Shown here: positions 1 to 64,000 of the stretch, in pieces
Layout of the letters: the number at the start of each line of letters is the position of its first letter
Numbering within the stretch: the stretch's first letter is position 1
Assembly: GCA_964036045.1 (NCBI GenBank)
Contig: OZ038378.1
Location: forward strand, 7,936,001-8,000,000
Length of the DNA stretch: 64,000 nucleotides
From: Eutreptiella sp. 'Long Island Sound 2002'
Taxonomy: Eukaryota > Protista > Euglenida
Direction of reading: 5' to 3'
The notes under the pieces: model-generated
What the model saw: the letters and a program-made list of their open reading frames with translations, nothing else
Told to the model about the DNA's origin: nothing
The model's database searches: none
Position numbers and translations under genes: made by a program

Positions 1-329
1 CACCCCCCATTCTTCCACAATCTCTGCCACACGTTTCATTGTGCCAATGTTCCCCCACTAGCCCTCCACTGCAGCATATACCTGTGCCTCCTCTCCTCAT
101 ACCCCCCACCCCACCCAAACCCACCTGTGTATAGAGTTGTCACCACCCTTTCTGCCACCAGCCATTCCCAGACTCCACCTCCAATCCCTAATACCAATGT
201 CCCCCCTTCTCCATTCTCCACATGCCCCTCCATGGGCCCTGTTCACCACCACCCTAGGCTCATCAATGACACAACTAGCCATTACTCCACTTTCCATGGC
301 CATCACACCCTCTCTGCACCGACCACCCA

Positions 330-1590
330 CATCGCAACTACCCCCAATCTTCTCCCTCCCCCGCGCCAGCAGTCCATCTTGCCTTCAGCTGACCCCAACT
401 CCAACCACACACCCCTCCTCAACAGGTCCATATGCATGGAGCTTTTCCCCCGCCTCCTCAACATATTGAGCGAGCAGTCCTCACATTGTGTGTGCCCCGG
501 CTAACACGTTCCTCAAGCTCCTCATCTCCATCTCAGCCGCCGAGCACATCGCCATCCTTGCCAGCTCGTCTAGGGGGCGTTTTCGCACAGCGCGCACACA
601 GCGCGGGCACAGCGCCAATTATTACGTTGTTTATCCCGGGAACACCCCTGAAAACCACCCCCCTACAGAAGCGTGCAGGATCCATTCAAAAGAGCATCAG
701 GGGTGCAGAATTCAGGACCCTGGGACCCGTGGCAAGCATCAGACTAAAACAAAAAATCCCTGGTGTACCAGCAGGGGCTGTAGGGTGCAGAATTCACGAC
801 CCTTTGGGGGTGAAAAACAGCCGCCTTTTCGCACAGCGTGCGCGCAGCGCGGGCACAGCGGTGCGCCCCCCCTACACCCAATGGTGTTCGGATCAGCCTA
901 GCAAAGCCTTCATGTTTGCCCCTTACTCACCGACCTCCACGTAGCCTCCCTAGGGCCACCGCTAGACCCATTTGCCTAGGCCCAAACCTCCCGATGAGGA
1001 GCCACATAGATCCACTTGGCAACGCCACCTTGCCACCACCTCGCAATGAGTAGGCCCATGGAATATCAACCACCGCTGCCACCTCCGTAGCAGCTACACC
1101 ATCACTCCGTAGAATGCCACCCACTGACCCACGCCCTCCACCTCACTAGCCAGGGCATCCGGCACCCAAACTATAAGCCACCCTTCCCCTTTGAACAAGT
1201 TGGCACAGGCCCAAGAACGTGTGAGTGCAAAGCCCATTGTGTTGATACATACTTGCCCTCTGAGAACCACTGCAACAACCACTACATGAGTCACTTGCCC
1301 AATGCTGGTACCTACCTGCCTACTTGTTGTGCCTTGTGCCAGCTCCACCCCTCGGCCAACTTGGTTAGTAGGAGGGGCTTGCGCCGATGGCTGCCCATCA
1401 ACAGCCCACAGAGCAACAGCCAGCTTGGACACATGCTGAGTCAAAGCGCGGCGCAACTACTGGTCATACCTTGCTCCACGCTACCACATACACACACCGC
1501 ACGCATGCCTACACAACCTGACCCCAACCCCGGCCCACGCCAAAAACCAAGCCCTCTAACCCCCACCAATTTTTAAGGTTCCCCCCCTTC
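330..1590 (-). mobile_element. Decayed non-LTR retrotransposon (LINE) C-terminal remnant, interrupted by a MITE at 571-874
   Basis: Minus-strand translation across the MITE junction gives LIRTPLGVDELARMAMCSAAEMEMRSLRNVLAGAHTM*GLLAQYVEEAG. This resembles the LR-ilsGa-wt...CxxC region of the better preserved LINE at 11042-12130. Multiple stops; boundaries approximate. Confidence 0.45.
571..874. mobile_element. MITE with G/C-run TIRs and probable TA target duplication
   Basis: TAGGGGGCG (571-579) and CGCCCCCCCTA (864-874) are inverted termini flanked by TA. A subterminal direct repeat TTTTCGCACAGCG...GCGCGGGCACAGCG occurs at about 580-614 and 826-860. Confidence 0.7.
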
Positions 1591-2629
1591 ACTTGCGCTT
1601 TCCAAGGAGAACGTGTCGGCAAAGTTCCCGCCGGCATGCACTGGGTGCCAAGCGACCCCCCCACCCCCGTTCCTCTACACCCCTCCCTTCGTCCTTGCCT
1701 TTTCCTTGCCCGCCCCTCCCACACCCCCTTACCCCCCCTCCTTTCCTTGGTATTTTCATCCTCTGCCTCCCCGCTTCCTAACCACCAGATGACCTAGTAT
1801 TACCAGCCCCCAACTAGAGGCCACATCGGGTGACAGCAATCTGCCAGTTTCTAGCCACTTTGGCTTGCATAGGGTGCTGTATGATGGTCACGTGGGCCAT
1901 TTCTCAATAGCTCCAGCCCTAGGCACCACACAACCCCAGTCACAATCAGCTGCAGGCACAGTCACAGTCCCAATCGCAGGCTCACGGCCTCAATCACAAT
2001 CACAGATCTTGTTACAGTCTAAGCCAAAGCCCACTATTTGACATGCATTGGCAGGTTCTCATGCAACTGGGAATGATGTAGTGTTGCTCTTGATCCCACT
2101 CCTACTCTTGCTCTTGCTCTACCTCTTGTTTCCTGCTCGGCACGGTTCGCGTTTGGTAGGAACCCACAGCCCCACCCCACCCTGCCCCTCCGCGTAGGGG
2201 GCAACCCCACCAAATCAGGTTCGTCCTTCCTTGGGATGTTTTGCTGTTCCCAGAATATTTTTTTCTGTGTTCTAGCACTAGGCGTGTGCAGCAGCCCCCC
2301 AGAGGAGCCACTTTCACAGGGTGCACTTGGACAGTGAGTCCAGAGCAATGTACAATCTCCATCTTGTGACCTCCATCTTGTGACCTGTGACTTCACATGG
2401 GTGAGGCGTGCCCCCCACAAGGAACACCACAGGGAGACTTGGTTGTAGAATGTCCCATTTCAGTAGCAGCAGCTACCACGACCCTAGTTGAAAAACCAGG
2501 GCCAGTCCAATTCTGATGTCATTTATGTCAGTCAGATTCCTACACTCATCAATTCTTAAATTCCATGGCAAAATTCTATTGCCTTCAGCACTGCACCTGG
2601 AAGAGAGGCTGACAGTCAGCCAATCAGTT

Positions 2630-2821
2630 AGTTAGGCAAGCAGGCAAGCAGACAGGCAAGACAGAAACACACAGTTTGGGTTTTTTCAGTGGCACTCGGC
2701 TACAAGCAGTGGGGAGCCGAGAGTGTAGCAGAACAGTCTGCCAGCGGTCTGTCGGCCGGGAATCGAACCGCCAACACGACTGTTGGCGGTCAATTGCATT
2801 ACCAGTCGACCGCAGCTGACC
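2630..2821 (-). mobile_element. Possible tRNA-derived SINE (degenerate head)
   Basis: Minus strand reads GGTCAGCTGCGGTCGACTGGTAATGCAATTGACCGCCAACAGTCGTGTTGGCGGTTCGATTCCCGGC, with a B-box (GGTTCGATTCCC, 2758-2769). The head resembles the SINE at 14824 and there is a (CTTGCCTG)n-like tail. No clean cloverleaf and no TSD found. Confidence 0.4.
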
Positions 2822-4993
2822 TTTGGCTTTGTTGTACCCAACCCTTGTTCAAATCCCTCTGAGCACAAACTTTTTGACCCCCACACCCCACCCCCAAAAA
2901 ATGTGATATCCAGTTTCAGGGGATAGAGGCCTCAGAAAGGCCTCAGAAAAAAACTCCATTGGGGGATCATTTTATGGGGCAAAATAATGATTTTACAAGG
3001 GGTTGGACATCCAATATTATGCCTTGGGGTATGCTACGCGAACAACCCCCAAAAAGGGGGGGTATACGACGCACACACCTGCGCTTGATCTAACAACCTC
3101 TCTTCGCGGTGATTTGGTATAAAATTCCCATATTGTGGCACAAGAACAAGCATAGCTGTTGGCCTCTTGATGCTTGCTATTATTTCCTGGAGGCTTCCGA
3201 ATGCCTGCTGTTATTACTTGATGGCTCCTGGATGCTGGCTGATTTTTTTTTGAGACTTCTGGATGCCCATTGTTATGTCCTGGTGGATTCCGGATGCTTC
3301 TTGTTCTTTCGTGGAGGCTTTTGGATGTGTGCTGTTATTTCCTAATATCTAGTTCAAGATGATGACAAATAGGAGCTTCAACAGTACTACAACTCCCTTT
3401 GACCAGTGATGACCCTTGCACATAGTGTCACTGCAAAAATGTGAGCTTCCAGCAGCAACACATTAGGAGCTGAGAAAAGCAAATTGATCAAAGATTTCGA
3501 AACTGGTCCACAGATCACGCCGCTAGCACCATACAGCACAACAGGTGTCGCCGAATTCTATTGGAAATTATGGACAAACCATCATGTAGAACGGAATGGC
3601 AAATTTTGGCACACTTTTGTTGTGCCAAATGTTGCCTTGCCTATTCCAATTTGGTCGGTAACTTGATACTGGATGCCCCCGCCCAGGCAATTCCAGCCAA
3701 TGTCCACTCAGTTCAGCACAAACAATCAAACTGCTATGCTACAACCAGTTAAGTACAATCGTAGCCCCCCCCCCCCCCCCCCCGGGTATACCAGAATCAC
3801 CCCCAAGAGCAACCTCCCAGCTCCTCAGTTTGAGCAATTGAATGGCTGCATCTACTTCTGGATGCTCCACTCTGCATCTACTTCTGTTTGGGGGGTCCTA
3901 AACGGCTGAATTTGCATGCAGCGCATGGTGCATCCCATGAGAGGCTGCCGACTGCATGCAGTGTATGAATGTGAATATTGAATGTTGGATGTAAGACATG
4001 CTTTTGAGGTTACAGGCATACACAAAGCACGATTCACTAAGGTGAAACTATCCACCACCATGCAGTATGCAACTGTGCATGACAATGTAGGCAACGCGAC
4101 TAGCTAGTGCACAATGTCCTGAGCCAGGTAGTATTCAAAAGTCGAAGGTACTCCACATGCCGTGTGAACAGGAAAAATGTCACGCAAAAATTAAAACGTG
4201 TGATGTGATTGCTGGCATGACACCCCAAAAGATAAAAATACATATATGGGCGTTTTCACAAGGGAGGCGTTCATAAGCAGTCGGTGGGTCCGGCTTTGTA
4301 AGTCACTGGCCGACAACTCATTTCTCCCCCCCATTTTGGGGTTGGGGAATCTGAGGCCATCTTGGCCACACTTCCTCCAAATTTCTGAAAACAAGGGCCA
4401 AAAATGGCTGAAAACGGGGTTCCAGCCCACAACCTAGGCTGCTGCCATAGAGGGGGAAGGTGTCACCCTGCCAAGGTGAAAACAAACAACATTGTGCATA
4501 TCCAGGTGGAGAAATTAAATATACAAGAGGCAAACCTCACCGAAATGATACATTGGAGAGATTGTCCAAAGTGTCGCAGAGTACAACCCATCCCCCAAGA
4601 CGAGCCAGATGCAACCACCGCAGGCGTTCACATATGCCCCTTTCCACAGGGAGGCGACTCCCAAAATTTCACCGAATGGAAGCCCATGTAGCACGTGTTC
4701 CAATTAAGTCAGATTAAGATGTGGCCATCACAGTTGAGGCCAGTGCTGAGGCCAGAGCCCAGCTGGTGACCAGGGGTCCCGACCCTTTGGCAAACAGAAA
4801 CTTAACATAATAACTGCAAATCCAACCATCCCCAGACTGAAATCCCGAGGGCTTTTCCAAGGGTCTGTGATGAAAACGGGTCCCCAAAGCAGGTGGTATT
4901 CAAATGGCTGCATAAGCCCTGACCGTGTCAGGGTCCTCAAAGCGGGGGCAAGTCAAATGGCTGCATAACCCCTACGTTTGGGGTCACTCACAC

Positions 4994-4996
4994 CCA

Positions 4997-5028
<32 letters not shown>

Positions 5029-5072
5029 CACAGACGCACACACACTCACTCACTCACTCACTCACACACACA
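4994..5072. repeat. Compound (CGCA)n/(CA)n/(CTCA)n microsatellite
   Basis: Seen directly in the sequence. Confidence 0.9.
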
Positions 5073-7539
5073 CCCACAGCCCAAACCCACATAGGCACAC
5101 ATACGTGGGCATACTGTGGTCATAGGGTGTCTGAAGAAGCGCAGTGCAAGATCTGTCGGTGGCAAGCTCTGTAAGTCGTACTGCCCCCAAGGATGGAGAA
5201 TGGGGGGCCAGCTGCGTGCTTCAAGGCACTGAGCAAAGCTGCAAAGCTCCCGATGCCTTGCAAACCTCGTCTTTCCTTTGCACTTTTTCGTTCAATGTGG
5301 GAGGAGAACGGTGCCTATGGGCCTGTGAGGAATCTGCGCATTGGCATAGGGATGTTGCCACAAACATCATACAAACAGCTTCACGCCATATACACCTCCA
5401 CAGGGGCCCCTGCAGGCATGACATTTGCACGCACATGTGCAGTGTTAGTGCCTGCATTTCAAAGCTACATTTGGCGCAGAGGGCTACACTGCAGCGACTC
5501 TCCAGAAAAGAGAAAAGTCTGCCGTCATCTGAAACACATCACCTCCGGCACCTTCTCGTTGACCAAACTGGGACGAGAGGACGCATGGGAACGCCGACGG
5601 AGGGCCATGCAGCACGAGCGAACGAAAGATACGGATGCAGCCTTGGCCATTTAGACACTGTGCCTAAGAGGCTGTTTGTGGCAAATCAGACATACTCAAG
5701 CGAAGCACCACACTGACCCCCTGCCCCACTGATCGGGGGATGACTCCCAGCCACCTCCAATTGCACCTGCAATCCCCCATTTGTTGAAGGCTTGCTTATG
5801 GCCATTCGTGGCCTTATCAGACAGCATCCCCCATCACCTCCGCAGCGGTTTGCTTGCCACAAAGGCCGCCGCATCAGACATGTGATCAATCAAGCGATGG
5901 GTGATGGCTGTGTTCAAGGGCACCTGACGGAAAACGCCTCCGAAAGGGAACGCGGGAGGGTGAACCATTGTGGTTATCTGGATGGGCAAGGGAACCATCC
6001 ATTTCCGGGCTGCGGCCATGATGTCAGGTTTTCAAATAACCAGCATGACCCTGACGTCATGCCAGACTGACTCAGTTCAGTGTATCATTCACTATTGGGC
6101 AGGACAAGAAGGCCTGAGGCAATAGCCCAAACTATGAGCGGCGGGGGGGGGGGGGGGGCGAACACACTTTCCAGACCACCCGCCCACAAAAGGGCTCCCG
6201 TGACCGAGGCCCTTACCGACCCACCGACAGGGCCCGTCAAGGGGTTTCGGAGTTTGGGGGTTGTCCCCCAATATATCATGGCCGCAAGGATCCCCCAACG
6301 ATGCGCTGATCATTTTGACATGTTTCACACGGGTCATAGGGTCAATGGCCATGACAGCGGTGGGCCAGCCAGCAACAGCAGTGGGCACTTGATGGACAGC
6401 AGTGGGCGCTGAGGAGCCTGCGATTGGGCGGCTCGTGTGGCGAGTGCAGAGCTGCTGCAATACGTCAGCCACTGCACATCAGCTGCTACGCATTCGGTCA
6501 CGTGTTACCACAACCCTCATCCGGAGCGTGAGGCACAAGGTGAAGAGGAGGGGGGAGGGGGGAGCGGCAGCTGTACACCAGCCAGTGCCACTGATGGTGT
6601 GCCCTCATTAATGCACTTTTGCCATTCGAAACTTTCCACAATCTTCAGAACGAACCCGGGCCCCTACTTCGTGGAGCCGGTTGTCTACCTCCTCATGCTC
6701 TGCTCCAGCGCCTGCAGAAGGGCATTTCACTGAGGCTGCTCAAAGAATTGCCGGTGGCGCTGAGGATAATCCTCTGTCGGTCGAGTCTAACATTTCCAGT
6801 CGGGAAGCAGCACCTGACAAGAGGCCATGACATGGCTCAGGCTGTGACAGCAGAAAGCATCGGGACGTCCGTCGTGAGTCTGTCGCACAAACAAAGAAAC
6901 TGACGACTTTGAGGAGAAGCAAGGCTTTTGTATTTGTAGCGACATGCTGCCTCACTTCGCCCACCGGTCATTCATCACCCGTTCTGCAGACATCTCATGG
7001 GTCGAAAGCCTCCGCTCGAGCGTCACCAAAACGCCGCTGCCGCCGCTGCTGCTTGCTTACTGCCCTCTGCATGCCCACATGCTACCGGCTGCTTACATGC
7101 TGTCTGCTGGTGCTTACCTCACCGCTACGACTTGAGCGTTGCACGGTCGGCCCTTGTCCGAGCCCCATACGGATGGCCCACAGCAACCAAACCGGAAGGG
7201 CAGCAGCGTAACAGGACCATCCGCGTACGCAGCCTTCAGGGCACGGACGCGCGGCTCACGCACATGGATGCGGCGCTTGCGGTGCCCGTTGCACTCGAAC
7301 CGGCCATTGAACGCACCGAACGAAAGAGGCCGCCCTTGAACGAGTTGGAGCGCGCCAATGGCGAGCTCCTCATGTGGAACGCCCGAGTCATCCGTTGCTA
7401 CTGTTATCCTGACATCCACCTCCACCTCCGATCCTGCGGCATTACTTGGGCCCACGTCATGGGCTACATTTTTTACAACAGCAAAACCAACTGTAGACGA
7501 GCCATCGGGCCCTACGCAGGGCTTACAGTGGCCGCCGGT

Positions 7540-9156
7540 TTACGACCCGTAGCCGAGGTCGGTCTCGAGCCACAGAGTCGCCAAGTGTAGGCAGTGGTCG
7601 GCCTTGCCTTCGCTGGCTTGAAGGCACTCGACAATGGCCGGGTAATTGTCCTTCTCGACGGTCCGCTCCTCAAAATACCAAATCCTAAGCTTTCCCCCTG
7701 TTGAGTCCAGGTATCCAAAGCCGTACTGGCTGCACCCCCGCATGCCATGCCCCCCGATCATGAACCCTACCTCCTCCTGCTGCCCCGCATCCTGCTTCTG
7801 ATTGCAGTGCTGGTGTCCATCGAAGTATTTCAGCCGGTCACCAATGTCGCAGCCAGGCATCCTCCGCATCGCATCGTACACGTCCGGCACCGCCATGCCT
7901 GACCCACAACCCAACCCTTCGTGGTTCCAATGCCCGAGGAGCATCACAGCCCGTGGCTTAGACCGACCCATGAAGGAACACGCCTGCTCAAAGTAGGGCC
8001 TTGTCTCTTCGAATGTGGCAGCCCCGGTGTACCCAATGAAGCCCAAGTTGCCGATCAGGTGGTACCACAGGAAATTCGTGTGGTTGTTGTTGAAGCCATG
8101 CCACTGCCGCGTGGTGTCAGGGTTTACGGCAAAGCTGAGGAAATCCGCATCGGTTTGGGGCAGCAGCGTGGACGCGACGGGGTCCTGGGCGTAGAACTGC
8201 ATCAACCCGTACCCGGCCTGGTCATGGGCATCCCCGCAGGACGGGAGACCACACACCCACAGGTCATGATTCCCGGCGACGGTTTGGAGGATCTTGCTTT
8301 TGACGTCCAGAGTGAACTGATCGAACATGGCCCGTGTCAGGCGCCCATCCTGGTCGTAGAAGTTGTCGCCCAGGATCTGGAAGAAATCCAGTGCCGGGTC
8401 CTTCGCGAGCAGATTGATCATCGCTGCGCCGCGGTTGAAAGTATCCCACCGCTCACCCCACTGACACTCCACCCAACGAGCAGAGAAGCAGGGGTCTGAC
8501 CAGATGATCCCTTTGGTTCCTTGGCCTTGCGCTGGAAGGCGCACGGTGAACGACTGGCCATTGACTGTGAAAGTGTTTGCGTGGCCGGGCTTTACTGTCA
8601 CCATCGCTGAATGCAGGACGTGGTCTCCAATCTTTGAGTATGTTGCCTCTGCAGCCTCATCTGATTTGAAAGTGCATGCAGTGTAGAGATGGCACTTGTT
8701 GCCATTACCGAGGAAGGCTCCTTGATAGAACGTGTAGAACAGGCACTGACTATCCGCGGTGCACACCTCCAAGCACGTGGCGTCATCCCCGCCAGAGAAT
8801 GTCTGATACGGCGTCTCGGTGCACGACTGCTTGGCCTGACCCAAATCAAAAGCGCTCTGCCAGCGGTACTTGAATCGCTGGCTATACGTGAAATGGAGGT
8901 CACCCGAGAGCGTTTCGTTCTGCCGCAGGCCGATGACACTGATGCGCATGCGGTCGTACCCTTTCGGCCCAAGTGCACGTGCCACGCGCAGGTTCAGCGG
9001 ATGACTGGCGGCGGGCCTGGACGATGGCAGCGCCCGAACCCAGTCCTCAAAGAAGCCGACCCCTGGTGTGGCGTGCGATCCGTTGGTGTCCAGCGCGTGT
9101 ACATCCTGTGGACCCATGAGAACAATCATGGCAACGGAGAAGAGGGTCCACAGCAT
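7540..9156 (-). CDS. Secreted calcineurin-like metallophosphoesterase (purple-acid-phosphatase-like fold) with an inserted PAN/Apple domain; intronless, 538 aa
   Basis: Motifs WSDPC, LGDNFYDQDG, VAGNHD, LLGHW and FDGHQH. Hydrophobic N-terminus MLWTLFSVAMIVLMGPQDVHA. Cys pattern C-x14-CLEVC-x5-CLFYTF-x10-CHLYTAC at about 8630-8825. Pyrimidine tract plus AG at 9198-9197 favours ATG 9156 over the ORF-track start at 9249. Confidence 0.85.
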   Translation of the reverse strand: MLWTLFSVAMIVLMGPQDVHALDTNGSHATPGVGFFEDWVRALPSSRPAASHPLNLRVARALGPKGYDRMRISVIGLRQNETLSGDLHFTYSQRFKYRWQSAFDLGQAKQSCTETPYQTFSGGDDATCLEVCTADSQCLFYTFYQGAFLGNGNKCHLYTACTFKSDEAAEATYSKIGDHVLHSAMVTVKPGHANTFTVNGQSFTVRLPAQGQGTKGIIWSDPCFSARWVECQWGERWDTFNRGAAMINLLAKDPALDFFQILGDNFYDQDGRLTRAMFDQFTLDVKSKILQTVAGNHDLWVCGLPSCGDAHDQAGYGLMQFYAQDPVASTLLPQTDADFLSFAVNPDTTRQWHGFNNNHTNFLWYHLIGNLGFIGYTGAATFEETRPYFEQACSFMGRSKPRAVMLLGHWNHEGLGCGSGMAVPDVYDAMRRMPGCDIGDRLKYFDGHQHCNQKQDAGQQEEVGFMIGGHGMRGCSQYGFGYLDSTGGKLRIWYFEERTVEKDNYPAIVECLQASEGKADHCLHLATLWLETDLGYGS

Positions 9157-9196
9157 TGGTTTGGGGCTGCCCCGGCGTTGCACAACGAACAAAGGA

Positions 9197-9225
9197 CTGC
9201 GCAAAAAGACGAAACAAAATAGACA
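9197..9225 (-). promoter_or_regulatory. Polypyrimidine tract plus AG (candidate trans-splice acceptor) for the phosphoesterase
   Basis: tattttgtttcgtctttttgcgcag, 40 nt upstream of the ATG. Confidence 0.55.
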
Positions 9226-10079
9226 CTCAGAAAGTTTTCCTGCTCCCAAAAATGCCTTGCCTCAGGGCCATGCGCCATGTTGTAAATATGGAACCAATTG
9301 GATTTGGGCCTTCTCATGCATGAGGCATTGAAAGAGGACAGTCCGTCACCTGCAAACCCGGTCCTCTTACCGCCCCCGGTGCTCTCGCATGCCATTCCCA
9401 TGCCATCGCGCATGATCCGCACACCTCGTGTGTGCGACGCTGTGGGTGTGGAGTACGTAGGTGTGGGAACAGGGTGTGCGACAGCTTGGGGATGCTGTTT
9501 GCATTGGGGAAAGATGTGCAAGCGCGTCGTGCTTCCACAGTCTCACACCCCAGACCCATATCACGCCCCCCCCCCCCCCCCTATTCCTAAAGCCAACCCG
9601 TCCCATACCCAATTCCCACACCCTCTCACAGCCGCACCCTCAAACAAGCACATGCTGGGGCTGGGGTTGGCCCAGCCATTCCGAGTTGGTTCCCATTGCA
9701 AAAAGCCGGAGCAGCAAGTCACTTGCATTAGGCCATGCTGGCTATGTCAAGGATTTTGGCTGGGCCACCATAGAGGGCTACAATCCACAAGTGCTGACAT
9801 GAGCTAACCAAAAAAATGCGCCAGCGGGGGTTTCTACAAGGTGCATGAGTTGAGCAACAGCTAGTTTAGCAGCTTCGGTCTCATTTTCGTATCCTTCTCC
9901 CCTTTGTCCACCTGCCCACACCTAGCGCACGATGGTCCGAGCTTTCCATTTCCAGGGCGTGCCGTGGAAACTCAACTGTGGTCATCAAAGGAATATTAGC
10001 CAGGCACACCACTTTTTGGCAAGTGTCTTGACTTGGCACCATATCTAGCCTCTCCAGGGAGAGAGAGAGTGTGTGTGTG

Positions 10080-10287
10080 ACGCCCAAGTATTTCAATCAA
10101 AGCTCAAACTGCGAGGTTCAACAGAGCTAGGTCTTACAATCATCAGCAAAACCATGAGTCCATGTTCTTCTGGCCTCGGTGGCAGGCCGACCACTAGTGC
10201 ACTGATTCACAGCTTTGGGATGTGGGAAAGGTCTCAGGAGCAGCAACGCAAGCAGGCCCCGCTTCCCCCCCCCCCCCCGCAGCAAAC
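10080..10287 (-). mobile_element. Short 5'-truncated LINE 3' end between two (GT)n tracts
   Basis: Flanked by (GT)n at 10069-10079 and 10288-10311. Shares the 19-mer CAAACTGCGAGGTTCAACA (10105-10123) with the similarly flanked element at 37517-37740. Confidence 0.5.
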
Positions 10288-10311
10288 TGTGTGTGTGTGT
10301 GTGTGTGTGTG

Positions 10312-12128
10312 ATCTGTACTTTTAGAGGTGGATCCTTGTGCAGCGTTGGGCTGGACGCCTCATTTGGCTCAGGTCTGCTGAGGCCTCTTTGTGACGTTGT
10401 TTCCCTCCCTTCTGCGGAATCAGAACCTCTGTATTTTGCTGGCTAGGTATCCAGAGTGTTCGCTCTCCCGTGCCTCGTCACGAAAAGCGGGCGGGCGACA
10501 TCCTCGGCCACAGTCTCCTCCAGCCCCCGTGGAACTGGGGCTGGTGGGGACGGAGGGGGGGGTGTTTTCGGCCTCGTGCGTTTGGGGCCTGGAGGGGTGG
10601 GGGGTTGGTGTGGGGACCTCAGCAGACCCGTAGAGATACGTGCAGGCCCTTGCAGGCGTGGTCGTTTGTGGGGCAGTTGTGCATGTGCAGCAAGTGGGCG
10701 CTTCCGGCGCGCAGGCACTGGGGTGCACACTTTATGGTGTCCCCACTGACAGCAGTGGCGCACTCCCCTTTGCTTGAGTGTGCACCTCGGGCACGGTGGT
10801 AGGCCATGCAGTGGGCACAGTTGCAGTTGCGGTCTGTGTGCTATGTGGTCATCAGCGTGATGTCCCAGCGCACAGCATGCTTCAGCTGTGCGCCGAAGTC
10901 TCTTGCAGGTCGTGCATGCGTCAGCAGAGTGCTGGGCACACTTTGACGGATCAGCCGGCGGCGCCGGTGGTGGCGCCCTGTGTGTGTTTGCGCGCCTGCG
11001 TGTCCCGGTGTAGGGGCGCTGTGGGAGCTTCCCATCCCCTATCACAGGGAAGAAATCAGCTGCAAAGGAGGAGCAGCCCCCCCCCCTTTGGCAAAATTGG
11101 TCTGCTCCGAGGACGGAGCCAGCCCCAACTGCAGATTCCCCTGAAGTGCACGCTGTAGTCGATGCTCCTCCACTTCCTGCGCTGTTCTGCGTGGCCTATG
11201 TGTGTACGGGCGCAGTTTGTGTATTCTGTTGAGACCAACCTTGGTGGCCCACGTGCGCTCACAGTATGCCGCTAACTGCTGAACGTGCATGTTCATGGCA
11301 CTGCAGCAGGTGAAATAGGGGCGACAGTTCAGGCCGCAGAGTGCCGGCCCCCCCAAAGGAACTAAAGAGCTGCAGCGTGTGACCACACGCGCTGGATGCA
11401 AATGGCCTTTGGTGACCAGGCGCTGCGCATTTGCCATTGCCAGTCGTAAGACCCGGCCTCTCTCTTGCACTGAAAGGGTGGTGCCCTTAAATTTTGCCTG
11501 TGGAGCGTGTGGGAGGGTGCGTTGCGCAAATTCCTCAAAGTCCAGTGCGAGTTCCAAGAACGTCACCCAGTGCAGTTCCCTCAGCCAGCATAGCAGGTCC
11601 GCCAAAAAGGGCATTTCCCACTGCCATTCCACCTTCTTAGGGGTACGCAGAAGAAGTAACCCTTTGTCTTCCGGTCTGGGGAGGGGTCCCACCAGTTGGT
11701 GGTACGGGTATTGCCGAAGCTGCTGTGAGAGGCTCGACCCCATGAAAAGCATGGGGGATTGTGTGTCTCGTAACTTGCGGGCCTGCAAAACGGCTACTAA
11801 CATATTGTGCAGAGCTGTCATGAATGCGAGCGCTGTCCCTGACTTGACGCTGTCTGTGTCTAGCTCTGGGGCCAATCCACAAAGTCGTAAACATGGGGGC
11901 CACTGGTCCATGAGGGGAAGGCCTGTGATCTGTGCTGCCGCCGTCCTGATGCCCGGCAGGTGGGTGTCCCGCACCGTACTCCAGGCTGAACACTGCCAAA
12001 AAATGTGCTCCTCGTTTTCCGGAGCATTGCCACAGTACGGGCACGTGGATGTGGCTCTCATGCCACGTTGATAGGCCCGGAGGGCTGTCCAGGTTGCTCC
12101 TGATAGGATGCCCCGCAGGATAGAGCGC
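10312..12128 (-). mobile_element. 5'-truncated LINE: post-RT CCHC zinc-binding region and C-terminal domain, ending in a (CA)n tail
   Basis: Translation LRGILSGATWTALRAYQRGMRATSTCPYCGNAPENEEHIFWQCSAW (CxxC...HxxxxC) and WVTFLELALDFE. The frame shifts at the C10 run (11077-11086) into ORF 10443-11045. (GT)n tracts on both sides (10288-10311 and 12129-12150). Confidence 0.8.
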
Positions 12129-13887
12129 TGTGTGTGTGTGTGTGTGTGTGCATATTTAGGGAGAGAGAGTGCTTCAAGAGCATAGCCCTTGGGCTTGAAG
12201 GGAACTTATACCCACCGCAGCTTTTAAATTCATTTCACCCAAGGCAACAAATGCACAACACAAACTCCAAACATGGTCGGCGACAAACCAGTACAAGTCA
12301 CTGCCACTCAGGCATACTCATTCATTTTATGCAAAGTGCAGAGTCCTGAAATCCTTGGGTAAACCAAGGTCAGATACCACCAAAACAGTTAGTCAACCCA
12401 GGCAGTACAAACTTTGTGCTCCATTCAAGTTAAAAACCTCTATTCCCATGCAGAATATCAATTCCCCTGATTCAGGCAAATAATGGCCAAAGGAGGGAAC
12501 ATAAACAGCCCACAATGGGGTCACTAACCCCGCATCAATGAGGCCGCGCACAGAAAATACCCACCAAACAGGGATGTAGTGCCGGGCAAACAACAAAGCA
12601 TCACCACATCAAAACAAAAGCTCAATCTTCCAATCCCCATGGAAAGGGCGGCACATTCGCAGAAAAAGGGAACAGTAACTCCAATTCCCTCCACTCACAG
12701 TATCTATCGACAGCCGCCGACCTACACGCAGCAGTGGAACAAAAAACAGATTGGCTGCTGTGGGGGATCTGCTGGGTTCAATCTAGTGGAGACATAAAAA
12801 CAAGCTACAGCCATAGACGTCCACCGACGCCACCAAAATAAGCGTCACATCAACCTGTTTTGGACAAGCAGACCTGCAACACATCTCTGGTTAATCCTCC
12901 CCACGGCAACCCTTCTCCAGCCCCTTTAATGAGCAATCTTACATCCCTTCAATATGACAAAAAGTTCAGCCTGTTGTAGAGACTCAACCCATCATGGGCA
13001 TTTATAAAAACGGACATCCGAAGGGGGGAGAAACAACCCAATTCTGAACCTCAACCCCCTCATTGGCGCAACATTAGCAAAAATGACCCACCGGTGCCGA
13101 CTGTTCACCGGTATTTGGGGGGTTAATCCATAAAATACCACAGCCAGTGAACTTCTGAGGGAAAATTGTAAACACAACCGCTCTCAACAATGGTTTGATC
13201 ATGATTTAAGGAACCCGATCTCCCTCACTCACCTTCCACCAAGAAAGCTGCCGTCCCGTTTGTAGCCGTAATGCCCACTTCAGACGTCCCAGGAGCCGTT
13301 TCATTCCCTTTCTTTGCAACCTTCCGAAACCTAAACCAAACTTGAACCATGCGCGGATTAGGCCTGAGACCATTCCTTTACGGTTCTGCATCACTCTCGT
13401 CTCCGTGTTAAATATTTTCCCAACGAAATTGAGCTCTACGACCGGAGTGACGTCTAACTTTGGGCTCAGGACAAATTTTTGCCTTATTTAGCTTTGCCTT
13501 CAGTCTGCGCACTGCTCGCTTTAATTCCCATCTGCTGCCTACCACCAAAACTCTTCCAGGTATACAAACGGCAACATTGGCTAATTTGCCACCGCATTAT
13601 TCACTAGCGCAAACATCAAATGTTGGCATACCACCGGAGAGTACTTCCACCCAAATAGTAACGACCTCCAAGTAAGAGACCGGCCTTGCATTGAAACATA
13701 GAACACGTCTCTCCATTCTCTAGGCATGTGGATGCTCAAGGCCAAACTTTGCACTGCAGGCGCACTGCGGGCACATGTATCAAAGACCACCCAAAGGAGA
13801 AGGAGGGAGGAAACATGAAGCATGCGGATGCAGCAACACAACATAACAATCTGATTCTGAGATGTCTGACATCCCTTGTTCTTGAAA

Positions 13888-14300
13888 TTACAAACCCAAA
13901 CTGCAACTATGCAAAGGCATATAAGAGGGGCACATGTTCAAATGACATATGCCACACTCCAATATATCTTCATGATGGTGAGCACATACTTGACAACAAA
14001 CACCGTCATCATTTTCCTCATCATCTTTTGGAGCATCCCGTTGTGCCCACACAGACCAAGGCACATGAGGCCAAGGTCCATAGGGCTGATACCTAGTTTG
14101 TCTCCTGATACAAAACTGCGTCAAGTGCAGCAAAACACGGACATACCGGTGCAAATCTGTGGCAGAACCCATCCACACATTGCAGATGATCTTCTAAGGT
14201 CGTGCTGAGAGGGAGGAAAGGCCACGCCGGGCAGACATATCAAACATTGCTGCAGTGCGGACACAGCTATAGACAGGTGATGTATCATAGTGAACGTTGT
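13888..14300 (-). mobile_element. Decayed PIF/Harbinger-type (DDE_Tnp_4) transposase C-terminus
   Basis: *KIICNVWMGSATDLHRYVRVLLHLTQFCIRRQTRYQPYGPW...CQVC...CGICHLNMCPSYMPLHSC. The acidic stretch and Cys cluster match those of the transposase remnant at 55859-56306. Confidence 0.55.
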
Positions 14301-14823
14301 TGCTTTGGTTTGAATGATTGCGGGTGGAAGCGGGTCGGAACGACAAGCGACGGGATAGAGGAGAGGACGAAGAGGAGCTGGCCAAACGGGCTGCACCGCA
14401 GGGGAGAGGTATGCAGCTCGATCAGCCGCCAAAAGGAAGTCTGGTTGGAGATGGTGGTGTGTAGTCTGGTGCTGTGGACACGGACATGGGGGAGAAGCCA
14501 AATGACACACAGGCCACACACAGGCCCTCTTTTTGCATTGATGGTGCATGCGAGAGGGGGCGCTAAAGAGACTCCGAATAATAGCATGCCAGTTGCAGCA
14601 GGTACCAGGACTAGGGAAAAAGCCCGCGCCCGCGTGATCACGTACAGTTGGAGTCGGATGATCCAACGGATGCAGTGCACCTAACCCCGGACGACTTGGC
14701 AGATCTTGTTGTGTGCCCTAACGCTGCAAAGAGGTGTTCCACCCTGCCTTCTCGGGGCCCCAAAAGAGGGCGGAAGTGCTACGTAACCCGTGCATTCTCG
14801 GGGGTCCCCAACAAAGGGGACAA

Positions 14824-15026
14824 GAACGTCGCGTAGTTCAGCGGTCATGCACGTGACGCCTGAACTAGAGGTGCTTGGTTCGAATCCCGGTGGGGTTGGA
14901 ACGCAGTGTCCTAGGCGCTAGGGTGTCTGTGACCCCACGAGCCGGAAGGGATGCTGCGAGGGACAGGTAGGGATCACGGATACGCTGGAGTTTGGAGTAC
15001 GCCCGAGCACTTTACCTTTACCTTTA
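14824..15026 (+). mobile_element. tRNA-derived SINE with 17-bp target-site duplication
   Basis: A-box-like TAGTTCAGCGG and B-box GGTTCGAATCCC, with a (CTTTAC)3 tail. CCCAACAAAGGGGACAA is duplicated at 14807-14823 and 15027-15043. Confidence 0.8.
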
Positions 15027-18000
15027 CCCAACAAAGGGGACAAAATCAGAAATGGCCGCCTCACCCCTGCCTTCTTGGGGGTGACAAGTAAAATATGGCA
15101 CATTGCAAATGCAACAGAAGCGTTGAAAACCCAGAGATGGAACAACAAACTTGTGGAAAAGGGCCAAAACTAGGATTTGACCCCCCCCCCCCCCATGTCG
15201 TTCCCCACCACCCCCTAGCGGACGGTTGCCAAGTGACGCCCCCCCCCCCCCCCTTGGGGGACCACACCACCACTGTACACGCATACTTGCAGGCACAGAA
15301 ATTGCAGCATCAAACGAAAGAATTTAGCATAAAATGCGTTCAAAGGGCTGCCAATGTACGGAGACCTACTCCTTGACTGGCTCGGTGTGAAATTTCTTGG
15401 TCCTGCTCCACTTGACCTTGAAATCTTGCACATGCTCACCGCTTTCAACTGGAATGAAAATTGTTCTGTGCCGCCCTTGCTGTATGAACTGATGCGGCGT
15501 GCCCGGCGACGAAAATCTTTCCACCACCGCTCCAGTTGGTCCTCCGTCAAAGCAGCAAAGCATCACCGTGCTCCTAATGTCCAACGACCTGCGCCAAACA
15601 AGTTCCCCCGTGGAGCAGATGAACATTACATTTGTCCCGGGGGGAAACATGGTTGTGCTGTCAAGTTCCATTCCAGCGAAAGTGAGCAAAATGTCCTACC
15701 ATGAGTACAAGAGATACAAGTGGCAGTGCCCCACAACACAGTCACCCACACAACAACACAGTGAGCCGCAACGAAAAACTTTGGGTTGACCAAGTGACCC
15801 CCCCCCCCCCGCGGGGAACGACAAGGGGGGCCGAAGGTATTTGCCGACATACACAACTTTGCACTGCGGGCGCACTGCAGGCAAGGAATTCCCTCAAGTA
15901 GCAATTACTAACATCCAGCTTAATCAAAAACGGCCCCTTTCTTCATCTCATGAGTCGACAGTTTCACAGTTCTTCAATTTGCAGCAAGACGAACTTCATC
16001 GGTGATCTCGGGTCTGACTCATTGAGTTTCATGCGATTCACAATGAAACTGCACTTTTCATGGTTCTTTGGAATCACCCTCGCTTTTCTTGATGCATGCC
16101 CGCTCCCAGCTGCGATGCACCTCGATGTTTCAAAGAACCACTCTCCACCAAGCTGTCAATCATTTCCGGTTGACCTCATCCTTTACTTTCCCGACCCCGA
16201 GCCCCCCCCCCCCCCCCCACCACCCGATGTTGGCTAGCCACTGCCGGTACTTGTGCGGCAGATTATCCGGGACTCAACTCTCTTGCATAGCATTTCTGAT
16301 TTGCATAGACCCACACTCACACAGACCTATGGATGCCACGGTCACATCCACTTCATCCTCGCATTCTTCATCGGAGTAATATGAGACGTCCTCCTGATCT
16401 TGCCACTTCCTGTCCGTGACGCCTAACAAACTTTGCAAGACACTTGACACCTGGGCCACCGCATCGTTCCCCACCAAATCTGCTACTACCGACAACAGCA
16501 CCCATGTTGCATCCTGCAATCTCTGTGGATCCTCTTTTGTCTGCTAAGTGAACTTACGCACCACTGCATCCACATCCACATGGTCCCTTCTTATTCACAA
16601 CAGCTCTCAGCAATACCAGACCAGGTGCACACTTGGGTCCAGACAAATGGTGTCAAATGCAGGATAATTGATCACAATGTTAGGACAACATCATCCTATG
16701 GGATCCATGGGATAGCCTCAGAAATTCCATTCATCCGGTCAAAGCTGGCGGAATATTCAGAAATGCTTAAGAGAATCAAAAAAAAAACACATCACGGGCC
16801 TCAAATACCCAAAGGGTGCCTCATCATGGTCAGAACTCCCACCCCACCATCACTCACAGTTCTCAGCAACAGCAGATGCAATAAAGGGGCCACAAACATA
16901 AAAAAAAACCTGACTGAATTTTTAGTCAGCTTTTGCTCGCGGATGGTGATTTTAGGGTGCTATTTTAGCAATTTGTCAAAGTCTAACGGAATTTTCGTTT
17001 AGCTTCCAAAACACAGCACAATAGACATACCATTTGAGACATCTTCATCTGCACTATCATCGAATGTCAAATTCATTGATTCACACAACATGGTATTCAA
17101 CTGCACGAGAAAGGAAGAGAAAAGGCGCAAATGTCATACATGTAACATGTCTACAGAGAAATGCACAAAAATGTCTACATTGGGTGCCTAAAGGGGGGGG
17201 GGCAACTTTGGAGGCCTAAGTAGAATGGTGTGCCTCTAGTTTATTTTGTTGAGAGCTGGAACTTGGAACAATCACATCATGTCTAGTGGCCGTTCCCAAT
17301 CGTCACAAAGCAATGACTCACATGGACTCAACATGCTACAATTGGGCTGGGATGGCCATTAGCGAGTGCATGGCACAGGGCGTAGTTGTGATGGTGAGCC
17401 CCTTGCCCTGGTGCTGCCTAGGAAGCGGGAATCAGACGGTTGGAGCCAGAATGGGCATTCACTGCACCTATGTCGCCCCCCCCTTTCACTTGTGGCCAAT
17501 GCCTGCATGCAACTTTCTTATGTGTGTCTATTGCGAGGGGTACATTCATTGTTTGGAAGGTGAGGAGTGCCCTAATCGCAATTTTAAAGGAGATGAGCCA
17601 CGAGGCCCTTTGCACAAGTTGGAGGAGGAGGTCCAGGTTGCCAAGATGTTGAGGAGTGCCCTGCTCACAGTTTTAAAGAGAGAGATGAGGTGCAATGTGT
17701 TTTGGTGCAGTGAGAGGAGGAGGTCTAAGTTGACAAGATCTTGCATCCTACTCCTTCGGTAATTGACGATGAGCCCCACAACAATGTAGCCTCCGGTGCC
17801 AATGCTACCAACTCTTCCCCATGTGCTTTCTCCCCTACCTTGCCACCCGCGGATGGCGATATTAACCTCCCTACGATTACCTCCCCAAACCCTTCCCCCA
17901 CTAGCCCACCCACAGCCTTGGATTTATTGGCTGGCCACCCGAGTGCTCCAACAGCGATTGTCCTCGCACCCCCATGCTCTAATATCGCCCGGCCATCCTG

Positions 18001-18401
18001 TGGTGGAATGGTTGTTATGGAGCACCTTTGTGGAGAAGACGTATTGGCCCATCTGATCACGAATCGGAAATCAGAATCTGATTGTGACACCTCTTGGTTC
18101 CGTTTGTGTGCTTTCTTTTTTGAGGGGCCTCCTTTTAACTTTAGAGCACGCACATGAGGCGCTTCCACCCGGGTGACAACACTGTGTCTCATGGGACCTT
18201 ACTCACGGGGCCGGGAACAAAAAAATTCCACGAGGACCGCAAAGGCACTTTGAAGGCAGGTTCCTTCACAAGAAGCAAGAACAAAATGCGGTCACAAAGT
18301 CCTGATGTGCAATAGGTGCCCCATGTACAAGCCGCCGCTGTAACACGGTGAACCCTAAAGAGGTCCGCATTGGGCGTGTGAAACCATTGATATGTAACCT
18401 T

Positions 18402-18570
18402 TGATGGGGTCGTGGATTTGGATGTACCCAACCATTGATGGGGTCCTAGATTCGGATGTGGCCAACCATTGATGGGGTCCTAGATTAGGATGTGGCCAGC
18501 CATTGATGGGGCTCATGGATTCGGATGTGGCCAACCATTGATGGGGGCCTGAATTCGGATGTGGCGAACG
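18402..18570. repeat. Minisatellite, about 5 x 34 bp (TGATGGGGTCCTAGATTCGGATGTGGCCAACCAT)
   Basis: Degenerate tandem copies seen directly. Confidence 0.85.
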
Positions 18571-18985
18571 GGAGTCCATCACCCCAACTGGAGGGGCCAC
18601 GCCGAAGCATGGGAGTCCATCACCCCAATTCAAGGGGCCACACCGAAGTGTGAGAGTCCATCACCCCAACTCAAAGGGCTACACCAAACCGTGGGAGTCC
18701 ATTCCCCCAACTCAAGAGGCTAGGCCGAAGCCAGGAAATCCATCACCCAAAAATCGATGGGCCAGGCCGAAGCGTCGTAGTCCATCACCCCAACACAAGG
18801 GGCCACACCAAAGCGTGGTAGTGCATCACCCCAACTCGAGGGGCCACACCAAAGCATGGGAGTGCATCACCCCAACCCTAGGGGCTACACCGAACCGTGG
18901 GAGTCCATCACTTGAACTCGAGGGGCCACGCCAAAGCGTGGGAGTCCATCACCCCAGCTCAAGGGGCCACGCCGAAGCGTGGGAA
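18570..18985. repeat. Minisatellite, about 10 x 41 bp (GGGAGTCCATCACCCCAACTCGAGGGGCCACGCCGAAGCGT)
   Basis: Degenerate tandem copies with no unique spacers. Confidence 0.85.
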
Positions 18986-21966
18986 TATATCAGAAATGGC
19001 ACAGATTTGGGCAAAGGGGCTACATAATCCCTACCTTCTTGCGGCTCCCCAACAAGGGGACAAAACTTTACTAAGTTCGCAAACCTAACAAAAACAAACA
19101 ACTTCTACTAGGTGCTGGTTACACAGTAAAAACTAAAACTTCGTTTCATCAGTTCGGGTTACATCCCAAAACATAGTAAAACCAAGTAAGGCTAGTTCAA
19201 ATGAAACCTTGCAAGAAAACTTTTTTAAAACAAAAACTTTTAGTATGCTTTACTAGAGACCCGGCTTCTAGATGTTGGACTAGTTATGTGTGCCATGGAG
19301 GTGGAATTGGGCAGTTTCAACTGGGATTGTATGTTGCATTCTCTCCCTTTACTTTATAATGGGGTAAAAAGCAGCACCCATGCTGGCCGATGTGGAAAAC
19401 ACTGTGCATGGTGCGCGCACAGTGTGTGCAATACCCCGTTAGAACATAAGCGCCCATCAGATCGTACTTAATCCCACACCTACCATAGCTTTCAACCTTG
19501 AATCATTCACATGTCTACTACTATGGCACCTGCCACCTCTTCATATATTGTTGATGAAACCTTCGTTGCTTGGCCAAGTTTGCCCAAGATCCTTAACATT
19601 ACTCCAAAATGCCGATCCCAGTGGAAAAGGTGGCTAGATAGCAATGATGGCGATTTTGCAGGAGCGTACAGCAAAAACAGAAATTCCGACAAATGTAACT
19701 CACTTTACCATGCTGACAAAACAAGAATTCAACAGAAAGCTGACACTCCATGGGCAGGTGAGCTACATCATACCCACGAAATAGAGAACCAGCAGACTGC
19801 AAAACAATTGTGCAATTGCTGGCTGAAATACCACCAAAGATGGCATGGGTATCAACGAGATTGCAACAACCTGAGGGGCTAAGATAAATCAAATCAATGA
19901 CGTGCTGCTGGGCAGTATGCAAAGCCTTGAAATCTGCATGACCCAGTCATCCAGTCATCCAGCACTGCCATCGAGCAATGGAGCAGACAAAGAAAAGGGA
20001 TAGGACTGATCTGAAAAAAAAATTGGACAGACGACACTCCGTTGACAACAGTTCACGTGCTAATGTCTGAATAGTCGGGATGATGCAACAACATGACCCA
20101 AAAATTGCCCCACCAGCAGGGGCAATCTGACCCTTCTGAAACTTGTGAGCCTTGACCTCGTGGAGCCAACCATGGACTGCAGAGCCTTGTGTCATTGGTG
20201 ATGAACCACCAGAGGGCTTAAAGACATGATATGCAAACACTGATTGGCTGAGGTAGCAACCCTTCTGGGCGCCAACAAACGTGGCAGTGCGGAGCATGCA
20301 TTGAGCACTGTACCCCAGGTGAGCACGGGTGCTGGGTCCCTTGGAACCGGGGGGCACAGCTGGACCGCTCCACCCCATTAGGCTGATGCTGCACGACGGC
20401 ATTCATGCACAAGGCGGAAGAAAGTGGGACAGTAGCAACGGCATCGCATCCCAACCAACATGAAGGGGCCAAAATGATCGGAAAAATGCACAAAAGGGCA
20501 GTGGGCGCGACGAACTGTGGCACCCTTCCTGATTCCAAAAACCGTGGAAAGCAAAGGCCATTCAAGGCCAAGACCTCCAGCAAAAGGGAAAAGAGAAAGA
20601 GAGAATGTGAATCAGGTGCCCAAGTGCACAGAAACACCCAGCACACAGAAGCACAAACAGCCATGTCTGGAGTGTTTGGCAACACAATGTTGCTGCAGGT
20701 GTTTGACTGGGCAGTGCACGTAACTAACAGTGCGGATGCTGCCCTGCGATATAAGTAAGGCAAATACACATGTCATGGGGATAATACAGATAGTGCCATG
20801 CAATGGATGCGGTGCCTGTTGAGTTTGAAGGGCATGGGGCGGTCTTTGGACTTCTGGCAGAGCTGCGCATAGGGGGCAGTGAATCAGGCAGTGGTGGCCA
20901 GCGAAAGGCGCCAAAAGAGGCGGTCGAAACGCATTCCTCAGGCATGCCCATCCTGATGACCCCGCCGCGCGTGATGGGGCAAGGGTGCCATCAGGTTTGG
21001 TCCTGTGGCAGCTTTCATAAAAGACCCCTGTGCAAGGGACGGTGCACCAGGAACACATTTCGTGTGTGGCCCACACTCGCCTGAGACATCTGGTGTTGTC
21101 TGCCAGGCCACCAGGGGCGTCTGAAGATGCCAAACACGCAGTGGTCCTACAAAGCATGCACGGCCTTGCTCAGCAACACTTGGATTCAACTGATGAGTCC
21201 GGCAGTCAACCAACTCCGGTTGGTTCGCCTATAAATTCGATTTCGTTCTGTCTGGCAAACGAAGCACCAACGGCGCGTCTTTGGGGCGATGTATGCGATA
21301 CCCGTCCGCGCTGGGGTGCGGGTGGCAGGGGAAGGCAGCATGGTTTGGCGCTTCTGAGGTGCATGAACCCCTTTGAAGAACCTGCGGCCCCAGAAAGTGC
21401 CGATTTCTCCAGGAACATCCTGTACCACGTTGGTGACACGAGGGCGAGTGAAGGCCTGTCTGGCTGCACACCGGCCGTCTAGGTCCAGAGGGCAGGTGCG
21501 CCTCCCTTGCCCCCACCCACAGCATTTGCAGGATCGGGGACAACGGATGAAGCGCAAAATACACTTGCATACGGGGCTGGATCAGGGGCAGGGACGATTA
21601 GTCATGAAAGGATTGGGGAGGATGGACCTGGACCTAGCGCCACCTGTAGGGATGCCACTGGCATCAGGCAATGTGCACCATCTGGGGCGCATACATCTTT
21701 TGCTCTTCAGTCCAGCACTTGTTAAGACGTGTTCGCATCAATTTCCTCCGGCGTGAAACGTGGGGTTGGGGAACCGGGGTGCGGGGGGTGCAAGCTAAAC
21801 CACAAAGGCGAAAGAATGCTCCATCCAGTGTACAGTACCTATCCCCGTCACCACGCATAGCGCGTCATAGCGCGTCATAGTGCAGTCACCTTGACAGACA
21901 CGCACACAGCGTGGTTACTGATGCATGTAGTGCACATGTTTTGTGCCTTGATCCGAAGACACACAC

Positions 21967-22113
21967 TTTATGGGCCACAATGCAGTGATGAGTGTGAGCT
22001 GTCTTTGAAGGATGCAGGGCGTCAGAATCGAGGAAGTCGCGAATCCAGCAGGCCAGCAGTGGGAAGAGGGTAACGGGGTGACTGAGGCCCCCACAACGAA
22101 GAAGCAACTGCAA
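21967..22113 (-). CDS. Putative next exon of the same unidentified gene
   Basis: Acceptor cacgtgcag and donor AAA|GTGTGT; 147 nt (phase 0 to 0), in frame with the previous exon over an 88-nt intron. Peptide LQLLLRCGGLSHPVTLFPLLACWIRDFLDSDAL. Confidence 0.35.
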
Positions 22114-22201
22114 CTGCACGTGCAATCATTAGCGAGTGAAGCAGCCGGATGGACAAGGGGAAGGTGAATGGCGCCCAAGCCAATTAAGACATGCACCGCA
22201 C

Positions 22202-22566
22202 CAGAGGCAGCAAGTTGGGTTCCGTGGCAGTCATGGCCATGGTTGCCGATCGCGTTCTGCTGAGGGGCTGGCTGAGAGTCACCACCATCTCCGTCGTCTG
22301 CAGCTGTGAGGGCTGGACATTGACCCCATTCGCAAACATCACCAATTGGATGCCGGGGGCTCGTTGCACCAGCTGAAGGATCTTTTCGGCGGCTGTGAGA
22401 TCCCAGACCTCCTGGCTCAGATCGAGCGCTATCACACTGGGGTGCTTGCTCAGGAGGGCCAATACCAAGCCCAGGTCAACAGCGAGGTCCTGATGCCGTA
22501 TCACAAGCTTCCGATCACGCGCCTTCGGGCTGAGGGCCTGGATTTGCACCAGCTTGTCAGCAGCGA
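22202..22566 (-). CDS. Putative internal exon of an unidentified gene (LRR/RNI-like leucine pattern)
   Basis: Acceptor cttctacag and donor CTG|GTGCGG; 365 nt (phase 1 to 0). Peptide LALLSKHPSVIALDLSQEVWDLTAAEKILQLVQRAPGIQLVMF. No start codon or upstream exon found. Confidence 0.45.
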
Positions 22567-23159
22567 CTGTAGAAGTGTTGTGTTCCCAGGACCTGCCGAG
22601 CAATCAGGCCAAGAGAGGGGGAGTGGGGTTTCTACCACCCCGCCCCCACAACCACACCGCTGCAAATTTGGAGGGTTGGGCGGGCACATCATTCATCATT
22701 TCACCACATTCTTGCATACAGGTGGTGCTGTGCTGTGCTGCGCTTCAAGAGTAGGGCCATGGCTTCCCCTTTCTGGGAGGTTCCCACGCTGAGGCCACCC
22801 AAACGTTGCACTAGCTTGGTGCGTGCTGCAGTCCGCACCCACTTATGGGAGCATTTTGGACCAAATGCAACAATGGCCCCCTACCAGCGGCTCAAGGCTG
22901 CCCCGGTCCCTGCAAGCTTGCACGGAGCTATTGTAGCCAACCACAATATAGGGGATCATCGTGGCGATGATGCGGGCATCATCTTTGTGGGTATGGCCAT
23001 GGCCCAGGTCTAGCTCCCAGGGTAGGGCCACCGGAAGGGCCGTAGAGGGGCCCTTTGTTGGGGTGTCCCTAGCACTCGTGTCTTAGGCACTTCGCAGGGT
23101 CGTGGAACTGGCCATACACGAGGTTTTAGCAGCTCCCCACAGCCCCTCAAGCTAGTCCC

Positions 23160-23273
23160 CAGACCACAGTCCACATACCACAGACCACAGAACTCACACC
23201 ATAGACCACAGACCACAGTCCAGAGGCCACAATCCACAGACTACGGGCCACTGACCACCGACCACAGACCACA
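23160..23273. repeat. Degenerate (ACCACAG)n short tandem repeat adjoining a telomere-like tract
   Basis: cacagaccacag repeats seen directly. Confidence 0.75.
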
Positions 23274-23296
23274 GGGCTAAGGTTAGGGCTGGGGTC

Positions 23297-24409
23297 ACCG
23301 AGCTGGTGGAACCAGTCTTGGTTTTATAACCCTTTTTAGTGTCTAGGGTGGACCTACCAGGTTTAGCAGCAGCAGCAGCAGCAAGCAGCAAGCAAGCAGC
23401 ACGCGCGAAATGGGTAAAAATCAGAACTCCGTCGTGGTGCTTTGGATTTGGTTGAAATTTTGGTGGATCATACCTATGGGTGTGAAGTACAATCACACAA
23501 AGTTTGAGCAAGAAACTCAACGGTGGCGGCTGGGAACGGGATTCGCAAGTGGCGGACCTCAGTTTCAAAAACTGCAGTTTAGGGGCAAAAACAGCCATTT
23601 TTGGGCCAAAAAAGCCCTAGAACACATTCAAAACAGCCAAACGAAGGGAAGCGGTGGGTACACTCCACGTGCGGCTTGACTTCCCCGTGTCAACGAGCTC
23701 TTAGCGGCCCTCTAACTCCGTGATATGTCCGGGAAACGGCCCAAAAAGGCCCCCAGAAACTCCAAATGCCGACAGCCACAAACCAAGAATAGGCCATATC
23801 TTTGGCTACATGGCTCAAAATGTGATTCCGAGGGCACCTACTCCACCCGCAACCCCCCACTTTTTGTGGTTTCCACCCCTCAGAATTGCCCAAACGGACG
23901 CCTAGACCCCAATACCTAGGCCCACTAGGCTACAGCAAGCTGCAAGCTCAAGCCCAAACAGGTGGGTGCCCAAATGGGTCAACAGGGTCCAGTAGGGGCA
24001 AAAAATGACTTTTTTCAAAAACGATCCTACACCATGTGTGATGCTAAAACAAGTGTTTTTGGACTGTTTTGAGCTTGTGGTGGCCCATTTTGGTCCTCCG
24101 AAAATCCCAAAATGCCTTGAAAATGGGTTGTTTTGGGACCAAAAATGGGTCAAAAATGGGTCAAAACCACATTTTTCCAAACTTCATCCTAGACCATTTG
24201 GGGTGCACAACCGGGTGAAATGAGCCCATTTTGAGCCCATTTTGGGGCATTTTGGCCCCTCAAAAGTCCAAAAAGCCTTGGGAGTGGGCCTCGTGGTGAT
24301 GGGGTTCACTTGCAAGCTGATTTCACTTTGTCAAGAGCCATCAATGTGTGAATCATTCTTGATGTCCCTCACCAGTCATAGCTAATGTTCCCTCCCCCAC
24401 CAGCTCGGT
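23297..24409. mobile_element. Non-autonomous element, copy 1, with 13-bp inverted repeats ACCGAGCTGGTGG / CCACCAGCTCGGT
   Basis: Inverted repeats at 23297-23309 and 24397-24409. Preceded by GGTTAGGGCTGGGGTC and nearly collinear with copy 2. Confidence 0.75.
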
Positions 24410-24441
24410 CCCAATATTCAGTTCTGATTAGGGTTAGGGTC

Positions 24442-26845
24442 ACCGAGCTGGTGGAACCAGTCTTGGTTTTATAACCCTTTTTAGGGTCTAGGGTGGACCT
24501 ACCAGGTTTAGCAGCAGCAGCAGCAAGCAGCAAGCAGCAAGCAGCAGCAAGCAGCAAGCAGCACGCGCGAAATGGGTAAAAATCAGAATTCCGTCGTGGT
24601 GCTTCGGATTCGGCCGAAATTTTGGTGGATGATACCTATGGGTGTGAGGGACAACCCTACAAAGTATGAGCCAGAAACTCAACGGTGGCGGCCGGGAACG
24701 GGTGTCGCAAGTGGCGGACCTCAGTTTCAAAAATTGCAGTTTAGGGCCAAAACAGCCATTTTTGGGCCAAAAAAGCCCTAGAACCCATTCAAAACGGCCA
24801 AACAAAGGGAAACGGTGGGTACACTCCATGTCAGGCTTGACTTTCGTGTGTCAACGAGCTCTTTGTGGCCCTCTAACTCCACCATATGTCCTTGAAACGG
24901 CCCAAAAAGACCCCAGAAGCCCCAAATTTTGTGCAGATTGGCTGGCAACAGCCACAAACCAAGAACAGGCCATATCTTTGGCTACATGGTCCAAAACGCG
25001 ATTCCGAGGGCACCTAATCCACCCGCAACCCCCCACTTTTTGTGGTTTCCACCCCTCAGAATTGCCCAAACGAACGCCTAGACCCCCATACATAGCCCCA
25101 GCAGGCTGCGGCAAGCTGCAAGCTCAAGCCCAAACAGGTGGGTGCCCAAATGGGTCAACAGGGTCCAGTAGGGGCAAAAAATGACTTTTTTCAAAAACGA
25201 TCCTACACCATGTGTGATGCTAAAACAAGTGTTTTTGGACTGTTTTGAGCTTGTGGTGGCCCATTTTGGTCCTCCGAAAATCCCAAAATGCCTTGAAAAT
25301 GGGCTGTTTTGGGACCAAAAATGGGTGAAAAATGGGTCAAAAACACATTTTTCCAAACCTCATCCTAGACCATTTGGGGTGCACCAACGGGTGAAATGAG
25401 CCCATTTTGAGCCCATTTTGGGGCATTTTGGCCCCTTAGAAGTCCAAAAAAGCCTTGAAAGTGGGCCTCGTGGTGATGGGGATCACTTGCAAGCTGATTC
25501 CACTCTATCAACGGCCTTCAATGTGTGACTCATTGGTGTAAGCTCAAGCCCAAACAGGTGGGTGCCCAAATGGGTCAACAGGGTCCAGTAGGGGCAAAAA
25601 ATGACTTTTTTCAAAAATGATCCTAGACCATGTGCGGCGCTAAAACAAGTGTTTTTGGACTGTTTTGAGCTTGTGGTGGCCCATTTTGGTCCTCCGAAAA
25701 TCCCAAAATGCCTTGAAAATGGGCTGTTTTGGGACCAAAAATGGGTGAAAAATGGGTCAAAAACACATTTTTCCAAACCTCATCCTAGACCATTTGGGGT
25801 GCACCAACGGGTGAAATGAGCCCATTTTGAGCCCATTTTGGGGCATTTTGGCCCCTCAGAAGTCCAAAAAAGCCTTGAAAGTGGGCCTCGTGGTGATGGG
25901 GATCACTTGCAAGCTGATTCCACTCTATCAACGGCCTTCAATGTGTGACTCATTGGTGTAAGCTCAAGCCCAAACAGGTGGGTGCCCAAATGGGTCAACA
26001 GGGTCCAGTAGGGGCAAAAAATGACTTTTTTCAAAAACGATCCTAGACCATGTGCGGCGCTAAAACAAGTGTTTTTGGACTGTTTTGAGCTTGTGGTGGC
26101 CCATTTTGGTCCTCCGAAAATCCCAAAATGCCTTGAAAATGGGCTGTTTTGGGACCAAAAATGGGTGAAAAATGGGTCAAAAACACATTTTTCCAAACCT
26201 CATCCTAGACCATTTGGGGTGCACCAACGGGTGAAATGAGCCCATTTTGAGCCCATTTTGGGGCATTTTGGCCCCTCAGAAGTCCAAAAAAGCCTTGAAA
26301 GTGGGCCTCGTGGTGATGGGGATCACTTGCAAGCTGATTCCACTCTATCAACGGCCTTCAATGTGTGACTCATTGGTGTAAGCTCAAGCCCAAACAGGTG
26401 GGTGCCCAAATGGGTCAACAGGGTCCAGTAGGGGCAAAAAATGACTTTTTTCAAAAATGATCCTACACCATGTGTGATGCTAAAACAAGTGTTTTTGGAC
26501 TATTTTGAGCTGGTGGTGGCCCTTTTTGGTCCTCTGAAAATCCCAAAATGCCTTGAAAATGGGCTGTTTTGCGACCAAAGATGGGTCAAAAATGGGTCAA
26601 AAACGCATTTTTCCAAACCTCATCCTAGACCATTTGGGGTGCACAAACGGGTCAAATGAGTCCATTTTGAGCCCATTTTGGGGCATTTTGGCCCCTCACA
26701 AGTCCAAAAAGCCTTGAAAGTGGGCCTCGTGGTGATGGGGTTCACTTGCAACCTGATTTCACTTCGTCAAGAGCCATCAATGTGTGAATCATTCTTGATG
26801 TCCCTCACCAGTCATATCTAATGTTCCCTCCCCCACCAGCTCGGT
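24442..26845. mobile_element. Non-autonomous element, copy 2, expanded by an internal 420-bp tandem array
   Basis: The same inverted repeats at 24442-24454 and 26833-26845. Preceded by GATTAGGGTTAGGGTC. Confidence 0.75.
25121..26800. repeat. 420-bp tandem repeat, 4 units
   Basis: AGCTCAAGCCCAAACAGGTG recurs at 25121, 25541, 25961 and 26381. The middle units are near-identical. Confidence 0.95.
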
Positions 26846-26860
26846 CCCAATATTCAATCT

Positions 26861-27131
26861 TGATTAGGAGTAGGGTAGGGGTAGGACTAGGCTTCGGGTT
26901 GGGGTGGGTGTTAGGGTCAGGGTTGAGTTTAAGGATAGTGTTGGGGTCCAAAGTGGACAAAATTTTCCTTCGGGCGAGTGTGGTGCCCGTGGAGCGTCGG
27001 GCACCTTTGATGCCCATGCACTCCTGAGGCCGGCACCTTTGACGACTAACTATTGGCCGGAGGCCCCAGGGTGGGGAGGGGGGGGGGGGGGGGGAGTTGG
27101 CGTCCTAGGACCTGTGGAGTCCCCGCCCCCC
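26861..27131. repeat. Telomere-like (TTAGGG-variant) tract plus the right arm of the 50099-50760 element family
   Basis: gattaggagtagggtaggggtagg...gttagggtcagggtt followed by tttaaggatagtgttggggt...ttggcgtcctaggacc, matching 50455-50760. Confidence 0.75.
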
Positions 27132-27510
27132 GTGTTGCAGGGTATGCAAAAGGTGAGGGCAGCAGCGATGGTGGGTGTCAGGACGCGGGGCCATGACCGC
27201 CGGGCAGCCACCAGTGAGGGCCCGGTACTCCGATGGGAGGGTGGTCTATGCCCACCAAAGGTGCTCTTGGCCCAGGCCCCCAGCCGAACCCACTCTATGG
27301 TTGACACTTGCCAAGAGTGCTCCGCGCAGTGGAGGCCTAGGTCGGCTGAAAATCACCAGCACCAGCAACCAACAAATGCGAACACCACACAATTCAACCA
27401 TGCAACTGCAATTCCATGGTGGAAAATACCACAGCAAAACATCATTCACTCCCTGTTCATCGGTGAAATACACCTGTAGCATAGACTAGGGAAATCTTTC
27501 CCAATCCTGA

Positions 27511-27620
27511 GTGATTCCCCAGCCCATTTATTCCACCTGCCTTCATTTGGCAGTTGGAGGGGGGTTCACAAATGGAGACTCACTATGCACCAGGGCCTTT
27601 TCGGCCCTTCCCCCACACGC
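27511..27620. repeat. Dispersed repeat, second copy at 63061-63165
   Basis: GTGATTCCC...TTCATTT.GCAG.TGGAGGGGG...AATGGAGACTCACTATG.ACCAGGGCC..TCGGCCCTTCC is present at both loci. Confidence 0.8.
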
Positions 27621-28837
27621 TTTCCCACCGCCACCCCCTCAAAAGCCGCATGATGCAAATCACAGCATTGCACTACTGATGGCATGCGTCAAAAACTACG
27701 CCGTCTCCCACCCTCTCAAGATCCTTCACTGCTTCTGCGGCTATGATTGAAAGAAAACCATCCTCGTCACGACATTTAAGCGGGGTTCCCCACAAGATGG
27801 TCATCCCTTTGTGATTAGGAAATATTCGGAAACACTTGGAAACATTTGGAAATGCTTCAAAATATTCGTAGTGGTCCCAAAAAGCAGACGCTTGAGGCTG
27901 GATGATCGCTGTGAGGTCCTGGAGATTGGTTGTTGCATGCTGGTATTTCATGGAGGTGAATGATCCGGTGGAAACCCCTGTACGGTAGAGCACATCACTC
28001 TATGCAAAGCGGCTAAAAATGGATAAATGCAGAGCAGAGCAGAGCAGTGAACACAAGAAAGAGAAGATGGTATGGGCACAAATCTGACTACAAACCCAAA
28101 GTCCTCAGCTCAACGAATTGGGGGGGGGGGGGTGAATGTTCGGAAATATTCGGAAGTTTCGAATCTGTGGGAAACGGCGATCTAACACTCGATACATTGC
28201 CGTCACTCTGCCTTGTTGGTCTGCGCCCCAACCACAGGTCACCTCAGACCGTCGTTCGTCAAGTTAAAGGAATATGAGCCCCAAACTCTGCCTTCCCCTA
28301 CGTCGCCGACCCATCCTCCCAACCCACACCAATTTCCCGTCCTGCAGCTGGGCCATGGGCACCCGCTTCTGCTTCCGGTGTGCAGTCTCCCCAGACCCCT
28401 GCTGCACGATGCCCATGAGAACGGCTCATCACGAGGCCCTCCTCCTCCTGTGTGCCACGGCCTGATCGTGTGCGGCACATGGCATTTGTGGTCTGTGTGT
28501 AGTGCGGCAGTGTTTCAGACTCACCGTTTCCTTGCCATCTCTGTGGGAGGCGCTGGCTCACACGATCCATCAGGAGCATTAACAATGACAAACACGCAGA
28601 TGAAGGAGAAGTGGAACCCTCCGGCTCATCCGCTTACCCTCCTGCCCAGTGGAGGGGCGGCAGGGGTACGTGCATCCGCTGGGCTGCCAGGCGATGTGTT
28701 TGTGCGCGCGGACATGAACACCCCAACGCAGGTGCATGAGACGTGTTGCGGTTGTGTGTTGCCACACGCATCCCGGGGGTGCTGGCAGCATCAAATTCTA
28801 TCTCTGCTGCATGCCCAACGGCCAACCGCCAACTGCC

Positions 28838-30142
28838 TCAACCCCCTGCAACTTCGCAGGCAGTGGAGCGGTTGCCCCGTTGACCATCTGCTATGTCTAT
28901 ACAAAAAGGGAGGGCGGCCCACATGCGTTGATCAGGAGGGCATTTTGGCCCCGCGGACAGGCCTCCTTTGTACATGTGGTGCCCCTCTGCGACAGGATCA
29001 GGACCGCATTGGGCGGGTGCCTGTGCACGGGGGAGCGTGTGTGCGAGCAAACGTATGCAGTGCACCAACCTGCTGAGGTGCGAGTGTTTGCCCCCAACGG
29101 TAATGGACTGGCGGAACTTGGCAGCGGTCGCCTGTACACTCGGCAGCTGACGGGCGCTGTTTCGGGACGGGTCGTGGACCCACGGGTGCCTGAGGGCCTG
29201 TGCGGCCGTGAGGCGGGCACGCGGGTCGGACACCAGAAGCTGCCGGAGGAAGTGTCGCCCCGCCTCAGAGAGCGCGCAGTCCTTCGGGAAGCCCCAGGCG
29301 CCCTTCACGATGGTGGCAAACAGCTCCTTGTGCTTCGGGGCCACGAAGGGCGGGCCCCCTGTCAGCATCACGTACCCCAGCACCCCGACCGACCACAGGT
29401 CGCAGGCTTTGCCATACGCAGGCCCGTCCTCGTAATAGCCACACCGGAGGACCTCCGGGGCGATGTAGTACGGGGTGCCGCAGCACTGTGTTAGACTGTC
29501 TTCAGGGCCAATGATTCTCGCAAACCCGAAGTCGGCCACTTTGATGGCCGTCATCAAGTGCGGGCTGCTCTTAAGATCCGCCAAGGACTGGGGCAAGGCG
29601 TGCTCCAGAAGGATATTTTCGGGCTTCAGGTCGCGATGTACCACGTGGTTCTCGTGCAGGTACGCCACCACAGACAGCAGCTTCTGCATCAACTGCGACG
29701 CCACAACCTCCGAGTAGCTCATACACTTCTCAAGCACGTCCATGAGGTTGCCCCCGTGCACCAGCTCCATGATAATGTACACGTTCTGGGTCCCATTGAA
29801 TGCCTCCTCCATCCGGATGATGTGCTTGTGGCTTAGGCGGCTCATGACGGTGATTTCGTTTTCCCAACCCTTTCGCTTCTTACAGTACTTCAAAGCAAAA
29901 ACCTCCTGTGTGGAACGCTTCTGGCACCGCCGCACGGTAGCGTAGTGCCCACACCCAATCATTTCCTTGATCACGTACTGCTGCTCCAAAAGTGTGCTCG
30001 GGGGCATACTAGAAACAACCGTCCCGGAGGCTTCCGTGACCGAGACCTCCGCAACTGGTGCCGGTGCTTGTTTTTTGCCTCGGATGCTGTCCTTCACGCG
30101 TTGCGAGATCTGCGTAAATCTCGAGACAAATACCTTCGACAT
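28838..30142 (-). CDS. Ser/Thr protein kinase, CAMK group (CaMK1/DCLK-like); intronless, about 434 aa
   Basis: Motifs GCGHYATV, FALK, HRDLKPEN, DFG, GTPYYIAPE and DLWSVGV. A strong pyrimidine tract plus AG at 30164-30163, 20 nt before ATG 30142, favours that start over 30247. Confidence 0.92.
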   Translation of the reverse strand: MSKVFVSRFTQISQRVKDSIRGKKQAPAPVAEVSVTEASGTVVSSMPPSTLLEQQYVIKEMIGCGHYATVRRCQKRSTQEVFALKYCKKRKGWENEITVMSRLSHKHIIRMEEAFNGTQNVYIIMELVHGGNLMDVLEKCMSYSEVVASQLMQKLLSVVAYLHENHVVHRDLKPENILLEHALPQSLADLKSSPHLMTAIKVADFGFARIIGPEDSLTQCCGTPYYIAPEVLRCGYYEDGPAYGKACDLWSVGVLGYVMLTGGPPFVAPKHKELFATIVKGAWGFPKDCALSEAGRHFLRQLLVSDPRARLTAAQALRHPWVHDPSRNSARQLPSVQATAAKFRQSITVGGKHSHLSRLVHCIRLLAHTLPRAQAPAQCGPDPVAEGHHMYKGGLSAGPKCPPDQRMWAALPFCIDIADGQRGNRSTACEVAGG

Positions 30143-30162
30143 GACGGTCTCTTGGGACAAGG

Positions 30163-30200
30163 CTGCAAGCGAAGGAGGAACAGAACGGGGGGAATGGCTG
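30163..30200 (-). promoter_or_regulatory. Polypyrimidine tract plus AG (candidate trans-splice acceptor) for the kinase
   Basis: cattccccccgttctgttcctccttcgcttgcag, 20 nt upstream of the ATG. Confidence 0.6.
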
Positions 30201-30399
30201 CAATACAATTGGATCCCCCAGCCCCCGTCCCTTAGAGCTGTCACCATGGACGTACTGGGGTTGCTTTGGATCTTGCTTCGGCTGGCCTGGCTGATGCATG
30301 GATGGAATGGACTGGTTCGTTGGGAGGAAACAAATGGGAAAACTGGCTACTTAGAAAAGTAGTAGTCGCAGAGTTGGTTACCTTCTTCAGTGGCAGATA

Positions 30400-30860
30400 T
30401 GTAGGAATGTGGAAATAAGGAAACATGGAAACATGGGTGTCCCGAAATGTGGAATTGTGAAAATGTGTACATATGCTTCTTGTGGCAATATGGAAGTGGA
30501 TATGCGGAGTTGTGGGAATGTAGAAATTTGGAAATGCAGAAATGTAGATGTGGCAAGGTGCGGAAAGGTGGAAGCGTTGAAATGCATATGTGGCTATGTG
30601 TCAATGCAAAACATTGTAAATGTGAGTATGCCCAATGTGGAAAGTGGAAACGGATACGTAAAAAGAACGGAGGAATGCCCAGAAATGCGGAGATATTGAT
30701 ACGTGGATGTGTGGGAATGTGTGGAAGTTTGGAGATGTTGAAAATGGGAAATATGGAATTTTGAAAATGTCAAATTTGGAAGTTTGGAAATGTGGAGGGT
30801 GGAAACGTTGAAACGTGGAAATGTCGGTATGCTGAAATTTGCAATCGTGGAGATATCCTC
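30400..30860. repeat. Degenerate ATGTGGAAA-motif array (left arm of a foldback pair)
   Basis: Dozens of atgtggaaa/ttggaaat variants. Confidence 0.75.
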
Positions 30861-32284
30861 ATCATCGGACCCAAGACACAGTTGCAGTGATTGCCACCCA
30901 CACGCAAAAATGCACAAAGGGAACAAAAGAGGCCAACTATTTAATAGGTGTTCCCAGGCTTGGCGAGAAATTGCCCTTAGAGGGAGTACTATATGCGGTA
31001 CGTGTGCAGTGCACACGCAGTGCGTGTATTGGGGTGATTTCATAGACCTACCCACCTGTTCGATAGTGAAGTGCATGTGTTTCCAAGCTGCCAAAGGTAC
31101 TGCCTTTGCACATACTGCACTTCACCCATGTCTCTTTCATGGCTTCCTGTGGGCATCACTGTCACCTACATCCGATCAAATGGATTGCGCGACAAAACAA
31201 AAGTCGTGTCATTTTGGCACATTGCAAAGGGGATGGTGACTAGTAAACATTGGAACACTCGCGAATGGCACCTGTCCGCCTGGTGGGTGCCGTCCCATGT
31301 AGTGGTGGACTATGGCACAGGGGCCCTGTCCCTTGGTTGATTCCCCGGTGCTGTTGTTGGTGGCAAGCCCGTGAGTTGCTCTAACACAGAGCTATGTACT
31401 AAGGTCGGATGGTGCCAACTGGCAGTGGCCCCGGAACATTTTGCTCGGGGAGAAAGTGAATGGGTGCTGGCCTCAAGTGCCACTCACCATTCAGGGTAGA
31501 CCCATCTCCCATGCTCGAACAGCAGGGCTGTCCTTAATGCAAAATGGTTTAAACAAAAATCTCGTTGGTTTGCATTTAACCCAACAAATGTGCACATGCA
31601 CATGTCCGCATCTCCGCCCCATATTTCCAATTTTCCACGAACTAATTTTTCCACATTTCCACAGTTCCCTGGCATAGTAATTTGTACAAGCTAGTGGTGT
31701 ACAAATGCGGACATGTGGAGATAGCGAAGCGTGGCAATGTGGAATTTGGAGGATGTGTGGATTTATGAAAGCGGGGAACTGTCGATCACGACTACAACAA
31801 CAGTATTCCATCACACCACCACCACGGTCTCCTGTCTCTCCTGTGTGTGGAATGGGCATGAGGACAGACAACAATGCTCTTCTTGAGTGTGTGTCTTTTG
31901 ATGTTTACACCCCTTTTCCGGAGATGCGCATGCTGGATACTGGACGTCAGGTCTTAATGGGAACAAGAATCGTTAGGACGTAGAGTATGTCTGCTTTCCT
32001 TGGGCTACATTCTGGCGCACAGGTGAAATGGTGGTGAGGCAGTGAGAGAAGTTCTTGGAGAGTGCTTAGGTGCTTTGATTTCTAGGAAAGGGGTCAAAAA
32101 TATGCCTACTGTCCGCACGCAGCAGAGCGCATCTGTATGGCAGAGAATCGGACAGTGGTTTGAATGGAAACCAAAACTTAGGGATACATGAGGGAAAGAT
32201 CCTTCCAATGTCGAAAATGCAGTGGCCCCTGAAGTGGCTAGCATGGGGCTGTGGAGTGCAATGTGGTGGTGGATGTCTCCATAT

Positions 32285-33000
32285 ATCCCAGTCTGCACAT
32301 TTCCACATCTCTGCACACTTCCCAGATATCCAAATTTCTAGATTTGGATCCTTTATCAACGTGCGCACATTTCAACATGTCGGCATTTCCACACACATTT
32401 CGACACATTCAATTGCTACATTTCCACACTTCCACGTTTCCACCTTTTAAAGTATGCACACTTCCGCTTTCCACAACTCAAATTTCCGCATTTCTGCATT
32501 TTTCTACATGGCCCAGGTTCCACATATGCATATATCTACATTTCCACATTTCTAAATGACTACATTTCCATCTTTCCATTTCCAGATTTCCTCATTTCCA
32601 CATTATTACACAGCCACACTTCCACATTTCCATATTTTCACATTTGCAGGTTTCTACGTAATGGTATTACAGAGTATCAACGTTCCCAGATTTCAATGTT
32701 TCCTAATTTCCACATTTCCACATTTCCTATTTCCACGCTTCCACATTTCTGCGTTCCCACATTCATGTCTCTTCGGTTTCACATTTTCACGTTTCCAACT
32801 TCTGCAAATCTCCACATTTCAAAATTCCCATATCTCCAAATATCCCCATCCCCACACCTTCACATTTCCACATTGACAGGTTCTACATATACACACTTGT
32901 GCATACCCACATTCCGACTATTCCGCAAGCCTAGAATTCCGTGTTTCCACAGCCCGACATCTCCCCAAATCCATGTTTCCACATATCTGCGGTTCCAAAC
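32285..33000. repeat. Degenerate TTTCCACAT-motif array (right arm, reverse complement of 30400-30860)
   Basis: Dozens of tttccacat variants. A smaller inner pair lies at about 31600-31670 and 31700-31775. Confidence 0.75.
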
Positions 33001-34249
33001 ACACCAACGGTGAGAAAACAACCGGGGACTACACAGCAAATTTGCAAATCATCCGTGTGCATAATGCATCCACTTGAAGTTTGCCATCGGTCAGGAGAAG
33101 CTGAAACTTCGACAGCCTTGTCGAAGAGGGTCCAGTTCAGCCATATCCTCACAGCTGCTGAAGCTTCAGAAAGGAGTGTATGGCATGCCCTCTGCCAGGT
33201 GTACAGGAGGTTAGCCCCGACCCTGTTTCATTTGCAGTCAGCTGCCGGCAACAGTTCCCTCATCCCGGCCCAAAGTGAGGGTTCCCTCAGCCCCCCAAAA
33301 GGACAATGAGGTAACACGTGGCACACAATCAGACATGCACACAGCGAAGCCATAGCAAATGACAACAAAGCCGAATGTTGTGGTGTGTCCTCAGGTCTCC
33401 TGCACACAGACCAAGTCGAAGTGAGGCAAACCTACCGGTCCTCCGAGCCCCCAGGGTTTGTGAGTGGGGATGTCCCGCGGGCATGCGCTCCAGGGGGCTT
33501 TTGGGCAGGGGCTTGGGCCGGAGGGTGGTTGCAGAGCCCAGGCAGCCTACCACACTATGAGGGCAGCCTCAACTGCCAGGCACCAGTGTCAAAATCAGCT
33601 TCATCCTTCCCCAACGGTCAAACCCTGTCAATGACAACCAACATCTCACTCACAACGGAGCAAGAAAAACTGGCGCGACAAACAGAACGACCGCCAATAA
33701 AAGCGCGACAAAACCGCAGCCGCTCCTGCACACCAGCCCCCCCCCCCCCCCCCACCCCCTTGCCAAGTGCTCATCACACAGGATCATCCGTCAAATATCC
33801 ATCCGCGTTGCTATGGGGGGGTACCACCAATGGACACCAAGCACAAAACTCAGCAAACGACACCACTGCAGTGCATGCAGTGCTTAGGTACGCATCTCCT
33901 TTCGGCCACAGGGACGCCAAAGGCGCCAAAGGGCAAATTTGAGTAACTGGGGCAAACGGCAATTCCCGCAGACACTCCCGGAACGTGCGTGGGGAAGTTC
34001 GCGGTCGATTTAAGACACAAAGCTCTTCTCGTGATTCCGTCCCTGCGTGAACCCCCCCCTCTCGGTATGACACAGGCACCAGGATGTTTAGGGAAGCATC
34101 GGGTAATATGCTAAGGTAAGACAGCAAGAGCGCTTTCACAGTATGAATGCTTCAGGCCGCGCTCGCACTGCTCATCGACGGTTGACGGTTGGAGGGGCCA
34201 CACAGGGTACGCATTAATCAGTGACAGCGCACTACATCGACCAGCATCC

Positions 34250-53420
<19,171 letters not shown>

Positions 53421-53421
53421 G

Positions 53422-53445
53422 CTCTGTGCAACAAAACGTGGGAGC
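53422..53445 (-). promoter_or_regulatory. Candidate trans-splice acceptor for the amine oxidase
   Basis: cacgttttgttgcacag|agcATG. Confidence 0.5.
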
Positions 53446-53989
53446 ACAACCCCACCCACAGGACACCAGTCCCCCATCCCCCATATCCACACATCCCTAC
53501 ACCCCAGTGGTATCCTCAGCATTGCATGGCTGCCACAGCCCACACACAACAGGGCCCACCTGGGCGAGCTCACATGCAACCAGTGCAGCAACAGGCTGAA
53601 AGATGACAATTTATTGCAATCCAATCCCAATTTTGGATGTGGCTACACTGCCCAAGTTCCTTCTGCAGTGTCAGGTACAGTTTTGGGCAACATCATCGGC
53701 GCCAACAGCACATAGCCTCCAAATTAGCTGAAACCGTCCATGTAACAACCCCAGTTTACGCACTGCGGGTGCACCGCGCATGCAGCGCATCTGATACTCC
53801 CCCCTACCAGTTGCAGTGTGCACACGCTGCGTGCAAACTGAGCGCAAGGCGCCCCTTTTGACGAAGTTCCCGCGCTTGTAAAATTTGTGGTGCAGAAGGG
53901 GGGGGGGATGGGAAAGGGAGACACTTTGCAACAGGAGGAGCCACTCATCATGACACAGCGGTTGATTTTGTAGGCAGCCTCAAACGCAG

Positions 53990-55100
53990 TGGCCCTTGCG
54001 CTGCAAGCTAAATCGCATCCGGCCCTTTGCCACCCCCCACGTACCGATGACGCTAGGATTGTACCCAGTAAAGTCCGCCCACCGGGTGGGGAGCTGTCCT
54101 ATCAGTTGGTAAAACCCCCCGTCCTTATCGCTTGTTGTGCCCTGTCCCACCACTGGCGTGGGTCACAGGCAGCTGTGTTGGTCGCTCACACAACTTATTT
54201 GCAGCCTCCTGACCGTGAAGTATGTCTTGGAAGCACCTCATGCACAACCCCCTGGTATGAAAGGCTGGCAGCTTACACGAAACGAATACCGCTTTATGAT
54301 CAGTCCTGGCCACAAATGCCGTGTAAGCCTCTGACACATGGGGTTGTAAAGTGGGAGACAAGTGTATCCAGTCAATGCGGTGTACGGCAGGCCTAAAATC
54401 CTGCAGATCACTGCTGCCTTGGCAATGTATTGGGCAGCCATTTCAGTGCTCGGGAAAAAATCTACTGAGGCCTTTTGTAAGAGTTTGCCCTTGCCGTCCA
54501 ATTTCAGCGCGATGGCCAAGGCACTATTCTACCCAGTCTCGTCTCGCAAGAGGTAGCGGAGACTGCAACGTCTCCCCTGGAGACAATGGTATGAGACGAT
54601 GGTACAGGGGCCAATTTTGCAGCATTTTGGAGATATGTTTGTGCCAACAATATTAAAAATTGCACACGACTGCTTCGCATCAGTAAATCCGGAGGATTGG
54701 GCTGTTGGCCTGATCAACTTTATACCTGGGGAGGATATTCCGTGTCTCGGAAAATGTGAATCTACAAATTCTGGCGCAACAAAACCCTGGCCATTTCTTA
54801 TTTCTTATTAGGGAACAAATTATGCAGGGCTGGCAAAAGTTGCTCCTGAGAAACAGTGGATGGTAGCTCTTATTTCCTGGAGGACTTTCCTGGTGCATCA
54901 ACCAGCACTGTCGTCTGCACCGCATTGAATGCCACAGGAACACTACAAATGAGGAAAGACCACTCCAGCACTTCTGCGACTTCCATCGGAAACTAAGTAT
55001 CATTAACCTCAGGCATAGTGCAAGTGAGCAAAGGCACAGCCTAACGTACATCTGTGCACATCCGTGAAAACACCAAACAAATTGCAAACAAAAATTCTGC
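53990..55100 (-). mobile_element. Decayed LINE apurinic-endonuclease region
   Basis: RIDWIHLSPTLQPHVSEAYTAFVARTDHKAVFVS matches the APE C-terminal RID...SDH motif. Many stops and frameshifts; boundaries approximate. Confidence 0.55.
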
Positions 55101-55663
55101 ACAGAATTTGTGATGCAGAAATTCTACCCTGTATCCCCACCCCCCGGTACCAAAAACTACAGCTGCAGTGGCTATCAACAAAGTGCAGCCCATTGCAATA
55201 CAGAATGGCGTATGAACATCCTGTTCGTAGGTGTGGAACAAATTTTCCAACAATGGACACACAAAAACGTCAAGCTGGTTGTGTAAAAGGCAGGCAGCTG
55301 CTTTGCCACATTTGGGGAGTGAGGTCTAGATTTGAAGGCATGTCTCAAGGAGTTATGATGAGCTTTGACTTTCTAATGCTTTCCCTGGTGTTGCAAGTGT
55401 CCTGAGGGCAGTGGTGTTTCATCCCCAAGTCGGCATTGCCCGAAGGGATCCTCTTTTCATTGTATTGTACTCCTTTTGCGTTTCGTTTGTCTTATACGGC
55501 TTCGACTCCTCTCATGAAGCAGAGGCATGCACGTGCATCTGTGCGCTGTTATTTCGGGACGGGTCATCACAGATGTTGTCCAGGATTTTTTATACCATAT
55601 GACAGTCTTTGTACTGTTTTCAGGTTTGCTTCTCAACCTGAGTAGGTGTGGCATTACTATCAA

Positions 55664-56355
55664 GGGGGAATGTTTGCCCGGCGCGCGCCCGGCGCGCTAC
55701 CTTTCTATTAACTATCCGACTTCAGCCCGAGATTTACCCTCTCATGGAGAAGCCCCCCAAATAGACCATGATGGACTGCGCACCTTCCCTGCAAAGCACG
55801 TTGCAAAATAAAGCAATATCTGTGAATTCAGCAACTCCAACTGTCATCTGTATTGTACTTAACAAACAACATTGGTCCCACAAGTGTGGGTGTCAATACA
55901 TTCAGTAAAATATTGCTCCTTACACTCATCACAAACTGCGACGGTGGAGCGCTTCTGGCAACACAACACACACACTTCTGCCTCATCCTTTGCCTCATCT
56001 TGCGTGCCACAACCGAGCAAACAGCTGCTCAATGCGCGCCCTATACCACCCGTGCATGTCATTATAACATTGTTGGCGGGCTGTCAAAGTGCCATTCTTT
56101 CTTCCAATGAATGGCACAATGACATGAATCCGGCCTTTGTAAGCACCATCATGGCCCCCAACTTCGAAATCAAAGAAATCACCTCGGATACGAGAAGGTC
56201 CATACCCATCCCAAATCAAAACATCTCCTGATGTCCCGGGGGCCAAAGGGCAAATCCATATAATGTTGCCCAACATATCAACGGCAACAGTCCACCGGTG
56301 GGGCACGGGTCACAAAAGATGCCCGGCGCGCGCCCGGCGCACTAACGTTCCCCCC
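55664..56355 (-). mobile_element. Internally deleted PIF/Harbinger-type (DDE_Tnp_4) transposon
   Basis: ORF 55995-56306 reads VAVDMLGNIIWICPLAPGTSGDVLIW..GGHDGAYKG..VPF..LTARQQCYNDMHGWYRARIEQLF (second D and the E). TIR-like ends GGGGGAATGTT / AACGTTCCCCCC, with subterminal GCCCGGCGCGCGCCCGGCGC direct repeats. Confidence 0.85.
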
Positions 56356-57499
56356 AAAGGTACTTCGCATGCGGATGATCAGCAGTAAGTTGAGGTCACA
56401 CCTCAAGGGGCTTTTCTGTACTGGCATAATCTACAACTCACCGACGTCCGCAGCAGAATTTCCAGGGGAAAAAATGGGTGTGGATCATCTTTCTGACTCC
56501 ACTCAATCATGCTGAAGGATAGTGCAGATGAGTTTATCACAGATGTCAGCTTTACAAGAAAATGTAGATAGAAACAGCATAGAACCCTTGCTTCTCCCCT
56601 TCTACTTGTTTCGCACCCTCTGACCTTGGGTTGACAAACCAGATGGTCTGGCCGAAAGAGTGCCAGCCTTGCACAGGACCAAGCTGGTGAACGAAGCAAG
56701 GTATGTAGTGCCATGTGGGCCAAGTGTCGTTGCCCACAAGACACGACGGAACAAGGACAGGCGTCTTCCTTGGTTAGAACAGCTGTACATAGAAATGGAA
56801 AGAATACTTCCATTGCTGCATATGCATACCAGGGTGTGCATGTGTGGAGCGCCTTTTGGCCTGTGTTTGGCTGGGGCTGCTGGCTAGCCCCCCCCAAACC
56901 TATCCCCCACGGGGCCGTGGATCCAATGTTCCGACAACGGTCTGGATGAACTCGGGTGATTCAGGGAATGGTTCATGGCCCTTGGGGCCCTCTGGGCCCT
57001 AAGTTAGTGCGGCCAAATTTTCCATCATTGTGCAGTTCGTAAAAGCAAATGCCATTGATATTGCGGCCTTGCAAGAGCCCCACCCATCCGCGCCTTGACA
57101 AGTATTGGACATGCAGAGGCGCTCCGACAAGGGTATCATTTCTTTGCAAATCTCACGTCACATGGCATGAGAAGGTACCCGTATTGCGTGCAGGCATGGT
57201 TGAGAAGTCAAAAGAACATGCTTTCCTTTGAGCCTAGAATTATGTTTACAGTGCTTAAGAATATGGATATAAATTTGTGTGGTGTCTGCTCATTTCTCTC
57301 ACAGAGCCCGCAAGAGGAAAGAGCGGTGGGAAAGCGTGTTGATGGAGCTTATGGCTCTTCCATATGATGATTGCTGTTCAATCATAATTCTTTGATTGTG
57401 CCCTCTAGGGACTCTAGGGATGAATCACAGGCAATCGTAGAGGCGCGTGACACAAAAACCATGGCATTACAGAAGCTGCAGCTTCAAGATGCCGTACTT

Positions 57500-59200
57500 G
57501 CAAGTGCACCCTCAGCAAAACGCCAAGCACACAACCCACTCCAGAGATTTTTTACTTATGGGTTTGGTGTTCATGGCATGTTGCCTTGGGGCTCCTCGGA
57601 GTCTGATGATGATTCCCACCCTTTCCTCCCCATGGGGGCGATTGCCAAGTAACGCATCACCCACGGGTATCCCACTTGAGCAGGTCTGCACGTAACCCCA
57701 CGTGACCTTTTTGTGACCATTTTTCATTTTTGTGGCCAGACCAATGAAATTTCGGGTCATCACCGAAAGGGACCCAAAATCTGGTGCATCAGCTGTGGGT
57801 GTCTTCATGGTTACTTATCTTTCGCCCAGACAAATTGCACACACGTAGATTTTCAATTTGTTGCCTCCGCCTGATGAGGCTGCAGTCGTGCTGTCTGCCG
57901 TCCGTGGTCCTTGACTCTTTTTTGTTGCTATGTTGTCTCCAGATTGTGGTGGGATAAGCACACTACTGGTCCGGGCCATGTTTGTCTTTTCCGGCGAGGG
58001 GAGCCTTTTGGGGTGGGGGGGGGGGGGGGGATGACAGACCACAGCAGATGGCATCCTCCACTGGAATGTGCTCCAAGATAGCTGATGACATGATATTGTC
58101 AATCATTTTGGTGTGCCAAAGAAATTTCGGAGCCTGTGCCTGCCCTCGAAGGTGCAGCCTCGGGGCATGTGTATCGTGCAAGGGTGAATTCGCTGGGGGC
58201 CATGGGGGTGATGTCTGAATTATAAACTCTACTCAGAGGAGCATCAAATGCCACATCTCCACCGCGGGGGTCGTGAGCATTTCGAATGAAAAGCGGTCCT
58301 TTTCGGGGGATATCCGCACCAGATCCCGATACAAAATCACGCGAAGGTCGGGTATGCAAAGCAGAAGAAAGAGCGCCGCCTGTAACACAGCGGAAGGGGA
58401 TGGCAATACAACGACCCAAAAACACTCCTATTGCAAAGAAGCACACAAACGGCACACTCCTGCAGGACAAGGACAGAGGAATCCGCGATAATGCTCCAAC
58501 TGCTGCTTGTGTAAGTCCTGCACCACAGAGACCATGGTTCAATCAAGTGCGGCCTGATGGGGTGCCCGTGCTTGAACAAGGCTGCGCTTGTGCAAGGAGG
58601 GACGCTACATGACAGCCAAGCAAACGCTCACACAGAGCCTTGTCCCTGGGGTCATGGCGTCGCGCCGCCGTGCAGAGGATCGCAGAACGGGGAGGCGAGA
58701 ACAAAGCCAGAGGGGCAGGGGTCACTTAAAAGCCACAACATCTCCTGTTCCATCGAATTCGAGACGACGGCGGCATAGCCCTAAACAACACACCCACAGG
58801 AGTTTGTTCCCATCGTCACACCACAGTATTGGTCTACATTCTTGTGGATGCCATAGGTCCTCGGATTGAAATGCTGCTGAACCATCACTAGGCCAGTGAT
58901 AAGAACACCCTGAAACAGAGCAAGGGTCTGATAAGAAAGTACAAGGACATGCGGTGCAAGCGGAAGTAATGCAATGGTCACGGCACCGGGGGGGCAGTAC
59001 AGTTCACCGCCCCAACCCGTACAGTATCATCAAATCTGAGCATTTTGGGTGTAAACACGTGTGGGGGAAAAAATTTGGTGCCCCAGTCCACAGAGGCCGA
59101 AATTTTTTTTCCAGGCGCGGTTGGCGCCGTTGATGGTTCCTCATCGTTCACCATGGGGAGGTCACACAAGGCCAACTACTCTGTTATTGGAGTACCGGAG
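57500..59200 (-). mobile_element. Heavily decayed DNA-transposon-like remnant (possibly MULE)
   Basis: Fragments such as NPRTYGIHKNVDQYCGVTMGTNSCG..YAAVVSNSMEQ and ALCERLLGCHV loosely resemble MULE DDE motifs. Many stops. Confidence 0.25.
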
Positions 59201-59802
59201 CAGTAGTCAACGGCACATTGCCCAATGGACCTGACGTACCCGACACGAAGCATGTCTGCAGGCGTAGTTCGGGTCATGTCAGGACGACGCACTGCACGTG
59301 GCACCACCACGATGACGATGCCCCGGCATCACACCCGGAAAGGGACGCCTGGAGGTGGACGCCAACATCCAGCGGGAGTAATGGTCATTTCGGGTTCCAG
59401 CGCTGCTTCAAATCCGAGAGGCTCCACAACACACGCCTCGGCACTGGGTTTAGCACCGCCGCACGGACACCGCCCAGGGCGTCTTCACACCGTCAGCGCC
59501 ACTCAGCGAGGGCAAGACCACCGTCGATCTGTGAAGAGACCCGCCACGCCCCACGTCGACGGATTGCTCTCCGCTGTTCCTCCGCCGCGTGCCCAGGGCC
59601 CCAAGGGCCTGCTCCACTGCCTTGCGGAACCCCGTGGCTTTGGGCTCTTGGCCCTCAGGCCCCCTGCCACTGGGGGCTCCGCCTTCTTGCAGCCCCACGC
59701 CCCCGCCGCGCCCCGTGAGGGAGTGCAACACAGCGCCAACGCCCTCTGAGGCTATGGCCCTCGACCAACACGACGCAATGAGTGCCCGTTGCTGCGGCCC
59801 CG

Positions 59803-60474
59803 TCAGGACTGATCCGAATAGAGCTGCGGGTTGTAGCCGGTGCGGTCGGGTCGGTGCCGCAGAGCCCCGCGCTCCGTGGCCCTTTGCAGCGCCAGCGCCG
59901 AGTACGCACGGCACGCCCGTTGCACTGCGGTCAGCCTGGGGAGCTGCGGGCCGTCGTGAGACAGCAGGTCCGCGCAGAGCGCCACGGCCTCGGCGGTCGA
60001 CAGCGTGCCCTCGTTGGCCTTGCGGACAGTGAAGGCGGGGCGCACGTCGCGACAGTCGAGCGCGATGCACCGCAGCCGCTGCAGCGCCGGAGACGCACGG
60101 AGCATTTCGGTGGCGAACTGCCACGTGGCGTCGAGAGCTACGAGGGTCTCGACGTCGGTGGGCGGGGCGCACTCGGCGGAGAGCACCGTCGCCCCCTCCG
60201 CCGGGTACAGCAGTGCACACGCGTCCGGTCTGTCGTACACGTCAACAAGTGCATTGCGGGGACAGCGCTGCCCCCGCAGCGCCTTCGCGGTCTCAATTTC
60301 CACGCGGTCGAGGCAGCCGCTGATGATGAAATCAGTTCGGTTGGCCCGTTCGCGCTCCTTCGGGTGTTGGAGCACGAGGAGTCTGCAGGGGCTGGGGAGT
60401 TTGTCCGGCGGAAATGCGTCGCAGATGCATGCGGCTTTGGGGCGGCCACAGACCCCAGTGCAGTACTCACGCAT
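59803..60474 (-). CDS. DTW-domain protein (tRNA-uridine aminocarboxypropyltransferase, DTWD2/TapT-like); intronless, 223 aa
   Basis: Motifs CxxxCGRPxxxCIC, LQHPKE, LLYP, LVALDATWQFA and TLSTAEAV. An acceptor AG at 60519-60518 lies upstream of ATG 60474; the ORF-track start 60594 is less likely. Confidence 0.88.
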   Translation of the reverse strand: MREYCTGVCGRPKAACICDAFPPDKLPSPCRLLVLQHPKERERANRTDFIISGCLDRVEIETAKALRGQRCPRNALVDVYDRPDACALLYPAEGATVLSAECAPPTDVETLVALDATWQFATEMLRASPALQRLRCIALDCRDVRPAFTVRKANEGTLSTAEAVALCADLLSHDGPQLPRLTAVQRACRAYSALALQRATERGALRHRPDRTGYNPQLYSDQS

Positions 60475-61128
60475 GTGTTCAACCGCAAATCGCACAGCCA
60501 ACCGTGCGGAGATACTCCTGGAGACTATGGGCAATGAGGGGCAGCTGAGTGAGCCATGCATGAGATGTGGGGGCTGCGGCATCACACATCGCATATGATG
60601 GTCCTATGTGGTCGTCCATCAGGGGAACATTCACCTGAGTGGGTACCACGGGGTCACACGTGATGTGGGTGAGTCCCACGGATGTGGGTGAGTCCTACGG
60701 AGCCACATATCAAGGGGGTGGGTGGGTGGGTAACACTGACGCCAATGTGTACCAGCCAGGCACATCACAGGCAAGTGCGAAGACCGGTCCACCGGTCCAC
60801 CGGCAGGACATTGTGCATCAGGTGTTATGGAGCTTCTAAGGCTGTGTGCCGCGACAACCAACGGTCAATTCTCAATACTGTTTGTTCTCGTTGTCAAGTG
60901 ACAACAGCCCTCCTTGTCCAAAATACGCCTAAATCCAAAAGAAGACTATGATCAGTATACAGAACTGTCAATGCCTGTTGAATGGGACATCTTTGCTGGT
61001 CATGATGCTTGATCTTTGAGATAATATGGCTTTCAATGGGTAGACAGAGGGCACATAACCACAAATGAACCCATTTTAACAGTCTGCATGCAACCCATTG
61101 GGAGGACAAGAAGAAGACAAAAAAGTGG

Positions 61129-61371
61129 CTGTGGGGCTGATGGCCACATGGGGGCCGTACACAACCAGCACGTTGTGGTTCTTGGGCACGTGGTGGGCGA
61201 AAGCCTTGAATCCGGTTTTGCCAGCAAAAGGGATGCCCCCCAGGCCGGCAAAGTCGAATTCTTCCCGAAATGCTGCAAAAGCAAATGCGACAGGTCCCCC
61301 AAAGAGTTCTGAATCTCAGTAGGGTAGAAGCTGGTGGCCAGCATCGTGGTGTCGGAGGAGAAGTTTGGCAC
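61129..61371 (-). pseudogene. LCIB: LCIB/LCIC-family (theta carbonic anhydrase-like) coding segment, frameshifted and apparently truncated
   Basis: VPNFSSDTTMLATSFYPTEIQNSLGDLSHLLLQHFG, then a one-base shift at the CCC run (61264-61266), then EEFDFAGLGGIPFAGKTGFKAFAHHVPKNHNVLVVYGPHVAISPT. This matches the LCIB signature GGLxGxPFxGxTGxxAxxHHVP...GPHV. The CxDE motif reads YPTE. Confidence 0.8.
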
Positions 61372-61412
61372 CTTCAAGTGTAGAAATTGTAGAAACATGA
61401 AAATCAATACCC

Positions 61413-61935
61413 CCCCCCTTCCCGTGTCCAACGATCAATTTTTGTCCTCAAAAAATACGGTCCGAACGGGGTGTACGTTGGACACGCCATTCGGTGCACG
61501 CAACAATATTGCAAAACGGCGGTAACACATCCCTAGGCACAAGACACCCACCCCATTCAAGGCACAAAGGGATGGAGGCCTCCAATTCGCACTTTTCAGA
61601 GTAGAAGCCCTTGTTGCGGTGCCGCTCCATGCGGAAAAGCTGAACATGCTCTCCGAGCTTGGGGCCCTACTTGTTCTTGGCACAGGTAGAAGTGGCAGCC
61701 CGATCTGGCTTAGGGACCGGTGGGACAAACACCGCTTGTATAGCATTCCCTCACATCCTGCTTTACAAATTTGCCCACAATTACTCACTACAACCCCTCA
61801 TTTCCCCAATCCTTTGGCCTGAAACCTCGATTCTGAAGCCCTGTACATAATTACGTACGTAATTAATTCGGTCCTAAAAAAATATGGTCCGGACGGAAGT
61901 GTTCGTTGGACACGGCATTCGTTGGACACGGGGGG
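61413..61935. mobile_element. MITE with CCCGTGTCCAACGA / TCGTTGGACACGGG termini
   Basis: Inverted termini embedded in C/G runs, with repeated ggtccg.acgg..gt..cgttggacacg subterminal motifs. Confidence 0.65.
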
Positions 61936-63060
61936 GGGGGGGGGACAAATTATGTGAGTGCCAAAAAACCGCCGCCACTCTGGGGAGGACAAGGCAGACT
62001 TGGCCATAAAAATGGCGATGGGTCGGCATCTCGTGAGGTGAATTCTCAGGCATAGAAGGCATTAGTGCAGGCTTTGTCGACGGAGGCGCCATCAGGAGTC
62101 CACACAAATCGTCATTGTGTCCCTTGGCCGTAAGCAAGGCAATGGGTGCTACCCTCCATCTTCTCACTGAAAAACATCTCATGTGTCATGACTGCATCAT
62201 CTAGGCATCTAGATACCAAATGCATAGTATCACCCATGTATGTGTATCACAAGGATTTCGTAAAGCGTCGCCATTTTGATTAAAACCGTGAGCGACACGA
62301 ATAACCTGCATGGTAATGGCTTTGTGCAACCAAAGGGTCTTGTACACGTAGAATGCCCGGGAGGGTTGTGCATTGTGGGGCTGGGGAGAGAAGACAGCCA
62401 TGAAGATGTCGGTTGCAGCCAAGGTGAACACAGAGACACAGGGTTTCCTTTTCATTTGCTTCGATGGGATTTCAAAAAGGGCCGACCAGTGGAGCAGGGT
62501 GCATACCAACCTCGCCCAAACAACCTCATAACCACGAAACACTGAAACTCACCATCTACAGGTCAAACTTTGCACCTAAAAATCACAGAGCACTCCTGAA
62601 ATACGTCCAATCTAATCTGTAAACATGGCCCTTGCACTCACTATTTGGAGTCATATAGGGGCTGTCTTGAAGGAAAAAGCCAGAGAGGGAAATCAACTGG
62701 GCATGTCTATGTCACAAACATTTCACTGCATCTGCTTGTCCACAAGCCTGGTAAAGATAGGTATCGCCATCTTCCTCATCAGGCTTTCGTGGAAAAGTCA
62801 GGTTTGAGTTGCAGTGCACTTCCCTGGAGATGGAGACGCTATCATCTGGAGACTGTTCCGTTGGGGCATTGTAGACACCCCATGCATCGCTGAGGACTGT
62901 GCACGGTGTGTTGGGGGGGTGGCTGGTATTAAATTGCTTGCCCCTATTCCTATTCGTTCTTCAGAGGGGGCATTGCATGCGTTGCGGACACACTATGTGC
63001 GAACCTTGTTTTCCATACCACCATTCGGAAATCCATCATAAGGCAAGTTTGAGCAACTGA

Positions 63061-63165
63061 GTGATTCCCATTTGTTCCACATTTCTTCATTTTGCAGATG
63101 GAGGGGGTTTCAACAATGGAGACTCACTATGGACCAGGGCCTCGTCGGCCCTTCCTTCCACACAT
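63061..63165. repeat. Dispersed repeat, copy of 27511-27620
   Basis: Direct similarity seen by eye. Confidence 0.8.
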
Positions 63166-64000
63166 TGCGTGACATGGAATGCTTTGGGATCTGGGGCATG
63201 GAGGGATCCCCACCCCATTGGGAAATTGAGGAGCGCAGAAAGAAAAAAAAAGGACTGGTTTTAGATCAGGGGGATGTTGCAGGGGCCACAATTTCGAGAA
63301 CCTGGGACCGAATGGAATCAAATTAATCAATCAGCCCATTACAGTCACCAGGGTGACAGCCTCCTGGGAGCCCTCAAGAGCGGACAGCACGACTACCCCT
63401 CCCCCATCCTGCAGACACTTTCCGACGCATAGCCCCTTCAGACCATGTGCAGTTGCATTCCACGGGCCGTGATTTGCAAACACCTGCATTGCATGGCGTT
63501 TCATACTGCGTGCCTTTCCACTTGCGGGAGGTTCCAGGATCTGTGCTGAAAGTGGTGTGCCGAGTTCATGCAGGGCAAACACCCCGTGCAAGTGCACGGT
63601 AGCCCGAGCAAAGCTAAATCAAGCAGTCCTTCCTGTGACATTCCGTCCCACACGCGCCGTTCATTAGTGAAGCAGCAGCGCGAAAGCGCAATCTATTGGG
63701 GTCCTAATCGTTGGATCAGCAGGTCGTTGGACTCAGAGCTTCCCCGTTCATCTTACTGGGCCGTCTTTTTTTGCACACAACCATAGAGATGCAGAATACC
63801 TCAAACCAAATCTCCTGCATGCTCAGGCACACTCTCACAAGTGGGTTCATGTCACCAAAACGAGCATGAGGAAGGTCATAGGAAGGTCGCCGCACGACCT
63901 CAACCGGGTGCCTAGCCCCCGAACACTCTGCAGTCAGCCCTCAGACGTGGAAGAGTATCCAGCAGTATGTATCACAGACAGCAATGCTTGCACCAACACC

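Follow-up and report, generated by a model that had tools for sequence, protein, structure and literature searches.

A probable decaying, DNA-level copy of part of an LCIB-family gene in the genome of the euglenid Eutreptiella sp.

The LCIB-like stretch and its intact relative

Towards the right end of the 64-kb stretch of Eutreptiella DNA analysed here (the window) lies a short piece of sequence whose translation resembles LCIB/theta-carbonic anhydrases, and the question is whether it is a gene in use, an exon of one, or the remains of one. The piece occupies 61132–61371 on the minus strand and covers positions ~20–93 of the 223 in the Pfam profile PF18599. Read from 61371 to 61132 it gives VPNFSSDTTMLATSFYPTEIQNSLGDLSHLLLQHFGK in the first frame and, after a one-base shift, FDFAGLGGIPFAGKTGFKAFAHHVPKNHNVLVVYGPHVAISP in the next. 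The two frames were searched separately. The downstream piece (61109–61264, minus strand) matches PF18599 (LCIB_C_CA; E=1.3e-15, profile positions 51–92 of 223) with 57.7–60.2 bits against a curated cut-off of 25, and it also matches solved structures of the LCIB family: 6kfs (2.7e-11), 9w05, and PtLCIB4 (5b5y, 3.3e-8). The upstream 39-aa piece has no match in Pfam or the PDB when searched alone. A natural in-frame copy, the protein P0001, represents the joined form; it matches profile positions 20–93 (E=1.3e-20, 74.1 bits, cut-off 25), and we therefore accept the upstream piece as LCIB as well. Judged by these matches, the LCIB-like stretch is real, far beyond chance. The initial annotation, which had reported an LCIB signature in 61129–61371 and had named an LCIB profile match for the joined peptide as its test, is upheld on both points, on the first by the Pfam and PDB matches and on the second through P0001.

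The domain is far from complete. The profile has ~223 positions and the fragment only ~20–93 of them, and neither tblastn with six LCIB proteins nor six-frame phmmer with nine proteins finds another LCIB-like segment in the 64-kb window. Profile positions 1–19 and 94–223, including the third zinc ligand, are therefore absent from it, and an exon to supply the missing CGA motif, which had been suggested as something to look for, is not found by either search within the window.

An intact relative is present in the same genome. A word search with the longest stop-free stretch returned one protein, P0001 (106 aa, 94% identical), from the ENA assembly ERZ25074135, and the only other member of its 90%-identity cluster is P0002, a protein of 342 aa. 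P0002 matches PF18599 over positions 15–221 of 223 (E=1.1e-48) and aligns across the whole domain with 6kfs, 9w05 and PtLCIB4. It reads ...SFCPDEIQNS...HFGKNFDFAGLGG...GPHVAISPSGDVGLYLRDGQEHLSPACGAC..., and CPDE, the GPH histidine and ACGAC (with the ACGA cysteine) are all kept. Its gene lies at 8813–11029 of locus L002, with an upstream exon at ~8813–9026 and the domain exon at 10145–~10830, on the same contig as the window. The window was placed on that contig by way of an intronless 263-aa ORF at 59803–60594 (minus strand) with a DTW domain (PF03942, E=7.4e-28; a tRNA aminocarboxypropyltransferase-like family); window positions 63594–56803 are 100% identical to 6792 nt of ctg10140_43x_l of ERZ25074135. 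On ctg10140_43x_l the fragment occupies 687,702–687,959 and the intact P0002 ORF 329,604–330,632, ~357 kb apart and in opposite orientation.

Comparison of the two loci by blastn gives a single LCIB-related match, of 259 nt and 97.3% identity, between L002 10127–10385 and window positions 61389–61132. The LCIB-derived fragment, as defined by blastn, a three-way alignment and the Pfam match, is thus longer than its coding part: it extends over 61132–61389 on the minus strand, and consists of 18 nt of intron tail (61372–61389) and 240 nt of exon (61132–61371). The homology opens 18 nt inside the parent intron (CAATTTCTACA.TTGAAG) and runs into the exon at GTG CCA... It closes after ...ATC AGC CCC A, where the parent has no intron and continues in frame with SGDVGLYLRDGQEHLSPACGAC. 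The upstream exon of the parent ends ...GCC AAG/GTTGG (the slash marks the splice site) and the intron, of ~1.1 kb, ends ...TTTGAAG/; with these boundaries it is a conventional GT-AG intron. Parent and fragment have the reading VPNFSSDTTMLATSF..GPHVAISP in common, whereas P0002 has CPDE and nearly the whole of the domain, ACGA cysteine included, is preceded by another exon and is represented by a spliced transcript, and the fragment has YPTE, a break in its frame and an end at profile position ~93.

These limits bear on how the fragment arose. Since it includes 18 nt of the tail of the parent intron, its template was DNA rather than mRNA. We considered and rejected a processed pseudogene (retrocopy): like such pseudogenes, the fragment is an incomplete and probably non-functional copy that lies far from the expressed gene, but it contains parent intron sequence and has neither a poly(A) tract nor a trace of the spliced leader. 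At the two junctions short motifs are repeated (TTTCTA..TTTCTA and CAGCC..CAGCC), in a way that does not match a simple microhomology join.

The same limits bear on whether the fragment could be one exon of an intact, multi-exon LCIB paralogue, with the frameshift an assembly error. The sequence at its 5′ edge (TTGAAG/GTG) has the context of a GT-AG acceptor, but that context is the copied tail of the parent intron. Euglenids have non-conventional introns, and the initial annotation had proposed an exon bounded by one; in the parent, however, the 3′ break falls where the coding sequence is uninterrupted, and the intron upstream is GT-AG, so that this proposal is not supported. The similarity does end abruptly after GPHVAISP, at 61132, and there is no GT at that point, just as had been described. 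That the deletion which breaks the frame lies in a homopolymer run would suit an assembly error, but no other LCIB-like segment is present in the 64 kb, the DTW gene begins 540 nt downstream on the same strand, and an unrelated locus has the fragment with identical 258-nt limits. We regard an exon in use as exceedingly unlikely, and the reading that we prefer is that of a truncated copy of part of P0002.

Changes at the zinc site and in the reading frame

The catalytic site has been altered in two codons. The motif in the fragment is Y-P-T-E, in the place of the C-x-D-E found in all eight aligned relatives and the CPDE of the parent, so that the substitution recorded in the initial annotation is a real one. 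TAC (Tyr) at 61324–61326 (minus strand) stands for the TGC of the zinc-ligand cysteine in the parent and relatives, and ACT (Thr) at 61318–61320 (minus strand) for the GAC of the catalytic aspartate. These differences are evident in the alignments and also in read-derived contigs, in which the plus-strand base at 61325 is C (X3, X8 and X10) and plus-strand AGT is replaced by GTC (X3 and X8). All sequencing runs were examined as Logan contigs, which show presence, not absence, and from which rare variants are dropped. The first zinc ligand and the catalytic aspartate of CxDE are thus both missing from the fragment. The second zinc ligand, the histidine of G-x-H-V, is kept (codon at 61148–61150, minus strand, by alignment). 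The third, the cysteine of A/C-C-G-A/S (ACGA), is absent, as the copy ends 18 codons earlier; the parent has PACGAC at this place. No full-length YPTE paralogue is found among the called proteins, the 90% cluster of P0001 consisting of P0001 and P0002 only, and the next relatives beyond these two (60–73% identity) all have CPDE.

Set beside Chlamydomonas reinhardtii LCIB/LCIC and the Phaeodactylum theta-carbonic anhydrases PtLCIB3/4 (PDB 5k5w, 5b5x, 5b5y), the fragment belongs to the same Pfam family, and its alignment with PtLCIB4 begins at the motif that follows the first zinc ligand and extends as far as the histidine of GxH. These are, however, complete proteins of the beta-CA fold with a Cys-His-Cys zinc site, of which the fragment keeps the histidine only.

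The order of the changes can be read from a second copy of the fragment, the one that encodes P0001 (locus L001). Three differences from the parent are common to both copies (alignment A2): a T>C change in the intron tail, TGC>TAC and GAC>ACT. Because both copies have them, these changes predate the duplication of the repeat unit in which the copies reside (see below). Others are private. The window copy alone has lost one T from a TTT run and has a synonymous GCC>GCT at 61202; the L001 copy alone has lost one TCC codon and has ACG>ACA and AAC>AGC, one of which is synonymous and the other missense.

The one-base deletion that breaks the frame of the window copy, which thus has no intact open reading frame, is the first of these private changes. 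It reduces TTT to TT on the minus strand at 61257–61258, such that AAT TTC is read as AATTC (alignment A2, column 169), and contigs from X3, X4 and X8 have an extra A after 61256. The initial annotation had placed a one-base shift in a run of three Gs; the shift stands but its site does not, since the parent, the L001 copy and the contigs of those three runs agree that the missing base is a T of the TTT run, ~7 nt from the GGG run at 61264–61266; the true reading is HFGKNFDFAGLGG, as given above for P0002. The deletion is present in the assembly and in none of the independent contigs, no matched contig from the window locus spanning 61257. Five contigs from two runs match ~2,300 nt of the window with zero differences, from which the assembly appears to be generally accurate; the verdict on the fragment is the same whether or not the deletion is real.

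Some features count against reading the fragment as a pseudogene. Of the three changes that the copies share, two hit the catalytic codons, a pattern that looks non-random if each is counted as an event of its own. The L001 copy, moreover, keeps an ORF of 106 codons with an ATG. As two events, 8 nt apart, the changes to the cysteine and aspartate codons would have a chance of ~1e-3 to 1e-2, which looks improbable; a single clustered mutation, by which they become unremarkable, is more likely and is the explanation that we prefer.

Together with the 97% identity to the parent over 259 nt and the fact that it is exactly the cysteine and aspartate of CPDE that are lost in both copies, the open frame and ATG at L001 could speak for a functional product of the fragments: a short protein without the zinc site, which might bind intact LCIB as a non-catalytic partner or dominant-negative stub, or an RNA, which might yield antisense or small RNA directed at the parent mRNA. 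The window copy is frameshifted, though, and its domain is reduced to about one third, without the third zinc ligand; there are indels among the private changes; the RNA contigs show CPDE only; and the paired codon changes may be one clustered mutation. A function of this kind is very unlikely, as is the non-catalytic LCIB-like subunit envisaged in the initial annotation, which would have to make do with ~20–93 of 223 profile positions. Very unlikely indeed is the more elaborate possibility that a stub or RNA is expressed from the fragments and modulates the intact LCIB, the shared loss of Cys and Asp having been selected before the unit spread. The fragment would rather be without function, its two catalytic codons having been changed before its duplication.

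Contigs from RNA indicate that the parent is expressed. X8, a run whose record guesses it to be RNA, contains a 494-nt contig with CPDE that departs from the window at 61374, which is what is expected of spliced parent mRNA (GCC AAG/GTG) and not of parent genomic DNA; the GT-AG intron has been spliced out in this contig. Only the CPDE version, and no YPTE, is present in the RNA-derived contigs of X8 and X10, a weak sign that the fragment is silent, given that rare variants are lost from Logan contigs.

A dispersed unit with a MITE-like element

The fragment is part of a larger dispersed repeat unit of 2278 bp (60825–63102, minus strand), recognised by blastn and pairwise alignment, that carries both the fragment and a MITE-like element; the DTW-domain ORF lies outside it, 231 nt from its border. 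A second copy of the unit is at L001 8195–10574 (contig ctg8917_29x_l, the P0001 locus), with 93.7% and 97.7% identity in two blocks, and contains the YPTE fragment in frame. The homology between the window and L001 ends at the same two points (63102 and 60825), with unrelated flanks on either side, such that the same fragment is found within the same unit at unrelated loci, as is seen in transduplicated fragments. Two assembled copies of the unit are known. There are no further copies within the window (by self-comparison), and a word search with the 113-aa ORF of the unit returned only itself. Contig depth, which is not a copy number, suggests a few more.

The borders of the unit do not resemble those of a defined transposon: neither terminal inverted repeats, target-site duplications nor Helitron ends were seen there. 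The motif CTCCAT is present at both ends; being shared by the window and L001 copies, it cannot be a target-site duplication. A Pfam search of ten ORFs of the unit found no transposase or other domain save for one sub-threshold match, in a 53-aa ORF at 62899–63057 (plus strand), to a FYVE/RING-like zinc finger (E=9e-5, 22.9 bits, cut-off 27.8). This ORF may be a second scrap of captured gene.

The MITE-like element within the unit is at 61410–61945 and is present in high copy number. It has 25-nt terminal inverted repeats that are 92% complementary, composed of a C/G run plus CGTGTCCAACGA; the motif of the repeats occurs three times where 0.42 occurrences are expected. Its position is the same in both copies of the unit. 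Some 1,900 X3 contigs were matched, and the great majority of their summed depth falls at ~61500–62012. The element begins 21 nt from the end of the homology and 39 nt from the first codon of the fragment, in good agreement with the MITE noticed 40 nt upstream in the initial annotation. A 67-nt segment of L001 (9584–9650) is missing from the window copy of this high-copy repeat, at 61744/61745. Many contigs from four runs have differing sequence just before 61744, and most members of the repeat family therefore carry extra sequence there.

Could a mis-joined read have brought the parent sequence into this locus? The contig names suggest a long-read assembly, and inside the fragment the X3 contigs show the parent version only: a 247-nt contig has the parent sequence and ends at both of the forks, at 61132 and 61377/61378. 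In X4, an independent low-coverage run from another study, however, one contig corresponds to window positions 60728–61188 without a difference, and as it crosses both the border of the unit and the 3′ junction of the fragment, a chimeric assembly of the locus is excluded. Another contig of this run is of the L001 type and continues into the shared flank, and the two assembled copies share derived mutations that are missing from the parent. The probability of an artefact is vanishingly small.

The fragment is very probably a truncated and decaying DNA-level copy of part of an intact LCIB-family gene, and neither a gene nor an exon in use. Of the origins put forward in the initial annotation it is the decaying duplicate that has held, in the form of a 258-nt truncated copy of an intact paralogue. 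We propose that 259 nt of the parent gene, comprising the final 18 nt of the intron and the first 241 nt of the exon after it, were inserted ~20 nt from the MITE-like element, probably by ectopic repair synthesis or by transposon-associated capture. While the fragment was still a single copy, it acquired the Cys>Tyr and Asp>Thr changes in CPDE, 8 nt apart, and one change in the intron tail. The surrounding 2.3-kb segment was then duplicated to at least one other locus, each copy later accruing its private changes.

Such a history is akin to transduplication of the Pack-MULE or Helitron type, or to filler DNA at repaired breaks, in that an unspliced piece of a host gene lies beside a MITE and undergoes pseudogene-like decay, within a unit that recurs where the surroundings are unrelated. 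It differs from such systems in that neither a transposase nor terminal inverted repeats, target-site duplications or Helitron ends were found for the 2.3-kb unit, of which only two assembled copies are known. The case records DNA-level capture of a gene fragment beside a MITE in the Eutreptiella genome. The fragment itself is an ordinary pseudogene fragment of minor importance, one more decaying piece of a gene in the repeat-rich genome of a euglenid; it warrants neither annotation as a gene nor citation in support of a non-catalytic LCIB subunit or a non-conventional intron.

LCIB-family genes in the euglenid lineage

The search for intact paralogues that the initial annotation had recommended yields P0002 and a second protein, P0016, in the same assembly. 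P0016 is an intact LCIB-domain ORF of 303 aa (L004 3001–3912) with no internal intron in its domain; an LCIB-domain protein in UniRef, 553 aa in length and with a long N-terminal extension rich in Ser, Thr and Pro, is ~90% identical to it. The genome of this euglenid thus contains at least two intact genes of the LCIB family, those for P0002 and P0016, with all zinc-site residues present, and for one of them there is evidence of a spliced transcript. The presence of an LCIB-type family in this lineage, to which the fragment had been taken to point, is supported by these genes. P0002 in particular may be regarded as a candidate for a euglenid theta-carbonic anhydrase.

A third LCIB-related ORF, P0027 (L005 3001–4182), has the N-terminal half of the domain as far as TGFK, where a possible GT donor marks the point of divergence, with no downstream LCIB exon within 3 kb. 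An ORF with a reverse transcriptase domain (RVT_1) is located 1.3 kb downstream of P0027, and the name of the contig gives a low coverage (11x).

An HMMER search with P0001 finds 635 relatives. The best of those outside this genome (P0003–P0015) are proteins of 500–1500 aa in which the LCIB domain occurs twice in tandem; taxon labels are almost all missing from the nearest relatives, but one is assigned to the dinoflagellate Gymnodinium catenatum. The euglenid proteins score nearer to 6kfs, 9w05 and PtLCIB4 (1e-24 to 1e-28) than to Chlamydomonas LCIB/LCIC (~1e-11). The window contains the euglenid spliced leader once, at 9210–9233 (minus strand) with a single mismatch, but not that of dinoflagellates. 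No GT donor follows the spliced-leader sequence, and ~70 nt further on is the ATG of a signal-peptide-like ORF; the sequence looks like a relic ahead of a gene.

We found no paper on LCIB or theta-carbonic anhydrases in euglenids. The value of the fragment is as a pointer to the intact LCIB genes of this euglenid, and P0002 and P0016 are testable candidates for components of the little-known CO2-concentrating mechanism of euglenid plastids.
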